Of a stretch of 64,000 bases of DNA, positions 1 through 64,000 are shown in pieces (position 1 is the stretch's first letter; the number at the start of each line of letters is the position of its first letter). The translations under genes and the position numbers were made by a program. This DNA comes from an uncultured SAR86 cluster bacterium (GTDB lineage Bacteria; Pseudomonadota; Gammaproteobacteria; Magnimaribacterales; D2472), in assembly GCA_902626385.1 (NCBI GenBank), contig CACOEZ010000001.1, positions 79,756 to 143,755 on the forward strand. Reading direction: 5' to 3'. The notes below the pieces were generated by a model. The model worked only from the letters and a program-made list of their open reading frames with translations, did no database searches and was not told the origin of the DNA.

Positions 1-1401
1 GAAAATCTTAATGATTTAGTCGACGACAACTCTTTCCTTGAATTTGGACAATTTGCTGTCGCAGCCCAAAGAAGCAGGCGAGATTACGATGACTTGCAAG
101 AGGAAACGAATGCCGATGGAATCATTACTGGATTTTGTTCAATAAATTCAGAAATTATAGGAAAGGATAAATCAAATGCAGTAGCTATAATCTATGACTA
201 TTCTGTGCTTGCAGGAACACAAGGCTATTTCCACCATCAAAAGCTAGATCGCATAATTGAAAAAGCTAAGAAGTTTAATCTGCCCGTTGTTATTTATACT
301 GAGGGTGGGGGCGGAAGACCAGGTGATGTCGATGTAACAACACAGGTAGCAGGTTTACATGTACCATCTTTTGCAAACTGGGCATCTCTATCAGGTCAGT
401 CATTAAAGATTGCAGTGAATAATGGCTATTGTTTTGCTGGCAACGCGGCCTTATTTGGAAGCAGCGATTTTAAAATTGCAACAAAGAATTCATGGATTGG
501 AATGGCAGGACCTGCAATGATTGAGGGAGGAGGACTTGGTAAATTTTCTCCAGAAGAAATCGGCCCAATTGAAGAACATAAATTTAATGGTGTTGTGGAC
601 ATAGTTGCTGAAGATGAGAAAGAGGCAACATTTTACGCTAAAAAGATTTTGTCATATTTTCAAGGAAGTTTCGAAGATTATAAGAATAATGAACAAGAGA
701 TCTTAAGAGAGATAATGCCTAAAGACAGAAGGTATAGTTATGAAGTAAGAGAGATTTTAGAGATTATTGCAGATAAAGAATCTTTCTTAGAAGTAAAAAA
801 AGAATATGGAAAGTCGGTTATAACAGGCTTTATAAGAATTGAAGGACATCCAATAGCGATCATTTCTAGTAATTGCAAACATATTGGTGGAGCAATAGAT
901 TCTGAAGCATCTGATAAAGTTTCAGATTTCTTTAACCTTTGTAGCGACAAAATGATCCCTGTGGCTTCTTTTGTAGACACTCCAGGATTTATGGTTGGGC
1001 CTGAAAGCGAAAAGGAAGGAGCAGTTAGAAGAATGGCAAATCTTTTTAAAGCAGGCTCGATGATGAAAACACCACTAGCTGCAATATTTCTTCGAAAGGG
1101 TTATGGCCTTGGTGCACAAGCGCTTGTTGGAGGAAGTCTTCATCAGCCAGCATATACAGCAGCATGGCCTACTGGTGAATTTGGAGGAATGGGATTAGAA
1201 GGAGCAGTTAAACTTGGTTTTAAAAAGGAACTCGATGCAATTAGTGATGAAGCTGAAAAACATAAACTGTATGAAAAACTTGTCACAAAGATGTATGATG
1301 CAGGTAAAGCAGTTGAAGCAGCATCTTTTTTAGAGATTGACGCGGTTATAGATCCAGCTGATACAAGAAAAGTGCTTTTGAAAGCCCTTCATCAAGTATA
1401 A
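1..1401 (+). CDS. acyl-CoA carboxylase carboxyltransferase (beta-type) subunit, 5' end outside window
   Basis: Frame 1 is open from nt 1 (ENLNDLVDDNSFLEFGQFAVAAQRS...), so the TTG at 94 is not the true start. Carboxyltransferase-domain signatures: YTEGGGGRPGD, AAWPTGEFGGMGLEGAV, C-terminal IDPADTRKVL. Confidence 0.8.
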   Translation, partial: ENLNDLVDDNSFLEFGQFAVAAQRSRRDYDDLQEETNADGIITGFCSINSEIIGKDKSNAVAIIYDYSVLAGTQGYFHHQKLDRIIEKAKKFNLPVVIYTEGGGGRPGDVDVTTQVAGLHVPSFANWASLSGQSLKIAVNNGYCFAGNAALFGSSDFKIATKNSWIGMAGPAMIEGGGLGKFSPEEIGPIEEHKFNGVVDIVAEDEKEATFYAKKILSYFQGSFEDYKNNEQEILREIMPKDRRYSYEVREILEIIADKESFLEVKKEYGKSVITGFIRIEGHPIAIISSNCKHIGGAIDSEASDKVSDFFNLCSDKMIPVASFVDTPGFMVGPESEKEGAVRRMANLFKAGSMMKTPLAAIFLRKGYGLGAQALVGGSLHQPAYTAAWPTGEFGGMGLEGAVKLGFKKELDAISDEAEKHKLYEKLVTKMYDAGKAVEAASFLEIDAVIDPADTRKVLLKALHQV

Positions 1402-1409
1402 AAATATAA

Positions 1410-2243
1410 ATGACTAACTTAACAGTAAATGAAATCTATGCAGTGGGAGCGCCCATAGTTCTCGCAATGATTTTGTTTGAAGTACTATTTTCAAGCGCCA
1501 CAAACAAAAATCTTTATAAAAAAGAAGATACGTTATGTACAGTTGGGCTTTTAACAGGAAATATATTGATGGTATTTGCTCTTAAAGGAGCAACTTTGGC
1601 GCTTCATTTTTATTTATATCAATTTAAGCTTTTTAACTTATCTGAATCGATGCCAATCTGGACACTTTGGTTGTTAACATTCGTGATGATAGATTTTGTT
1701 TTTTATTTTTATCATAGGATATCGCATAGAGTTAACTTTTTATGGGCTGTCCATATGAGTCATCACTCAAGTGAGGAAATGAATTTTGCTGTTTCTTTCA
1801 GGCAGGCTTGGTTTGGACCAGTATCAAAAATACCTTTTTTTATTACATTGCCTTTAATAGGTTTTGATCCAACGGTAATTGCTGTTGCAGGCGTTATTAG
1901 CACTTTATGGGGAATTGTTGGACACACACAAATAGTTGGAAAGTTGGGGCCTTTAGAATGGATTTTTAATACGCCCTCACATCATCGAGTGCATCACGGA
2001 TCAAATAGCCAGTATATTGACAAAAATTACGGAAACTTGCTGATAATTTGGGATAAGCTCTTTGGAACATTTGAGCCTGAGCAAGAGCCAGTCAAATATG
2101 GCTTAGTGAAAAATGTAAATACATTTAGCCCAACCAAAATAACATTTATGGGATGGGCTGATATGATCAAAAATATCAGATCAGCCCAAAACTTTAACGA
2201 GGCTCTATATTTTTTCTTTGGGCCGCCTAAAACCAAAAACTAA
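1410..2243 (+). CDS. fatty acid hydroxylase / sterol desaturase superfamily membrane protein
   Basis: Three His boxes (HRISH, HMSHH, HHRVHH) spaced as in di-iron membrane hydroxylases/desaturases. Several hydrophobic helices. Confidence 0.75.
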   Translation: MTNLTVNEIYAVGAPIVLAMILFEVLFSSATNKNLYKKEDTLCTVGLLTGNILMVFALKGATLALHFYLYQFKLFNLSESMPIWTLWLLTFVMIDFVFYFYHRISHRVNFLWAVHMSHHSSEEMNFAVSFRQAWFGPVSKIPFFITLPLIGFDPTVIAVAGVISTLWGIVGHTQIVGKLGPLEWIFNTPSHHRVHHGSNSQYIDKNYGNLLIIWDKLFGTFEPEQEPVKYGLVKNVNTFSPTKITFMGWADMIKNIRSAQNFNEALYFFFGPPKTKN

Positions 2244-2245
2244 TT

Positions 2246-2710
2246 ATGAAAAACTTACTTATATTTATTATTTTTACTCCCGTAATTTTCTCAAATCAAA
2301 ATAGTCATTGTGATAATGTCGAACTATATTTTATAAATCCACCAGATGGACTAATAACAAATGCTAAAGAAATTAAGATTGAATTTGGATCCAAAAATGT
2401 AAAAGTTAGTCCTGCGGGAGTAATGGTAGATAATTCTGATCCTTGTTTAGTCAGCGGACATCATCACCTAATAATTAATAACGCATATGATGTAACTGTT
2501 AATAAAGTTGAACCGATACCATATGGAGAAAACATTCTTCATTTTGGTGGTGGTCAAACCGAAGCAGCTCTATCGCTTAAGCCTGGAAAATATGATTTAC
2601 AACTGGCCCTTGGAGATTATCAACACGTTCCAGTTAAGCCAGTTAATTCCGGAAGCAACTATCAACCACTTGTCTCAAAAAAAATAACAATTGAGATAAC
2701 AAGTGAATAA
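2246..2710 (+). CDS. secreted DUF4399-like protein
   Basis: N-terminal signal-like segment MKNLLIFIIFTPVIFS. The SGHHHLIIN motif matches what I recall for DUF4399. Starts 3 nt after the upstream gene. Confidence 0.5.
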   Translation: MKNLLIFIIFTPVIFSNQNSHCDNVELYFINPPDGLITNAKEIKIEFGSKNVKVSPAGVMVDNSDPCLVSGHHHLIINNAYDVTVNKVEPIPYGENILHFGGGQTEAALSLKPGKYDLQLALGDYQHVPVKPVNSGSNYQPLVSKKITIEITSE

Positions 2711-2926
2711 ATATTATTGATTTAACCCCCTTTTCTAATACAATAAATATACGAAAAATTACGAAAGGGGAAGCGTATCTTTTCATTAACCAAAAATATA
2801 TTATTTTTTTCTAGATTATCCATTGCGATAGCGTCAATATTTTTTTCAAAAAATGTTCTAGCTGAGAGTATTTTTATTGGTCCTGGCCCAGATGCTCACG
2901 AGAGATTACAAGAAGCTCTGATATTA

Positions 2927-4027
2927 ATGAATGAAGGGGATACATTAGTTATTGAGTCTGGATATTATGAATTTGAAGATGGGCTATCTCTTGATGTAAG
3001 TAATGTAACTATCAAGGGTGAAGGCATGGAAAAAACTATCCTTGATTTTAAAAATCAACAATCTGGTGCTCAAGGCTTTTTAGTCACCTCAGACAAGGTA
3101 ACACTTAGAGATTTTGCAATATTAGATGCAAAAGGAGATGCTCTAAAGGTTATAGGTTCTAATGGTATTAATATGATTAATCTCAGAACAGAATGGACTG
3201 GTGGTCCGAAAAGCACGAACGGAGCTTATGGTTTTTATCCAGTTGAATCTGAAGATGTTCTTATAGATGGTTGTGTTGCAATTGGAGCGTCCGATGCTGG
3301 TATATATGTTGGCCAGTCAAAAAATATAATTGTTAGAAATAGCATTGCTCAATATAACGTTGCTGGAATTGAAATTGAAAATTCATACTATGCTGATGTT
3401 TACAATAATTTGGCATCACATAATACAGCTGGAATATTAGTCTTTGACTTGCCAGACCTTCCTCAACAAGGAGGCCATCACATAAGAGTATTTGATAATA
3501 AATCAATTGATAACGATACAGATAATTTTGCACCTGAGGGAAACATAGTGGGAGAGGTGCCAAGAGGGACAGGTATCATAGTTATGGCAAATTCAGATGT
3601 TGAAATTTTCGATAACCTTATGAGTGGGAATGGAACAGTAAATTTGTCAATTGTTTCATACTCAGATGAGACAGACGATCCAAACTATTATCCTCATCCT
3701 AAAAGGATTCAAGTGCACAGCAATACTTATGGACCGAGTGGATTTGATCCAGATCTTGAGACAGGAGATTTGGCAAAAGCCCTTTATGAGATAAGTAATG
3801 GCAATATGCCTGACATATTTTGGGATGGCGTAGTTCCAATCTCACAAATGGTTTTTGGTCAGCCAGAAGATGAAAAGTTAATTATGGAAGAAGAAAATAA
3901 AGTTAGTTTTCTTACGATAAGCCCAATCAAATATATGTTGGGCTTCACAAATCCTACACGAACAGATAAAAAAGAATTTAAAGGGGTCATTAATCCACTG
4001 GAACCGATTGTTATAGACGGTATATAG
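2927..4027 (+). CDS. parallel beta-helix repeat protein (NosD/CASH-like); true start probably upstream, about 2777
   Basis: Stacked ~22-aa turns (AGIYVGQSKNIIVRNS / AGIEIENSYYADVYNN / AGILVFDLPD / GIIVMANSDVEIFDN) typical of right-handed beta-helices. 2927 is the first canonical ATG, but an in-frame signal peptide lies upstream (see findings). Confidence 0.7.
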   Translation: MNEGDTLVIESGYYEFEDGLSLDVSNVTIKGEGMEKTILDFKNQQSGAQGFLVTSDKVTLRDFAILDAKGDALKVIGSNGINMINLRTEWTGGPKSTNGAYGFYPVESEDVLIDGCVAIGASDAGIYVGQSKNIIVRNSIAQYNVAGIEIENSYYADVYNNLASHNTAGILVFDLPDLPQQGGHHIRVFDNKSIDNDTDNFAPEGNIVGEVPRGTGIIVMANSDVEIFDNLMSGNGTVNLSIVSYSDETDDPNYYPHPKRIQVHSNTYGPSGFDPDLETGDLAKALYEISNGNMPDIFWDGVVPISQMVFGQPEDEKLIMEEENKVSFLTISPIKYMLGFTNPTRTDKKEFKGVINPLEPIVIDGI

Positions 4028-4032
4028 GGATA

Positions 4033-5070
4033 ATGAAAAATACAGTTCAAATTTTGATAGTTCTTATGCTATGCATGAGATCTTTTGCCGTAAACGATAA
4101 CCTAATAATGGCAGAAACATTCCCAAAAAAATTATCTGATTTTGCATTTTTTTATGACAATTCTGCACAAGTGCCTCACGAAGATGTAATTCCATATGAA
4201 TTAATATCTACACTTTTTTCAGACTATTCATACAAACAAAGATGGGTTTACGTTCCAAATAATAAAAAAGCTAAATACAAAGAGAGCTGGGTTTTTGATT
4301 TCCCAATTGGATCTGCGCTTATAAAAACATTTTATTATCCTGTTGATGAAAGGAATCCTGAGTTAGGCAAAAATTTATTAGAAACTAGACTTTTATTAAG
4401 AAAAGAATCTGGGTGGGAAGCAGTCTCATATGCTTGGAATGATGAACAAACGGAAGCATTTAAAAAAGTGGCAGGCAAAACAATAAATGTCTCTTGGATA
4501 GACTTTATGGGTGAAGAAAAAGAAGTTCGTTACAGAGTCCCAAATGTCAATCAATGTAAGGAATGTCATGCAGCTAATGACAAAACAACTCCAATAGGAC
4601 CTAAAGCTAGAAATATTAACAAGGAGTTTACATATAAAGATGGAGAATTTAACCAATTAGCATACTGGATGGATAGACAAATAATCGATAATTATCCATT
4701 AGATCTGGTATCGCCTGTTGATTGGACAGATGAAAGTCAAAATATGAATGATAGGGTTAGATCTTATCTCGACGTAAATTGTGGGCATTGCCACTCACCT
4801 ACAGGAAATGCAAACTCTACAGGGCTTTATCTTCATTTAAATGAAACGAGAGATACTCATTTAGGAGTCTATAAAAAGCCAGTAGCTACCGGTCGAGGCA
4901 GTGGTGGATTAAAATATTCCATAGTTCCAGGCAAGCCAGACGAGTCTATTTTATTGCATAGAATGATATCAATGGATCCTGGTGTAATGATGCCAGAATC
5001 TGGAAGAGCTCTAACTCATGAAGAAGCAGTCGAAATGGTTAGGGAATGGATATTATTAATGGAAAATTAA
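4033..5070 (+). CDS. secreted protein with two CxxCH heme-binding-type motifs (partner of the beta-helix protein)
   Basis: Signal peptide MKNTVQILIVLMLCMRSFA. CKECH at nt 4555-4569 and CGHCH at nt 4780-4794. C-terminal LLHRM...GVMMPE resembles cytochrome-c-like domains. Starts 5 nt after the beta-helix gene. Confidence 0.6.
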   Translation: MKNTVQILIVLMLCMRSFAVNDNLIMAETFPKKLSDFAFFYDNSAQVPHEDVIPYELISTLFSDYSYKQRWVYVPNNKKAKYKESWVFDFPIGSALIKTFYYPVDERNPELGKNLLETRLLLRKESGWEAVSYAWNDEQTEAFKKVAGKTINVSWIDFMGEEKEVRYRVPNVNQCKECHAANDKTTPIGPKARNINKEFTYKDGEFNQLAYWMDRQIIDNYPLDLVSPVDWTDESQNMNDRVRSYLDVNCGHCHSPTGNANSTGLYLHLNETRDTHLGVYKKPVATGRGSGGLKYSIVPGKPDESILLHRMISMDPGVMMPESGRALTHEEAVEMVREWILLMEN

Positions 5071-5089
5071 TTTAAACACAATTAAGAGA

Positions 5090-5641
5090 ATGTATTTGAG
5101 ATATCTTTTATTTTTATTTTTTATTGTTTCTTGCGAGCCTCAAGAATCAAAGAACTCTTATCAAGCACCCTCTACTATTGAGAAAATTGAAACAAAAAAT
5201 CTGCTGGATAACTTAAATCAAGACAGACTAAATAAGATCCGTTATGTTCTTACAAATCGCTTTAATTTGAAAAATATTGATCTAAATAAAGGATTCAGTT
5301 TTTTTATAGACATATCTGAAATTGGTAATTACATAGATTGTGGATTTATGAACGAAGAGATATATGTAGATTATATCGAGAGAATTTTTGGCTCATCTTT
5401 AAAAGCAACAGTAAGACTAGATTTAGTTGAAGAAGATGATCTTTTCAACATTGAGGATATGTCAATAAATTATTTATTCCAATCCAAGGAAACTGGAACA
5501 AGATGGAAATTTAAAACAAACAAACCTAAAGAATTATTAGTAGGAAACCCAGTATATGATGATAATCCATATAGAATTTGTATGTCTGTTAATACTTTAG
5601 AAAAAGAAATCATCGAATTGATAAGAATGGAAAATGTATAA
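5090..5641 (+). CDS. hypothetical lipoprotein
   Basis: Lipobox FIVS-C after a hydrophobic N-terminus. No recognisable domain. Overlaps the next gene in ATGTATAA. Confidence 0.45.
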   Translation: MYLRYLLFLFFIVSCEPQESKNSYQAPSTIEKIETKNLLDNLNQDRLNKIRYVLTNRFNLKNIDLNKGFSFFIDISEIGNYIDCGFMNEEIYVDYIERIFGSSLKATVRLDLVEEDDLFNIEDMSINYLFQSKETGTRWKFKTNKPKELLVGNPVYDDNPYRICMSVNTLEKEIIELIRMENV

Positions 5642-6122
5642 AAATTTCAACATAGCCGCAGCTTTCTTTATTTTTTTCTTTGCTGAATTTTCAATCGCTC
5701 ACGAAGAAGATGAAATTTTAGGTTATTGGCTAACATCACAATCCATTGTTCTTGTTAGTAAATGCGATAGTCAATTATGCGCAACTATCGAACATATTTT
5801 TGTTGATGAGGGAACTGATCCAAAATCTATCTTAGATGAAAATAATAGAGATAAATCACTCAGAGAAAGACCAATCATAGGAATAAACTTGATAGAAGGA
5901 TTTGAATATCAGAAAGGCCTTAAAGAATATAACGGCGGTAAGATTTATGATCCTGGGAGAGGTAGAACATTTAAATCCAACATATACCTTTTAGATAATC
6001 ATAATTTAAAAGTTGAAGGATGCTTGATGAGATTATGTGGCGACGAGGAATGGCAAGCTCTAAAAGTGACATTTGACGAAGATGGTACAAGGTCGGCAGT
6101 TTTAAAATATGAAAAAAATTAA
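5634..6122 (+). CDS. secreted DUF2147-like protein
   Basis: Signal peptide ending SIA/HEE. The GYWLT...GGKIYDPGRGRTFKSNIYLLD...LKVEGC pattern matches my recollection of DUF2147. Confidence 0.55.
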   Translation: MYKNFNIAAAFFIFFFAEFSIAHEEDEILGYWLTSQSIVLVSKCDSQLCATIEHIFVDEGTDPKSILDENNRDKSLRERPIIGINLIEGFEYQKGLKEYNGGKIYDPGRGRTFKSNIYLLDNHNLKVEGCLMRLCGDEEWQALKVTFDEDGTRSAVLKYEKN

Positions 6123-6468
6123 TTTTAAAAAGAAGTTCAACAAATTTTCAGATCTATGGTCTCCAAAGGTTATTGCTGAAATGAACAACTATCAATTTAA
6201 ATTAGTAAAGATTAAAGATGATTTTATATGGCATATGCATGACGATACCGATGAGGTTTTTATAGTCATTGAAGGAGAAATCTTTATTGAATTTGAAGAT
6301 GAAACAATAAATTTAACCAGTGGAGAAATGATTGTTGTGCCAAAAGGAACTAAGCATCGACCATATGCCAACGAAGAGGCAAAAATTATGCTTGTTGAAC
6401 CTATAGGTGTTGTAAATACCGGTGATCAAAAAGATGATCTAACTGCACCAAATGATCAGTGGATATGA
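6109..6468 (+). CDS. cupin domain protein
   Basis: 119 aa. Cupin motif-1-like HMHDDTDEVFIVIEGE and motif-2-like PKGTKHRP. Confidence 0.6.
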   Translation: MKKINFKKKFNKFSDLWSPKVIAEMNNYQFKLVKIKDDFIWHMHDDTDEVFIVIEGEIFIEFEDETINLTSGEMIVVPKGTKHRPYANEEAKIMLVEPIGVVNTGDQKDDLTAPNDQWI

Positions 6469-6480
6469 TAACTTATTGAT

Positions 6481-7692
6481 ATGAGTAAAATACTTGCAGC
6501 TATATTTCTTTTGTTATTTATAGGGCTTTTAGTTTTTAGTCCAAACATTATCAGGTTATATAAGCTAGCCAATCTTTATAACGAAAAAACCATCGCAAAA
6601 AACTTTATAAATATGGGTTCAATATTTCTTGAATCTCCTTCTATTAAATCATCTGATGAGCCACACGAATTCAAGAGCGAATCATTTGAATTACCAGAAA
6701 ATTACTTCTTTGAGGGAGAGAAATTGAGCTTACAAGAGGGTATAGCGCACTTTCACACAGATGGCTTATTGATTCTCCACGATGGCAAAATTTTATTTGA
6801 ACAATATTGGAATGGGAATAACAAAGATAGTAAACATATCTCTTTTTCAGTAGCTAAATCATATTTATCTGCCCTTGTGGGAATAGCTTTTGATGAAAAC
6901 CTTATCGACAGCATAGATGATACGGTTGAAAAGTATTTACCAGAATTTAAGGGGACCGGTTATGAGGGCGTTACTATAAAAAATTTATTACAAATGTCAT
7001 CCGGCATTGCTTTTAATGAAGATTACGCCGATCCAAACTCAGATATAAATAAATTTGGCAGAGCAACAGCAAAAGGAATGTCATTCAAAGAATTTGCTAT
7101 GAGTCTTAAGAATGGACGAGAACAAGGAACATATAATCATTATGTAAGTCTAGACACTCAAGTTCTTGCTTTAATAGTTGAGTCAGTTACAAATATGCCA
7201 CTTAGAGATTATTTGTATAAAAAAATATGGAGCAAGATAGGAACTGAAAGCGATGCATACTATATTACTGATAATTCTGGTGCTGACATGGCATTAGGCG
7301 GCTTGAATGCGACATTAAGGGATTATGCTAAGTTTGGATATTTATATCTTAATAATGGAAGCTGGATGGGAGAGCAAATAGTTCCAAGACAATGGGTTAT
7401 CGATTCACATACACCAGATGCTCCTCATTTAATGCCAGATGCTGGAGAAAAAGACCTATCTTCTAATGAATGGGGTTATGGTTATCAATGGTGGGTTCCA
7501 GGAAATCCTATTACAGACTACACAGCCCATGGGATCTTTAATCAATTCATATACGTTGATCCTGAATCAAATGTAGTTATTGCAAAAACCTCATCAAATC
7601 ATCGGTTTAGATCTGAAAGAGAGTATTCTAAAGCTGCGCATATTGCTATGTTTAGATCAATTACTTCACATATCCAGAAAACTAAGAGTTAG
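6481..7692 (+). CDS. serine hydrolase, beta-lactamase/transpeptidase-like family (membrane anchored)
   Basis: N-terminal TM ILAAIFLLLFIGLLVFS. SxxK motif in FSVAKSYLSALVG. Size and YxN-like region fit the class-C beta-lactamase-like fold. Confidence 0.7.
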   Translation: MSKILAAIFLLLFIGLLVFSPNIIRLYKLANLYNEKTIAKNFINMGSIFLESPSIKSSDEPHEFKSESFELPENYFFEGEKLSLQEGIAHFHTDGLLILHDGKILFEQYWNGNNKDSKHISFSVAKSYLSALVGIAFDENLIDSIDDTVEKYLPEFKGTGYEGVTIKNLLQMSSGIAFNEDYADPNSDINKFGRATAKGMSFKEFAMSLKNGREQGTYNHYVSLDTQVLALIVESVTNMPLRDYLYKKIWSKIGTESDAYYITDNSGADMALGGLNATLRDYAKFGYLYLNNGSWMGEQIVPRQWVIDSHTPDAPHLMPDAGEKDLSSNEWGYGYQWWVPGNPITDYTAHGIFNQFIYVDPESNVVIAKTSSNHRFRSEREYSKAAHIAMFRSITSHIQKTKS

Positions 7693-7761
7693 AAGATTTG
7701 TATTAGTCATAATTCTTTCATAGAATTAAATTTGAATATGTTCATATTTGGGGAGAAAAAA

Positions 7762-8373
7762 ATGAATAATAAATTTTATAGTTTAATTGCACTTATCTTT
7801 GTTATGCATATCTCTGCAGGTCATCACGAGGGTGGACACATGCATGGTAATTCTGAGGCATGGGAAATTGAAACCTATACATCTTCTGCGCCAGATTTTA
7901 TTGGAGACTTTGCGACTGTAATTAGCGCAAGTGGGAAGGTTTTAAGAGAGGGCACTAATGGATGGACGTGCCTACCTTTTATTCCAATGCCAAAAATGGG
8001 ATTTAAATCTGCAAACGAAGCAGCTCCAGCTTGCGCTGATGCAAATGCTGTTGCCTGGGCAGATGCATATATTAATCAGACAACACCAAAAATTGAGAAT
8101 GATGGATGGATTTGGATGATTCATGGAGATACAGGCGTGGATAACTTTAGGCCTTATTCAGAAGGAGATAAGGAAAACACTGATCCAGAAGATTGGATTT
8201 ATTCAGGTTCACATTTAATGTTGATGCCTAAAGATCCTTCCTCTATGGATGGTATTTCTACAGATTTCACGACTGGCGCTCCTTATGTAATGATGAAAGG
8301 AACTCCTTTTGTGCATCTAATGATTCCTCTTGAGGGTTATTATGATTATCAACCTGAGTCTGCACCAAAATAA
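7762..8373 (+). CDS. secreted hypothetical protein with His-rich mature N-terminus
   Basis: ATG 7762 is preceded by GGGGAG (7751-7756). Signal peptide MNNKFYSLIALIFVMHISA followed by GHHEGGHMHG. No family recognised. Confidence 0.45.
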   Translation: MNNKFYSLIALIFVMHISAGHHEGGHMHGNSEAWEIETYTSSAPDFIGDFATVISASGKVLREGTNGWTCLPFIPMPKMGFKSANEAAPACADANAVAWADAYINQTTPKIENDGWIWMIHGDTGVDNFRPYSEGDKENTDPEDWIYSGSHLMLMPKDPSSMDGISTDFTTGAPYVMMKGTPFVHLMIPLEGYYDYQPESAPK

Positions 8374-8385
8374 ATTGTTGTAAAA

Positions 8386-8697
8386 ATGGAAGAAGTCAAA
8401 GTTTATATGATTGCAAATTTACAGATTCACAATGCTGAAAAATATCGAGAATATGAAAAAGGCTTCTTTCCATTATTAAAAAAACATGGTGGCGAATTTA
8501 TAACCTATGACGACAACATTACTCATATTGAGGGCGATAAACCTATGACCGGAAGAGTTATTTTATTCAGCTTTCCGTCAGAAAAACATGCCATTGATTG
8601 GTATGCTGACCCTGAATATCAAGAGCTTTCAGAACATAGAAGAGTAAGCGTTACAACAACCCTAACAAGAATAAACGGATTACCACCAAGGAAATAA
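8386..8697 (+). CDS. DUF1330 domain protein
   Basis: 103 aa dimeric alpha/beta-barrel-like pattern (VYMIANLQIHNAEKYREYEKGFFPLLKKHGGEFI). Confidence 0.55.
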   Translation: MEEVKVYMIANLQIHNAEKYREYEKGFFPLLKKHGGEFITYDDNITHIEGDKPMTGRVILFSFPSEKHAIDWYADPEYQELSEHRRVSVTTTLTRINGLPPRK

Positions 8698-8701
8698 TAT
8701 T

Positions 8702-9007
8702 ATGGAAAGATATAAGACATTTAAAGAATTTTATCCTTATTATTTGTCTGAACATGACAATAAAAAAACTAAGTTAATGCATTTTATTGGAACCAGTATC
8801 GGATTGTTTTTTATAATTAGGTTCTTTCTTACATTCAATTTTTTATATCTATTATTTGCTTTGCTCTCAGGTTACGCATTTGCATGGGTAGGACATTTCT
8901 TTATTGAGAAAAACAAGCCAGCAACATTTAAGTATCCTTTTTATAGCTTTATTGGAGACCACAAAATGTATATTGAGATTCTCCAAGGCAAACATAAAAT
9001 ATTCTAA
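8702..9007 (+). CDS. DUF962 / Mpo1-like membrane protein
   Basis: FKEFYPYYLSEHDNKKTKLMHFIGT, two TM segments and WVGHFFIEKNKPATF match the DUF962 pattern. Confidence 0.6.
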   Translation: MERYKTFKEFYPYYLSEHDNKKTKLMHFIGTSIGLFFIIRFFLTFNFLYLLFALLSGYAFAWVGHFFIEKNKPATFKYPFYSFIGDHKMYIEILQGKHKIF

Positions 9008-9063
9008 ATTTATACTTCGTATCTATAGTAAAATAAGCCAAGTTTAGCTTGGGAGAGTTTTTT

Positions 9064-10437
9064 ATGAGCGATAAAGTTTACGAAGAAATTGTAGATAAGG
9101 CTGAAAAAATATCATTAAAGTGGAGATCCTTGCCTGCGCCGCAAAGAGGCGAGCTTATAAGGAAATTCGGAGAGGAATTAAGAAATAGTAAAGATGATCT
9201 TGCTAAAACTATTACTAAAGAGGCCAGAAAAGTAAAAACTGAGTCACTTGGAGAGGTGCAAGAAGCAATCGATATGTGCGATTTTGCTGTTGGATTGAGT
9301 AGACAGTTATATGGTTTAACGATGCCAAGCGAAAGACCAAATCATAGGCTACAAGAACTATGGCATCCCTTGGGTGTAGTTGGCTGCATAACAGCATTTA
9401 ACTTTCCAATGGCAGTGTTTGCATGGAATTTCTGTTTAGCCGCAGTCTGTGGCAACAGCGTAATATGGAAGCCCAGCCCCCATTCAAACCAATGTGCAAA
9501 AGGAATAAAAGGAGCATGGGACAAGGTTAGTGGCGAATATTCAGATCTTATTTTGATACTAGAAGGAGGCAATCAAGAAGCGGTTTCTTTGTGCGAAGAT
9601 AAAAGGATTTCTTTAATTTCAGCTACTGGCAGTACAAAAATGGGAAAAGAACTAGCACCAATTGTATCTGCTCGCTTAGGGAAACTTTTACTAGAGCTAG
9701 GTGGCAATAATGCTGCAATAGTATGTTCTTCAGCAAATCTAGATTTAACTATTAAGGGCATAGCATTCTCAGCATGTGGAACAACTGGTCAAAGATGTAC
9801 TTCATTGAGAAGATTGTTTGTTCATCAAGATATCTATGATGACTGTGTCTCAAGGCTGAGAGAGTGTTTTGATGAGCTAATTATTGGCTGCCCATCAAAA
9901 GATGATTCTCAAATTGGGCCTCTTATTTCAGAAGATAGCTATACCGCTATGCAGAAAATTTTAGAGTCTCTACGCGCAAAGAAAATAGAAGTGATCGGCG
10001 GCGAAAGATTGAATATTGAAAATCCAGATGAATTTTATGTTAAACCGGCTTTAGTTTTGGTGGATGAAATCCCAGATGAGATGCTTGAAGAAACGTTTGC
10101 ACCGATATTGTATGTTAAGAGTTTTTCAGATGTTAAAAATGCCATAGAAATGCAAAACAATGTAAGTCAAGGCCTGAGTAGTTCAATTTTTACAAATGAC
10201 ATTAGAGAGTCAGAATTATTTCTGAGTGAGTCCGGGAGTGATTGCGGAATTGCAAATGTAAATATTGGAACAAGTGGGGCTGAAATCGGTGGTGCTTTCG
10301 GCGGTGAGAAGGATACTGGTGGTGGCAGAGAGTCAGGATCAGACTCTTGGAAAAATTATATGAGAAGAGTAACTGCAACTGTAAATTATGGGGAAGACTT
10401 GCCACTTGCTCAAGGAGTTGAATTTGATGAAAAATAA
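9064..10437 (+). CDS. amaB: ALDH7-type aldehyde dehydrogenase (alpha-aminoadipic semialdehyde / piperideine-6-carboxylate dehydrogenase)
   Basis: ELGGNNA and GTTGQRCTS catalytic motifs. The C-terminal third is nearly colinear with antiquitin as I remember it (ETFAPILYV...QGLSSSIFT...GSDCGI.NVNI.TSGAEIGGAFGGEK.TGGGRESGSD.WK.YMRR...LPLAQG). ATG 9064 follows GGGAGAG. Confidence 0.85.
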   Translation: MSDKVYEEIVDKAEKISLKWRSLPAPQRGELIRKFGEELRNSKDDLAKTITKEARKVKTESLGEVQEAIDMCDFAVGLSRQLYGLTMPSERPNHRLQELWHPLGVVGCITAFNFPMAVFAWNFCLAAVCGNSVIWKPSPHSNQCAKGIKGAWDKVSGEYSDLILILEGGNQEAVSLCEDKRISLISATGSTKMGKELAPIVSARLGKLLLELGGNNAAIVCSSANLDLTIKGIAFSACGTTGQRCTSLRRLFVHQDIYDDCVSRLRECFDELIIGCPSKDDSQIGPLISEDSYTAMQKILESLRAKKIEVIGGERLNIENPDEFYVKPALVLVDEIPDEMLEETFAPILYVKSFSDVKNAIEMQNNVSQGLSSSIFTNDIRESELFLSESGSDCGIANVNIGTSGAEIGGAFGGEKDTGGGRESGSDSWKNYMRRVTATVNYGEDLPLAQGVEFDEK

Positions 10438-11434
10438 GGTTGCAATTGTTGGAAGCGGTAACATTGGCTGGGCTTTGAGAAAGCTTCTCCAAGATGATTA
10501 TGATATTTCACAAGGTGATATCTTAGACGGATTAGATGCAACTGATTCTAGTCAAGTTGAGAAATTTTTAGTCGGACATGATGCAGTAATTTCAGCAGGC
10601 CCTTATGCGGTCAATAAAAATATAGCAAAAGTAGCAGCAGAAAAAAACATTGGATACTTTGACCTTACGGAAGATGTTGATACAACAGAATTTATTAAAG
10701 AACTTAAATCAGAGAGTGTTCTTATGCCACAATGCGGTCTCGCACCAGGCGCTATTAATATTTGTGCTGCTAGTATGATGGAAGAGTTTGATGATGTAAA
10801 AGAAGTGCTTATGAGGGTAGGAGCATTACCAAGATTTACAACAAATGAAATGAGCTACTATCTAAGCTGGTCAACAAACGGCTTAATAAATGAATATTGC
10901 AATGAAGCTGACGCAATATATGAAGGTAAGCCAATAAAAGTTATGCCATTAGAAGGATCTGAGAAACTTGTAATTGAGGGCGAAAGCTTTGAAGCTTTTA
11001 ATACAAGTGGTGGTTGTGCCACCATGTGTGAAACATACGCGGATAAGGTTGAAAATTTAACTTACAAAACCATAAGGTATCCAGGACATTTAAATCATAT
11101 GAAATTTTTATTTAATGATTTACATCTTAAAAAGAATAAAGAAATTTTGGAGAAGCTTTTTGATAAGGAAGTACCTAGAACCAAAAATGATGTAATTATA
11201 TTTTTTGTAAAAGTCATTGGCATGATTGATGGCGTTCTCCAAGAAAAAACTTATTTAAGAAAGATTTATGGTGATGACAAATATAGTGCAATTCAACTTA
11301 CAACAGCCTCAGGAGTATGTAGTGTGCTTAAAATGTTCCTTGATGGAAAGATATCGTCAAAAGGTTTTACAAAACAAGAATCATTATCTTGGAATGACTT
11401 TTTAGATAATAAATTCGGTCAAGTATATAAATAA
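10427..11434 (+). CDS. saccharopine dehydrogenase family oxidoreductase (possible lysine 6-dehydrogenase)
   Basis: Rossmann start MKNKVAIVGSGNIG. Sacchrp_dh-like length. ATG 10427 overlaps the amaB stop by 11 nt. Confidence 0.65.
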   Translation: MKNKVAIVGSGNIGWALRKLLQDDYDISQGDILDGLDATDSSQVEKFLVGHDAVISAGPYAVNKNIAKVAAEKNIGYFDLTEDVDTTEFIKELKSESVLMPQCGLAPGAINICAASMMEEFDDVKEVLMRVGALPRFTTNEMSYYLSWSTNGLINEYCNEADAIYEGKPIKVMPLEGSEKLVIEGESFEAFNTSGGCATMCETYADKVENLTYKTIRYPGHLNHMKFLFNDLHLKKNKEILEKLFDKEVPRTKNDVIIFFVKVIGMIDGVLQEKTYLRKIYGDDKYSAIQLTTASGVCSVLKMFLDGKISSKGFTKQESLSWNDFLDNKFGQVYK

Positions 11435-11435
11435 A

Positions 11436-12131
11436 ATGACACCGCTAAGTTTATTAAGTTTTTCTCACATAGCTTTTACAGCAGCTTGTTTCCTTGTAAT
11501 TATCTTTTTACCCAGATTCTTTGTAAATTCTTCGGATAGTTCAAAAAATCTCCTAGTTATGGCTATTATCGTTTTGATAATGGTTAATCAAGGAATGGAT
11601 CTATATAGAGAGGGCTATATGCAAGAGTGGAAACTGGGACTACCTCTTCATTTATGTGATTTTTCTTCATTTTCTGTAATTTTATATTTTCTTACAAAAA
11701 GAAAAGAGTTTTTCCTTTTTGCATTCTTTTTTGGTATTGCTGGAGGAGGAATGTCACTTTTGACTCCAGATATACTCTATGCATTTCCGTATATTGGATA
11801 TATACAAAATCAGATTGGACATTCAATGATTTTATTAGGCGTTAGCTATGCAATGATTATCGATAATCAAAGACCATATCTAGGAGACGTTCATAAAGTA
11901 CTTTTTTTCACAACACTTTTACTGTTGATCATGTACCCCATAAATTATTTTCTCGGCCCTCCAGCTAATTATTGGTTTTTGGTTGAAAAGCCAATAGGAG
12001 ACAATGTAACTAACTTCATGAGAGCAGAACCTTTTCATATAATAGATATTTATGTTCTTGCTGTCATAGTTTGCTATCTTATGTATCTTCCCTATCTTTT
12101 TAGAGATAAATTGGAAAAGAAAAATGTCTAG
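11436..12131 (+). CDS. integral membrane protein (YwaF/TIGR02206-like, tentative)
   Basis: About 7 hydrophobic helices with an LPLHLCD motif. Family assignment is from memory only. Confidence 0.4.
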   Translation: MTPLSLLSFSHIAFTAACFLVIIFLPRFFVNSSDSSKNLLVMAIIVLIMVNQGMDLYREGYMQEWKLGLPLHLCDFSSFSVILYFLTKRKEFFLFAFFFGIAGGGMSLLTPDILYAFPYIGYIQNQIGHSMILLGVSYAMIIDNQRPYLGDVHKVLFFTTLLLLIMYPINYFLGPPANYWFLVEKPIGDNVTNFMRAEPFHIIDIYVLAVIVCYLMYLPYLFRDKLEKKNV

Positions 12132-12726
12132 CGTGTCACCCGATCAGATACCTCAAAGTTTTAGAGCAAATAGACCACGTTTTATTCAATGGCTTGGAAG
12201 ATCCTTGTTGTCTATACTTGGATGGAAGGTTCTTGGTGATATTGGAGAAGAACACGCTCATAAAAATTTAGTGGTTATAGTTGCACCACACACTTCTAAC
12301 TGGGATGGTATTTTAGGAGTTGCAGCAATTGCAGGTCTTGATGCAAAAATATCATTTTTAGGAAAAGAGTCTGCTTTTAAATATGGACTTGGCGCTTTTT
12401 TGAGATATATGGGAGGTATTCCTATTGATAGGAGCAATCCAGGCGGAGTCATTAATGACGCCATTGAAAAGATAAAAAAAATTAACGGCACCCTTTTGGG
12501 AATGTCACCTGAAGGGACTAGATCTAAAGTTGAAGCTTGGAAGACAGGTTTTTTAAGAATTGCTAAAGGAATTAATGCAAATATAATTCCTGCTTCATTA
12601 GATTTTGCAAAAAAAGAAGTTCTTCTTGGTAAAACTTTTACGCCAACTGGCGACAACAAAAAAGATATAGAAAGCTTACAAGATTATTACAAAGACTTTA
12701 CAGCAAAGCATCCAGAAAATTATTAA
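12124..12726 (+). CDS. 1-acyl-sn-glycerol-3-phosphate acyltransferase family protein
   Basis: HxxxxD acyltransferase motif (HTSNWD) and PEGTRS motif. Confidence 0.7.
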   Translation: MSSVSPDQIPQSFRANRPRFIQWLGRSLLSILGWKVLGDIGEEHAHKNLVVIVAPHTSNWDGILGVAAIAGLDAKISFLGKESAFKYGLGAFLRYMGGIPIDRSNPGGVINDAIEKIKKINGTLLGMSPEGTRSKVEAWKTGFLRIAKGINANIIPASLDFAKKEVLLGKTFTPTGDNKKDIESLQDYYKDFTAKHPENY

Positions 12727-14549
12727 CTTTTTGCTTCCTCAATCATTTTATTAACCATCTCTTCGACAATAAATAGTGGTGGATTTCCATGATCAAGTAC
12801 TGCTGAATGAAAATCTTTTATGTTAAATTTATCACCCAACTCATTCTTTGCTTTATCTCTAAGTTCTAACATCTTTAGCATCCCAACTTTATAGCTCAAA
12901 GCTTGTCCTGGCCATACGATATATCTTTCAATTTCAACCCTGACCTCTGTGTCAGACATTCCAGTGATAGATTTCATGTACTTCATTGCTTCTTCTCTTG
13001 TCCATTTTTTGTAATGCATTCCGGTATCTACAACTAACCTGACTGCTCTAAATATTTCACTCTGAAGTATGCCAAGTTCATCATATGGATTTTCAGCCAG
13101 TCCTGCCTCAAGGGCTAACTGTTCTGCATATAAGGCCCATCCCTCTGAAAATGCTGAGGTCCCATAACCAAATCTCCTATATAAAGTTAAGGATTCATTC
13201 TCAAGAGAATGTGCAATTTGGTGATGATGGCCTGGAGTAGCCTCATGATAAGTAAGTGTTCGCATGCTATAAGTAGGCGTCTGTTTTATGTCATATAAAT
13301 TTGCATAAAAAACACCGGGCCTACTTCCATCTAGAGCAGGGGCCTGATAATAACCCCCAGCTGCAGTTTGTTCAGAATATTCAGGCACTGCTTTAACAAC
13401 AACATCTGACTTCGGCATGGTATGAAAATATTCAGTCATTACTTCTATAGCCTCATTAACCATTTCTGTGTAATCGTTAACAATTATTTCTTTTCTATCA
13501 GGAGTATCAGCATACAAAAAGTCTGGATTTTCATTTAACTCATTCATTAACTGACCGACGCTCTTTGATGTGTCATATCCAAGACTAGTAAGTATCTCTC
13601 TCATCCTATTTGTAATTCTCTCAACCTCACTCAAGCCTGTCTGATGAATAAACTCTGGTGTGTAATCAGTTGTTGTGTATGTCCTAATTCTCAATTTGTA
13701 ATAATCATCACCACCAGGTTGAGACCATATACCATGATTTTTATTTGCATTCTTTTTAGTTCTCTCCATGAATCCCAATAGAAGCTTGAAACCAGGAGTA
13801 ACACTGTCTTCAATAGCCTTTTTTATTCTTTTATCAAAATCATCAAGCTCTTTATCAGTTATGTTTAACTCTTTAACTTTCATCATAAATTGAGTGTAAA
13901 GGGGATGTTCTTCAAATGAGTAATTAATGAAATCATTTAATTGATTAATAACATGTCCATAAACAAATTCAGGCGGATATATCCCGCTATTTGCTTGTTT
14001 TTCTAAATCTTTGAGAGTACCTTCGTAGACATCTCTAATCAGTTCAACTCTTTTGATAAAATCATTTGCTTCAGATTTTGTTCTAACAGGATGCATGTCG
14101 CTCATAAATTCAATCGTATTCAGATGAATTCCACCAATTTGATTAAGTGGGTAGTCTAAATAAGGAAACTCTTTAAGCTCTTTCAGGTTATTTTCAAGAT
14201 CAAATATCGCAATTTTTTTTGTAACTTTTTGGACATCAGTTAAGCTCGAATCTTTATATTTATAAAGAGTCTTTATTCCCTTTTCTAATTCTTTTATACC
14301 TTCTTCAAGATCATTTTCTTCTGGAATAGATAGCCTAGAGTTATGCTTTGTTAACCAATTGAACCTATCTAAAATTCCAACATAAGTTAAAGCTTCAGGT
14401 GAATCTACCAGACCCAGGACCAATTCTTTTCCAAGATAATGATCAATAGAATATGGCTTCATTAAAAAAAGATTAGCTAAGTATATTGAAAATAAAGCTA
14501 CAACTATTACCAATAACCTTGTCATTAGCTTAAGTATTTTTTTAATCAT
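12723..14549 (-). CDS. DUF885 family protein (membrane-anchored or secreted, metalloprotease-like)
   Basis: N-terminal TM. YHEATPGHHHQ plus the GWALYAE signature of DUF885. Confidence 0.7.
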   Translation of the reverse strand: MIKKILKLMTRLLVIVVALFSIYLANLFLMKPYSIDHYLGKELVLGLVDSPEALTYVGILDRFNWLTKHNSRLSIPEENDLEEGIKELEKGIKTLYKYKDSSLTDVQKVTKKIAIFDLENNLKELKEFPYLDYPLNQIGGIHLNTIEFMSDMHPVRTKSEANDFIKRVELIRDVYEGTLKDLEKQANSGIYPPEFVYGHVINQLNDFINYSFEEHPLYTQFMMKVKELNITDKELDDFDKRIKKAIEDSVTPGFKLLLGFMERTKKNANKNHGIWSQPGGDDYYKLRIRTYTTTDYTPEFIHQTGLSEVERITNRMREILTSLGYDTSKSVGQLMNELNENPDFLYADTPDRKEIIVNDYTEMVNEAIEVMTEYFHTMPKSDVVVKAVPEYSEQTAAGGYYQAPALDGSRPGVFYANLYDIKQTPTYSMRTLTYHEATPGHHHQIAHSLENESLTLYRRFGYGTSAFSEGWALYAEQLALEAGLAENPYDELGILQSEIFRAVRLVVDTGMHYKKWTREEAMKYMKSITGMSDTEVRVEIERYIVWPGQALSYKVGMLKMLELRDKAKNELGDKFNIKDFHSAVLDHGNPPLFIVEEMVNKMIEEAKS

Positions 14550-14581
14550 GATAAAATTCCTAAAAAATTATATATATTATT

Positions 14582-15274
14582 ATGTCAGAAAAAATCGCAA
14601 CACTTAAAAAAGAAGGGAATATATCCATCATAACTCTCGATGATGGAAAGGCTAATGTTTTTGCTCCAGAGATGTCAAAACATATTAATGAATGTTTAGA
14701 TGAAGTTTCAACTGAAGAGGGCTGCCTAATTATTACTGGAAGAGAGGGAATGTTTTCTGGAGGATTAGATTTAAAAATTATACAAAGTGGCGACATAGAA
14801 AAAATTCAAGAAATGTCATTTAGTGCATTTCAACTTCTTGGAAGAATTTTTTCATTTCCAAGACCAGTGATTGCAGCTTGTTCTGGACATGCAGTTGCGC
14901 TTGGTACTTTCTTGCTGTGTTGTTGCGACTACAGAATTGGAGTCAAAGGTGATTTCATGCTTGGCGCAAATGAAATGAGAACAAATATGGTAATACCAAC
15001 ACCAATTCTTGAGCTAATTAAATTTAGAGTTGCAAATGCCCACAAATATAGAGCTGTGCTTGGTGCAGAAATGTACACATTAGAGCAATCACAAGATGCA
15101 GGACTTATTGATGATGTTGTTGAAATGAATGATCTTATGGATGCTACAAACAAAAAGGCGGAAGACTTGGCTACTATGGGGCATCCAAGCTATTCAATGA
15201 CAAAAGAGCTTTTTATTGCAGAGCCCATGAAAAAAATTAACGAAGCAATGCAAGAGCTTGAGAAGCAAGTTTAA
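14582..15274 (+). CDS. enoyl-CoA hydratase/isomerase (crotonase) family protein
   Basis: ITLDDGKANVF...FSGGLDL...ACSGHAVALG crotonase-fold oxyanion-hole pattern. Confidence 0.7.
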   Translation: MSEKIATLKKEGNISIITLDDGKANVFAPEMSKHINECLDEVSTEEGCLIITGREGMFSGGLDLKIIQSGDIEKIQEMSFSAFQLLGRIFSFPRPVIAACSGHAVALGTFLLCCCDYRIGVKGDFMLGANEMRTNMVIPTPILELIKFRVANAHKYRAVLGAEMYTLEQSQDAGLIDDVVEMNDLMDATNKKAEDLATMGHPSYSMTKELFIAEPMKKINEAMQELEKQV

Positions 15275-15289
15275 GGCAGCAGTGCTTCT

Positions 15290-15802
15290 GTGAACCAAAG
15301 TTTTGAATATGTAATTCAAGATTTTGACAGCAAATCAAATGAAAATATTTTAATTGATATTTTTACTTTAAACCAAGCCAACACCCCAGAAGTTGGCAAT
15401 TTGCAATCACTCTCATATTTTAAAGAACTTCTAACAAATATCTCAACAGCTAAATATATTTCATTCAAGAACGAAGTTATTGGTTTTGTAGTTTGCTTCA
15501 GGGAAGCAAGTAATTACGGATCGGACAACTATAAGTTTTTCTCAAAAACTGAAAAAAGTTTTTTATATATTGATAGGATTGCAATCTGCGATAGGTTTAG
15601 AAGAAATAATCTTGCCAACGAACTCTATAGGACCATTGAACAAGAATGTATTACGTCTAAAATTCCTCTTTGCTGTGAAGTAAATCTCAAACCACTCAAC
15701 CAGCCATCAATTAACTTTCACGAAAAATTTGGATTTGTGCGTGTTGGGAAACAAGAATTTAAAGAAAATACTGTGGCTTACTTTAAAAAAGAATACATTT
15801 AA
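15290..15802 (+). CDS. GNAT family N-acetyltransferase
   Basis: 170 aa. IAICDRFRRNNLANELY (acetyl-CoA binding motif A-like). GTG start. Confidence 0.6.
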   Translation: MNQSFEYVIQDFDSKSNENILIDIFTLNQANTPEVGNLQSLSYFKELLTNISTAKYISFKNEVIGFVVCFREASNYGSDNYKFFSKTEKSFLYIDRIAICDRFRRNNLANELYRTIEQECITSKIPLCCEVNLKPLNQPSINFHEKFGFVRVGKQEFKENTVAYFKKEYI

Positions 15803-15861
15803 AAAAAATATACTTCTTCTTATTTATAACTTTGGATATATGCTATCTTGGCTAATGAGTT

Positions 15862-16728
15862 ATGGAAACTACTTTACTGTTCAAGACCATGGTAATTCTT
15901 ACCAGTCAGCTCTTTATCGTCTATATAACGGGTTATTACTGCATACTTAAAGCAAGACAGGCATATAAAAATAATTCAACTTTTCTAGACATGCGATTTA
16001 AAGGTTCAGTCAATATGAAAGGTAAGCTAGATCTTATTCCATATTTTCATAAAGACACTTTTCCTAAAAGAATGTCGATTGGGGTAATGAAAAAAAATAA
16101 ATGGGGCGCAGATGTAAAGAGCCTAGAATATAAGTATGCCAATAATCAAGACGAGGTTATTGAGCTTTTAAGAGAAGGCTATAAGCATGACGAAACCAAC
16201 AATAAACTTATTACGATCTTTGCATTTAATTCAGTCGTAAGTATTGGAGCCTTGGCATTTATTAGTTTTTTTGATCTAGGTATATTGTTAGGAATGACAT
16301 TTTTCACGCTTACCAGTTTAAGTCTAGGCCCAATTTTGGGAATCATTTTCCTTGAAATGGACGAGAACGATGGCTTTGCAGCATTGAAAATCACAATTTC
16401 AATAACCCTAATAACAGGATTTATTGGCTACAGCGACTTTATTTCTTTTTCAGAAAGTAAAGCATTTGGTGTGGTACTTATGCTTTGTTTGTTGGGCTTA
16501 ATTATTTTTAATTTAAGTCGCTCTTTTATGGAAATGAGTCGCTCAACAGTAAGAGTTGGGGCTATTTTTGGCTCAATATTATTTACACTATTTTTGTTAT
16601 ACGATTTTAACTACATTGCTAAACAGGAGAACGCTCTAAATAACTGGACTTCAGCTGTCGAAATGGCATATATACTATACTTAGATATTATCAATCTTCT
16701 ATTAGAAATTTTAGAAGCTATGGATTAA
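15862..16728 (+). CDS. multi-pass membrane protein, divergent Bax-inhibitor-1/YccA-like (tentative)
   Basis: 6-7 TM segments. C-terminal AYILYLDIINLLLEILE resembles the BI-1 family tail (LYLDFINLF..LL). Unusual ~90-aa soluble insert after TM1. Confidence 0.4.
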   Translation: METTLLFKTMVILTSQLFIVYITGYYCILKARQAYKNNSTFLDMRFKGSVNMKGKLDLIPYFHKDTFPKRMSIGVMKKNKWGADVKSLEYKYANNQDEVIELLREGYKHDETNNKLITIFAFNSVVSIGALAFISFFDLGILLGMTFFTLTSLSLGPILGIIFLEMDENDGFAALKITISITLITGFIGYSDFISFSESKAFGVVLMLCLLGLIIFNLSRSFMEMSRSTVRVGAIFGSILFTLFLLYDFNYIAKQENALNNWTSAVEMAYILYLDIINLLLEILEAMD

Positions 16729-16744
16729 TTTAGGAGGAATAAAA

Positions 16745-16936
16745 ATGTCAATATATAAATGTGATTCTTGTGGTATGTCGGTCAAGACATCATGTGGCAA
16801 GTGTGATGAGCCATTAGTGGATGGTACTCTTACCACTGATGATGGAAAAGTTGTACAAATATCAGAGTGTCCAAAGGGATGTGGAAAGATCAAGTCACCA
16901 TTATGCTGTGGACTGGATATGAGTTGCTCGATTTAG
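16745..16936 (+). CDS. small cysteine-rich protein (zinc-ribbon-like CxxC pairs), unknown function
   Basis: 63 aa with 9 Cys: C6xxC9, C17xxC20, C42, C46, CC54-55, C61. Strong SD TAGGAGGAAT 5-8 nt upstream of the ATG. Followed by a GC-rich hairpin. Confidence 0.55.
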   Translation: MSIYKCDSCGMSVKTSCGKCDEPLVDGTLTTDDGKVVQISECPKGCGKIKSPLCCGLDMSCSI

Positions 16937-16948
16937 AAAGTTAGTTGC

Positions 16949-16972
16949 TAGGGAGGAGTAAACTCCCCCCTA
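16949..16972. terminator. GC-rich hairpin between convergent genes (candidate bidirectional terminator)
   Basis: TAGGGAGGAG-taaa-CTCCCCCCTA: 10-bp stem with one A.C mismatch and a 4-nt loop. Lies 13 nt after the + gene stop and 6 nt after the - gene stop. No clear U-tract. Confidence 0.5.
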
Positions 16973-16977
16973 TGAAT

Positions 16978-17706
16978 TTATCTTGAAATATTCCAACCTT
17001 GTTGTTCAAGCACAAACCTATCTTCTGTTAAATTGCCAACCCAAACCACTTTGCCCATATCATCAAACATAAATCTTGTTACTGTATATGCATTTGCTTT
17101 ATAACCTGTTGCATCCTCGACAAACTCTGACCAATAAAGAACATGAACTACACCATCATTGGTTGAGGCAGTCTCAATAATATTAAATTCTTCTGGACCC
17201 CAAGCATCTGCATCTACACTACTTATGTTATTCATAACCTGTTCTTTGGAATATCTAATTTGAACAGGGCCTCTAGCAAAAGATACAGGTTTTTCAATAC
17301 CATCTCTTAGCACAACCGCTCCAACGCTCTCGCCAGGCATTCCTCGAAAACCTAGCTGGTTTCTATTTTCGTTTGTTAACCTAACACCATTAACCTCAAC
17401 AAAAGAATCCCCCTCTTGAAGAACTCCATCTGCCGGGCTTTCTGGAACAACATAATCAACGACCATACCATCACCGTCTGGATTCCAAACAAACCCAAAA
17501 CCAACATACCTTTCACCAACAGACACACCATCTGAAGCCATATTATTATCAATCATTGATAGCGCACTATCTTTGCTCGTAAGATATGCAGTAACCCAAG
17601 CTGTGGCTAGGTCCATTGCATCTTGGTGTTTGTTACTTGTATCCATAGAACAAGCTGAAACTATAAGCATCATTGATAATACAAAAGTTGCTTGTATTTT
17701 TCTCAT
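16978..17706 (-). CDS. lipoprotein with PDZ-like domain
   Basis: Lipobox IVSA-C. The central VVPESPADGVLQEGDSFVEVNGV...GESVGAVVLRDG resembles a PDZ carboxylate-binding region. Confidence 0.5.
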   Translation of the reverse strand: MRKIQATFVLSMMLIVSACSMDTSNKHQDAMDLATAWVTAYLTSKDSALSMIDNNMASDGVSVGERYVGFGFVWNPDGDGMVVDYVVPESPADGVLQEGDSFVEVNGVRLTNENRNQLGFRGMPGESVGAVVLRDGIEKPVSFARGPVQIRYSKEQVMNNISSVDADAWGPEEFNIIETASTNDGVVHVLYWSEFVEDATGYKANAYTVTRFMFDDMGKVVWVGNLTEDRFVLEQQGWNISR

Positions 17707-17785
17707 AAAAATCTCCCTTTAAATATAAATCAAATACTAAATCAAATTGATGTTAATTAAAACTTTAATTACTTATAATCTTGGT

Positions 17786-19102
17786 ATGAAATTCAAATTA
17801 TTTTTTTTGGTTTTTCTGTTTTCTTTTAATGTAAAAGCTGATCTCAAAAACAGCTTAGATCAAGAAATAGATGACCTCATGCCTAAAGTTATTGAATGGA
17901 GGCATGATATCCACCAGTACCCCGAGCTTGGAAACAGAGAATTTAGGACAGCAAAAAAAATTGAAGACCATTTAGTCAGTCTCGGAATAGAAGTAGAAAC
18001 AAAGATTGCTTACACAGGTCTAGTAGGACTTATTAAAGGAGAAAAGCCAGGGCCAACAATTGCACTTAGAGCTGATATGGATGCATTACCCGTTGAAGAA
18101 AAAACTGGGTTACCTTTTGCATCAAAAGTAAGAACAACATATCTTGGAAATGATGTTGGTGTAATGCATGCTTGTGGACATGATGCTCATGTGGCCATAT
18201 TAATGGGCGTTGCTGAATTTTTAGCCAAGAATAAGGGAGATTTAAAAGGTAACGTAATGCTTATTTTCCAACCTGCTGAAGAAGGTCCTCCTGAGGACGA
18301 AGGTGGCGGAGCCAAGATGATGTTGGAGGAGGGGATATTTGATAAGTATAAACCTGAGGTAATTTTTGGTCTTCATGTGACAAATATTCCGAATGGTGTT
18401 TTGCTTGTTAAATCTGGTCCTGCAATGGCAGCAGCTTCATCTTACAGAATTAAAATCAAAGGAGTCCAAGCTCATGGATCGACGCCATGGTCAAGTATTG
18501 ATCCAATAATGGCAACGTCCCAGTTGATAGAATCTCTTAATACAATTGTAAGCAGAAGAATAAATATAATTAATAATCCAGCTGTAGTTTCTGTTGGCAT
18601 GGTTGAGTCAGGAACAAGAGCAAATATTATTCCTGAGGATTCCATGTTAATGGGTACTATTAGAACTTTTGATCCAAAGCTTAGAAAAGAGATTTATGAT
18701 GAAATTGAACAAATTGCCGCAGGCGTAGCACTAGGAACAGGAACTGATATAAAAGTAGAATTTGATGTGGGCGGATTTTTCCCAGTTACATATAATGAGC
18801 CTGAGCTTGTAAAAGTTATGAAGGGATCACTTGAATCAGCATCTCCTGGTAGATTTATTGAGTCTGATATTCCCATTACAGGCGCAGAAGACTTTTCTTA
18901 TTTTCAAGAAGAAATTCCAGGAATGTATTTCTTTCTTGGTGTGAATAAGCCAGGGGAGGGATTAAATGCTAAAACATTTGGAGATAGTGAATCAGGTGTT
19001 CCTGGAAATCACTCGCCGTACTTTGTCGTTGACGATTCAGCATTAGACAAGGGTGTCAGGGCTTTTGTGCACCTGGTTGATGATTATCCAAATAAATTTT
19101 AA
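17786..19102 (+). CDS. M20 family amidohydrolase (aminoacylase/hippurate hydrolase-like), secreted
   Basis: WRHDIHQYPELGNRE, MHACGHDAH and PAEEG motifs of M20D. The signal peptide MKFKLFFLVFLFSFNVKA favours ATG 17786 over 17747/17750. Confidence 0.8.
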   Translation: MKFKLFFLVFLFSFNVKADLKNSLDQEIDDLMPKVIEWRHDIHQYPELGNREFRTAKKIEDHLVSLGIEVETKIAYTGLVGLIKGEKPGPTIALRADMDALPVEEKTGLPFASKVRTTYLGNDVGVMHACGHDAHVAILMGVAEFLAKNKGDLKGNVMLIFQPAEEGPPEDEGGGAKMMLEEGIFDKYKPEVIFGLHVTNIPNGVLLVKSGPAMAAASSYRIKIKGVQAHGSTPWSSIDPIMATSQLIESLNTIVSRRINIINNPAVVSVGMVESGTRANIIPEDSMLMGTIRTFDPKLRKEIYDEIEQIAAGVALGTGTDIKVEFDVGGFFPVTYNEPELVKVMKGSLESASPGRFIESDIPITGAEDFSYFQEEIPGMYFFLGVNKPGEGLNAKTFGDSESGVPGNHSPYFVVDDSALDKGVRAFVHLVDDYPNKF

Positions 19103-19124
19103 TAATTAATATAAGGAGAATAAA

Positions 19125-20099
19125 GTGGCAATACCCCAACATATAAAAGAAAATATCTCTATGCCAGTGATAGGAGCACCTTTGTTTCTTATTTCAGGCC
19201 CGGATTTAGTAATAGCACAATGCAAAGCAGGCATCATTGGTTCTTTTCCTGCATTAAATGCAAGACCTCAACACGTATTGGAGGAGTGGATAATAAGAAT
19301 TAAAACTGAGCTGGCTGAGTACAAAGAACAAAATCCGGAAGCTAAGGTTGCCCCTTTTGCTGTAAATCAAATATGTCATGGGTCGAATGATAGATTAATG
19401 GATGACATGGAAACATGTGTAAAGCATGAAGTGCCAATTATTATTACATCTTTGAGACCGCCAGCGGAGGTGGTTGAAGCTGCTCATAGCTATGGAGGAC
19501 TGGTTTTTCATGATGTAATAAGCGTTAGACATGCAAAAAAAGCTGCTGAGCAGGGTGTCGACGGATTAATATTGGTATGTGCTGGCGCTGGTGGCCATGC
19601 AGGAGCATTATCACCATTTGCTTTGTTGAGGGAAGTAAAAGAATGGTTTGATGGAACAGTAATATTGTCTGGCTCAATCGGAGATGGTTACTCTGTGGCA
19701 TCATCCTTGGCGCTAGGAGCTGACTTTGCATATATGGGAACGAGATTTATTGCTACTGAAGAGGCTAATGCCGATCAAGAATATAAAAAAATGCTTGAAG
19801 AGAGCGCAGCTTCTGACATAGTTTATTCATCTTTATTTACAGGTGTTCTGGGTAACTATCTAAAACCATCAATATCTAATGCTGGATTAGATCCTGATAA
19901 TCTTCCTGAAGCTGATAAGTCGTCTATGAATTTTGGTTCAGGTGGAAACACAGACTCAAAAGCATGGAAGGATATATGGGGTTCAGGACAAGGAATAGGA
20001 AGAATTGTCGATTCTCCAAGTGTATCAGAATTGGTAGGAAGGCTAAAAGAAGAATATCTAGAGTCTGTAAAAGAGCTGCAAAATAAAGTAAATCTGTAG
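19125..20099 (+). CDS. nitronate monooxygenase (NMO/2-nitropropane dioxygenase) family flavoprotein
   Basis: GAPLFLISGPDLV, CAGAGGHAG, GTRFIATEE motifs. GTG start 7 nt after AAGGAG. Confidence 0.75.
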   Translation: MAIPQHIKENISMPVIGAPLFLISGPDLVIAQCKAGIIGSFPALNARPQHVLEEWIIRIKTELAEYKEQNPEAKVAPFAVNQICHGSNDRLMDDMETCVKHEVPIIITSLRPPAEVVEAAHSYGGLVFHDVISVRHAKKAAEQGVDGLILVCAGAGGHAGALSPFALLREVKEWFDGTVILSGSIGDGYSVASSLALGADFAYMGTRFIATEEANADQEYKKMLEESAASDIVYSSLFTGVLGNYLKPSISNAGLDPDNLPEADKSSMNFGSGGNTDSKAWKDIWGSGQGIGRIVDSPSVSELVGRLKEEYLESVKELQNKVNL

Positions 20100-20132
20100 A
20101 TTTTTTTACTACTTAACTATATCATTCACACA

Positions 20133-20330
20133 TTGTTAACTATTTTTATTGTGGGGATGAATAGTTTAATTTTATTATCAGTAGTTGTTACATCTGTTTG
20201 CTCAGTTACTTTCTTATTATTTGCTTCAGGCAAAGGTTTGGAAGGAACAAAAGGCATAACAGATGAGTACATAACAGAGAGTGGTTTAAAGAAGACAGCA
20301 AGAAAAGATCGTACAGATTATCTAGTCTAA
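20133..20330 (+). CDS. small single-TM hypothetical protein
   Basis: ORF only. Internal ATG at 20157 gives MNSLILLSVVVTSVCSVTFLLFA (one TM). No homolog recognised. Confidence 0.25.
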   Translation: MLTIFIVGMNSLILLSVVVTSVCSVTFLLFASGKGLEGTKGITDEYITESGLKKTARKDRTDYLV

Positions 20331-20333
20331 CTT

Positions 20334-20519
20334 ATGCCCAAAAAAAATTTCAGAAAGCTTTTTCTTTCAGGCTGGAATAGGCTATTTGGCAAAGAAGAAG
20401 ACATCAATAAACTAAGAACTCAAAGCTTCTACAGAGCAAAAAAAGGCATAATGAATGTTGGTACTCCTCATGACTGGGAAGATTACGACAAATATAAGAA
20501 ATCTGAAAAAAATGAGTAA
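20334..20519 (+). CDS. small Lys-rich hypothetical protein
   Basis: 61 aa. Its stop overlaps the ATG of the next gene (ATGAGTAA), suggesting translational coupling. No homolog recognised. Confidence 0.3.
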   Translation: MPKKNFRKLFLSGWNRLFGKEEDINKLRTQSFYRAKKGIMNVGTPHDWEDYDKYKKSEKNE

Positions 20520-21393
20520 TATTAGAGTAGGATTTATTGGCTTGGGTGTAATGGGTTCTGAAATGGCAGGACATCTTCAGGCAAGCAAATATGAACTAAC
20601 TGTCTTTAATAGATCTGAAAAAAATAGAACTAACTGGAAGAATAAATTCAAAGGAAGGGTATCTAGCTCCTTACAAGAAATAGCAGAATCTTCTAATGTA
20701 ATAATTCTTTGTATTAGCAAGGATGAGGATGTTGAAGAGGTGATAAATGGTAATGAAGGCATGCTTAAAAATCTAAAAGAAGGAACAATTATCATTGATC
20801 ACAGTACTACTTCCTCAGAACTTCCTATTAAAATGAACAAGCTTTTAAATCCTTTAAATATTCAATTTATAGATGCGCCTATATCTGGTGGTCAGGCTGG
20901 TGCTGAATCTGGACAACTTTCAGTTATGGCAGGAGGTGATGAGCAATCTTTCGATAAGGTAAAAGAAATAATTAATATCTACTCAAAATTTGCGAAATAT
21001 ATGGGTAAAAGCGGAAGTGGTCAATTGACGAAAATGGTAAATCAGATTTGTATAGCAGGCCTTATTCAAGCTTTGTCTGAAGGAATCAATTTTTCAGAAA
21101 AAGTTGGATTGAATAGTAGAAATGTTTTTGAAGTTATTTCAAAGGGAGCAGCCCAGTCATGGCAAATGGAGAATAGATGGGAGTCAATGTTGTTAGACGA
21201 ATATGATCATGGCTTTGCCGTAGATCTAATGAAAAAAGATTTAGGCATTATTATCAAAAGAGCTGAAAAATCTGGAATTAATTTAGATATTACAAAAATC
21301 ATTGATGGTTTTTATACTGAAATCCAGGATGCAAATGGCGGCAGATGGGATACATCAAGCCTATTAAGAAGAATTCAAAGATTGATTAAATAA
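20512..21393 (+). CDS. NAD(P)-dependent 3-hydroxyisobutyrate dehydrogenase family oxidoreductase
   Basis: MSNIRVGFIGLGVMGSEMAGHL Rossmann start. DAPISGG and GSGQLTKMVNQ motifs. Confidence 0.8.
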   Translation: MSNIRVGFIGLGVMGSEMAGHLQASKYELTVFNRSEKNRTNWKNKFKGRVSSSLQEIAESSNVIILCISKDEDVEEVINGNEGMLKNLKEGTIIIDHSTTSSELPIKMNKLLNPLNIQFIDAPISGGQAGAESGQLSVMAGGDEQSFDKVKEIINIYSKFAKYMGKSGSGQLTKMVNQICIAGLIQALSEGINFSEKVGLNSRNVFEVISKGAAQSWQMENRWESMLLDEYDHGFAVDLMKKDLGIIIKRAEKSGINLDITKIIDGFYTEIQDANGGRWDTSSLLRRIQRLIK

Positions 21394-21754
21394 TTAATTT
21401 AGAAAGATATACTAAGACTCCAAAAGCAATCAAAATCCAGCCTGTCATTGATTCCGTAGAACCAGGATCAACATTCATTGATTGATCATATATTTCATAG
21501 AAGTTATCAGGAAAAGCAACCAGCCAAACTACACCAAAAATATGGAACATCATTATTAAAAAGATTATCCAGTTTAGGGGCTGACTGGTAAAAACAATAT
21601 AGGAGGCAATCACAATAAAAAAAAGCTCGACGGCTAGAACCTTATTTATGTTCATTTTTTGATATAGATATTTAAGAAAACCTATATTGTTAAAGTAAGA
21701 ATATATAAAAAGAAAACCGTACATCATATAAAGTGAAGATAAAAAAATTATCAT
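21386..21754 (-). CDS. small 4-TM membrane protein, unknown function
   Basis: ATG 21754 lies 1 nt after the MazG-like stop. Hydrophobic helices throughout. The longer listed ORF would overlap the upstream gene. Confidence 0.4.
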   Translation of the reverse strand: MIIFLSSLYMMYGFLFIYSYFNNIGFLKYLYQKMNINKVLAVELFFIVIASYIVFTSQPLNWIIFLIMMFHIFGVVWLVAFPDNFYEIYDQSMNVDPGSTESMTGWILIAFGVLVYLSKLII

Positions 21755-21755
21755 A

Positions 21756-22172
21756 TTAAAGATCACCTTCCTTTCGAATTTCACTTCTCTCAATTTCAAA
21801 TTTTTCACCATAACGAGCAGCAAGCTTCTCTTGATTCTCACTTATGACTTCGTAAGGATCCAAATTTAGAGCAGCACATGCTGTAACCCAATACCACATT
21901 ATGTCTCCAAGCTCTCTTTTCATGTGAAAGATATTATCTTCATTCGGGGGCTTGCCTTGTAAAAACATTTTTTTAACAATTTCTACAAACTCTCCAGTTT
22001 CACTTCCCAAACCAAGGGCTGCAGTAAGCAAACGAGGTGTTTTAATTGATGAGCTACTTTCAATATCATCAAAACTATTCTTAAGTGCATCCAAGTCTAT
22101 GCTCGGATCACTTGTTACCTTTGTTACAAAATCTGTATATGTTGAAAAGAATTCTTTTATTTCTTTGCTCAT
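21756..22172 (-). CDS. MazG-like nucleotide pyrophosphohydrolase domain protein
   Basis: All-alpha NTP-PPase pattern GSETGEFVEIVKK...ELGDIMWYW. ATG 22172 is preceded by GGGAGAG. Confidence 0.65.
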   Translation of the reverse strand: MSKEIKEFFSTYTDFVTKVTSDPSIDLDALKNSFDDIESSSSIKTPRLLTAALGLGSETGEFVEIVKKMFLQGKPPNEDNIFHMKRELGDIMWYWVTACAALNLDPYEVISENQEKLAARYGEKFEIERSEIRKEGDL

Positions 22173-22263
22173 TTTCTCTCCCAAAATAATAATTAATTTT
22201 AACATCTCATATTGAAAGTTAAAAAATGAAATACTAATTCTGCAAAGCAGATTTTAAGTAGGG

Positions 22264-23109
22264 CTAATGATCGCTTTTTAAAGATCTTTGACTATCAGCA
22301 ATATTGTAAAGATGGTCTTGTGCTTCTGGTTTTAGCTGAGCAACACCCATGGTCAAAACGTCAATCACGGCTGTATAGGCTATTCTGGATGTGACAGGTT
22401 TTGACAATCTATTATTAATACCAACATTAATTGCTAAAGGTAGATCACAAATGTTTGCTAATGGCGTATCTCCAGGCATTATCCCAATAACTTTTACTCC
22501 ATTTTTTCTTACTATCTTTACACTTTCTATTAAAGCAGTAGTTGTACCAGATTGAGATATAGCGACAACCACATCATCTTTACCTAAAGAGTTTGCAGAC
22601 ATAAATTGAAGATGAGGATCAGAGATATTAGAAGAAGGGATTTTTAATCTGAAAAATTTATGTTGACCATCCATTGCAACTGGAGCTGAGCCACCAAATG
22701 CGTAAAATTCTACTCTTTTAGCATTAACCAAAGCTTCTATTGCGCTTTCAAGTATATCTTGATCAATCTGCGATCTTACATTTAAGATTTCGCTAATGCT
22801 TGTATCAAAAACTTTTTCACAAAGCTCATGAATGGAATCATCTTCATCAATCTCATACATGACAAAATAATCATCAGCAGCCAATTGTTGTGACAAATTA
22901 ATTTTTAAATCTTGAAATCCTGAAAAACCAATAGCTTTGCAAAATCTGATTAAAGTTGGCTCACTTATGCCCATTGCAGAAGAGGCTTCAGCAGTTTTCA
23001 TTGTGATTACTGATTTTGGATCTTCTAAAATGAATTCTCCTACCGTTCTTTCTGATTTTCTTAAATCAGGCAAGGAATTCTTAATTTGTCTCAATAATTT
23101 TGTCGACAT
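22264..23109 (-). CDS. RpiR/HexR family transcriptional regulator (HTH + SIS domain)
   Basis: N-terminal HTH (AEASSAMGISEPTLIRFCKAIGFSGF). C-terminal SIS domain (VVVAISQSGTT). Confidence 0.8.
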   Translation of the reverse strand: MSTKLLRQIKNSLPDLRKSERTVGEFILEDPKSVITMKTAEASSAMGISEPTLIRFCKAIGFSGFQDLKINLSQQLAADDYFVMYEIDEDDSIHELCEKVFDTSISEILNVRSQIDQDILESAIEALVNAKRVEFYAFGGSAPVAMDGQHKFFRLKIPSSNISDPHLQFMSANSLGKDDVVVAISQSGTTTALIESVKIVRKNGVKVIGIMPGDTPLANICDLPLAINVGINNRLSKPVTSRIAYTAVIDVLTMGVAQLKPEAQDHLYNIADSQRSLKSDH

Positions 23110-23112
23110 AAG

Positions 23113-23127
23113 GTTAGAATATCTAAC
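23113..23127. promoter_or_regulatory. short inverted repeat in the rpiR/uvrD divergent region
   Basis: GTTAGA-ata-TCTAAC, 4 nt upstream of the RpiR-family start codon. Short and AT-rich, so it may be chance. Confidence 0.2.
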
Positions 23128-23151
23128 TTAAACAAAAAAATGAATCCCTAA

Positions 23152-25329
23152 ATGGACGTATCGCATATTTTAGATAATCTTAATGACGAGCAAAGAAAGG
23201 CAGTTACATCTGAAAAACAATATTTGCTGGTTCTAGCTGGAGCAGGCTCAGGTAAAACTAGAGTTTTAGTTCATAAGATTGCATGGGAAGTTGAAGCTCT
23301 GGGAAGAAACTCATCGTCAATAATGGCTGTAACCTTTACAAATAAAGCAGCAAATGAAATGCGATCTAGAATTGAATCGCTGCTTCAGGCTCCAATTTTT
23401 GATTCATGGGTTGGTACATTCCATGGCCTTTCGCATAAGCTTCTTAAAAGATTCCATAAAGAAGCTGATCTATCAAGTAACTTCACAATTCTTGACTCAG
23501 ATGACCAATATAGAATCGTTAAAAGAATTTCTAAGGAGTTTAGCCTCGATGAGGCAACATGGCCTGCCAGACAAAGCCAATGGCAGATAAATGCTTGGAA
23601 GGATGATGGATTAAGAAATAAAGATGTTGACGAAAAAGGAGATTTTTATACCGAAACAATAAATAAAATTTATAAAGAATATGAAGACGTTTGTAAAAGA
23701 GATGATCTTGTTGATTTTGGTGAACTGCTTTTAAGATCATACGAAGTACTGGTTAACTCAAAATCTGTAAAAAATTTTTTCCAAACGAGGTTTCAATCAG
23801 TTCTAATTGATGAGTTTCAAGATACTAATACGATTCAATATAAATGGTTACAAGAAATTACATCTTCAAAAAATACAAACGTTACTGCAGTTGGTGATGA
23901 TGACCAATCTATTTATGGATGGAGAGGAGCTAAAGTTGAGCATGTTAATACCTTTTCAGATGACTTTAAGGGAACGGAAATAATTAGATTAGAGCAAAAT
24001 TATAGATCTACAAACATTATCTTGAATGCTGCAAATGCGCTTATTGATAATAATAAGGATAGGCTTGGAAAAAATCTTTGGACTGACAAAACTGAAGGAG
24101 AACAAATAATTTTGTATCAAGCATTTAATGAGCAGGATGAAGCTCGCTTTGTAGCAGATATTTTAAAAGATTGGATGAATAAAGGAGGAGCTTATGCCGA
24201 GACAGCAGTACTTTATAGATCAAATGCTCAATCTAGGGCAATTGAAGAGGCGCTATTAAGAGTAAGTATTCCCTATAGAATTTATGGCGGATTACGTTTT
24301 TATGAAAGGTTGGAAATTAAAAACGCAATAGCTTACTTAAGAATAATTTTTAACAACAATGATAATCCCTCTTTTGAAAGATCAATATCTAACCCAACAA
24401 GAGGTGTTGGAGAAAAAACTTTAGCAAAAATTAGACAAGCTGCAAAAAAATTTAATATATCTTATATAAAAGCCTCCGCAAAATTAATTGATGAAGGTTC
24501 AATTTCTGGGAGGGGTGGTTCTGGATTAAGAGACTATCTTGAATTTGTTGCAGGTTGTAAAAGCTTTATCGAAGAAAATACCTTGTCTGATTTAATGGAG
24601 CTTATTATCAAAGAAACTGGTCTATATGCCTATCATGCTAAAGAAGCTGGAGAGAAAGGTAAAACCCGAACTGAAAACTTAGAAGAGCTTATTTCAGCAA
24701 CGAAAAATTTTGAACAAAGCATCAGAGAAGATAAAACAAATATTGAAATTGCTGAAAGTTATCTCGATATAATTTCCTTAGATTCAGGAGATAGACAAGC
24801 TGATGAGCATGATGATGCTGCTCAGCTTATGACAATGCATTCAGCCAAAGGTTTAGAGTTTAAATTAGTTCTATTAACTGGCTTGGAAGAAAGCCTTTTT
24901 CCTCATGGTAGATCTATGGAGAGCGCCTCTCAATTGGAAGAAGAAAGAAGGCTTTGTTACGTCGCAATTACTAGGGCTATGGAAAAGTTATATATAACTC
25001 ATGCAGAATCAAGAAGGCTTCACGGAACAGATACCTTTAATCCACCTTCAAGATTTTTAAGAGAGATTCCCAAAGATCTGATTGATGAAATAAGACCTAG
25101 AGCACAAACCAATATTCCTTATAATAGAAAAGACTTTAATGAAACAAAGATGGAGTTTGAGGAGGAAATAGGGATTGCACTTGGTCAAAAAGTGCTACAT
25201 AAAAAATTTGGTGAGGGAATTGTATTAAATTACGAAGGATCAGGAGAGTCAGCCAGAGTACAAGTGAACTTTAGTGATTCAGGTACAAAATGGTTGGTAA
25301 TGGCTTATGCAAATTTAGAAAAAATATGA
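23152..25329 (+). CDS. uvrD: DNA helicase II
   Basis: SF1 motifs AGAGSGKT, DEFQDTN, QNYRST, TMHSAKGLEF, VAITRA. 725 aa. Confidence 0.95.
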   Translation: MDVSHILDNLNDEQRKAVTSEKQYLLVLAGAGSGKTRVLVHKIAWEVEALGRNSSSIMAVTFTNKAANEMRSRIESLLQAPIFDSWVGTFHGLSHKLLKRFHKEADLSSNFTILDSDDQYRIVKRISKEFSLDEATWPARQSQWQINAWKDDGLRNKDVDEKGDFYTETINKIYKEYEDVCKRDDLVDFGELLLRSYEVLVNSKSVKNFFQTRFQSVLIDEFQDTNTIQYKWLQEITSSKNTNVTAVGDDDQSIYGWRGAKVEHVNTFSDDFKGTEIIRLEQNYRSTNIILNAANALIDNNKDRLGKNLWTDKTEGEQIILYQAFNEQDEARFVADILKDWMNKGGAYAETAVLYRSNAQSRAIEEALLRVSIPYRIYGGLRFYERLEIKNAIAYLRIIFNNNDNPSFERSISNPTRGVGEKTLAKIRQAAKKFNISYIKASAKLIDEGSISGRGGSGLRDYLEFVAGCKSFIEENTLSDLMELIIKETGLYAYHAKEAGEKGKTRTENLEELISATKNFEQSIREDKTNIEIAESYLDIISLDSGDRQADEHDDAAQLMTMHSAKGLEFKLVLLTGLEESLFPHGRSMESASQLEEERRLCYVAITRAMEKLYITHAESRRLHGTDTFNPPSRFLREIPKDLIDEIRPRAQTNIPYNRKDFNETKMEFEEEIGIALGQKVLHKKFGEGIVLNYEGSGESARVQVNFSDSGTKWLVMAYANLEKI

Positions 25330-26414
25330 TGAAAATTTTTACATACACATTTATGGCTTTGATTTTAGTAAGTTGCTCAAATCCACAAGATATGTCTTCC
25401 CAACAAGATGAAAAGGTCAACAAAGAATATAATTGGAGACTGGTTACGTCATGGCCAAAAAATTATCCCGGCCTAGGGATGGCCCCTGAAAGAATTGCTG
25501 ATCTTGTTGAAGAAATGAGCAATGGACAAATGAAAATAACTGTTTTCGGTGCTGAAGAACAGGTTCCTGCATTTGGGGTTTTTGATGCGGTATCAAGCGG
25601 CTCACATCAAATGGGACATAGCGGTGGCTATTTTTGGAAAGGGAAAGTCCCAGCTGCACAGTTTTTTACAAGTGTTCCCTTTGGACTTACTGCTGATGAA
25701 ATAAACGCATGGGTTAATAGAGGTGGAGGATTAGAACTATGGAGAGAGATATATGCCCCATTTAATATCTATCCAATTCCAGCCGGAAATACTGGAACAC
25801 AAATGTTTGGCTGGTTTAATAAAGAAATTAATTCATTGGAAGATATTAAAGGCCTTAAAATGAGAATTCCTGGTATTGGTGGAGAAGTATTAAAAGAAGC
25901 TGGTGGAATTCCCGTTACGCTTCCTGGCGGAGAACTATTTACAGCTCTTCAGACAGGAGTAATAGATGCAACAGAGTGGGTTGGTCCATACAATGACCTT
26001 ACTTTTGGTTTCCATCAGGCTGCTAAATATTATTATTATCCCGGCTGGCATGAGCCAGGACCTATGCTTGAATTACTAATTAACAAAGATGCATGGGAAT
26101 CACTTCCAAAACATCTCCAAGTTATTATTGAAACTGCATCAAAGGCCGTGAATCAGGATATGCTTGATGAATACTTAGCAAAAAACAATCAGGCACTTAC
26201 AGAGTTGGTTAAGGTCCATGGCGTTGAATTGAGAAAGCTACCAGATGATGTAATTGAAGAGTTTCGGAAAATCTCAAATAAAATTCTAAATGATCTATCT
26301 GAGGAAGACGAAACAATTGCAAAAGTTTATAGTTCTTATTTAAAGTTTAAAAAAGATGTATCCGCATATCATGAAATTTCTGAAGATGCGTTTATAGAAG
26401 CTAGAAATAAATAG
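25326..26414 (+). CDS. dctP: TRAP transporter substrate-binding protein (DctP family), predicted lipoprotein
   Basis: DctP-type SBP pattern (WRLVTSWPKN...GGYFWKGK...). N-terminus MMKIFTYTFMALILVS-C has a lipobox. ATG overlaps the uvrD stop. Confidence 0.85.
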   Translation: MMKIFTYTFMALILVSCSNPQDMSSQQDEKVNKEYNWRLVTSWPKNYPGLGMAPERIADLVEEMSNGQMKITVFGAEEQVPAFGVFDAVSSGSHQMGHSGGYFWKGKVPAAQFFTSVPFGLTADEINAWVNRGGGLELWREIYAPFNIYPIPAGNTGTQMFGWFNKEINSLEDIKGLKMRIPGIGGEVLKEAGGIPVTLPGGELFTALQTGVIDATEWVGPYNDLTFGFHQAAKYYYYPGWHEPGPMLELLINKDAWESLPKHLQVIIETASKAVNQDMLDEYLAKNNQALTELVKVHGVELRKLPDDVIEEFRKISNKILNDLSEEDETIAKVYSSYLKFKKDVSAYHEISEDAFIEARNK

Positions 26415-27016
26415 TGCTAGAAGACTTAACTTTTAAATCTCTTGGAAATGTAAACTATCATGAAGCACATGCTTTGATGAAATCTCATATTGAACATGAA
26501 AAATTTAGCAATGAAATATGGCTTCTTGAGCATCCACCAGTTTTTACATTGGGAACAGCAGCAGATGAAAAGCATGTATTAAATCCGAAAGACATTCCCG
26601 TTGTCCAGTCAGATAGAGGAGGAGAGGTCACCTATCATGGGCCAGGACAGTTAATAATATATTTTATGCTTGATGTAAAAAAACTAGATTTTGGCCCCAA
26701 AAGATTAGTTTCCACAATTCAAGGATTTGTTAAAGACTTACTTCACGGATTTTTAATAGAATGTAATTTTGTAAAAGGCGCGCCCGGAGTCTATGTTGAC
26801 AACAAGAAGATTGCATCAATTGGATTAAGAATCTCTAAAGGTAAATCGTATCACGGGATTAGTATTAATTTTGATATGGATCTAAAGCCATTTCAGCAGA
26901 TAAATCCATGTGGTTTTAAAGGTTTAGAAGTTACACAAATAAAAGATTTAAATAGAGATATTTCTCAACTACAATTAGAGAAATCCTCAATTGATTTACT
27001 TAAAAATATTTTTTAG
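26414..27016 (+). CDS. lipB: octanoyltransferase
   Basis: [13 protein letters not shown] motif, KIASIG catalytic Lys region. Directly upstream of lipA. Confidence 0.9.
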
Positions 27017-27018
27017 AA

Positions 27019-27981
27019 ATGGAAATTATAGCTACAACAAAAATTACAAACAGAGATGGAATCAAAGCTATTAAGAATGGCCAAAAATTTAATAAATTTT
27101 CTGATATTCCAACCCCTAAGAAGCCGAGTTGGTTGAAAGTTAAAGCTGAATTTAATCCTAATTTCCATAAAGTTAAAGAACAGGTCCATAGTAAACAGCT
27201 TTATACAGTTTGTGAGGAGGCGCATTGTCCTAATATCAGTGAATGTTGGTCTGCAGGAACAGCCACTTTTATGTTGATGGGATCAGTTTGCACTAGAGCA
27301 TGTAAATTCTGTTCTGTAGATACTGGAAATCCAAATGGCTGGCTGGATAAAGATGAACCAATGAATACTGCAAAAGCAGTAGAAATCATGAATTTAAAAT
27401 ATGTAGTTTTGACATCTGTAAATAGAGATGACCTTCAAGATGGTGGGGCTCAGCATTTCGCAAATACTGTAAAGTTAATTAAAGAATTCAATCCTAACAC
27501 TGCGGTTGAAGCACTCACTCCTGATTTTAAAGGACTGTCATCGTCGATTGAAACTATAGTTAATTGTGGATTAGAAGTTTTCGCTCAAAATATAGAAACT
27601 GTTGAAAGACTTACTCATCAAGTTAGAGATATTAGAGCAGGTTATCAACAAACACTAGATGTTCTTGCTGAATCAAAGCGAATTAACCCGAAAGTTCTTA
27701 CCAAAACTAGCATTATTCTCGGATTAGGTGAAACAGACTTAGAAATAGAGCAAACCCTGAATGATCTAGCAAAAAATAATGTTGATATTGTTACTATTGG
27801 ACAGTACTTAAGGCCGACAAGAAACCATCATCCAATCGAAAGATGGGTCACACCTCAAGAGTTTGAATACTATAGAGAAATCGGACTAAAAAAAGGCTTT
27901 CTTGAAGTTGTTTCAGGTCCTATGGTTAGATCAAGTTATAGGGCAGAAAGAGCGCTTCAGAAGAATAATGCCGGGCTTTAA
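27019..27981 (+). CDS. lipA: lipoyl synthase
   Basis: [12 protein letters not shown] auxiliary cluster motif and radical-SAM CTRACKFC motif. Confidence 0.95.
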
Positions 27982-28057
27982 TTTATAGAAATAATATCAT
28001 TTCGGAAATTCTTACAATCCTAAGATTTAATTACACGCAACTGTAAAACCTGTATGT

Positions 28058-28546
28058 TTGATTTTTACACCTAAATACTGTATTTTCATGATAGTGGAGT
28101 TTTTATCATTTATTGAAATAATACAGCCATGGCAATGGCTAATAATTTCATTAGTTATATTGTCAATAAGTATTTTTTTACTAGGGGATAGTTTTTTGCC
28201 CTTAGTTGCAATATCTATCATATTTGTTGCAATAAGTGATTATTTTGAATTAAAACTTGCTCTACAGTTTGTAGTTTTTTCTTTTACATTAATCTTTCAA
28301 ATGTTTTTGGCTCCCTTCCTCATCAACAAGAAAAAGGTTCTAATTGCTGAAGATGTATACGATATGATTGGACATGAAATTAGAGTTGTATCAATTAATG
28401 CTAGCAGCGATGCGTCTGGGAAGGCTGTTGCCCAAAATGGAAAAACCTGGAATGTTATTCATGAAAATAATGAAAGCTTAGAAGTAAATGCTACATATAG
28501 TTGTGTAAAAGTAGAAGGAATAAACTTAGTAGTAAGAAAAGAATAG
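28058..28546 (+). CDS. NfeD family membrane protein
   Basis: Two or three N-terminal TM helices plus a C-terminal OB-like soluble domain (GHEIRVVS...GKAVAQNGKTWNV). Immediately precedes an SPFH gene, the classic NfeD-SPFH pairing. The start could be ATG 28088. Confidence 0.6.
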   Translation: MIFTPKYCIFMIVEFLSFIEIIQPWQWLIISLVILSISIFLLGDSFLPLVAISIIFVAISDYFELKLALQFVVFSFTLIFQMFLAPFLINKKKVLIAEDVYDMIGHEIRVVSINASSDASGKAVAQNGKTWNVIHENNESLEVNATYSCVKVEGINLVVRKE

Positions 28547-28559
28547 GTAGGAGGTTTTT

Positions 28560-29570
28560 ATGGGTAGTTTAATATTTTGGTCGGTCTTTTCGGCTTTTAT
28601 TTTATATTTAGCTTATAACGCTTTTCAAATAGTTCCTGAATCAAATGTAAGAATAGTCGAGAGATTCGGTAAATATCATAATACTTTAAAACCAGGAATC
28701 GGCTTCATTGTTCCTTTCTTGGACAAGATAAAAAGAGCTGAAATAACAACATATGACAAAGATCCTAGTGATCCAGATGGCTCTAGAACAAGAATGAGGT
28801 ATCTAGCCCTTGACGGAAATATACCAACTTTAGAAATCATAATGGATCCCCCTGAAATTGATGCAATATCATCTGATAACGCTGTTGTTAGGCCTGATAG
28901 CATTCTGTATTTTAGGATTGTTGATGCTGTAAAAGCTGTTTATGAAGTTGAAGATCTTGGGCTTGCAACTTATAAGCTTTTAGAAACAACATTGAGGCAA
29001 GAAATAGGTACGATGAATTCTGACGAAATTATAGTTGGCAGAGAAACTATTGGAGGAGCGGTAAGAGTTGCACTTGAAGAAGCTGCTTCAGCTTGGGGAG
29101 TCCAGATTACAAGAGTAGAAATCGAAGAAATTCGTTTTAGTGAAGAAATTACAACTGCTTTAAGTGATCAAAGAGAGGCAGAACTTCTTGGTAGAGCAAA
29201 AGTTGCTGAGGCGGAAAGAGAAAGAGAAGCAATTGTAATAAAAGCAGAAGCTGAAAAAAGAGCGGTTGTTTTGAATGCTGAGGCAAAGTTTGAAGAGGAG
29301 AAACTGGAAGCAGAAGCTGATTATTTAAAGGCTTCAAGAGTTCTTGAAGGTCAAGCAAAAGGTACAGAGGCACTTGCAAAGGCTCTTGAAAAAAACCCAA
29401 ACTCTGTTGTTGCCCTTGAAGCACTCAAAGCACAGATAGAGGTAGCTCAGGCAATTGGAAAATCTGACAATACTCTGATTATCCCAGAAGAAACAGCAGG
29501 ATTGTTTGGTGCAATAAAGTCTATAAATAAAGTTTTGGATTTACAGGTTGACAAAAAATCAAGTAAATAA
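28560..29570 (+). CDS. SPFH/band-7 (stomatin/paraslipin-like) protein
   Basis: N-terminal TM. SPFH core (IVPESNVRIVERFGKYHNTLKPGIGFIVPF...DAISSDNAVVRPDSILYFRIVD...). Glu/Ala/Lys-rich coiled-coil tail. Confidence 0.85.
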   Translation: MGSLIFWSVFSAFILYLAYNAFQIVPESNVRIVERFGKYHNTLKPGIGFIVPFLDKIKRAEITTYDKDPSDPDGSRTRMRYLALDGNIPTLEIIMDPPEIDAISSDNAVVRPDSILYFRIVDAVKAVYEVEDLGLATYKLLETTLRQEIGTMNSDEIIVGRETIGGAVRVALEEAASAWGVQITRVEIEEIRFSEEITTALSDQREAELLGRAKVAEAEREREAIVIKAEAEKRAVVLNAEAKFEEEKLEAEADYLKASRVLEGQAKGTEALAKALEKNPNSVVALEALKAQIEVAQAIGKSDNTLIIPEETAGLFGAIKSINKVLDLQVDKKSSK

Positions 29571-29584
29571 AACCTAAATATTCT

Positions 29585-30520
29585 ATGAATAAGAAGTCAC
29601 CTTATGTTGTAGATTATGGTAAACAAAAAAGAAAACCATATGGTTTTTTTAGATTTCTTATCCTAGCTTTACTGGTGGTATTTGGACTAGCCTACTTTAA
29701 TGACCAATTCAAATTTAATAAGGATAATGTTGTTACAACAATAAATGGGGTATCGAACCATAATGAACAATTAGCTAAACTTAAAAAAGAAATTGATGAA
29801 TCACAACTATACCGTGATGAGATTATTCTTTTAAAAAAAGAAATCTCAAATCTAAAGAATGAGCTAGAGGATTCAAATAATAGCTCGGTATCACTGGTGG
29901 CTGATCAGATTAATGAAATTCGAGACTTGAAAGGCCAAATAAAATCCCTTAATAAACTTAATGATACGCTGATGGAGCAAAATAGTATTCTTTCTAAAGG
30001 TGTTGAGGATCCAAATAATAGTTCAAGCAGCTCGGTATCACTGGTAGCTGATCAGATTAATGAAATTCGAGACTTGAAAGATCAAATAAAATCTCTTAAT
30101 AGATTAAATGATACGCTGATGGAGCAAAATAGCATTCTTTCTAAAGGTGTTGAAGACTCTGGAATTGTTGAAGATATGAAAATTAAACCTTCAATTAATA
30201 ACGATAAGAAAAATATAGAGTTAGAAAATATTCAAAACAACATAGTTTCTTCAAGACCTCAAGCCATAAAGAGAATAAATCCAAGATATCCTTCAAGAGC
30301 ACTTCAGAGGAGATTAAGTGGCAGTGTAAAGGTAATTTTTGACGTAGATATCAATGGTCAAGCTCAAAACATACGCGTTCTTGAATCCTCAAGTTATTTG
30401 TTTGAAAGTGAAGCAAGAAGAGCAGTCAGAGAAACAAAATTTAATCCTGCTAGAGATTCTTTTGGAAATCCAATCTTTTTTAAAGATCATACTACAGTTT
30501 ATGAATTTAATTTAAAATGA
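29585..30520 (+). CDS. membrane-anchored coiled-coil protein with C-terminal TonB_C domain
   Basis: TM FFRFLILALLVVFGLAYF. A long heptad-like region contains a duplicated ~46-aa block. C-terminus PRYPSRALQRRLSGSVKVIFDVDINGQAQNIRVLESS...EARRAVRETKFNPA is TonB_C-like. No Pro-rich spacer. Confidence 0.6.
   Translation: MNKKSPYVVDYGKQKRKPYGFFRFLILALLVVFGLAYFNDQFKFNKDNVVTTINGVSNHNEQLAKLKKEIDESQLYRDEIILLKKEISNLKNELEDSNNSSVSLVADQINEIRDLKGQIKSLNKLNDTLMEQNSILSKGVEDPNNSSSSSVSLVADQINEIRDLKDQIKSLNRLNDTLMEQNSILSKGVEDSGIVEDMKIKPSINNDKKNIELENIQNNIVSSRPQAIKRINPRYPSRALQRRLSGSVKVIFDVDINGQAQNIRVLESSSYLFESEARRAVRETKFNPARDSFGNPIFFKDHTTVYEFNLK
29867..30152 (+). repeat. in-frame tandem duplication, two units of ~138 and ~148 bp
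   Basis: Manual alignment of unit 1 (29867-30004) and unit 2 (30005-30152) gives roughly ten substitutions plus one 9-bp indel. Encodes EDSNNSSVSLVADQINEIRDLKGQIKSLNKLNDTLMEQNSILSKGV twice. Confidence 0.85.
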
Positions 30521-30586
30521 TACCTCTTTAACTAAAACCTGGACACTTAATAAATACTTGTTTTAGTCAGAAAAAAACATAAGTTA

Positions 30587-31924
30587 TTATAAAATCAATA
30601 TTGGGAAAAACATTATCAATATTAGTATTATTATCTGAATCGTTATAAACGGTATGACACCTTTATATATTTCACTTGTTTGTATGTTGTCTTCTGTTAC
30701 CCCTCTTAAATAAAATAATGAAAATCCAAATGGAGGAGTTAAAAATGAAGTCTGTAAATTTACTGCAAATAAAATTGCGAGCCATACTGGATCAAAGCCA
30801 TACATTAATAATGGTGGAGCAACTAACGGCACAATTACGTAACAAATTTCAATGAAATCAAGAATAAATCCTAATAAGAAAACTATTATCAAAACAAATA
30901 TTAAAGCCGTATAAGATCCTCCGGGAAGCGACCTAAAAATTAAATCAATTAATGCATCTCCTCCGACACCTCTAAAAATTAACGAAAAAATAGAGGCACC
31001 AATTAGAATTGTAAAAATCATTGTTGAAACAACAGCAGCCTTTTCAGAAGTTTCTTTTATAAACTTTAAATTTATTTTTTTATTAATGAGTGCTATTGCC
31101 ATAGCACCGAATGCTCCAATCGCTGCAGCTTCTGTAGGAGTAGCAATACCAGCAAATATTGAGCCCAGTACTAAAAAAATTAAAACTATAGGAAGAGCAA
31201 GTGTTTTAAATAATTCATATTTATCTATTGATGATTCTGTGAAATTATCTTTTATGTTTTGATTATTGCTATTTTTATATATCGTATAAAAAAGGTACCC
31301 AGTACATATCAATACTCCAGGCACTATGGCTCCAATGAAGAGATCTCCAACAGTTACAGTTTTTTGGGAAAATATACCCATGTCATTTTGAGCTCTTTGA
31401 TAGGCATTTGACATAACATCGCCAAGTAAGACTAAAGCTATAGATGGTGGAATAATTTGTCCAAGTGTACCCGTTGAAGCTACCAACCCTGTCGAAAAGT
31501 CTTTTTCATAACCCTGCTTAATGAGAATAGGTAATGACATTAATCCCATTGTTACTACTGTTGCACCAACAATCCCTGTGCTTGCTGCAAGCAAAGCACC
31601 AACAATTATTATAGATATAGATAAACCACCTTTAGTACCTTTAAAAGCTTGAGCCATATTCTCAAGCATTTTTGCTGCGATACCTGATTTTTCAAGTATT
31701 GTTCCCATAAAAATGAATAGTGGAACTGCAAGAAGAGTAACGTTATTCATAATTCCGAATATTCTTATAGGAATACTTTTAAAAATTGTTGGATCAAAGA
31801 CCCCAAAAGGAATACATATTAGAGCAAACAAAATCGACGTACCGGCAAGAGTCAATGCAACCGGGTAACCAATCAATAAAGCAACACAAATTAATAATAG
31901 AAGTAAAAGCGGAATTATTTCCAT
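30587..31924 (-). CDS. dctM: TRAP transporter large permease
   Basis: 445 aa with ~12 TM, DctM-like. Overlaps dctQ by 10 nt. Confidence 0.85.
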   Translation of the reverse strand: MEIIPLLLLLLICVALLIGYPVALTLAGTSILFALICIPFGVFDPTIFKSIPIRIFGIMNNVTLLAVPLFIFMGTILEKSGIAAKMLENMAQAFKGTKGGLSISIIIVGALLAASTGIVGATVVTMGLMSLPILIKQGYEKDFSTGLVASTGTLGQIIPPSIALVLLGDVMSNAYQRAQNDMGIFSQKTVTVGDLFIGAIVPGVLICTGYLFYTIYKNSNNQNIKDNFTESSIDKYELFKTLALPIVLIFLVLGSIFAGIATPTEAAAIGAFGAMAIALINKKINLKFIKETSEKAAVVSTMIFTILIGASIFSLIFRGVGGDALIDLIFRSLPGGSYTALIFVLIIVFLLGFILDFIEICYVIVPLVAPPLLMYGFDPVWLAILFAVNLQTSFLTPPFGFSLFYLRGVTEDNIQTSEIYKGVIPFITIQIIILILIMFFPILIL

Positions 31925-32424
31925 TTTTTATCTAAAAGTTGAAAAATTAAAGTTAACGTTAGCGTTATAGGGAATAGAATAATTAAAGTTTTTTGAATAT
32001 AAACAAACTTTAAGCCACCGGCTTCTGTAGAAGCTTCTTTAATTTTCCAAGACATTTCTATTAGCTCAAAAGAATAAAAGCCAATTACAAAACAGACAGG
32101 AATTAAAAACAAAAAACTTAAGATAAAGTTAGTATTTTTTTTATAAGTGTCCGAGGATCCTCTATAAAAAATATCTACCCTTACATGTTCGTCTTTGAAG
32201 TGAACAAATCCAGCACAACCAAGAAATATTAGTGCATGAATATACATTACAAGTTCTTGTATACCAGTCAGTCCTATTCCGAAGAAATATCTTGCAACAA
32301 CTACAGCTATCATTAACAAAGTCATGACAGGAATCATTAGCGATATTAATTTTCCTATAAAAATTATAGTTTTTTCAAAATACATTCTTGAATAAGCCTC
32401 CATGTATTCGTAAAATACAGCCAT
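31915..32424 (-). CDS. dctQ: TRAP transporter small permease
   Basis: 4 TM with a VVARYFFG motif. Start is uncertain: ATG 32424, 32403 or 32385. Confidence 0.7.
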   Translation of the reverse strand: MAVFYEYMEAYSRMYFEKTIIFIGKLISLMIPVMTLLMIAVVVARYFFGIGLTGIQELVMYIHALIFLGCAGFVHFKDEHVRVDIFYRGSSDTYKKNTNFILSFLFLIPVCFVIGFYSFELIEMSWKIKEASTEAGGLKFVYIQKTLIILFPITLTLTLIFQLLDKKWK

Positions 32425-33193
32425 GATTATAGTACTTTCTCCAGCAAAAACACTTGATTACGAATTTGAAGTTAATTCTGAGCACTCTGTTCCAGCTTTT
32501 CTTGGGCAATCTTCTAAATTAATTTCTGAACTTAAGAAAAAAGAACCTAAAGATATTGCCTCATTAATGGGACTAAGTGATAAATTGGCAACTCTTAATT
32601 ATGATAGGTATCAGTCCTGGTCTCCATCAAAAAAATTATCTGATGACTCAAAACCATCTATGCTTGTGTTTAAAGGCGATGTTTACCAAGGCCTTCAAGC
32701 TGAAGACCTTACTAAATCTCAAATGAATTTTGCTCAGAAACACATCAGAATACTTTCTGGTCTTTACGGTATTTTGAGACCCCTAGATGTTATGAAGCCA
32801 TATAGGCTTGAAATGGGAACAAAACTCCAAACCGCAAGTGGTAAAAATCTCTACGAATTCTGGGGAGATAAAATTCAAAAAAACGTATTAAATGAGCTTA
32901 AAAACCAAAAATCTGATTTACTCATCAATCTTGCATCAAAAGAGTATTTCTCTGTTCTTGGAAAAATGCCAGAAGATGTGAATGTTGTCACACCAACTTT
33001 CAAAGATTATAAAAATGGCAAATATAAGATAATTAGTTTTTATGCTAAAAAAGCCAGAGGCGTTATGGCCAGATGGATAATCGAAAACAAGGTTAAAGAT
33101 TTTGAAAATCTAACCAGTTTTAATGTAGATGGTTATAAATACTCTAAATCTGAGTCAACGTCTACAACTCCAGTTTTTTTAAGAAAACCCTAA
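32423..33193 (+). CDS. yaaA: peroxide stress protein YaaA (UPF0246/DUF328)
   Basis: Canonical N-terminus MIIVLSPAKTLDY and SGLYGILRPLD motif. Confidence 0.85.
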   Translation: MIIVLSPAKTLDYEFEVNSEHSVPAFLGQSSKLISELKKKEPKDIASLMGLSDKLATLNYDRYQSWSPSKKLSDDSKPSMLVFKGDVYQGLQAEDLTKSQMNFAQKHIRILSGLYGILRPLDVMKPYRLEMGTKLQTASGKNLYEFWGDKIQKNVLNELKNQKSDLLINLASKEYFSVLGKMPEDVNVVTPTFKDYKNGKYKIISFYAKKARGVMARWIIENKVKDFENLTSFNVDGYKYSKSESTSTTPVFLRKP

Positions 33194-34056
33194 GAGTCTG
33201 ATTCGTTAAACTTTCTTACTTTTACTAGCTCGTTGAAAGATGCCTCTCTTTTTTCCATATTAGCTGTCATCTGCTCAGCCATATCTTTTTGACTTAACAT
33301 AGCGCCGCTCCATAAGGCATTATATTCAAGACTATCTTGTACGTTATGATCTCTAGAATAATTCATTACTGCCTTGAGGCCATATATTGCGACTGGAGAT
33401 TTTGAAGCAATCTCTTTTGCAAGCTTGTTTGCTGCATTGAGCAATTCTTCATGAGATTCAAACTTATCGCTAATTAATCCAGCTTCTTTTGCTTCATCGG
33501 CAAACATTCTTCTACCTGTATATGCCATTTCTCGCATTTTAGAATCTGGGATGATTTTAGGAAGTCTTTGAAGAGTTCCTACATCTGCTGCCATGCCAAT
33601 GTTTACTTCTTGTATACAAAAAAATGCATCATCAGAAGCAAGTCTTATATCGCAAGCAGTTACCATGTCCACAGCGCCTCCAATGCAACCTCCTTGAATT
33701 GCAGCTATAACCGGAACTCTAATTTTTTCCAAGGTAGTGATATATTCTTGAAGTTCTTTAGCAACTCTGTATAAAGCTTCACCAACTCGTGCATGATCAG
33801 GTTTTTTATCATCAGGTATATTTTCAACACCATTTGAAAAAGCATTTAAATCCATGCCTGCACAAAAATGTTTACCTGTTGATGACATTACAACGACTCT
33901 TACATCTGAGTCCCTATTTATGTCTTCAAGAATTCCTCCTAACTCTACCCAGAAATCTCTGGACATTGTATTTAGTTCGTTTGGTCTTGTTAAAACAAGA
34001 TTTGCAACGTGATCTTCAACTTTCAATTCGAAGCATTTATATTCTTTGTTACTCAT
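33190..34056 (-). CDS. enoyl-CoA hydratase/isomerase family protein (dienoyl-CoA isomerase-like)
   Basis: Crotonase motifs FCAGMDL, AAIQGGCIGGAVD, ADVGTLQRLP. Confidence 0.8.
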   Translation of the reverse strand: MSNKEYKCFELKVEDHVANLVLTRPNELNTMSRDFWVELGGILEDINRDSDVRVVVMSSTGKHFCAGMDLNAFSNGVENIPDDKKPDHARVGEALYRVAKELQEYITTLEKIRVPVIAAIQGGCIGGAVDMVTACDIRLASDDAFFCIQEVNIGMAADVGTLQRLPKIIPDSKMREMAYTGRRMFADEAKEAGLISDKFESHEELLNAANKLAKEIASKSPVAIYGLKAVMNYSRDHNVQDSLEYNALWSGAMLSQKDMAEQMTANMEKREASFNELVKVRKFNESDS

Positions 34057-34214
34057 GATTTGTTCACCATATCTATAGATTCATTAACAATTGTTCTCAT
34101 TTTTTCAACATGTTCAAATGTTTTATGGTGAGATAGTACTACTTTTCTTTCCTCGCTTAGAAGAATAAGCATTTTTTTTAATCGTTCTAAATTTTCTAAA
34201 ATTCTTTCATCCAT
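34053..34214 (-). CDS. unlisted 53-codon ORF upstream of and overlapping (ATGA) the crotonase gene
   Basis: My own translation: MDERILENLERLKKMLILLSEERKVVLSHHKTFEHVEKMRTIVNESIDMVNKS. It fills an otherwise unusually long 212-bp gap, and its stop overlaps the downstream ATG. No homolog recognised. Confidence 0.3.
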   Translation of the reverse strand: MDERILENLERLKKMLILLSEERKVVLSHHKTFEHVEKMRTIVNESIDMVNKS

Positions 34215-34246
34215 AAATTTAATAATTAATTTAATTGTATTGATAA

Positions 34247-34260
34247 AGCATTATAATGCT
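34247..34260. promoter_or_regulatory. 14-bp perfect palindrome containing TATAAT in a divergent intergenic region
   Basis: AGCATTATAATGCT is its own reverse complement. Lies 9 nt upstream of the e(P4) phosphatase ATG. Confidence 0.2.
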
Positions 34261-34268
34261 CTTGCAAT

Positions 34269-35093
34269 ATGAAATCACTAAGACATATATCTTTATTGTT
34301 ATTTATCGTATTTACTGGAGACTCCTTTGCTTCCAAAGATGATAAAGCATTTCAAGAACAGTCAATGCTATCTGTTTTGTATGTTCAGACAGCTACTGAG
34401 TTTGCTGCAAATAATATTCAGACATATGCAAATGCAAAAGATGCACTTCTGAAAGGACTTGAAGATAGCTCATGGACAGCTGCCCTTGAACAAGTAGATA
34501 ACTTTGAAGATAAATCTCCTGCGATAATTCTCGATGTTGATGAAACAGTTTTAGATAACTCTAATTTTCAGGCTAGAACAATCTTGAGCGGCTTGTCATA
34601 TCCAAATGGATGGGCTGAATGGGTAAATGAATCAAATGCTGGTGCAGTGGAGGGAGTGCATGATTTTCTTCATTTCGCAGATAAGAAAGGAGTCAAAATA
34701 TATTATTTAACAAACAGGCTGGAATCCTTTAGAGAAGCAACAAAAAAAAATATTCTTAAATTAGGCCTTCCATTTGAAGACGATGCTGTCTTACTAATGA
34801 GGAGCGAAGAAAATTTAAGAGATAAAACTGATAGAAGAAAAAATATAGCCAATGAAAACAGAATTGTTTTAATTATTGGAGATCAGTTAACTGATTTCAT
34901 ATCGACCAAGGAAGCATATGTTTTTCATACTGAGCGAAAAAAACTTGCTAAAAAATATTCTGATTTATGGGGTACAAAATGGTTTTTAATAACAAACCCA
35001 ACATATGGAAGATGGGAACTATCGATATATGAGGACTATCCAAGCTCAGAAAAAGAAGCTATCGAAACAAGAAAGAAAACACTTATCCAATAG
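34269..35093 (+). CDS. class C acid phosphatase / 5'-nucleotidase, lipoprotein e(P4) family (HAD superfamily)
   Basis: Signal peptide. DDDD-type motifs ILDVDETVLDNS and IGDQLTDF. Confidence 0.75.
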   Translation: MKSLRHISLLLFIVFTGDSFASKDDKAFQEQSMLSVLYVQTATEFAANNIQTYANAKDALLKGLEDSSWTAALEQVDNFEDKSPAIILDVDETVLDNSNFQARTILSGLSYPNGWAEWVNESNAGAVEGVHDFLHFADKKGVKIYYLTNRLESFREATKKNILKLGLPFEDDAVLLMRSEENLRDKTDRRKNIANENRIVLIIGDQLTDFISTKEAYVFHTERKKLAKKYSDLWGTKWFLITNPTYGRWELSIYEDYPSSEKEAIETRKKTLIQ

Positions 35094-35099
35094 TATTTA

Positions 35100-36239
35100 A
35101 TGAAAAATACATATCTTCTCATTCTTATATTTTTGTTCGGTTGCTCAAACTCCGAGTTTGAAACATTACCTATCGGCTCTTCAGAAACTGATTATTTGAA
35201 CATAATAGATTTTTCTGAGAATCAAACACCTAAAAATATAGTTTTAGTAGTTGGAGATGGAACTGGCATTAATCAGATTACTTTATCAAGAATTGTGAAA
35301 GGGGGACCAGACCATAAATTAGCTATTGATCAGTTGCCTATTAATGGAACTTCGTTGACCCATCCATATGGAAATCTAATTACTGATTCGGCTGCTGCAG
35401 CAACAGCTTGGGCAACAGGTAAAAAAACAAAAAATAAGTACCTATCTATTGACCATGAAAAAAATATTTTAAAAACTCTACCTGAAATGCTTTATGAAAA
35501 AGGATATATTTCTGGAATAGTTGCAACTTCATCAATTACACACGCAACTCCAGCAGCATTTTTTGCACATATTGACTCCAGATATAAAGAGAAAGAGATA
35601 GCCAACCAATTTTTAAATTCACCTATCAATATCGGTCTTGGTGGAGGCTTAGAGTTTTTTGACATAGAAAAAGCTTCTAAATCACACGTTCTTTTGGACA
35701 GAAAAGAATTATTAGATTTAGATTTTAGAAGTGATAAAAAAATATTAGGGCTATTTGATAAAGATGGCATTGTTAGATCAGAAGAAAAGCCAACCCAAAG
35801 ACAAATGACAGCTTTTGCTCTTCAACATCTGAGTAAAAACATAGATGCGTGCACCGGCTTCTTTTTAATGACCGAAGGAAGTCAGATTGATTGGGCTGCT
35901 CATGACAATGATGCAAAAAAAATGCTAATTGAATTTGATGACTTTGATAATACCGTTAAAGATTTAATTAATTTTGTGACAAACGATAAAAACACCTTGC
36001 TTATCATTACCGCTGATCATGAGACCGGAGGACTTCAAATAATGAAGCAAAATAATAAGAATGTTCTTATTAAGTGGGGAACCGGAAGTCATACAGGCAC
36101 TCCAGTTGGAGTTTATGCTTATGGACCAGGGGCACACAAATTTTCAGATCTAATGGATAATACTGATATTCATTATAAGATTTTAGATTTGATCAGTTAC
36201 GACAATTTAAACGAATCAATTTGTGAGCTATATCAATGA
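35100..36239 (+). CDS. alkaline phosphatase (PhoA family), predicted lipoprotein
   Basis: VGDGTG, TDSAAAATA (active-site Ser), DWAAHDND, ADHETGG. Lipobox LFG-C. Confidence 0.85.
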   Translation: MKNTYLLILIFLFGCSNSEFETLPIGSSETDYLNIIDFSENQTPKNIVLVVGDGTGINQITLSRIVKGGPDHKLAIDQLPINGTSLTHPYGNLITDSAAAATAWATGKKTKNKYLSIDHEKNILKTLPEMLYEKGYISGIVATSSITHATPAAFFAHIDSRYKEKEIANQFLNSPINIGLGGGLEFFDIEKASKSHVLLDRKELLDLDFRSDKKILGLFDKDGIVRSEEKPTQRQMTAFALQHLSKNIDACTGFFLMTEGSQIDWAAHDNDAKKMLIEFDDFDNTVKDLINFVTNDKNTLLIITADHETGGLQIMKQNNKNVLIKWGTGSHTGTPVGVYAYGPGAHKFSDLMDNTDIHYKILDLISYDNLNESICELYQ

Positions 36240-37051
36240 GATTTTCAGAAGAATTTGTTCAATCAACTAAAGATTCTTTAATTGAATGCGTGAATTCAGC
36301 CTCAGAAGAAATTATTAAAATATATAGAAGTGATAATTTTGAAAAAACTGATAAAAAAGATGGATCGCCCCTTACAGCAGCTGACAAAGCTTCAAATGAA
36401 ATTATCTTAGACCGATTAAAGAAAATTACTCCATCAATTCAAATCATTTCAGAAGAAACATTTGAAACATCTCTTCTCAAAGAATTACCTGAGGTATATT
36501 GGTTAGTTGATCCTCTTGATGGAACAAGAGAATTTATCAACAAAACCGATGAATTCACCGTAAATATAGCATTAATTGAGAATGGAAGATCTGTTTATGG
36601 GATTGTATCAGCCCCAGTTCAAAATAAAACTTGGCTTGGATCAATATTTCATAAAGAAGGGCATGATAACAATACCCCAGATGTTGTCAGAATAGTTATG
36701 AGCAAGAGTCACAAAAGTAGCAATGATGAATTATTTTTAGAATTTCTAGAAAAAAGCAATATTAAATATAAAATCGTTGAAAAGGGCAGTTCTTTAAAGC
36801 TTTGTACATTATCAGATAACGAAGCAGACATTTATCCAAGATTTGGTCCAACATCTGAGTGGGATATCGCTGCAGCTCATGCTGTTTTAAATTCTTACGG
36901 AGGCAGTGTTATAAACATTGAGAATTCAATAGAACTTTCGTATTCAAAAACTAATTCGATCTTGAATCCTTACTTTATCTGCACCAGAAATGATGCAATA
37001 AAAGACACTTTTATGCCAATTTTAGGAGATTTTTTTAAAAAATTGGTATAA
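36236..37051 (+). CDS. cysQ: 3'(2'),5'-bisphosphate nucleotidase
   Basis: Inositol-monophosphatase fold motifs EET, WLVDPLDGTREF, WDIAAAHAVL. Confidence 0.8.
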   Translation: MRFSEEFVQSTKDSLIECVNSASEEIIKIYRSDNFEKTDKKDGSPLTAADKASNEIILDRLKKITPSIQIISEETFETSLLKELPEVYWLVDPLDGTREFINKTDEFTVNIALIENGRSVYGIVSAPVQNKTWLGSIFHKEGHDNNTPDVVRIVMSKSHKSSNDELFLEFLEKSNIKYKIVEKGSSLKLCTLSDNEADIYPRFGPTSEWDIAAAHAVLNSYGGSVINIENSIELSYSKTNSILNPYFICTRNDAIKDTFMPILGDFFKKLV

Positions 37052-37105
37052 TTCAAATATAAACATAATTAATTGATATAATTAATTATAATTAAAACTT
37101 ATAAT

Positions 37106-37966
37106 ATGGGCACACAGTTACAACCTTCTCAGCTTAATAGTCCAGGAAAAGATATAGAGTCTTATCTTTCTTCTGTTCATGCAATACCGATTCTTACGAA
37201 AGAGCAGGAACAAGAACTTGCACTCAAATTATATGAAGAAGATGACTTGGATGCTGCAAGACAGCTTGTGATTCACCATCTTAGATTTGTAGTTCATATT
37301 GCAAGATCGTACCAAGGTTACGGCTTGCCCCTTGGGGATATTATTCAAGAAGGTAACGTTGGTTTAATGAAAGCCGTTGATAAATATGATCCTCATAGAG
37401 GAGTAAAGCTTGTTTCTTTCGCAGTCCATTGGATTAAAGCTGAAATCCATGAATATATTCTTAAGAATTGGAGGCTTGTTAAGATTGCTACAACTAAAGC
37501 ACAAAGAAAATTATTCTTTAATTTAAGAAGTAAGAAAAAAAGCCTAGATTGGCTTACAAAAGAAGAAGCTGAAAGTATTGCCTCGGACCTCAATGTTGAT
37601 GTGAAAGATGTTTTACATATGGAAAATAGGCTTTCTTCAAACGATTCGTCTTTTGATGCCCCAGTTCCGATAGGAGATGATGAAGAGATAATGTCTCCCT
37701 CTCAATACTTAGAGGATAAAAGATATGATCCTGAAGTCATAGTAGCAAATGAGCAAGCAGAAGAAGTTAACAGAAGTGAATTAGTTGAAGCGCTAAAAAT
37801 GCTTGATAACAGAAGCAAAGATATCCTTCAAAGAAGATATTTGGCTGACCAAAAAGCAACACTTCATGATTTGGCAGATGAATATGAAGTATCTGCAGAG
37901 AGAATTCGACAAATCGAAAATAGCGCACTTAAGAAACTTAAATCTTTAATGGTTGATTTTGCCTAA
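37106..37966 (+). CDS. rpoH: RNA polymerase sigma-32 factor
   Basis: Region 2 IIQEGNVGLMKAVDKYDP. RpoH-box-like KAQRKLFFNLRS. Region 4 VSAERIRQIENSALKKL. Confidence 0.9.
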   Translation: MGTQLQPSQLNSPGKDIESYLSSVHAIPILTKEQEQELALKLYEEDDLDAARQLVIHHLRFVVHIARSYQGYGLPLGDIIQEGNVGLMKAVDKYDPHRGVKLVSFAVHWIKAEIHEYILKNWRLVKIATTKAQRKLFFNLRSKKKSLDWLTKEEAESIASDLNVDVKDVLHMENRLSSNDSSFDAPVPIGDDEEIMSPSQYLEDKRYDPEVIVANEQAEEVNRSELVEALKMLDNRSKDILQRRYLADQKATLHDLADEYEVSAERIRQIENSALKKLKSLMVDFA

Positions 37967-37978
37967 ATCAACCCCTAG

Positions 37979-38617
37979 ATGCGCCTAAAATTTTTACCAT
38001 CTTTTGTTAAAAGAAAAGGCAGAATAACAAAACGACAATCCCAAGGCTTGAAAAATAAAGATGATTTTCTTATTTTAAATATCGACGATATAAAATTATT
38101 AAATAAAGAATACTCATCTTGCCATTTAGAAATTGGTTTTGGAAATGCTGAAAACCTTTGCTCACAAGCAAAATTAAATCCTGACATCTTATATATTGGC
38201 TGTGAAGTTTATCAATCCGGCATAGGTTCATTATTAGCGTCTATCAAAGAGGATAAAATTAAAAACATACGAATATTTGACAAGGATATTAGATTATTAA
38301 TTGATGAGAAAGACGATAAAGTTTTTGATAGAGTAATTATTATTTGTCCTGATCCATGGCCAAAAGATAAACATCATAAGAGAAGGCTTATAAATTACGA
38401 TTTTCTTTCAATGATTTCAAAAACTATGAAGGAGGGTTCCGAAATATACATATCTACAGATTGGGAAAATTATGCAAGTCATATTAGAGAGTTATTTCTA
38501 AGAGCTAACTTTTTTATTGAAGCAAAGCTAAACAATAAAAAAACATTTTCAAAATTTGAAAGAAGGGGTAAAAGAGATGGCAGAACTATTTTTGAGTTTA
38601 GGCATCTAAAAAATTAA
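37979..38617 (+). CDS. trmB: tRNA (guanine46-N7)-methyltransferase
   Basis: EIGFGNAE SAM motif and CPDPWPKDKHHKRRL signature. Confidence 0.85.
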   Translation: MRLKFLPSFVKRKGRITKRQSQGLKNKDDFLILNIDDIKLLNKEYSSCHLEIGFGNAENLCSQAKLNPDILYIGCEVYQSGIGSLLASIKEDKIKNIRIFDKDIRLLIDEKDDKVFDRVIIICPDPWPKDKHHKRRLINYDFLSMISKTMKEGSEIYISTDWENYASHIRELFLRANFFIEAKLNNKKTFSKFERRGKRDGRTIFEFRHLKN

Positions 38618-39231
38618 TACTCAAATTTTTTTATGAAGTCTCTAACGGCTTCCGCTCTATGACTTATGGTATTTTTTAATTTGGGATCCATTTCAGCCAT
38701 TGAACATTTAAATTCATCAAGATAAAAAATCTTATCGTATCCAAATCCACCTGATCCTAAACTAGTAGTTGAAACTTTTCCGTGTATGGTCCCAAAAGAT
38801 ATTAGAGGCATAGGATCGTCATGATGTTTTACTCCAACCAAGCAACAAACATAATACGCATCAAGACTGCTTACTGACAGATCGTTTAATTTTTTAATTA
38901 ATTTATCTCTATTTTCTTTATCAGTAGCATTTGAACCAGCATATCTAGCAGAATATATTCCAGGTTCAAAGTTTAATTCTGGAACAACTAAGCCAGAATC
39001 ATCAGCTATAGTATATTTACCAGAATGAAGTGAGCCATGTTTAGCTTTTATTAAAGCATTTTCTAAAAAAGAAGTTCCGTCCTCTATTGCATCTTCAATG
39101 TCAAAATCATTTAGGGAAACAACATTATAATCCTTAAGTAAATTTTCGAATTCTCTAATTTTTCCAATGTTTGATGATGCGATTAGAATATCTTTATTTT
39201 TTTTCAAGCAGATAAACTCCTTCTGTTGCAA
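38614..39231 (-). CDS. rdgB: dITP/XTP pyrophosphatase (HAM1/RdgB family)
   Basis: ILIASSNIGKIREF, EDGTSFLENA, FGYDKIF, ISHRAEA motifs. The start may be the TTG at 39207. Confidence 0.85.
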   Translation of the reverse strand: MQQKEFICLKKNKDILIASSNIGKIREFENLLKDYNVVSLNDFDIEDAIEDGTSFLENALIKAKHGSLHSGKYTIADDSGLVVPELNFEPGIYSARYAGSNATDKENRDKLIKKLNDLSVSSLDAYYVCCLVGVKHHDDPMPLISFGTIHGKVSTTSLGSGGFGYDKIFYLDEFKCSMAEMDPKLKNTISHRAEAVRDFIKKFEY

Positions 39232-39787
39232 AAAAATTAGGATTGGTTGAAGACATTATTCCTTTTTTATTTTTTGGGCCTATAAAAAATTTTTCTTTTA
39301 TAGTGATTGATTGTTCCTCACAGAGATTTTCAAAGTCACGAATTGTACACAAATGAATATTTTCAGTTTCATACCAGCTTGAAGGTAGGTCAGGTGTTAC
39401 CGGCATTTTGCCAACTGCAAGATTTATCCTGCATCTCCAATAACCAAGATTAGGCAAGGTTACAACACATGTTTTTGAAAGTTTTAACATTTTTTCTAGA
39501 GCAATATTTGGATTTTTTAAGCATTGAATAGATCTTGCCATAATGGACATATCAAAGCCTGAGAACTCGAAATCATGTAAACCTAAGTCAATATCTAATT
39601 TTATTACAGGGACATTTTTTTCTATACAGCTAAGAATTTTTTTATCATTAATTTCAACTCCATAACCCTGTACATCTTTTTCATCTATAAGTTTTTTAAG
39701 AAGAGTTCCATCGCCACAACCAAAGTCTACGATTTTGCTTCCTCTTGGCACCCAATCTTGAATAACTTTTGATATTTCTATTGCCAT
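39194..39787 (-). CDS. metW: methionine biosynthesis protein MetW
   Basis: SAM-MTase-like VDFGCGDGTLL. Shares 1 nt with the metX stop, the usual metXW arrangement. Confidence 0.8.
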   Translation of the reverse strand: MAIEISKVIQDWVPRGSKIVDFGCGDGTLLKKLIDEKDVQGYGVEINDKKILSCIEKNVPVIKLDIDLGLHDFEFSGFDMSIMARSIQCLKNPNIALEKMLKLSKTCVVTLPNLGYWRCRINLAVGKMPVTPDLPSSWYETENIHLCTIRDFENLCEEQSITIKEKFFIGPKNKKGIMSSTNPNFFATEGVYLLEKK

Positions 39788-40875
39788 TATGATCCTATAA
39801 AATTCTTTATTGCTTTCGAATATTTTTCGCTATGAAATAGAAAACTATCGTGTCCTTGTTCTCCATCTAATACTATATAAGATGATTTAATATTTTGGTT
39901 TATTGCTGCAATTTGAATTTCTTTTCCTCGTGCAGGCGGATATAGCCAATCTGAATTAAATCCTATGATTAAAAGAGAAGCTTTAATATTTGCCATATTT
40001 TTTTCAAGAGTTTTACTATCGGTGGCAATATCGTAACCGTCCATCGCTTTGGTCATTATTATGTAACTATTAGCATCGAAGGACTCAGAAAATTTTTCAC
40101 CCTTATACTGTAAATAATTTTCTACTTCGAAATCTACATTTCCACTAACCTTGGAACCTTCTTCTTGGTATTTCCTTCCGAATCTTAAATTCATATGCTT
40201 CTCAGAAAGATACGTTATATGACCAAGCATCCTTGCGGCTTTAATTCCATCTTTAGGTCTTTTGTTATTTTTTATGTAATCGCCGTTACAAAAATTTGGA
40301 TCTTTTCGGATAGATTCTCGTGCAACTTCATTCATTGCAATATTTTGAGTACTTGATTTAGCTGCAGCAGCTAATATACCTGCTTTATTAACAAAGTCTG
40401 GATACGAAATCGCCCATTGTAAAGCTTGCATACCTCCTAAACTGCCACCAACAACAAGATGCCACTTTGATATCCCCAGCCTATCAGATAACATCTTTTG
40501 AGAGTTAACCCAATCTTCAACACTTACTTGTGGAAAATTTTTACCGTATATTTCATCTGATAATGGATTTATCTCAGTAGGCCCCGAAGAACCAGAACAG
40601 CCACCCAAATTATTACAACATACAACAAAAAATTTATTTGTATCTATTGCTTTATCCGGTCCAACTAATTGATCCCACCATCCAACCAGACCATCTGCAT
40701 TTTTTCCAGCGGCATGATGATTGCCTGAAAAAGCATGACATAAAAGTACTCCGTTAGATTTTGATTCATTTAACTCGCCATAAGTTTCAACCATTAGCTT
40801 AAAAGAGCTTAACTTTGTACCGTTTTCTAAAACTATGCCCTCATCAAAATCAAATATATTTGTTTCTATTTTCAT
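39787..40875 (-). CDS. metX: homoserine O-acyltransferase (MetX family)
   Basis: Alpha/beta-hydrolase nucleophile elbow GGSLGGMQALQW. LCHAFSGNHHAAG and GHDSFL motifs. Confidence 0.9.
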   Translation of the reverse strand: MKIETNIFDFDEGIVLENGTKLSSFKLMVETYGELNESKSNGVLLCHAFSGNHHAAGKNADGLVGWWDQLVGPDKAIDTNKFFVVCCNNLGGCSGSSGPTEINPLSDEIYGKNFPQVSVEDWVNSQKMLSDRLGISKWHLVVGGSLGGMQALQWAISYPDFVNKAGILAAAAKSSTQNIAMNEVARESIRKDPNFCNGDYIKNNKRPKDGIKAARMLGHITYLSEKHMNLRFGRKYQEEGSKVSGNVDFEVENYLQYKGEKFSESFDANSYIIMTKAMDGYDIATDSKTLEKNMANIKASLLIIGFNSDWLYPPARGKEIQIAAINQNIKSSYIVLDGEQGHDSFLFHSEKYSKAIKNFIGS

Positions 40876-41396
40876 ACGATATATCTGAGAATGTCATCTA
40901 AAAAACCACTTACAAATTGTATTAAGATGAAAATAAATAGAGGTGAAAAATCTAGACCACCTGCAGCAGGAATATATCTTCTCAAAGGCGATAATATTTT
41001 TAATGATATTTCTTCAACTATTTCAATGAATGGATTTGAGTTCTTTGGCTGCACCCAACTGAGGATAACTCCACCTATAATTGCAAATAATATTACTCTT
41101 ATAATTATTTGAAGATTTTGAATTATCGCAACACCAAAAAGAATAATCGCATCATAACTGCTTGAATAAAGAAGAAATAAAGATAAAAATTTAATAAGTA
41201 TTGCTAAAAAGATAATATTTAATTGTTGATTTGGCAGTAAGCTTAATTTAGAAAAAGGCTTATATGCCTTTATAAAAACGCTGACAATTTTATTGTAGTA
41301 ATTTATTTTTAATGCGCTAAAAATAAATAAAAAAATAAAAGCATAATTAATAACACTCAATAGCAAACTTAGAGCTTGATAATCACTAGAATTCAT
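40872..41396 (-). CDS. yggT: YggT family membrane protein
   Basis: Four TM segments with a GGLDFSPL motif. Sits after proC-yggS as in other gammaproteobacteria. ATG 41396 preferred; the listed ORF extends to 41438. Confidence 0.7.
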   Translation of the reverse strand: MNSSDYQALSLLLSVINYAFIFLFIFSALKINYYNKIVSVFIKAYKPFSKLSLLPNQQLNIIFLAILIKFLSLFLLYSSSYDAIILFGVAIIQNLQIIIRVILFAIIGGVILSWVQPKNSNPFIEIVEEISLKILSPLRRYIPAAGGLDFSPLFIFILIQFVSGFLDDILRYIV

Positions 41397-42177
41397 TAGA
41401 TATCTCTTTTGATCTTTTAACTGCGGACCGCAGTCCATCTTTAAAATATTTGTTTAGTTTATTTTTTTTAAATGAATCTAAGCCTGCCTCAGTTGTTCCT
41501 TTTTTTGAAGCAACCATCGTAACTAGTGCATCTAGATCATTATTATAATTAATTGACATACTTACACCTTTTAAAAGATTCACCATTATCTCATTTACTT
41601 TTCTATTATCGTTACCACACATTTTAAGAAGTTCTTTTTCATATACTTTAAGAATATAGAAAAAGTAAGCAGGCCCACTGCCAACTAATCCAGTAAATTG
41701 ATCCATTTCAATTTCTTTATTCAATTCAATAACCATACCAACTTTATTAAATAATTTATCGATAAATTTTCTATCTTCTATACTAAAGGTCGAATTGAAT
41801 AAAGCCGTAATTCCAAGACCATACCTAGAGGAAGTATTAGGCATAGCTCTCATGAATTTAGTAGTTTCATCAATCTTTATATACTTGTTTGATTTAATGC
41901 CAGCGACAAAGCTAATGACCTTTGCATTTTTCTTAAGCTGTTTTATTTCTTTAAAACTATTTAAAGCATCTTTTGGCTTAACGCACAAAAAAAAGAATGA
42001 AATTTGATCTGTTTTATCTCTGCTAAATTCTTTAATTTTTAACTTTTCTAATTTTTTTTTATTTTTAGTATTTCTATCAATAAAAAAAATATTGTTTCTT
42101 TTATAACCTGATTTTATTAACCCCTCTATTACAGACTGTGCAATATTTCCACCACCAAAAAACAATATATTTTTCAT
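41386..42177 (-). CDS. proC: pyrroline-5-carboxylate reductase
   Basis: N-terminal Rossmann FFGGGNIAQSV, MPNTSS, KKGTTEAGL motifs. Confidence 0.85.
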   Translation of the reverse strand: MKNILFFGGGNIAQSVIEGLIKSGYKRNNIFFIDRNTKNKKKLEKLKIKEFSRDKTDQISFFFLCVKPKDALNSFKEIKQLKKNAKVISFVAGIKSNKYIKIDETTKFMRAMPNTSSRYGLGITALFNSTFSIEDRKFIDKLFNKVGMVIELNKEIEMDQFTGLVGSGPAYFFYILKVYEKELLKMCGNDNRKVNEIMVNLLKGVSMSINYNNDLDALVTMVASKKGTTEAGLDSFKKNKLNKYFKDGLRSAVKRSKEISNEF

Positions 42178-42860
42178 AGCCTCTTACCAAAAATTGATTC
42201 GCCTATTCTTACTATAGATGATCCATGCTCAATTGCATTCTGAAAATCGCTTGTTGTACCCAAAGATATCTCTTTTGCTTCAGGATACTTAGCTTGAACT
42301 TTAAGACTGTATTCATACATTTGTTTCATTTCTTGTATTTGATTTTTAGAATCTGCATGAATATTGGGAAGTGCCATTATTCCTTTTAGGTTAATATTAC
42401 TTGAAGCATCAACAATGCCTGCAAGATTTAAAAGTTCACTAGGAGAACAACCACTTTTAGTGGGCTCTTCAGAAACATTTACTTGAATCAAACCATTGAT
42501 AACATTATTAGACTCTTTACAAGCGTTATTTAGTTTATAAATAATTTTTTCTCTATCAAGTGTATGTATCCAAGATGCATAATTTGCAACCAATTTTACT
42601 TTATTAGATTGAAGCGGTCCTATGAAGTGCCAGTTAATATCATTTGAGGATATTTGAATATTTTTTTCTTTGAGTTCTTGAGCATAGTTTTCCCCAAAAT
42701 GAAATATTCCTGACTCTATAGCAGCTTGAATATGTTCTAAACTTTTTCGTTTAGAAACAGCAACAAGTAAAACCTTTTTTCCTATTTGTTCAGAATTAGA
42801 AACACTAGTATTTATCTTTTCTAAGATTTTGCCAATATTTTTTTTTATATCTGTTTGCAT
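42174..42860 (-). CDS. yggS: PLP-homeostasis protein YggS (alanine-racemase-fold)
   Basis: LVAVSKRKS (PLP Lys), HFIGPLQSNK, SLGTTSDF motifs. Confidence 0.85.
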   Translation of the reverse strand: MQTDIKKNIGKILEKINTSVSNSEQIGKKVLLVAVSKRKSLEHIQAAIESGIFHFGENYAQELKEKNIQISSNDINWHFIGPLQSNKVKLVANYASWIHTLDREKIIYKLNNACKESNNVINGLIQVNVSEEPTKSGCSPSELLNLAGIVDASSNINLKGIMALPNIHADSKNQIQEMKQMYEYSLKVQAKYPEAKEISLGTTSDFQNAIEHGSSIVRIGESIFGKRL

Positions 42861-43375
42861 AAAGTTCTTAATCTAGGATCAAATCCTCTTTTGGTTATTC
42901 TTTCTTTAGCATTATTTGCTCCAGACCTATTTTGATAAGGACCTGTAATGACACTGTTGAGTGGTTTACCTGGTTGAAGAGTGCTATAAACAATATTGAT
43001 TGATATATTATCTATTTCATTTTTAAGCATTTTTTCTGCTTCCTCAGCATATTTTCTGTTTCCGTATGCTCCGATCTGAACATAGTATTCACAATTAACT
43101 TTATTTTCTTCAGTTGACTCAATTAAAACCGAGTTCTCCATCAATGAAGATGGAAAATCAAATTCTACATTATTAATAGAATCTTCAAATTGAATCGAAG
43201 TAACATCAGTTTTAAAGTAAAAAATTGATATCGAAATTAAGCCTAGCGAAATAAAAATAATAAAGTAAAAAACTTGTCTTGATATTGGCTCAGGCGTCTG
43301 TCTATTAGATCTAAAAACAGACTTATTTTTTTTGTAATTTCTTTTTTTTGAGGTCTTTTGAGCAAAGTCTTTCAT
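42845..43375 (-). CDS. SPOR domain membrane protein
   Basis: Basic N-terminus, one TM. C-terminal SPOR-like YYVQIGAYGNRKYAEEAEKML...GPYQNRSGAN. ATG 43375 avoids overlap with argS. Confidence 0.65.
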   Translation of the reverse strand: MKDFAQKTSKKRNYKKNKSVFRSNRQTPEPISRQVFYFIIFISLGLISISIFYFKTDVTSIQFEDSINNVEFDFPSSLMENSVLIESTEENKVNCEYYVQIGAYGNRKYAEEAEKMLKNEIDNISINIVYSTLQPGKPLNSVITGPYQNRSGANNAKERITKRGFDPRLRTLCKQI

Positions 43376-43383
43376 GTTATTTA

Positions 43384-45123
43384 TTACATTTTTTGCATTG
43401 GTGAAATACCAAGTAAATTCAGCCCATTGGAAATAATTTGTCTCACGGATGACATGCAATTAATTATAAATTCTTGATTATCTCTTTCTTCAGACAAAAT
43501 ATGATTATCATTGTAATAACTATGAAATATTTGGGATAAATCTCTCAGGTAAAAGATAATTAGATGCGGCTGACATGAAAAAGCTGATTTATTCACAATA
43601 TCTGGATACTTTGATATTTCATGTATCAATTTGTCACATTTTAAATATTCAATATTGGAGAGATTAAATTCTTTTATATTTTTCGAGCTCTTAAGCTCTT
43701 TATATTTCTCTTCTAATGAGAAAATTCTCGCATGAGCATATTGAATATAGTAAAAAATATTTTCTTTACTATCTGATTTAGCCAAGTCAATATCAAAGTC
43801 TAGATGCTGATCAGCTTGCTTTGATAAATAATAAAATCTTGCAGCATCAGACCCAATATCTTCTATTAAATCATTAAGTGAATAAAATTCACCTGATCTT
43901 GTTGACATCTTTACCTTTGAACCATCTTTATAAAGATTTGCAAATTGCACCAGCTTTACAATCAACTTTTCTTTTTTTGAACCAAGCCCCTCTATTGAGG
44001 ATTCTATTCTTTTGATATATCCATGATGATCCGCGCCCCAAATGTTAATTATTTCGTCGAAACCTCTATCTATTTTGTTCTTGTGATAAGCAACATCTGA
44101 TGCAAAATATGTTGCTCTCCCATCATCCCTTACAAGCACTCGATGCTTATCATCTCCGCTGTCTTCAGTATTTAGCCAAATCGCTCCATCTTTTTTATAT
44201 GCTTGTTTATTTTCTTCTAATCTATTAATAGCAACTGATATTTCTGATTTACTATCATCCAGTGAACCTAAAGATGACTCATAGAACCAATTATTGAACT
44301 CTACATTAAAACTTCTAAGGTCGTTTTTTATATCTTTGATAATGCTTTCGAGAGAAAAGTCTTTGACAGCTTCCCAACCCTCTTGGAAATGGTTCTTTAA
44401 ATAAGAAATTATTTCATCAATCTCTTTTTCTGGATCTTTGGACAAGCTATCTAAAATTGACTTATCTATTATTAAATTAAAATTATCTTTTTCCAGAATT
44501 TTTTTACCCAAATCTTCAATATATTTACCTTTGTATGCATTTTGTGGAAAAAAGTTATTGTCAGACTCATACATTTTCATAATTACGCTAGCTGAAAGAA
44601 TATCTATTTGCCTACCCGCATCATTAACGTAGTATTCTTTTTCTACATTCGAGCCAGTTGCAGACAATATTCTTGCAAGCGCATCACCATAGGCCGCACC
44701 TCGACCATGCCCGACATGCAATGGACCCGTTGGATTCGCCGACACAAACTCTATTTGTACTTTTCGATTACTATTGACAGAAGACTCTCCAAATTTTTCT
44801 TTCTGTTGATTGATTATTTTCAAAGTTGAAAGGAAGTCTTCTCGTTTAAGAGTTACATTTATAAAACCAGGGCCAGCAGATTCAACTTTTTCGAAAATTT
44901 TAAGTGAGTCAAGCTTATCAGCAAGATCTGATGAAAGCTTTTTTGGGTTTAGTTTAAGCTGACTTGCAACAATCATACATATGTTTGAGGTTAAATGACC
45001 ATTCTTAAGATCATCAGTTATTGAAGTTGTGCTTTTCTTATCAATTACTTCTAAGGATTTTTCATTAACACCTTCAAGATTACTTAGAAAACTTAAAATT
45101 TCAGCATTTAATCTCTCAATCAA
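43384..45123 (-). CDS. argS: arginine--tRNA ligase
   Basis: HIGH-type PTGPLHVGHGRGA. MSTRSG (KMSKS-like). C-terminal DALR anticodon-binding region. Confidence 0.95.
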   Translation of the reverse strand: MIERLNAEILSFLSNLEGVNEKSLEVIDKKSTTSITDDLKNGHLTSNICMIVASQLKLNPKKLSSDLADKLDSLKIFEKVESAGPGFINVTLKREDFLSTLKIINQQKEKFGESSVNSNRKVQIEFVSANPTGPLHVGHGRGAAYGDALARILSATGSNVEKEYYVNDAGRQIDILSASVIMKMYESDNNFFPQNAYKGKYIEDLGKKILEKDNFNLIIDKSILDSLSKDPEKEIDEIISYLKNHFQEGWEAVKDFSLESIIKDIKNDLRSFNVEFNNWFYESSLGSLDDSKSEISVAINRLEENKQAYKKDGAIWLNTEDSGDDKHRVLVRDDGRATYFASDVAYHKNKIDRGFDEIINIWGADHHGYIKRIESSIEGLGSKKEKLIVKLVQFANLYKDGSKVKMSTRSGEFYSLNDLIEDIGSDAARFYYLSKQADQHLDFDIDLAKSDSKENIFYYIQYAHARIFSLEEKYKELKSSKNIKEFNLSNIEYLKCDKLIHEISKYPDIVNKSAFSCQPHLIIFYLRDLSQIFHSYYNDNHILSEERDNQEFIINCMSSVRQIISNGLNLLGISPMQKM

Positions 45124-45686
45124 CTTTTTGATCTCCCCACATAAGTTTTATCTCTGGTATCAACCTTAATAATTTCTTTTTCATTTACAAATAAGGGAAC
45201 CTGTATCTCTTCTCCTGTTTGAAGCTTTGCGATTTTAGTAGCACCTGAAACTGTATCACCTTTTACTCCGGGCTCAGCACTAATGATCTGAAGCTCAACT
45301 ATTACTGGAGGAGTTACAAGAATTGGTTGATTATTCCACAAAACGATTTCACAAACCTCTTGACCAACAAGCCACTTTTTGGCCTCACCAATTTGAGATT
45401 GATTTACCTCAATTTGCTCATAAGTATTTGTATCCATAAAATGCCATGATTCATTATCGTGATATAAAAACTCCATTTCTTTATGGTTTACATCTGCCGC
45501 CTCAACACTCTCACCTGACTTGAAAGTCTTGTCGTTAGTGTTACCAGTTAAAAGATTTTTATACTTAACTCTCATTACAGCCTGACCCTTACCTGGCTTA
45601 TGGAATTCGTGCTCCACAATTGAACAAGGCGCATTATCGATAATAAGCTTGGTTCCATTTTTAAACTGATTAGTAGAAATTTTCAT
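45120..45686 (-). CDS. efp: elongation factor P
   Basis: 188 aa. KPGKGQAVMRVKYKNL loop with a conserved Lys. Three OB/KOW-like domains. Confidence 0.95.
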   Translation of the reverse strand: MKISTNQFKNGTKLIIDNAPCSIVEHEFHKPGKGQAVMRVKYKNLLTGNTNDKTFKSGESVEAADVNHKEMEFLYHDNESWHFMDTNTYEQIEVNQSQIGEAKKWLVGQEVCEIVLWNNQPILVTPPVIVELQIISAEPGVKGDTVSGATKIAKLQTGEEIQVPLFVNEKEIIKVDTRDKTYVGRSKS

Positions 45687-45732
45687 AATAAATTCAATTT
45701 TTATATGTTATTTTAATAGCGAGGTATCCCAA

Positions 45733-47553
45733 ATGAAAAAATTTTTAAGTATTTTATGCATATTTATAATTGTAACTTCTTGTGTTCCCGGTAGCGAACA
45801 ATCAGATAAATATAATGAATTAGATATTTTTTTAGAAAAGGTTGAAAAAGAAAACCTTCAATATGGTCCTGTAATATCATCAGCATCATGGATAAGTTCG
45901 AATTTTATTACATATGACTCACAGAAGGTAATTGCTGATTATGGGACAAGATACACTCTTGATGCATTGGATAAAGCAAGAAAAGCATCAACTTTTGACG
46001 GTTTAGATGTGTCTCAAGAGAAAAAAAGAATGCTTAATATACTTAAGACTTCCTTCGTTATGCCACCACCACTTGATGATAGTTTAGCTTCAGAACTCTC
46101 AGAAATAACTACGTCTCTTGAAGCTATGTATGGAAGCGGCGAATATTGTTTTGAAGATAATGATTGTTACGATCTAGAAGCATTTGAATCGATAATTGAT
46201 AAATCAAGAGATCCTGACGAATTATTAAAAGCTTGGAGTGGATGGCATGAAGTAGGAAAACCAATGAGACCAATGTATATGCGGATGGTTGAGATAGGAA
46301 ATCAGGGCTCAAAAGATTTAGGATTTAGTGATTTAAGCGATTTATGGTTTAGTAAATATGATATGCCGGCAGAAGAATTTCTTTCTGAAACAGACAGAGT
46401 ATGGGACGAAGTAAAACCTTTATATGATGCTCTCCATTGTCACGTTAGAGCCGAGCTTAATGAACATTATGGAGATGAGGTTGTCTCCAGTAGTGGATCA
46501 CTTCCTGTTCATCTTTTAGGTAACATGTGGGGCCAATCATGGTCGAATATCTATGATTTAGTTTATGAACAATCTAAAGAGACGAAAACGGTAGATATAA
46601 CAAAGGTTATAGACGATCTTAATTTATCAGAAGTAGAGATGGTTGAGTATGCGGAAGACTTTTTTATTTCGATAGGGTTTAAACCTTTACCAGAAACCTT
46701 CTGGGAAAGATCTTTGTTTGTAAAACCGTTAGATAGATCAGTAGTTTGTCATGCTTCAGCTTGGAATCTTGATCCAGCAAAAAATGACTTAAGAATCAAA
46801 ATGTGTATAGAAAAAAATGAAGAAGACTTTGTTACGATTCATCATGAACTAGGACATATATTTTATTATCAAGCATACAATCATTTGCCAACTTTGTTTC
46901 AAGGAGGTGCGAATGATGGATTTCATGAAGCATTTGGCGATTTGCTATCTTTGTCAATAACACCTGAATATCTTAAAAAAATTGATTTTATCACTGACGA
47001 AGAGGCCGAAATCGCTGAGCAAGACCCCATTGGATTACTTATGAAACAGGCTCTAGAGGGTGTGGTAGCAATTCCATGGACCTTGATGTTAGATAAATGG
47101 AGAGCCGGCGTATTCAATGGCCAAATTAAAGAAAGTGATCTTAACAAAACATGGTGGAGTATGAGAAAAGAATATCAAGGAATTGCGCCACCAAATGATA
47201 GGACGGAGGATTTTTTTGACCCTGGTGCTAAGTATCACATTCCAGGAAATACGCCATATACCAGATACTATCTAGCCAGGATTATGCAATACCAATTTCA
47301 TGAAGCTTTATGTAATCACATTGAATTTGATGGCTATCTGCATGAATGCTCAATCTATGGTGATAAAAGGGCCGGTGATAAGATAATTTCTACAATGGCT
47401 TTAGGAGAGAGTTTGCCATGGCAAGATGCATTTGAGAAAATTACTGGGGCTAGAGAATTAAGTGGAAAGTCAATATTAAATTATTATGCTCCTTTAAAAG
47501 AGTGGCTTGATATACAAAACATTAACAGAACTTGTGGGTGGGAGGAATCATGA
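45733..47553 (+). CDS. M2 family peptidyl-dipeptidase (angiotensin-converting-enzyme-like), predicted lipoprotein
   Basis: HHELGH zinc motif followed by HEAFGD about 24 residues later, as in ACE. Lipobox VTS-C. Confidence 0.85.
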   Translation: MKKFLSILCIFIIVTSCVPGSEQSDKYNELDIFLEKVEKENLQYGPVISSASWISSNFITYDSQKVIADYGTRYTLDALDKARKASTFDGLDVSQEKKRMLNILKTSFVMPPPLDDSLASELSEITTSLEAMYGSGEYCFEDNDCYDLEAFESIIDKSRDPDELLKAWSGWHEVGKPMRPMYMRMVEIGNQGSKDLGFSDLSDLWFSKYDMPAEEFLSETDRVWDEVKPLYDALHCHVRAELNEHYGDEVVSSSGSLPVHLLGNMWGQSWSNIYDLVYEQSKETKTVDITKVIDDLNLSEVEMVEYAEDFFISIGFKPLPETFWERSLFVKPLDRSVVCHASAWNLDPAKNDLRIKMCIEKNEEDFVTIHHELGHIFYYQAYNHLPTLFQGGANDGFHEAFGDLLSLSITPEYLKKIDFITDEEAEIAEQDPIGLLMKQALEGVVAIPWTLMLDKWRAGVFNGQIKESDLNKTWWSMRKEYQGIAPPNDRTEDFFDPGAKYHIPGNTPYTRYYLARIMQYQFHEALCNHIEFDGYLHECSIYGDKRAGDKIISTMALGESLPWQDAFEKITGARELSGKSILNYYAPLKEWLDIQNINRTCGWEES

Positions 47554-48395
47554 AATCAATTTTAAACATCATATTTGCGGGCGTAGCTTTTTTATTTTGT
47601 TTACTTATAGCTTTTTATACAAATAGTTCAATTGTTTTAAATGCTGTTTTGCTAGCTTTTTTTATTCAATGGGTTGCGTTTGTGCCGGCCTTCTTGTTTC
47701 AAACTGAAAAGTTTTACGACTTAACTGGCTCCATTACATACTTAACCGTTATGTGGTTCGTTTACATAACATCAAATCACATCAGCGGGCTAAATATTTC
47801 TAATTTAATTGTAGTTTTATTAATATCTATTTGGGCAATAAGGCTCGGGACATTTTTATTTAGAAGGATTCACAAAGATGGGGAAGATAAAAGATTCAGA
47901 ACAATTAAAACTTCAGCATCTCAATTTTTTATGACATGGACTCTTCAAGGTATGTGGGTATCCATATGCTCAATGTGTGCAATAACTGCAATTTCGAGTG
48001 AAACAGGATTAATTTCAAATCCTATATTTTTTATTGGTTTATCATTATTTATTATTGGTTTTTCGATAGAAGTCATTGCTGACCATCAAAAAACTGTATT
48101 TAGATCTAATGAAGATAATAGGGAAAAATTTATAACAACTGGCTTGTGGTCAAAATCTCAGCATCCTAATTATTTCGGGGAAATCTTGTTATGGTCCTCT
48201 ATAGCCTTAATGTCATTTTCTTCATTAAGTGGAACGCAATATCTTACTTTGATATCTCCAATTTTCACTTATGCTCTTCTTGTTCACTTGAGTGGAGTTA
48301 GAATGTTGGATGATATGGGAAATAAGAAGTGGGGACATTTAGAAGAATATAAGAATTATAAGAAAAATACACCGGTCCTATTCCCCAAATTATAA
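47550..48395 (+). CDS. DUF1295 / steroid-5-alpha-reductase-like membrane protein
   Basis: Multi-TM protein with the SQHPNYFGEILLW signature. ATG overlaps the upstream stop (ATGA). Confidence 0.7.
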   Translation: MKSILNIIFAGVAFLFCLLIAFYTNSSIVLNAVLLAFFIQWVAFVPAFLFQTEKFYDLTGSITYLTVMWFVYITSNHISGLNISNLIVVLLISIWAIRLGTFLFRRIHKDGEDKRFRTIKTSASQFFMTWTLQGMWVSICSMCAITAISSETGLISNPIFFIGLSLFIIGFSIEVIADHQKTVFRSNEDNREKFITTGLWSKSQHPNYFGEILLWSSIALMSFSSLSGTQYLTLISPIFTYALLVHLSGVRMLDDMGNKKWGHLEEYKNYKKNTPVLFPKL

Positions 48396-48481
48396 ATTTT
48401 AATAAATTGCCATAAATTAAGCCTCTATATTAAAATAACGTAAATTTAATTTGAAAAATAAAATTTTTTCGTGTACGCGAA

Positions 48482-48502
48482 ATTTTCTAAAATTTAGAAA
48501 AT
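48482..48502. promoter_or_regulatory. 21-bp perfect palindrome upstream of the TonB2-type cluster (candidate operator)
   Basis: ATTTTCTAAA-a-TTTAGAAAAT, 10+1+10 and perfectly symmetric. Lies 56 nt upstream of the first ATG of the cluster. Confidence 0.35.
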
Positions 48503-48557
48503 AATTTTATTTATTTGGCTTAGACTGTTAACATTATTAGACTTTAGGGAGTACATA

Positions 48558-49322
48558 ATGCTTATATTAATAAAGAAAATATCTTTACCCGTACTTTTTG
48601 CCCTCAGTATTTCTGTATCAGCTAATGAATTAGTTGAAGTAAACATGGAAAGTGTGCTTGAGGTAGGGAGAGAGAACCAACAGTTATCCGCTTCGTCTCA
48701 GGATAAAATTGATTCAACAGAGAGACAAACAGATAAGATAGTTAACGAATACAAGGTTGTTGCAAAGCAAGTTGAAGGCTTAAAGCTTTACAACGCTCAA
48801 AAAAGAATTCAAATTCAGGCTCAGCTAGATTTAATGGATAAATTAGACGAGCAGTTAGTTCAAGTAGTCGTTATGCAGAGACAAATACCGCCATTAGCTC
48901 AAAAGATGCTTGACACCCTTGAGACTTTCATCAAATTGGATACTCCCTTTAGATCTGAAGAAAGAAGAGGTCGTGTTGATCTGGTTAGATCTTCTTTGGC
49001 AAAACCTAAGGTTACTGCTTCAGAACAGGTAAGACAGGTTTTAGAGGCTTACAATATTGAAGCCGAATATGGAAGAAAGATAGATACATACGAAGATAAA
49101 CTAGATGATGGCACAGTTGTAAACATTCTGGTCATTGGAAGAATAGGCATGTTCTATCAAACTAAAGACGAGAGATCTAGCGGAAGGTGGGACAATGAAA
49201 CTGGTTCATGGGAAGAATTACCAGGAAGTTACAGAAAGCCTATTCGTGACGGAATAAGAATGGCAAAAAAATTAGCACCGACCGATATGCTCTTAATGCC
49301 AGTAGTTAAGGGAGAAGTATAA
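48558..49322 (+). CDS. DUF3450-like periplasmic coiled-coil protein (first gene of TonB2-type cluster)
   Basis: Signal peptide and coiled-coil middle. Position and size match the gene preceding ttpC/exbB in Vibrio-type TonB2 loci. Confidence 0.6.
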   Translation: MLILIKKISLPVLFALSISVSANELVEVNMESVLEVGRENQQLSASSQDKIDSTERQTDKIVNEYKVVAKQVEGLKLYNAQKRIQIQAQLDLMDKLDEQLVQVVVMQRQIPPLAQKMLDTLETFIKLDTPFRSEERRGRVDLVRSSLAKPKVTASEQVRQVLEAYNIEAEYGRKIDTYEDKLDDGTVVNILVIGRIGMFYQTKDERSSGRWDNETGSWEELPGSYRKPIRDGIRMAKKLAPTDMLLMPVVKGEV

Positions 49323-50710
49323 TGAAAAATTACATATTAAATTCGTTATTCGCATTTGTCTTAACTTTTAATATTTCTTTATATGCTCAAGATTCTGAAG
49401 AAGAAGCAGTTGAGGTAGCAACTGTGGAAGCTCTTCTAATGTTGGTAAAGGAAGGCAAAACTAAAGAACAAACTGAAAATGCTGCTAGAGAAGCCAAATT
49501 TATGGCTGAAAAGAATAATCAAGCTAATATTCTGGCTGCTGAAAAAAGAGAACTCGCAAGACAGGAAAAAATTGCTGATCAGCTCGAAGCAGAATATAAA
49601 AAGAATGAAGAAATTCTTAGAGTTAAGGAAGAGGCTTATCAGAAAGAGCTTGGATCATTAGTTGAATTATTTGGACATCTTCAAAGTTCTGCTGGGGAAG
49701 CAGCTGTTCAATTTTCAGGTTCACTTACAAGTGCTGAGTATGGACTTGAAAGGGTTGCCTTTTTAAATGATCTCACAGCAAAAATGTCTGAGACTACAGA
49801 ACTTCCTACTATTAGAGAGATTGAAGGTCTTTGGTACGAGCTTCAAAGAGAAATGGTTGCAAGTGGTCAAGTTGTTTCGTTCGATACAACAGTGGTTGAC
49901 CTTGATGGTGAATCAACTTCATGTAATGTAACTAGGGTAGGGCTATTTAATGCAGTTTGTGACGGAAAATATTTAGAATATGTTTCTTCTGGAGAATATG
50001 CATTTTTACCAAGACAGCCAGCTGGTAGATACACGAAAACCGCAAAAAATATAGGTAATGCAGAAGTTGGCGAACAAGTAAGATTTGGTGTAGATCCTAC
50101 TGGCCCCACTGGCGGTAGTTTATTAGCAAATCTTATTCAAACACCATCTCTTGCAGAAAGAGCTCAACAGGGTAGAGAGGTAGGTTACGCGATTATCACT
50201 GTTGGTTTAATTGGTATCGGTATTGCGTTTTGGAAGCTGTGGAGTCTGTTTGTTTTAGGCAAGGCTGTCAGAGCTCAAGCAGGATCAAAAACTCTTGATG
50301 TAAGAAATCCACTTGGTAGAGTCTTAAAAGTAGGAGAAGAAAACTTCAAGAAGGATATAGACACATTAGAATTGAAATTAGCTGAGGCTATAATGGCTGA
50401 AAGACCCTCAATTGAAAGAGGCATAGGCGCCGTTAGAATTATTTCAGTTGTTGCTCCATTAGCAGGTCTTCTCGGTACTGTTACAGGTATGATCGTTACA
50501 TTCCAAATGATTACTCTATACGGAACAGGCGATCCTAAACTAATGGCTGGAGGTATATCTCAAGCACTTGTTACTACTGTTCTAGGTCTGTTAGTAGCGA
50601 TACCTACTACACTTTTACATTCATTTACCGCTTCGTCGGCAAAAGGAATAATAAGTGTTTTAGAAGAGCAGAGTACTGGTATATTAGCCGAACGCGCTGA
50701 AACTAGTTAG
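49322..50710 (+). CDS. large MotA/TolQ/ExbB-family proton channel protein (TtpC-like)
   Basis: 462 aa: signal peptide, large periplasmic coiled-coil domain, then three TM segments with the APLAGLLGTVTGMIVTFQ channel motif. Confidence 0.75.
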   Translation: MKNYILNSLFAFVLTFNISLYAQDSEEEAVEVATVEALLMLVKEGKTKEQTENAAREAKFMAEKNNQANILAAEKRELARQEKIADQLEAEYKKNEEILRVKEEAYQKELGSLVELFGHLQSSAGEAAVQFSGSLTSAEYGLERVAFLNDLTAKMSETTELPTIREIEGLWYELQREMVASGQVVSFDTTVVDLDGESTSCNVTRVGLFNAVCDGKYLEYVSSGEYAFLPRQPAGRYTKTAKNIGNAEVGEQVRFGVDPTGPTGGSLLANLIQTPSLAERAQQGREVGYAIITVGLIGIGIAFWKLWSLFVLGKAVRAQAGSKTLDVRNPLGRVLKVGEENFKKDIDTLELKLAEAIMAERPSIERGIGAVRIISVVAPLAGLLGTVTGMIVTFQMITLYGTGDPKLMAGGISQALVTTVLGLLVAIPTTLLHSFTASSAKGIISVLEEQSTGILAERAETS

Positions 50711-50719
50711 TAAACAATT

Positions 50720-51250
50720 ATGTTTTTTGCTATTACAGAAGCTTTCTCATCCATAAGAGATTTTATGGAAGCTGGGGGAAGTGTTCTCTGGCTCATAGCA
50801 ATATTAGTTTTTTTTATGTGGGCTATGATTTTTGAAAGAATCTGGTATTTTTCGCATGGGCATGATTTTTATGTAAAGGATCTCGCAGGCGATTGGAATA
50901 ACAGAAAAGATAAGACTTCATGGCACGCATTGCAAATAAGAGAAAAAATGCTTTCACAAGCAAAAGTTGAAATTAATAAAAATTTGTCAATTATTCAGAC
51001 TTGTGTTGTTCTAGCACCTCTATTTGGTTTGCTTGGAACAGTTACTGGAATGATTGAAGTATTCCAAGTAATGGCTTTCAATGGTGGGGGTGATGCCAGA
51101 GCAATGGCTGGAGGTGTTTCTAAAGCAACACTACCAACTATGGCCGGCATGGTGGTTGCTCTGTCCGGAGTTTTTGCCAGTATTTATCTTAATAGTGCAT
51201 CAGAAAGACACACAAATGATTTACGTGAACTAATTAAGAGAGAATTATAG
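50720..51250 (+). CDS. exbB: MotA/TolQ/ExbB proton channel protein
   Basis: 176 aa, three TM segments, APLFGLLGTVTGMIEVFQ motif. Confidence 0.85.
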   Translation: MFFAITEAFSSIRDFMEAGGSVLWLIAILVFFMWAMIFERIWYFSHGHDFYVKDLAGDWNNRKDKTSWHALQIREKMLSQAKVEINKNLSIIQTCVVLAPLFGLLGTVTGMIEVFQVMAFNGGGDARAMAGGVSKATLPTMAGMVVALSGVFASIYLNSASERHTNDLRELIKREL

Positions 51251-51260
51251 GAGAAATTTT

Positions 51261-51671
51261 ATGAGAAGAAATGCAATAAGCAGTGCCGTTAAAGATGAAG
51301 AAAGTGAAATAAATTTAACTCCAATGCTTGATGTGGTATTCATCATGCTTATCTTCTTTATCGTAACTGCTAATTTTATAAAAGAGCCTGGCCTTGAAAT
51401 CAATAGACCTGATTCTGATACAGCAGAGACGCAAGAAAATGCAGCGATATTAATTGCTGTTGGCGCCAATGATGAAGTTTGGATGGATGGCAGAAGAATT
51501 GATGTCAGACAGGTTAAGGCAAACGTAGTTAAAATGTTAGCTGATAATCCGAAAGGCTCAGTTGTCATTCAAGCTGATGAACAAGCTGTAGCAGATACAA
51601 TTATTAAAGTAATGGATGGAGCAAGAGAGGCTGGAGTAAATGCAATTTCACTTGCGTCAGAGCCTAAATAG
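51261..51671 (+). CDS. exbD: biopolymer transport protein ExbD/TolR
   Basis: INLTPMLDVVFIMLIFFIV with the conserved Asp in its single TM. 136 aa. Confidence 0.85.
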   Translation: MRRNAISSAVKDEESEINLTPMLDVVFIMLIFFIVTANFIKEPGLEINRPDSDTAETQENAAILIAVGANDEVWMDGRRIDVRQVKANVVKMLADNPKGSVVIQADEQAVADTIIKVMDGAREAGVNAISLASEPK

Positions 51672-51674
51672 TTT

Positions 51675-52376
51675 ATGAATCAAGTTCTCGCATCTATCTC
51701 AGCAATTACAAAACCAATTCATACTATTTATGTAAAGGCTTTTGATGCAAATAAATATGCTGCTGGTATTGGCTTTTCAACAGTTATTACTGCTGCACTC
51801 TTTTTTATAATGGTTATTCTAATATCACTGGGCGATAGCGGTATGAAAGAAGATACTTCAGTAAAGCTTGCAGATATAGTCATGCCTGAAAGACAAATTG
51901 ACACATTCATGACAGAAGTGGAGAAACCAGATAAGCCAGATGAACAGCCTGAAGATATAGCTCAACCAGAGTTAGATTTAGCGCCATTAACTGGAATTGA
52001 TGTTTCGGTTGCTAAGCCCAAACCAAACTTTGCTGCAAGCGGGTCTTTTTTTAGAGATGGAGAATATATACCTTTGTTCAAAGTTATACCAATTTATCCG
52101 AGAAGGGCTCAAGAGAGAGGTACTATGGGTTATGCACTTGTTGAATTTACCATTACTGATTCCGGTAGCGTAGAAAATGCAACAACTATAGAGGGGTACT
52201 GTAGTAGCAAAAGACCAGATGACCCAGAAGCTGAGTTTAGACCATGTTCAATGTTTAATAGTGCTTCAGCAAGAGCAGCATTGAAGTTAAAATATAAACC
52301 CAAAGTTGTAGACGGGAAAGCAGTAGCCGTTACAGGAGTTTTACACAGATTTACTTATATACTCGATGATGCTTAA
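51675..52376 (+). CDS. tonB: energy transducer TonB
   Basis: N-terminal TM, Pro/Glu-rich spacer (KPDKPDEQPEDIAQPE). C-terminal YPRRAQERGTMGYALVEFTI...KYKPKVVDGKAV. Confidence 0.8.
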   Translation: MNQVLASISAITKPIHTIYVKAFDANKYAAGIGFSTVITAALFFIMVILISLGDSGMKEDTSVKLADIVMPERQIDTFMTEVEKPDKPDEQPEDIAQPELDLAPLTGIDVSVAKPKPNFAASGSFFRDGEYIPLFKVIPIYPRRAQERGTMGYALVEFTITDSGSVENATTIEGYCSSKRPDDPEAEFRPCSMFNSASARAALKLKYKPKVVDGKAVAVTGVLHRFTYILDDA

Positions 52377-53817
52377 GTTCAAAAAAAATTATCCACTATA
52401 TGCTTTTTTTGCTGTCGCTATATTTATGGGCATTAATTCATCTGATTTAAATGCTCAACAATCTTCAAATGCTTCAAATAATTCTGAAAGTAGCAACCTT
52501 GCTCCGACAAGAAAATATAAGAAAGCAAGAGCTTTACAGTCAAGCACTGCAAAAAAAATGGCAAAAGTTTATGAAGCACTAGAAATGGTTGATGAAAAAG
52601 GAGAGCCAGCGCCAGATATGGAGCTTGTTATCTCGGTTCTTACTGACCTTAGAAATAATAAAGATGAAATGAAAAGTTATGACAGGTCTGTAATGTGGAA
52701 TGCTTGGGCATACGTATATTTTAATGATGGTGACTATGGAAGAGCAATGTCAGCTTATCAAAATTTGATTAATGAAGAAGAGGTTACAATTGGTCTTAGA
52801 GTAGCCGCATTACTCTCACTTGGACAGCTATATTTAGTTCAAGAAGATTACAAAAGAGGTATTGAATATATCCTTCAATGGATGAGAGAAGTTGAAACGA
52901 TAACTGCTCAGTCTTGGTACCTTTTAGGTCAGGCATATTTCCAGACTGGCGAATTCAGAAAATCATTGGACTCAACCGAGAAAGCAATTGCTTTGGCAGA
53001 GCAAGAAGGGTATAAGCCAAGAGAAAATTGGTATGTTCTAATGGCAGCAAATATTGGTGAGCTTAAGAGTGAAATCGGAGAAAAAGAGTCACTTTTAAGA
53101 CAAATAGATATTTATGAAATTCTAGTAAATCTTTATCCTAAGAAAACATATTTTATTCAACTTGGCGGCTCATATGGACAGCTTGGTAGAGAAAGAGATT
53201 ATATGATCACTCTAAAAGCAGCATATGCTAAAGATTTTTTAGATAAAGAGTCAGAATATTTAGCTTTAGCCCAGCTTTTACTTTTAAATAAAAATCCTTA
53301 TTGGGCAGCTGAGGTTTTAATTTCAGGTCAAAACAAAATGATCACAATCGTTGATGAAAAAACTGAAGAAGAAAAAATTGTGCCAGTTGTAAAAGAAACG
53401 GAAAAAAATCTAAAACTATTAGCTGACTCATGGAGAATGGCACAAGAAATTGATAAAGCAATTCCAGTTTTAGAAAAATCTGCAAAAATGTCAAAAGATG
53501 GAGAGTCATACGTTTTATTGGGTAATTTGTATTTATCTGAAGATAAATTAGAGCAAGCAGTAAGTTCAATTAAAAAGGGTTTAGAAAAAGGTAAGATTAA
53601 AAATTTATCACAAGTTTATCTGACTCTTGGTCAAGCTTACTTTGAATTGCAACAGTTTGAAGAAGCCAAAAAGAACTTTAGAATTGCGGCAAGAGATAAA
53701 AAGAAGAACATTAAAACTCAGGCTAATAATTGGATTAAATATACTGAGAACGAAGAGATTCGTGTAAAAAATCTAGCGTTGAGAAGAGACTTTATTCAGA
53801 ATTCGAGCTCGACTTAA
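52366..53817 (+). CDS. TPR repeat protein (TtpD-like, last gene of TonB2-type cluster)
   Basis: Signal peptide plus multiple TPR-like helices (WNAWAYVYFNDGDYGRAMSAYQN, LGQAYFQTGEFRKSL, LGQAYFELQQFEEAKKNF). Confidence 0.65.
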   Translation: MMLKFKKNYPLYAFFAVAIFMGINSSDLNAQQSSNASNNSESSNLAPTRKYKKARALQSSTAKKMAKVYEALEMVDEKGEPAPDMELVISVLTDLRNNKDEMKSYDRSVMWNAWAYVYFNDGDYGRAMSAYQNLINEEEVTIGLRVAALLSLGQLYLVQEDYKRGIEYILQWMREVETITAQSWYLLGQAYFQTGEFRKSLDSTEKAIALAEQEGYKPRENWYVLMAANIGELKSEIGEKESLLRQIDIYEILVNLYPKKTYFIQLGGSYGQLGRERDYMITLKAAYAKDFLDKESEYLALAQLLLLNKNPYWAAEVLISGQNKMITIVDEKTEEEKIVPVVKETEKNLKLLADSWRMAQEIDKAIPVLEKSAKMSKDGESYVLLGNLYLSEDKLEQAVSSIKKGLEKGKIKNLSQVYLTLGQAYFELQQFEEAKKNFRIAARDKKKNIKTQANNWIKYTENEEIRVKNLALRRDFIQNSSST

Positions 53818-54317
53818 ATCCTTCTATATTCCTCAACAACAAAGTCATATTCATTATCCATATCTTTAGAGAAGTTTGTACTGCTTAATTTTTCCCAATT
53901 TGAGAAGTTAATTTTCGGATAAAAAATATCTCCATCTATATTGCAATCAACCTTTGTGAGAACCAGCTTATTAGTTACCTCAAGCGTGTCTCTAAAAAGA
54001 TACCCACCTCCTATAATAACTATCTCATCTTTACCATTAAGATTACATTGATCAATTGCGGTATCTATTGCATCTTGAGTATTTCTAAAAACTTTAGCAC
54101 CTTCAATTTTGCTGATAGTACCTGAAACAACATAATTAATTCTATTTGGGAGAGGTCGTCCAATTGATTCATAGGTTTTTCTACCCATTATTAATAATTT
54201 ATTAGTTGTATATTCCCGAAAATGTTTCAAATCTGTTTTAAGGTTCCATGGGAGATCATTGTCTTTGCCTATGACGTTATTGTTTGATAATGCAACTACA
54301 TGAGAGATAGTAATCAT
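53814..54317 (-). CDS. folA: dihydrofolate reductase
   Basis: VIGKDNDLPW, IMGRKTYESIG, VIIGGG motifs. Confidence 0.9.
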   Translation of the reverse strand: MITISHVVALSNNNVIGKDNDLPWNLKTDLKHFREYTTNKLLIMGRKTYESIGRPLPNRINYVVSGTISKIEGAKVFRNTQDAIDTAIDQCNLNGKDEIVIIGGGYLFRDTLEVTNKLVLTKVDCNIDGDIFYPKINFSNWEKLSSTNFSKDMDNEYDFVVEEYRRI

Positions 54318-55180
54318 TAGACTGCCATCCTTGCTTTTATTGGTGGATGTGGATCATAGTTTTCAAGGATAAAATCATCTACTTTAAACTTCTTTAGATC
54401 TTCAATAGAATTTAAGGTAGGTATTTTTAGAGTTGGTAGGGGCTTCGGTTCTCTAGATATTTGCTCTTTGACCTGATCAATAGAATTCAAATAAATATGC
54501 GCATCACCAAAAGAATGTATGAACCTTTTGGGTTTCAAATCAAGAATTTCTGCAAAAATTGAAAGTAAAAGAGCATAACTTGCTATATTAAAAGGGACGC
54601 CTAGAAACATATCAGCGCTTCTCTGATACATATGACAACTGATCATTCCATTTGATATATAAAATTGTGACATTACATGACATGGCGGCAATGCCATTTT
54701 ATTAAGCTCACTTACATTCCATGCAGACAGAATATGTCTTCTACTATCGGGATTATTTTTTAAACTATTTAAAAGTTCATTAATCTGATCAATACCACTC
54801 CAGTCTCTCCATTGAACTCCATAAACTGGACCTAAAATTTTTTCAGTTTCTGTATTTAAATATCCTAAATCTTTTCCTTGAGAATCAGCATTGTCTGTCC
54901 AAATGGTTGAAAAATTATTTAGATCAGTTAATTCTGACCGATTCTTATTAAATCTAATCTCAGCAAGCCTTCTCTCATCGTTTGACCCTTCAAGAAACCA
55001 TAATAATTCAGAAACAACGCCTTTCCATGCAAGTGATTTTGTTGTTACTGCAGGAAACCCATCTTGTAAATCAAATTCAATTTGGTGTCCAAACGAAGAA
55101 ATCGTTCCAGTATTTGTTCTATCTTCTTTTTTTTCGCCATTTTTTATAATGTATTCAAGAAGATCTAAGTATGCTTTCAT
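54317..55180 (-). CDS. thyA: thymidylate synthase
   Basis: Active-site LPPCH, DMFLGVPFNIASYALL, GDAHIY motifs. Confidence 0.95.
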   Translation of the reverse strand: MKAYLDLLEYIIKNGEKKEDRTNTGTISSFGHQIEFDLQDGFPAVTTKSLAWKGVVSELLWFLEGSNDERRLAEIRFNKNRSELTDLNNFSTIWTDNADSQGKDLGYLNTETEKILGPVYGVQWRDWSGIDQINELLNSLKNNPDSRRHILSAWNVSELNKMALPPCHVMSQFYISNGMISCHMYQRSADMFLGVPFNIASYALLLSIFAEILDLKPKRFIHSFGDAHIYLNSIDQVKEQISREPKPLPTLKIPTLNSIEDLKKFKVDDFILENYDPHPPIKARMAV

Positions 55181-55974
55181 GCATTTTTCCTAGAATAAAT
55201 AAAAATTAATATACCAATTACTATCATAGGTAAACATAGTATTTGACCCATACTAATTGAATCAAATGCAACATACCCAATATGAGAATCCGGTTGTCTG
55301 TAAAATTCAATTATAAATCTTATTGAGCCATAAAAAATTAAAAAACATGAAGAAACTATACCTTTTATTTTTGTTGTTTTTGAAACAACTAACAAAATAA
55401 AAAAGAGTAAAACACCTTCGCCAAAGCTCTCATATAATTGTGATGGATGCCTTGTTAGCCCAAAAGGGTCTGTTGGGAAAATAAACCCCCAGTCACCATT
55501 GGTTACTTTTCCATAAAGCTCACCATTTAAAAAATTTCCTATCCTCACCAAACCTAATCCAATTGGCATAGCAAGAGCGACTCCGTCCAAAAGTTTTAAC
55601 AACTCAATATTCTTTCTTTTGCAAAATACCAATAGGCTAACAATTACTCCAATTAAGCCTCCATGAAAGCTGAGACCGCCTTGCCATATAAAAAATAATG
55701 ATAATGGATTGTTTATTAGTTGTTCTGTTCCATAAAAAAACATATAACCAATTCTTCCACCACACATAGCACCAAGAAATAAACCATACAGAAAAACCAT
55801 ATCGTTAATTTCATCTTTAGTTAATCCTGTATCAGCAATTACTTTATTTTTAGACAAGAAGAGATAAATTAAAATCGCAGATATTAACCAAGTAAGCGCG
55901 TAGTATTGTATTTTTAATGGACCAACTTCTAGAATAGAGGGATTATTAAAGAAATCTGAAAGCTCAATGATCAT
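55177..55974 (-). CDS. lgt: phosphatidylglycerol--prolipoprotein diacylglyceryl transferase
   Basis: GGLSFHGGLIGV, RIGNFLNGELYG, HPSQLYE motifs. ATG 55974 overlaps the upstream stop. Confidence 0.9.
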   Translation of the reverse strand: MIIELSDFFNNPSILEVGPLKIQYYALTWLISAILIYLFLSKNKVIADTGLTKDEINDMVFLYGLFLGAMCGGRIGYMFFYGTEQLINNPLSLFFIWQGGLSFHGGLIGVIVSLLVFCKRKNIELLKLLDGVALAMPIGLGLVRIGNFLNGELYGKVTNGDWGFIFPTDPFGLTRHPSQLYESFGEGVLLFFILLVVSKTTKIKGIVSSCFLIFYGSIRFIIEFYRQPDSHIGYVAFDSISMGQILCLPMIVIGILIFIYSRKNA

Positions 55975-56762
55975 ACTATAAACATATATAAAGAAACTAT
56001 AAAAAACCATCCAGCTAAAAGTTTTTTTAATGACTCTTGAGAAAGGAAATGCGCCAGATCCGCACCGTATTTAGCAGCAAAAATACTGGTTATGGAAACA
56101 CCTAAGACAGCCGGTAGATATACGTAACCATAAGTATACTTTGGCATTTCTGTTAATCCATTTCCTGCAATTACATATCCTAGGGTTCCAAAAATTGCAA
56201 TTGGAACTCCACAAGCAGCTGATGTTCCAATTGCTGTCGTAAGATTTAATCCAGATGATTTAAAGTAAGGCACGGAAAATACTCCACCACCAATTCCAAG
56301 AATTGATGAGAAAAAGCCTATTGCACTTCCTGCCAATACAGATTTTTTATTACTATGCTTAATCTCTTTAGAACTAAAATTTATGTTAAATAAAATTTTT
56401 AAACCCATTAGAAAAATAAACAATGCAATTGCTAATTTTAAAATCAATCCCTTTATTTGAACTGCAAACAAGGCACCAGCAATAGCTCCAAAGGTGATGC
56501 CAAATGCAACTGGCTTAAAATAACCAAAATTGATTGAGCCTTTTTTGTTGTGAGCATTAGCTGATGATAGACCTGTAAAAATTATACAGGCTATTGCAGA
56601 TCCAATAGCCATATGAACCACTATCTCGCTATCAAAACCTAAATTTATAAAAGTACCAATAAGAACAGGGACTATAACTAGACCACCACCAATACCAAAT
56701 AGACCAGCTAACAAACCCGCGATAACTCCAAGCGATGCAAATATTAATAATTCATCAAACAT
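55971..56762 (-). CDS. TauE/SafE (DUF81) family anion exporter
   Basis: Two internal repeats with FGIGGGLVIVP and LGIGGGVFSVP. 7-8 TM segments. Confidence 0.75.
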   Translation of the reverse strand: MFDELLIFASLGVIAGLLAGLFGIGGGLVIVPVLIGTFINLGFDSEIVVHMAIGSAIACIIFTGLSSANAHNKKGSINFGYFKPVAFGITFGAIAGALFAVQIKGLILKLAIALFIFLMGLKILFNINFSSKEIKHSNKKSVLAGSAIGFFSSILGIGGGVFSVPYFKSSGLNLTTAIGTSAACGVPIAIFGTLGYVIAGNGLTEMPKYTYGYVYLPAVLGVSITSIFAAKYGADLAHFLSQESLKKLLAGWFFIVSLYMFIV

Positions 56763-57237
56763 TTTTGAACTCTTTGCAAAATGAATATTTTAGTTGATTT
56801 AGTACATTGAAATAGACTTTTTCTTTAAAAGATACAATAACCCTGAGTGGATACCAGTACGGGACCCACTTGAAATCTTCGAATTCGTTATCTGGATCAT
56901 TTTCAAAAGAAATCTCAACGTCTTTCAAGAGCTTAAACAAAAACCATTTTTGTTTTTGTCCCTTAAATCTATTATTAACAGCACTTCGTCGACTTTTTTT
57001 GGGGATGTCATATTTTAACCAATCTTTTAAAGTTTCTATTAGTATAACGTCACTATGTTTTACTCCAACTTCTTCAAACAACTCTCTTTTGGCAGCATTT
57101 AAAGGCGATTCGTTTAAATCAATACCTCCTTGAGGAAATTGCCAGCTATTCATTCCTTTTCTCTTACACAAAAGGACTTTGCCATTTTGATTGGCAATAA
57201 TGAGGCCAACATTTAACCTATAACCTTTTTCTTTCAT
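56755..57237 (-). CDS. rppH: RNA pyrophosphohydrolase (Nudix)
   Basis: YRLNVGLII start. Nudix box GGIDLNESPLNAAKRELFEEVG. Synteny with lgt-thyA as in E. coli. Confidence 0.85.
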   Translation of the reverse strand: MKEKGYRLNVGLIIANQNGKVLLCKRKGMNSWQFPQGGIDLNESPLNAAKRELFEEVGVKHSDVILIETLKDWLKYDIPKKSRRSAVNNRFKGQKQKWFLFKLLKDVEISFENDPDNEFEDFKWVPYWYPLRVIVSFKEKVYFNVLNQLKYSFCKEFKNV

Positions 57238-57247
57238 CTATCTATGA

Positions 57248-58792
57248 CTAATTTTTGTCTATATTTCTGTTAATCATGTAAACAAAAAATAAACTCATGA
57301 AAATTAAAATCAAGCTTGGACTTGCAGCCATTATCCACTGACCTTCACTTGTAAAATTATAAATTTTTGTTGATAAAGTATCGAAGCCAACTGGCCTAAG
57401 TAATAAGGTTGCCGGTTGTTCTTTGATAGATTCTATAAAAACAATCATAAAGCCTAAAAACGCAGCAGACTTCATATGAGGAAAATAAAATATTTTAAAA
57501 GCTTTGAATGGTCTTGTTGTCATTGTTGATAATGCCTTTTCCGACGAGTTCTGGATATTTGAGAGAGATGCAGAAAGATAATTAAAAGCAGGCGTCATAA
57601 ATCTTAAAGAGAGACAAAAAACTAGACCAAAAATGCCATAAGTTGTAATTGATATATTAAAAAAGTAGCCAAAAGATACTAATAATCCTGCTGAAATAAC
57701 TGATCCAGGGATAGCATATCCAGAAGTAATTATTGAAATTATGTTTCTAATGTTTTTAGAGCCCCGATAGGTCAAAGATAGAGCAACTGCAAAAAAGACC
57801 GTAATTAATGCCGCAACTACTCCTAGAGAGAGAGAATTAATAAACAAATATATATTTTCAATTTTGAAAAGACTATTTTTTGTAAAACTCCATACAATCA
57901 ATTGAATTAAGGGAATTAAAAACACAACAAAGAAAATAAAACCACAAACAAATGATGCTAAATAGCCTCTATAAGAGCCTAAATAAATTTTTTCAAATGT
58001 TTCTGAGGTTTTTGAAGCGAGATTCGTTTGGTTATTATTAAAATATTTACCAATTAAAATAATTATGAATACAAAAACAAACAGATAACCCGCTAATCTT
58101 GCTGCTGAGAAATAACTTTGATAGCCAAACCAGGCGTTATAAATACCCACTGTAAAAGTATCTATTCTCAAAGTTGAAACTCCTCCAAAATCTGCAACTG
58201 TTTCAAATATTACAAGAGACATTCCCCCAATTATTACTGGCCATAAAGAAGGAATTATCACTTTCAAAATCGATTCAATATTATTTTTACCCAATGTTTT
58301 GGATGCTTTGAATAAATTTATACCCACCGATGATAATTGAACTTTTAACAATAAATATATATATGGAAATAATGCCATTGACATAATTATTGATGCTCCA
58401 AGAAGATTTTTTATAGATGGTAATGAAATATTTAGCTCTCTAAGAAAAGTAGCAACTGGACTAGCATACTCAAATATTCCTACGTAAATGAAAGCATAAA
58501 CATAGGCAGGAAAAGCTATAGAAAGGCTAAGGCCCCAGCTAAAAAATTTATTTCCTGGAAATTGATAAAATGTAATCAGCATAGCCAAAGGAACTGCAAC
58601 AAGTGCTGCAATAATAGCTGTCATGAAAGATAGGATTAATGTATTTTTGATTAAACCAATTAAATAGTCGTTGGTTATATACTCAATATCTAGTCCTTTA
58701 AAAAAAGATAAGTAAAAGAAAGAAACAAAAAAAATTAATGATGCAGCCATCCATGGCATTGATATATATTTCCAAATTTTAAGGTTTTGCAT
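57248..58792 (-). CDS. ABC transporter permease with two fused permease domains (FbpB/ThiP-like)
   Basis: 514 aa, ~12 TM, two tandem halves each with an EAA-loop-like region (KASKTLG.., EKALSTM..). No SBP or ATPase gene adjacent. Confidence 0.75.
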   Translation of the reverse strand: MQNLKIWKYISMPWMAASLIFFVSFFYLSFFKGLDIEYITNDYLIGLIKNTLILSFMTAIIAALVAVPLAMLITFYQFPGNKFFSWGLSLSIAFPAYVYAFIYVGIFEYASPVATFLRELNISLPSIKNLLGASIIMSMALFPYIYLLLKVQLSSVGINLFKASKTLGKNNIESILKVIIPSLWPVIIGGMSLVIFETVADFGGVSTLRIDTFTVGIYNAWFGYQSYFSAARLAGYLFVFVFIIILIGKYFNNNQTNLASKTSETFEKIYLGSYRGYLASFVCGFIFFVVFLIPLIQLIVWSFTKNSLFKIENIYLFINSLSLGVVAALITVFFAVALSLTYRGSKNIRNIISIITSGYAIPGSVISAGLLVSFGYFFNISITTYGIFGLVFCLSLRFMTPAFNYLSASLSNIQNSSEKALSTMTTRPFKAFKIFYFPHMKSAAFLGFMIVFIESIKEQPATLLLRPVGFDTLSTKIYNFTSEGQWIMAASPSLILIFMSLFFVYMINRNIDKN

Positions 58793-59700
58793 TATTTTTC
58801 TTCTTCCAGACTCTCCGCCCCTTTTTCAAGTTTGGTTCCTAAGACATTGATTCTAGTCTGAAGATTTTGAACGTCTTTTACAGCACCATCTAGTCTTTTT
58901 AAAACAGAAGAAGTGTTAGCGTCAAAATTTGAAAATTCTTTTTGAATTCCCCTTACAACACTCGCAACTTTTGTAGCAGTCTCATTAAGTTTTAGGTAAT
59001 GATGTCCCGTTCTGACCATATCTAGAAAAGCTGCCAGTGTATTTGGTCCCATTATAAGAGTATTTTTATCTGTAAAACTTTCTTCCCTTAGGCCGTCGAT
59101 TTGATTAACCAAATCAACAATTTTTTCTGATGGAATGTATAAAATTACATAATTAGAAGTCATATTTCTCATTAAATATTTTTCAGAAATATCTTTAGCA
59201 TCGCTCAAGATTTCGGTTCTTAAATTAGTTAAAACCTTTTTCCTATCAGTACCTGTTTTGGCATCTTGATAGTTTTGGTACTGACCCGCATAAAACTTAG
59301 AGTCAATTGGAATAATTACACCTTCTGCAGAGGTAATTGCACAATCTACAAGATCTCTAGATTCTGGATTAATCTGATGCTGGAATTGATAACTGTTATT
59401 AGGCATTATATCTCTAACTATCGACTCTAAATTCCATTCACCCAATCTACCAGTTGTTACATTTCCTCCTAAAAATCTATTTAATTCGTTTAAGGGCGTT
59501 GTTACTGAAGCTAAATCCAATTCTATTTTATTGATATCTTCTGAGACTTCATTGAGTTTATTTTGAAGATTTTCATTCCCACCCTTATCAATAGAATCCT
59601 TATTTTTAATGGTAAACAAAATAAAAATTAAAATGCTTAACATTATTATTAAACATATAAATATTAAGTAATTGATCATGATGTTAGTATAAAATGTCAC
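58792..59700 (-). CDS. rmuC: DNA recombination protein RmuC family (short form)
   Basis: N-terminal TM and a coiled coil. Blocks align with E. coli RmuC as I recall it: GRLGEWNLESIVRD, VIIPIDSKF, YVILYIPSE, TLIMGPNTLAAFL. Confidence 0.75.
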   Translation of the reverse strand: MTFYTNIMINYLIFICLIIMLSILIFILFTIKNKDSIDKGGNENLQNKLNEVSEDINKIELDLASVTTPLNELNRFLGGNVTTGRLGEWNLESIVRDIMPNNSYQFQHQINPESRDLVDCAITSAEGVIIPIDSKFYAGQYQNYQDAKTGTDRKKVLTNLRTEILSDAKDISEKYLMRNMTSNYVILYIPSEKIVDLVNQIDGLREESFTDKNTLIMGPNTLAAFLDMVRTGHHYLKLNETATKVASVVRGIQKEFSNFDANTSSVLKRLDGAVKDVQNLQTRINVLGTKLEKGAESLEEEK

Positions 59701-59707
59701 TAATATT

Positions 59708-60919
59708 ATGCATCAAGAAATTATAACAAGGTTTAAGTCACTAAAAGATAAGCAATTATCAATAGACATTACCAGAGGTAAGCCCGATATTGATCAATTA
59801 GACTTATCGAACAAGCTTTTAAACATTTCAATAGCAACAACATCTGAAAATGGGGCTGATTTAAGAAATTATGGCGAACCATTTGGAATTATTGAAGCAA
59901 GAAAACTAGGTTCAGAGTTATTAGAAGCTCCTGTTGAAAATATTTTGGCTTGCGAGCAGTCTAGCTTACTACTAACTTATCAAACAGTATTATCTAATTT
60001 TTTATTTGCTGAACCTACACCGTGGAAGGATATTAAAAATCCTAAATTTATTTGTCCTGTCCCGGGATTTGATAGACATTTTATGATGTTAAATGACTTT
60101 GGAATTGAAGCATTGCCAGTGCCATTACATGAAGATGGAGTAGATATAGAGGCTTTTCAAAAAATTTTAGAAAACGAAGATGATGTGGTTGGAATGCTAT
60201 GTGTTCCCAGACATTCAAATCCATCTGGAGAAATATATTCTGATCATAATCTTGAAAACTTATTTAAAATTGGTTCAAGTTTTTCAAATAAATTTTTATT
60301 TATTTTTGATCATGCATATTTAATTCATGACTTCCTTCCTTCTAAAAAACAACGTCCTTTATGGGAAATCGTCAAAGAGACCGGTGTTGAGGATCAAACT
60401 GTAATAACTACTTCATTTTCGAAGGTAACATTTGGCGGAGGTGGTATTTCATTTGTTGCTACTTCAGGACACTCTTTAAAATTAATTAAAAAAGTAAGAA
60501 CAACTATGATAATTTGTCCTGATAAATTAAATCAAAAAAGGCATATTGAGTTCTTTAAAAATGCTGAAAATGTTAAGAAGCATATGGAAAAACATGCTGA
60601 ATTGATAAGACCAAAATTTGAGATTGCAAATTCTTTTCTAGAAAAATTACCTGAAGAATGTGGAACTTTTTCAAAACCAACCGGAGGTTATTTTATTACT
60701 TATTCCACTTCAAAGCCTATAGCAACCAAAGTAGTTTCATTATGCAAAGAGATGGGCGTACTTATTACACCGGCTGGTTCTACATATCCTAATGGATTAG
60801 ATCCAAATGATAGTGTTATAAGAATTGCCCCAACATATGTTTCACAAGAAGAGCTTTCAGATGCTATGAATGTTTTTACTACAGCTGTTGAAATTGCCCA
60901 TTTTGATTTAAAGGTCTAG
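59708..60919 (+). CDS. PLP-dependent aminotransferase, Corynebacterium AspB-type aspartate aminotransferase family
   Basis: DITRGKPDIDQLDLS, CPVPGFDRHF, SNPSG, SFSKVTFGGGGISF (PLP Lys) and GGYFI blocks are colinear with C. glutamicum AspB as I recall it. Confidence 0.75.
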   Translation: MHQEIITRFKSLKDKQLSIDITRGKPDIDQLDLSNKLLNISIATTSENGADLRNYGEPFGIIEARKLGSELLEAPVENILACEQSSLLLTYQTVLSNFLFAEPTPWKDIKNPKFICPVPGFDRHFMMLNDFGIEALPVPLHEDGVDIEAFQKILENEDDVVGMLCVPRHSNPSGEIYSDHNLENLFKIGSSFSNKFLFIFDHAYLIHDFLPSKKQRPLWEIVKETGVEDQTVITTSFSKVTFGGGGISFVATSGHSLKLIKKVRTTMIICPDKLNQKRHIEFFKNAENVKKHMEKHAELIRPKFEIANSFLEKLPEECGTFSKPTGGYFITYSTSKPIATKVVSLCKEMGVLITPAGSTYPNGLDPNDSVIRIAPTYVSQEELSDAMNVFTTAVEIAHFDLKV

Positions 60920-61248
60920 TTTTTTGTTTTTTTATATGGGATGTATGAAGTTCCATTAAAATGCGAAAATATTTTTGAAATATCTGGATGATTTGCAGGT
61001 ATTCCTGAGATATCAATATTTAGATTCTGTTCTGAAACATATGCGATATAGAATATTTCTTCATTTTCGGCGAAGAGATGATAGAAAGGTTGATCTTTCT
61101 TAGGTCTGAAATCTTTAGGAATGGCGTTATACCACTCTTCTGTATTATTAAAAGTTGGATCAAGGTCAAAAATAACACCGCGGAAGTTTAAAAATTTATG
61201 TTTTACTACATCACCAATTGAAAACTTTGCTTCTATTAATTCTTGCAT
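60916..61248 (-). CDS. hspQ: heat shock protein HspQ (YccV hemimethylated-DNA-binding domain)
   Basis: MQELIEAKFSIGDVVKHKFLNFRGVIFDLDP matches the HspQ N-terminus. The ATG at 61248 gives a typical ~110 aa length. Confidence 0.75.
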   Translation of the reverse strand: MQELIEAKFSIGDVVKHKFLNFRGVIFDLDPTFNNTEEWYNAIPKDFRPKKDQPFYHLFAENEEIFYIAYVSEQNLNIDISGIPANHPDISKIFSHFNGTSYIPYKKTKN

Positions 61249-61284
61249 TATATTTATACAGTAAACTATTAAAGGAAAAATGTC

Positions 61285-61623
61285 ATGACAGATGAAATTA
61301 TTGTACTCACAACTTACGATATAAAAAATACAGAAATCATAGAGCATGTTGGTCTTGTTCAAGGAAGCACTGTTAGGGGAAGGAATATAGGATCAGATTT
61401 TCTAGCTCAACTTAAAAATGTTGTTGGTGGCGAGTTAGTAGGGTATTCAAAATTATTAACAAGCTCTAGAGAACAAGCTTTCTCCAGAATGATAGATGAT
61501 GCAAAATCAAAGGGTGCAAATGCGGTGCTGGGCTTTAGATTTCAAACATCAACAGTTGCAGCAGGTGCCGCTGAGATATTAGCTTATGGAACGGGCGTAA
61601 AAATAAAAAAGGAAGATAAATGA
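61285..61623 (+). CDS. ybjQ: YbjQ family (UPF0145) protein
   Basis: VLTTYDI...GLVQGSTVRGRNIGSDF...GGE...AR..A...M...A...GANAV.G.RF pattern typical of YbjQ. Confidence 0.75.
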   Translation: MTDEIIVLTTYDIKNTEIIEHVGLVQGSTVRGRNIGSDFLAQLKNVVGGELVGYSKLLTSSREQAFSRMIDDAKSKGANAVLGFRFQTSTVAAGAAEILAYGTGVKIKKEDK

Positions 61624-61844
61624 ATAAAACTGAAAAAATAGCCTTAAGAGAGTCAATAATTGTAGTCTTAATGGGAGCAGCAATTAATTTTCCCCTACAA
61701 ACATATCTGCTTTGGCTGACCATTGATAACTGGCAATGGTCGGATCCTCTAAAAATATCTATATTTATTCAAATAATAATAACTATAGTTGCACTTTTAA
61801 GGGTCTATGCAATAAGAATGAGATTCCAAAGAGGAAAGTTTTAA
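61620..61844 (+). CDS. small two-TM hypothetical protein
   Basis: ORF with 4-nt overlap (ATGA) to ybjQ and two hydrophobic helices. No family recognised. Confidence 0.3.
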   Translation: MNKTEKIALRESIIVVLMGAAINFPLQTYLLWLTIDNWQWSDPLKISIFIQIIITIVALLRVYAIRMRFQRGKF

Positions 61845-62215
61845 TCGTCTTTTTTTCTACTTGCCTTATCTTTCTTTTTTGAGGCCATCATTCTCATTTT
61901 AACTCTTTTGTTAACCATATCCTTACACCAGACATCATAAACTGTTGAGTAATTAGCTGCTAATTCTGCTAAGAAAGAAACTTCTAACCATTTTTCCTCA
62001 TTTTCAGGAACCATCTCAATTTGATTCCAAACAGACTCACTGTATGCAAGTAGCTCGGCAATTCCATCTTTAGTATCCTTACAATCTTTAAAACTCATTA
62101 GATTATTTGGATGATTAATTAAACTATCTCTGGCTTTATCCATGGAGCCTTTATGGTTATCAGCAACCAAAATAACTGAGAAAAAAGATATGACAATAAG
62201 TAACATTTTCTTCAT
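61841..62215 (-). CDS. secreted hypothetical protein with Lys-rich tail
   Basis: Signal peptide MKKMLLIVISFFSVILVA, helical body, C-terminal KKKDKASRKKDD. No family recognised. Confidence 0.35.
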   Translation of the reverse strand: MKKMLLIVISFFSVILVADNHKGSMDKARDSLINHPNNLMSFKDCKDTKDGIAELLAYSESVWNQIEMVPENEEKWLEVSFLAELAANYSTVYDVWCKDMVNKRVKMRMMASKKKDKASRKKDD

Positions 62216-62316
62216 TATTTACCTCATTTTTAATATGTATATTATTAAGACTACATTTTTAAAAAAAAAGTTCAAATATATATTTACTTTTAAATTTAAG
62301 TCTTCATAATGCGCCG

Positions 62317-62364
62317 ATATTCATACTAATGAACATAACTCTGAATGTTTATTAGTATGAATAT
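62317..62364 (+). promoter_or_regulatory. 20-bp-stem inverted repeat covering the first two ATGs of the downstream small ORF
   Basis: ATATTCATACTAATGAACAT-aactctga-ATGTTTATTAGTATGAATAT: 19 Watson-Crick pairs plus one G.U, with an 8-nt loop. The structure is certain; its function is unknown. Confidence 0.35.
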
Positions 62365-62614
62365 TTTAGAAATGATTCAACTTTTAAGTGTTTTTTTCGG
62401 TACTTTAATTGCCGCGCCTCTTGTTGTTTCAAAAAAAGCGAAAAAAAGATTGATAGGCCTATGCGCTGTTATTGCAGGAAGTTTTTTTGCAATTATTGTT
62501 CAGTTCTATCTTGGATTGTATTACTTTGTGTTTGCAAATTTTTTCTGGCTAATAAATGCTTGCAATGGGATAAAAAAAATTATTAGATCAAAAAATAAAA
62601 ATATCAAGATCTAG
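62345..62614 (+). CDS. small three-TM hypothetical membrane protein
   Basis: ORF with hydrophobic helices and a basic tail. Possible starts at 62345, 62357 or 62372. Confidence 0.3.
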   Translation: MFISMNILEMIQLLSVFFGTLIAAPLVVSKKAKKRLIGLCAVIAGSFFAIIVQFYLGLYYFVFANFFWLINACNGIKKIIRSKNKNIKI

Positions 62615-63275
62615 TAAAGTCATCATATTCTAAGAAGGAAACTCCTTTACTTTGATCGGACATTTTAGATATCAATGAAGATGCCACAGCAGAAGCATTT
62701 ATATTTTTGTATTTCTTTAGAGGGCCAATCAAAAAATATCCTAATATATTTGTGATTAGTTCAAAGACCATCACTGAATAATTAATTGGTTCGTTAAATC
62801 TTTCACCTAGAAGATGTCCCGGTCTTGCTATGACGACCTTTTCATAACCCATTGATGTAATTTGATCTTCGGTTTTGCCTTTTACATCTAAGTAAGAGTT
62901 AAAAGATCCTGATTTAGCACCCACTGCAGATATCAGGCCTATTGAGGTTGCTCCATGCTTTTGCCCAAACAAAGCAATATTTTTAATAAAACTATAATCA
63001 ACTTCTTCAAAACTTTTCTTATTTTTTTCAGGAAGAAATGCAAGCTCCATAATAGAAAGCCTTTTCCCTATGGCAATATACACAGTATCAAACTCATATT
63101 CGTCAGTAATAGAATCAATCTCAGAGAATTCTGTGACTATCTGTTTAACATCTTTATTTGTCCCAATTTCTTTTCTTGACAGCAATGTAATGTCATTAAC
63201 TTTACTATCTAAGGATTTAAGGATATTGCTTCCTAAGAGACCTGAAGCACCTGCAATTAAAATTTTTCTATTCAT
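62604..63275 (-). CDS. NAD(P)H-binding (atypical SDR / NmrA-like) protein
   Basis: ILIAGASGLLGSNILK Rossmann motif. ~220 aa. Confidence 0.6.
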   Translation of the reverse strand: MNRKILIAGASGLLGSNILKSLDSKVNDITLLSRKEIGTNKDVKQIVTEFSEIDSITDEYEFDTVYIAIGKRLSIMELAFLPEKNKKSFEEVDYSFIKNIALFGQKHGATSIGLISAVGAKSGSFNSYLDVKGKTEDQITSMGYEKVVIARPGHLLGERFNEPINYSVMVFELITNILGYFLIGPLKKYKNINASAVASSLISKMSDQSKGVSFLEYDDFTRS

Positions 63276-63762
63276 TTATTATCTTTTCGATAGATTTAGT
63301 AAGTTCATCTATTGATCTAGATCCATCTAAAGTAACCTCAGCAAATTTTTCATAAAGTGGTTGCCTTTCACTATATACCTCTGGAATTGACAATCCATTT
63401 GGTACGGCAAGACCTCTTTCTTGGCCAATACCTATTCTTTTAATAATAGTTTCAAGTGGTGTATCGATATAAACTATTTTAGAAAAAGATCTTAGGTGTT
63501 CCATAGATTTATTTGAATAAACCGCACTTCCACCTGTAGATATTATCTTTGTTGAAGAATTAAGAGAAAGGATAGCCTCTTCTTCAGCTGATCTTACAAA
63601 CCTATAACCAAATTTATTTTTCACATCCTCAAGTGACATCTTAAATTTGTCCTCTATTAATAAATCAGTATCTACAAAGTTTGATGCGATTTTATTTGCA
63701 ACTGCTGATCCAAGAGTAGATTTTCCACATCCAGCCATGCCTATAAAACTTATATTATTCAT
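63268..63762 (-). CDS. aroK: shikimate kinase family P-loop kinase
   Basis: ISFIGMAGCGKSTLG Walker A, DTD, ISTGGS motifs. ATG 63762 preferred over 63789. Not next to aroB, so orthology is uncertain. Confidence 0.6.
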   Translation of the reverse strand: MNNISFIGMAGCGKSTLGSAVANKIASNFVDTDLLIEDKFKMSLEDVKNKFGYRFVRSAEEEAILSLNSSTKIISTGGSAVYSNKSMEHLRSFSKIVYIDTPLETIIKRIGIGQERGLAVPNGLSIPEVYSERQPLYEKFAEVTLDGSRSIDELTKSIEKIINE

Positions 63763-64000
63763 TCTTATATGACTTTGGGAGTGTGACATGTTGTTTCAAG
63801 TTGTCATCAATCTCATACCATGAGGCTTTTGATCCAACATAGACGTGATGAGCTTGAGGCAAACTTATATCTCCATTTAAAGCACCAACAGAAATATAGT
63901 ATTTTTCTGACTTATTCTTATTAAAAAACATTATATTTGAACCACAAATTTCACAAAATACTCGTTCACAATCTTTAGAAGAAGCATATGTTTTAATATT
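63755..64000 (-). CDS. GFA (glutathione-dependent formaldehyde-activating)/CENP-V family protein, 5' end outside window
   Basis: My translation of the minus strand from the window edge: NIKTYASSKDCERVFCEICGSNIMFFNKNKSEKYYISVGALNGDISLPQAHHVYVGSKASWYEIDDNLKQH...KNE*. The CxxCG and tail pattern are GFA-like. Its stop overlaps the kinase start (ATGAATAA). Confidence 0.55.
   Translation of the reverse strand, partial: NIKTYASSKDCERVFCEICGSNIMFFNKNKSEKYYISVGALNGDISLPQAHHVYVGSKASWYEIDDNLKQHVTLPKSYKNE

Follow-up and report, generated by a model that had tools for sequence, protein, structure and literature searches.

Within the 64,000-nucleotide stretch of SAR86 cluster DNA analyzed here (the window), only the beta-helix gene at 2777..4027 and the cytochrome gene at 4033..5070, both on the + strand, form a functional unit among five consecutive genes that a sequence-only reading had treated as one extracytoplasmic system. 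This two-gene module, with a 5-nt gap between the genes, encodes a right-handed parallel beta-helix protein (TIGR03805) and a 345-aa diheme c-type cytochrome (TIGR03806/SO2930 family), both exported. Family membership, conservation of the pair, recurrent fusions, and conserved residues are all direct observations, and they mark the pair as an ordinary member of a known but uncharacterized family, from which nothing sets it apart. As to function, our best guess—a tentative one that falls a little short of an even call—is that the two proteins constitute a periplasmic two-subunit hemoprotein acting as a carbohydrate-linked redox enzyme.

An ORF check recovered the five consecutive + strand genes at 2246-6122 with the coordinates originally given. 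The pair is preceded by a gene for an exported DUF4399 protein (2246..2710, + strand; PF14347, E 5.8e-23, 81.5 bits, cut-off 28) and followed by a small lipoprotein gene (5090..5641, + strand) and a gene for an exported, lipocalin-like DUF2147 protein (5634..6122, + strand; PF09917, E 3.3e-23, 82.9 bits, cut-off 27), whose ATG at 5634 overlaps the stop codon of the lipoprotein ORF. The DUF4399 and DUF2147 assignments thus held, as did the lipoprotein call, with a lipobox FIVSC; this last protein matched no family in Pfam and NCBIfam profile searches. HMM searches further placed a fatty-acid hydroxylase, a cupin, and a beta-lactamase-fold protein among the immediate neighbors. A His-rich exported protein is encoded nearby at 7732-8373, and the DUF4399 protein carries an HHH motif.

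The nearly abutting, co-directional arrangement of the five genes is real but ordinary here: 95% of the window is coding, same-strand gaps have a median of 1 nt and are 20 nt or less in 81% of cases, and at least 15 genes, these five among them, follow one another in the same direction. Tight packing of this kind is usual for the SAR86 window and does not distinguish the region. All five products appear exported, as had been claimed, judging from a crude hydrophobicity test and the lipobox, with the qualification that the beta-helix protein does so only from a non-canonical start described below. By the same crude test, signal-peptide-like ORFs number 20 of 74 in the window and 7 of the 8 between 2246 and 8373. 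From the 20/74 base rate, our own arithmetic gives roughly a 1 in 10 expectation of meeting a five-in-a-row exported run somewhere in the window; the run of exported proteins thus appears only mildly unusual.

The neighborhood survey covered 80 genomes from at least six phyla, with 78 non-truncated loci counted. In roughly 69 of these 78, the beta-helix gene lies directly upstream of the cytochrome gene or is fused to it, and the paired loci span Gammaproteobacteria and Alphaproteobacteria, Bacteroidota, Planctomycetota, Binatia, and Marinimicrobia. The gap between the paired genes has a median of -2.5 nt across 60 loci. Among 150 proteins representing 50%-identity clusters, 21 are fusions of the two; the beta-helix always comes first, and a linker of 6-87 aa connects it to the cytochrome. 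One locus, L042, has a xylose-isomerase-like TIM-barrel gene between the two, its product bearing an apparent Tat-type (RRSF) N-terminus. The other three genes behave differently. Wherever DUF4399, the lipoprotein, or DUF2147 accompanies the pair, the genome is a SAR86 relative with a cytochrome at least 81% identical; L004 (77% identity) and every more distant locus have none of the three around the pair. Even within the close relatives, L001 lacks the lipoprotein, and L082 and L083 lack DUF2147. DUF4399 adjoins the pair only in the window and in seven close relatives (L001-L003 and L082-L085), where the order DUF4399, beta-helix, cytochrome is kept. A Pfam census of two genes on each side at about 55 other loci covered about 105 proteins, with no family present in more than 4. 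Because the three additional genes are confined to close SAR86 relatives and no other neighbor recurs, we regard this as a two-gene module and not a five-gene system; the three genes encode unrelated envelope proteins and neighbor the pair only in this SAR86 sub-lineage.

The earlier assignment to a catalogued two-gene module of a beta-helix protein and the HNE_0200 family proved correct: it corresponds to TIGR03805 plus TIGR03806 (HNE_0200/SO2930), and NCBI PGAP gives the same names to a pair on a Novosphingobium plasmid. Adjacency of the two genes is also preserved across at least six phyla, often as a fusion, contrary to the possibility, raised at the outset, that related genomes might not keep it. 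We found no solved structure for the TIGR03805/TIGR03806 family, and no paper on its function in the texts searched.

The beta-helix protein scores 416.6 bits against TIGR03805 (beta_helix_1; cut-off 141.5), covering profile positions 1-314 of 314, and its Pfam matches are generic (Beta_helix and NosD), in agreement with the original description of a NosD/CASH-like parallel beta-helix. Its AlphaFold2 model has a pLDDT of 88.5. The most conserved rungs, encoded at 3194..3448 on the + strand, form the presumed substrate groove and comprise W140, N148, Y151, Y154, D173, Y177, Q180, E199, E201, N202, and D224, columns that are invariant or nearly so among 60 beta-helix sequences from several phyla. 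The best profile match of the protein is phage phi29 gp12 (E 8.4e-5), whose conserved acidic rungs align with this same region. In Foldseek comparisons, the closest structures to the model are lyases (RbmB and PL6), the C5-epimerase AlgE4, and hydrolases of GH28/GH87/GH110, with E values down to 1.5e-7, TM-scores of 0.55 or less, and identities of 18% or less; the likeness to carbohydrate-active enzymes is one of fold only. A phmmer search returned no PDB match. We considered membership in a characterized lyase, hydrolase, or epimerase family and rejected it, given the generic Pfam matches and the empty phmmer result; the alternative foreseen for this protein, a characterized lyase or hydrolase without linkage to the CxxCH protein, is thus not borne out on either count.

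Read from its first ATG at 2927, the beta-helix ORF encodes a 366-aa product that lacks a signal peptide. The frame nonetheless stays open upstream to a TAA at 2744-46, and this extension encodes a signal peptide (FSLTKNILFFSRLSIAIASIFFSKNVLA/ES), its n-, h-, and c-regions assessed by eye and with a hydrophobicity score. Because the signal peptide is encoded upstream of ATG 2927 with no ATG, GTG, or TTG between the TAA and its beginning, we propose translation from the non-canonical ATC at 2777-79, which would yield 416 aa and is the only plausible start. This ATC lies five nt downstream of a Shine-Dalgarno-like AGGGGA (2766-71) within the + strand start region 2744..2779, and the layout of GGGG(A), 5-6 nt, and ATT/ATC is common to all five of the closest relatives examined (L001, L002, L082, L084, and L085). 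Only with this start does the protein carry the signal peptide or lipoprotein signal expected of TIGR03805 members, as judged by eye and hydrophobicity score.

The cytochrome scores 367.5 bits against TIGR03806 ("SO2930 family diheme c-type cytochrome"; cut-off 313.3) over profile positions 2-312 of 314, and its AlphaFold2 model reaches a pLDDT of 93.8. Both CxxCH motifs noted previously were confirmed, and their C, C, and H positions are invariant in 227 family sequences. The first, CKECH (4555..4569, + strand; residues 175-179, with C175, C178, and H179), closes an N-terminal beta-rich domain, while the second, CGHCH (4780..4794, + strand; residues 250-254, with C250, H252, C253, and H254), lies in a class-I-like helical domain and is flanked by helices on both sides in the model. 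Heme 2 is probably His/Met-ligated, with Met320 as the predicted axial ligand: the Met320-Pro321 pair (4990..4995, + strand) is 99% conserved, contains the only conserved Met of the 227 sequences, and stands at the end of a weak Pfam PSCyt1 match (residues 289-321). Since the family has one conserved Met and no His outside the CxxCH motifs conserved above 80%, no conserved Met or His is left to act as a sixth ligand of heme 1 in these sequences. The beta domain is rich in conserved polar residues (Glu117 and Trp128 at 100%, Thr118 and Arg119 at 99%), a pattern more in keeping with a catalytic heme than with one that simply relays electrons. Some family members bear an extra class-I heme domain.

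Under our preferred reading of a carbohydrate-linked redox enzyme, the TIGR03805 and TIGR03806 proteins would be co-translated and assemble into the two-subunit periplasmic hemoprotein. The beta-helix subunit would hold, and possibly transform, a carbohydrate-type substrate in its groove of invariant Tyr, Asp, Glu, Gln, and Asn residues, with the cytochrome subunit serving as the redox module. Heme 1, on the beta-rich domain with its invariant Glu117 and Trp128, may face the beta-helix partner, and heme 2 may exchange electrons, in either direction, with soluble periplasmic carriers leading to the respiratory chain. We infer the complex, its carbohydrate substrate, and both the direction and the purpose of electron flow. 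In 16 fusion clusters, the same cytochrome module directly follows GSDH domains (PQQ-type sugar dehydrogenase); it also adjoins a GSDH gene at locus L065 and occurs in a Pseudoalteromonas protein with the architecture 3xCBM26 (starch-binding)-GSDH-module-cytochrome c. Every core residue is retained in the GSDH-fused modules; their one difference is the K281/P283/A285 loop, a candidate contact with the beta-helix. Together with the Foldseek neighbors, the phi29 gp12 profile match, and L042, these fusions, the L065 locus, and the CBM26 protein probably point to a carbohydrate link. Against this stands the beta-helix protein itself, which shows no recognizable redox cofactor site. No carbohydrate-utilization genes recur near the pair in the Pfam censuses of about 55 other loci, and just 4 of 72 loci have a TonB-dependent receptor close by. 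The many conserved polar residues of the cytochrome's beta domain also weigh against this reading.

The most serious competitor, which we consider unlikely though well ahead of the other alternatives, makes the cytochrome itself the enzyme: heme 1 would be a five-coordinate catalytic heme, P460/c'-beta- or peroxidase-like, fed by the His/Met heme 2 much as in bacterial diheme peroxidases and MauG. Its target would be a small molecule (H2O2, NO, or hydroxylamine), a substrate presented by the beta-helix, or residues of the partner in a MauG-/MbnH-type maturation, for which the invariant Trp140, Tyr151, Tyr154, and Tyr177 of the beta-helix could be oxidized. The lack of a conserved sixth ligand and the conserved beta-domain residues both favor a catalytic heme 1, as does the top Foldseek match, cytochrome P460/c'-beta 6hiu_A (E 0.017, probability 0.72), albeit with a TM-score of only 0.35. 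Pfam Cytochrome_P460 (PF16694) likewise gives weak matches in 6 of 65 family members (best E 5.4e-5), yet scores just 17.2 bits in the window protein, below its cut-off of 27, and CCP_MauG (PF03150) matches neither the window protein nor the 65 members at E 0.01 or better. Also against this reading, the module in the GSDH fusions holds the position of the electron-acceptor cytochrome of quinohemoproteins, and the extra class-I heme domain of some members is typical of electron-transfer chains.

Far less probable is metal or sulfur handling of the NosD type, with the beta-helix as the binder of copper or some other metal whose redox state the cytochrome would control. It draws on a Pfam NosD match (PF05048; 36.7 bits, residues 125-221), the periplasmic location, and the DUF4399 and His-rich proteins encoded nearby in this lineage. 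DUF4399, however, has no link to the pair beyond close SAR86 relatives; the 60 beta-helix sequences share no invariant Cys, His, or Met; the adjacent genes include no nosF/nosY-type ABC transporter, nor does such a family recur in other loci. Membership in NosD proper (TIGR04247/NosDFY) was tried and rejected, at 35.3 bits against a cut-off of 300 and with no nosF/nosY or nosZ/nosL adjoining. Of the periplasmic redox or metal-handling role first suggested, the redox half thus remains plausible and the metal half is weak.

We give still less credence to the beta-helix being an ordinary secreted polysaccharide lyase, hydrolase, or epimerase with a functionally unrelated cytochrome: its structural matches and acidic, aromatic groove would suit such an enzyme, but unless the two proteins work together, it is difficult to account for their adjacency in at least six phyla and their repeated fusion, and by sequence the beta-helix belongs to no characterized CAZyme family. 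Least credible of all is a single operon-encoded envelope system of five genes, since, for all its co-directional, tightly spaced genes with seemingly exported products and the order DUF4399, beta-helix, cytochrome kept in seven close relatives, the spacing is genome background, three genes are absent at 77% identity and some are missing closer still, the largest gap (66 nt, 2711-2776) parts DUF4399 from the pair, and the DUF2147 family, which the crystal structure of HP1028 showed to be lipocalin-like, is tied elsewhere to lipid carriage (bioRxiv 10.1101/2025.07.29.667474).

Set against known systems, the pair agrees most fully with TIGR03805 + TIGR03806: both window proteins exceed the cut-offs, adjoin in the same order, and are exported. 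NosD of the NosDFY system, which acts in nitrous-oxide-reductase maturation, shares a periplasmic right-handed beta-helix and a partial Pfam match, but the beta-helix here falls far short of the NosD family cut-off, conserves no metal-type ligands, and has no ABC partners or nosZ/nosL among the adjacent genes. RbmB/PL6, AlgE4, GH28/GH87/GH110, and phi29 gp12 share the fold and the acidic and aromatic residues on consecutive rungs, and the beta-helix motif YG(L/F)YP resembles the AlgE4 catalytic motif, YGFDPH; the identity to these CAZymes and tailspikes nevertheless stays at or below 18%, with no membership by sequence, and none is known to require a cytochrome partner. Cytochrome P460/c'-beta, the best but weak match to residues ~65-184, likewise has a beta-sheet domain ending in CxxCH, whereas the window domain scores below threshold and is joined to a class-I-like heme domain and a beta-helix partner. 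With the diheme peroxidase/MauG/MbnH enzymes, the cytochrome has in common a His/Met electron-transfer heme, a heme without a conserved sixth ligand, an invariant Trp, and a partner protein, which those enzymes also often have, but it shows no CCP_MauG sequence match and adopts another fold. Quinohemoprotein-type sugar dehydrogenases, which combine a PQQ/GSDH catalytic domain with a cytochrome domain and in some cases carbohydrate-binding modules, may share the logic of catalysis in one domain and electron relay through hemes in the next, as when the TIGR03806 module follows GSDH, with the difference that the partner in the window is a beta-helix without a known redox cofactor in place of a PQQ beta-propeller.

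The five + strand open reading frames that the sequence-only reading had joined into one extracytoplasmic cluster are all present in the window, and HMM searches provided family assignments for most of them. The DUF4399 gene (2246-2710, +) matched PF14347 at 81.5 bits (cut-off 28), the beta-helix ORF, read from an ATG (2927-4027, +), matched Pfam Beta_helix and NosD and scored 416.6 bits with TIGR03805 (cut-off 141.5), and the cytochrome gene (4033-5070, +) scored 367.5 bits with TIGR03806, the "SO2930 family diheme c-type cytochrome" (cut-off 313.3). These last two scores bear out the earlier assignment to a TIGRFAMs beta-helix/HNE_0200 pair. The DUF2147 gene (5634-6122, +) matched PF09917 at 82.9 bits (cut-off 27), and the lipoprotein gene (5090-5641, +) matched no family in the HMM searches. 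The five are flanked by genes encoding an OlsE-like fatty-acid hydroxylase, a cupin, a beta-lactamase-fold protein, and an exported protein without a family. The window belongs to a SAR86 gammaproteobacterium, and the closest loci come from SAR86 single-cell genomes and MAGs, with cytochromes 77-83% identical.

The genes are indeed nearly abutting and co-directional, within a same-direction stretch of 15 genes or more, but such packing carries no information in this window, since 95% of it is coding, and same-strand gaps have a median of 1 nt, with 81% of them ≤20 nt; a coding fraction and spacer length of this kind are typical for a streamlined genome. By a crude hydrophobicity test, signal-peptide-like ORFs number 20 of 74 in the window and 7 of 8 between 2246 and 8373, so that envelope proteins are locally enriched there, mildly rather than strongly. 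Across the 64-kb window, tRNA genes are absent and nothing reached an Rfam gathering threshold, and scans for promoters (36 promoter-like sites, 33 expected) and terminators (3 terminator-like sites, 3.7 expected) gave chance-level numbers. An exported protein of 203-213 aa at 7732-8373 carries a His-rich GHHEGGHMHG stretch directly after its signal peptide, and may bind metal; it had no Pfam or NCBIfam match and is kept as a 203-aa gene in the SAR86 relatives at loci L001, L082, and L084.

The claim that all five products are exported required amendment for the beta-helix protein, which has no export signal when read from ATG 2927; a signal peptide is, however, encoded further upstream in frame. 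On inspection, the frame is open upstream to a TAA at 2744-46 and encodes a good signal peptide (…FSLTKNILFFSRLSIAIASIFFSKNVLA/ES…), ahead of which no ATG, GTG, or TTG occurs in the window. ATC at 2777 stands 5 nt 3' of AGGGGA (2766-71), and five close relatives share the layout of GGGG(A), 5-6 nt, ATT or ATC, and then TTT TCA/TTA (window 2744-2779; L001 8711-8750; L002 8679-8760; L082 4709-4750; L084 731-745; L085 600-615). L084 and L085 have an in-frame TAG directly 5' of the GGG, which rules out a start further upstream. Because this Shine-Dalgarno-like layout is shared by the five relatives, a stop lies upstream, and a canonical codon is lacking, we take ATC 2777 as the start; a conserved ATC/ATT start appears to characterize this SAR86 sub-lineage, and the start is ATG in more distant SAR86 relatives. 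The resulting protein has 416 aa, in keeping with homologs of 390-430 aa, and gene callers shorten these SAR86 beta-helix proteins to an internal TTG, GTG, or ATG.

Gene neighborhoods were compared across 80 loci retrieved with a diverse cytochrome alignment (A1), on contigs representing one genome per species and spanning SAR86, SAR92, Caulobacterales, Sphingomonadales, Kordiimonas, Rhizobiaceae, Hyphomonadaceae, many Bacteroidota, Planctomycetota, Binatia, and Marinimicrobia. At about 69 of the 78 non-truncated loci (with ORF calls corrected in high-GC loci), the beta-helix gene either directly precedes the cytochrome gene on its strand or is fused to it; the median intergenic gap is -2.5 nt, and at L042 and L072 both genes are present with another inserted between them. 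Fusions account for 21 of 150 representatives of 50%-identity clusters, always in the order beta-helix to cytochrome, with linkers of 6-87 aa, making this a conserved, often fused, exported pair. BLAST clustering recovered no further recurrent neighbor family, the next largest cluster being a histidine kinase at scattered positions in 9 loci, and when the two nearest genes on each side were tallied by Pfam family (104 upstream and 108 downstream proteins), no family occurred more than four times. TonB-dependent receptors were found ≤3 kb from the pair at only 4 of 72 loci. DUF4399, the lipoprotein, DUF2147, and the hydroxylase occur near the pair only in SAR86 relatives with cytochromes ≥81% identical (L001-L003, L082-L085); all four are gone from L004, whose cytochrome is 77% identical, and even among the closer relatives L001 lacks the lipoprotein, and L082 and L083 lack DUF2147 and the cupin. 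The proposal of a single five-gene system thus does not hold. Because the pair is conserved across loci, no other neighbor recurs, and the three additional genes are limited to one lineage, the functional unit very probably comprises only two genes, beta-helix (2777-4027) and cytochrome (4033-5070).

Several loci show local peculiarities. The presence of the lipoprotein and DUF2147 genes varies among relatives with cytochromes >80% identical (window 5090-6122 against L001, L082, and L083), which makes the stretch directly 3' of the pair a minor hot spot of variable gene content. TonB-dependent receptor genes flank the pair in several Alphaproteobacteria and at one Bacteroidota locus (L086; L018, L034, L037, L049); in L086, a Novosphingobium plasmid (NZ_CP039697.1, 614345-633409), the pair lies between such genes, and one receptor gene is split by an IS5 element. 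In L072, from a Cytophagales MAG, a TraB/GumN-like gene (judged by eye) separates the two genes, and the cytochrome gene (9772-10885) is broken into ORFs of 90 and 269 aa, which may represent a pseudogene or an assembly error.

The AlphaFold2 model of the beta-helix protein (pLDDT 88.5, pTM 0.88) has regular three-strand rungs over about residues 55-315. Foldseek searches against the PDB matched polysaccharide lyases (RbmB, PL6, Pel9A), the mannuronan C5-epimerases AlgE4 and AlgE6, hydrolases of GH28, GH87, and GH110, and phage tailspikes, with E-values down to 1.5e-7, identity ≤18%, and TM ≤0.55. In the sequence-profile comparison, phage phi29 gp12 ranked first among solved relatives, aligned over the rungs GASDAGIYVGQS / NVAGIEIENS. 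Invariant positions among 60 beta-helix sequences include W140, N148, Y151, Y154, D173, Y177, Q180, S181, E199, E201, N202, and an Asn ladder; no column of these 60 sequences is invariantly Cys, His, or Met. The YG(L/F)YP motif resembles the AlgE4 motif YGFDPH. The groove is like that of carbohydrate enzymes and lacks metal ligands, and, judged from residue conservation, its predicted signature is that of a carbohydrate-type groove and not of a copper or heme site. Two Cys pairs that probably form disulfides occur in the Bacteroidota homologs (window residues 158/166 and 369/403 in alignment A2 of the beta-helix family) but not in the SAR86, alphaproteobacterial, and planctomycete proteins; C166 is the only Cys of the window protein.

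In the cytochrome model (pLDDT 93.8, pTM 0.90), a beta-rich domain (about residues 40-170) leads into a helix carrying C175xxC178H179 (heme 1), followed by a helical class-I-like domain with C250xxC253H254 (heme 2). Both heme-attachment motifs, E117, and W128 are 100% conserved in 227 family sequences, and T118, R119, S305, R310, M320, and P321 are 99% conserved. Because M320 is the only conserved Met and lies at the end of a weak PSCyt1 match, we assign it as the predicted ligand of heme 2, giving one site of His/Met type and leaving heme 1 without a conserved Met or His as sixth ligand. Foldseek found no significant solved relative for this model; the top match was cytochrome P460 or c'-beta (E 0.017, probability 0.72, TM 0.35), in agreement with weak matches of Pfam Cytochrome_P460 in 6 of 65 members, and this likeness is a lead, not a demonstration. 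TIGR03806 extends to 6,380 representatives of 50%-identity clusters at E ≤0.001, and SAR86 ocean metagenomes are rich in it, single 90%-identity clusters holding hundreds of member sequences.

The other partners of the cytochrome module are all carbohydrate-related. In 16 clusters of proteins of about 1,000 aa, a glucose/sorbosone dehydrogenase domain of PQQ-type fold (GSDH, PF07995) lies N-terminal to a complete TIGR03806 module (proteins P0264, P0391-P0404, and P0461), and a Chitinophaga MAG (L065 9944-12952) has, next after its cytochrome gene, a GSDH gene with a type-9 secretion tail. A Pseudoalteromonas protein of 2,157 aa (L087 6637-13107) combines, in this order, PKD, three starch-binding CBM26, GSDH, a TIGR03806-like module (E 2.9e-51, both CxxCH kept), Big_2, class-I cytochrome c, and PSD domains, and a DUF1552 gene comes next; the module is thus reused beside sugar-dehydrogenase and starch-binding domains. 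A third, class-I heme domain follows the module in five representatives. The Lewinellaceae MAG at L042 has, between the pair genes, a xylose-isomerase-like TIM-barrel gene (PF01261, 9017-9946) whose product has an apparent Tat-type (RRSF) N-terminus. GSDH-linked modules keep all core residues and have an altered or deleted K281-x-P283-x-A285 loop (window 4873-4887), which is conserved in beta-helix-partnered modules; this loop may be a partner-specific surface and is a candidate beta-helix contact.

We tentatively favor, at slightly below even confidence, a reading in which the two proteins would assemble as a periplasmic complex, the beta-helix binding and perhaps transforming a carbohydrate-type substrate, and the cytochrome carrying electrons between the beta-helix site and soluble periplasmic carriers; heme 1 would adjoin the partner, and heme 2 would serve as the exit. 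The main alternative is that heme 1 would itself be catalytic, P460-like or peroxidase-like, and could, in the manner of MauG and MbnH, modify its partner; the lack of a sixth ligand and the strongly conserved polar residues of the beta domain speak for this, whereas the extra relay hemes and the quinohemoprotein-like position that the module takes in GSDH fusions speak against it, and we consider it rather unlikely. Less probable again is that the pair constitutes an unrecognized class of periplasmic heme enzyme, whose P460-like, open-coordination c-heme would dock on the beta-helix groove and oxidize a bound glycan or sugar acid directly, the second heme leading to the respiratory chain; if true, SAR86 and other abundant marine and soil heterotrophs would possess a cofactor-light path from dissolved polysaccharide to respiration. 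The NosD-type metal handling suggested by the sequence-only reading is highly improbable, as the NosD family score is far under its cut-off, no ABC partner lies among the adjacent genes, and the beta-helix lacks conserved metal ligands. That a lyase and a cytochrome merely adjoin without functional relation is contradicted by the gene fusions and scarcely credible, and a five-gene system, contradicted by conservation, is the least credible of all.

Among extracytoplasmic redox proteins, the pair counts as one of the larger 'known unknowns'. Its presence in SAR86 will not surprise a specialist; its function in a very abundant marine lineage is now more testable, with experiments narrowed by the two-gene unit, by a module that also serves PQQ-type sugar dehydrogenases with starch-binding modules, and by a groove that is like those of carbohydrate enzymes and free of metal ligands. 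If the favored carbohydrate-redox reading is true, the pair would represent a new enzyme type in marine carbon turnover; if false, it is an ordinary instance of its family.

PDB sequence searches with the beta-helix, cytochrome, DUF4399, and DUF2147 proteins returned no match, and hence no solved structure for the pair, and PDB profile searches returned only generic cytochrome c and beta-helix matches. The searchable literature contained no functional study of the pair or of DUF4399, and the Shewanella papers found only name SO_2930 and SO_2931 among cytochromes of unknown role. NCBI PGAP gives the pair on the Novosphingobium plasmid the same names as TIGR03805 and TIGR03806, and the window pair is a plain member of this catalogued but uncharacterized family, to which our analysis adds the narrowing of five genes to a pair, the finding that the cytochrome module swaps among carbohydrate-linked partners, a residue-level picture of both proteins, and a conserved non-canonical start codon.
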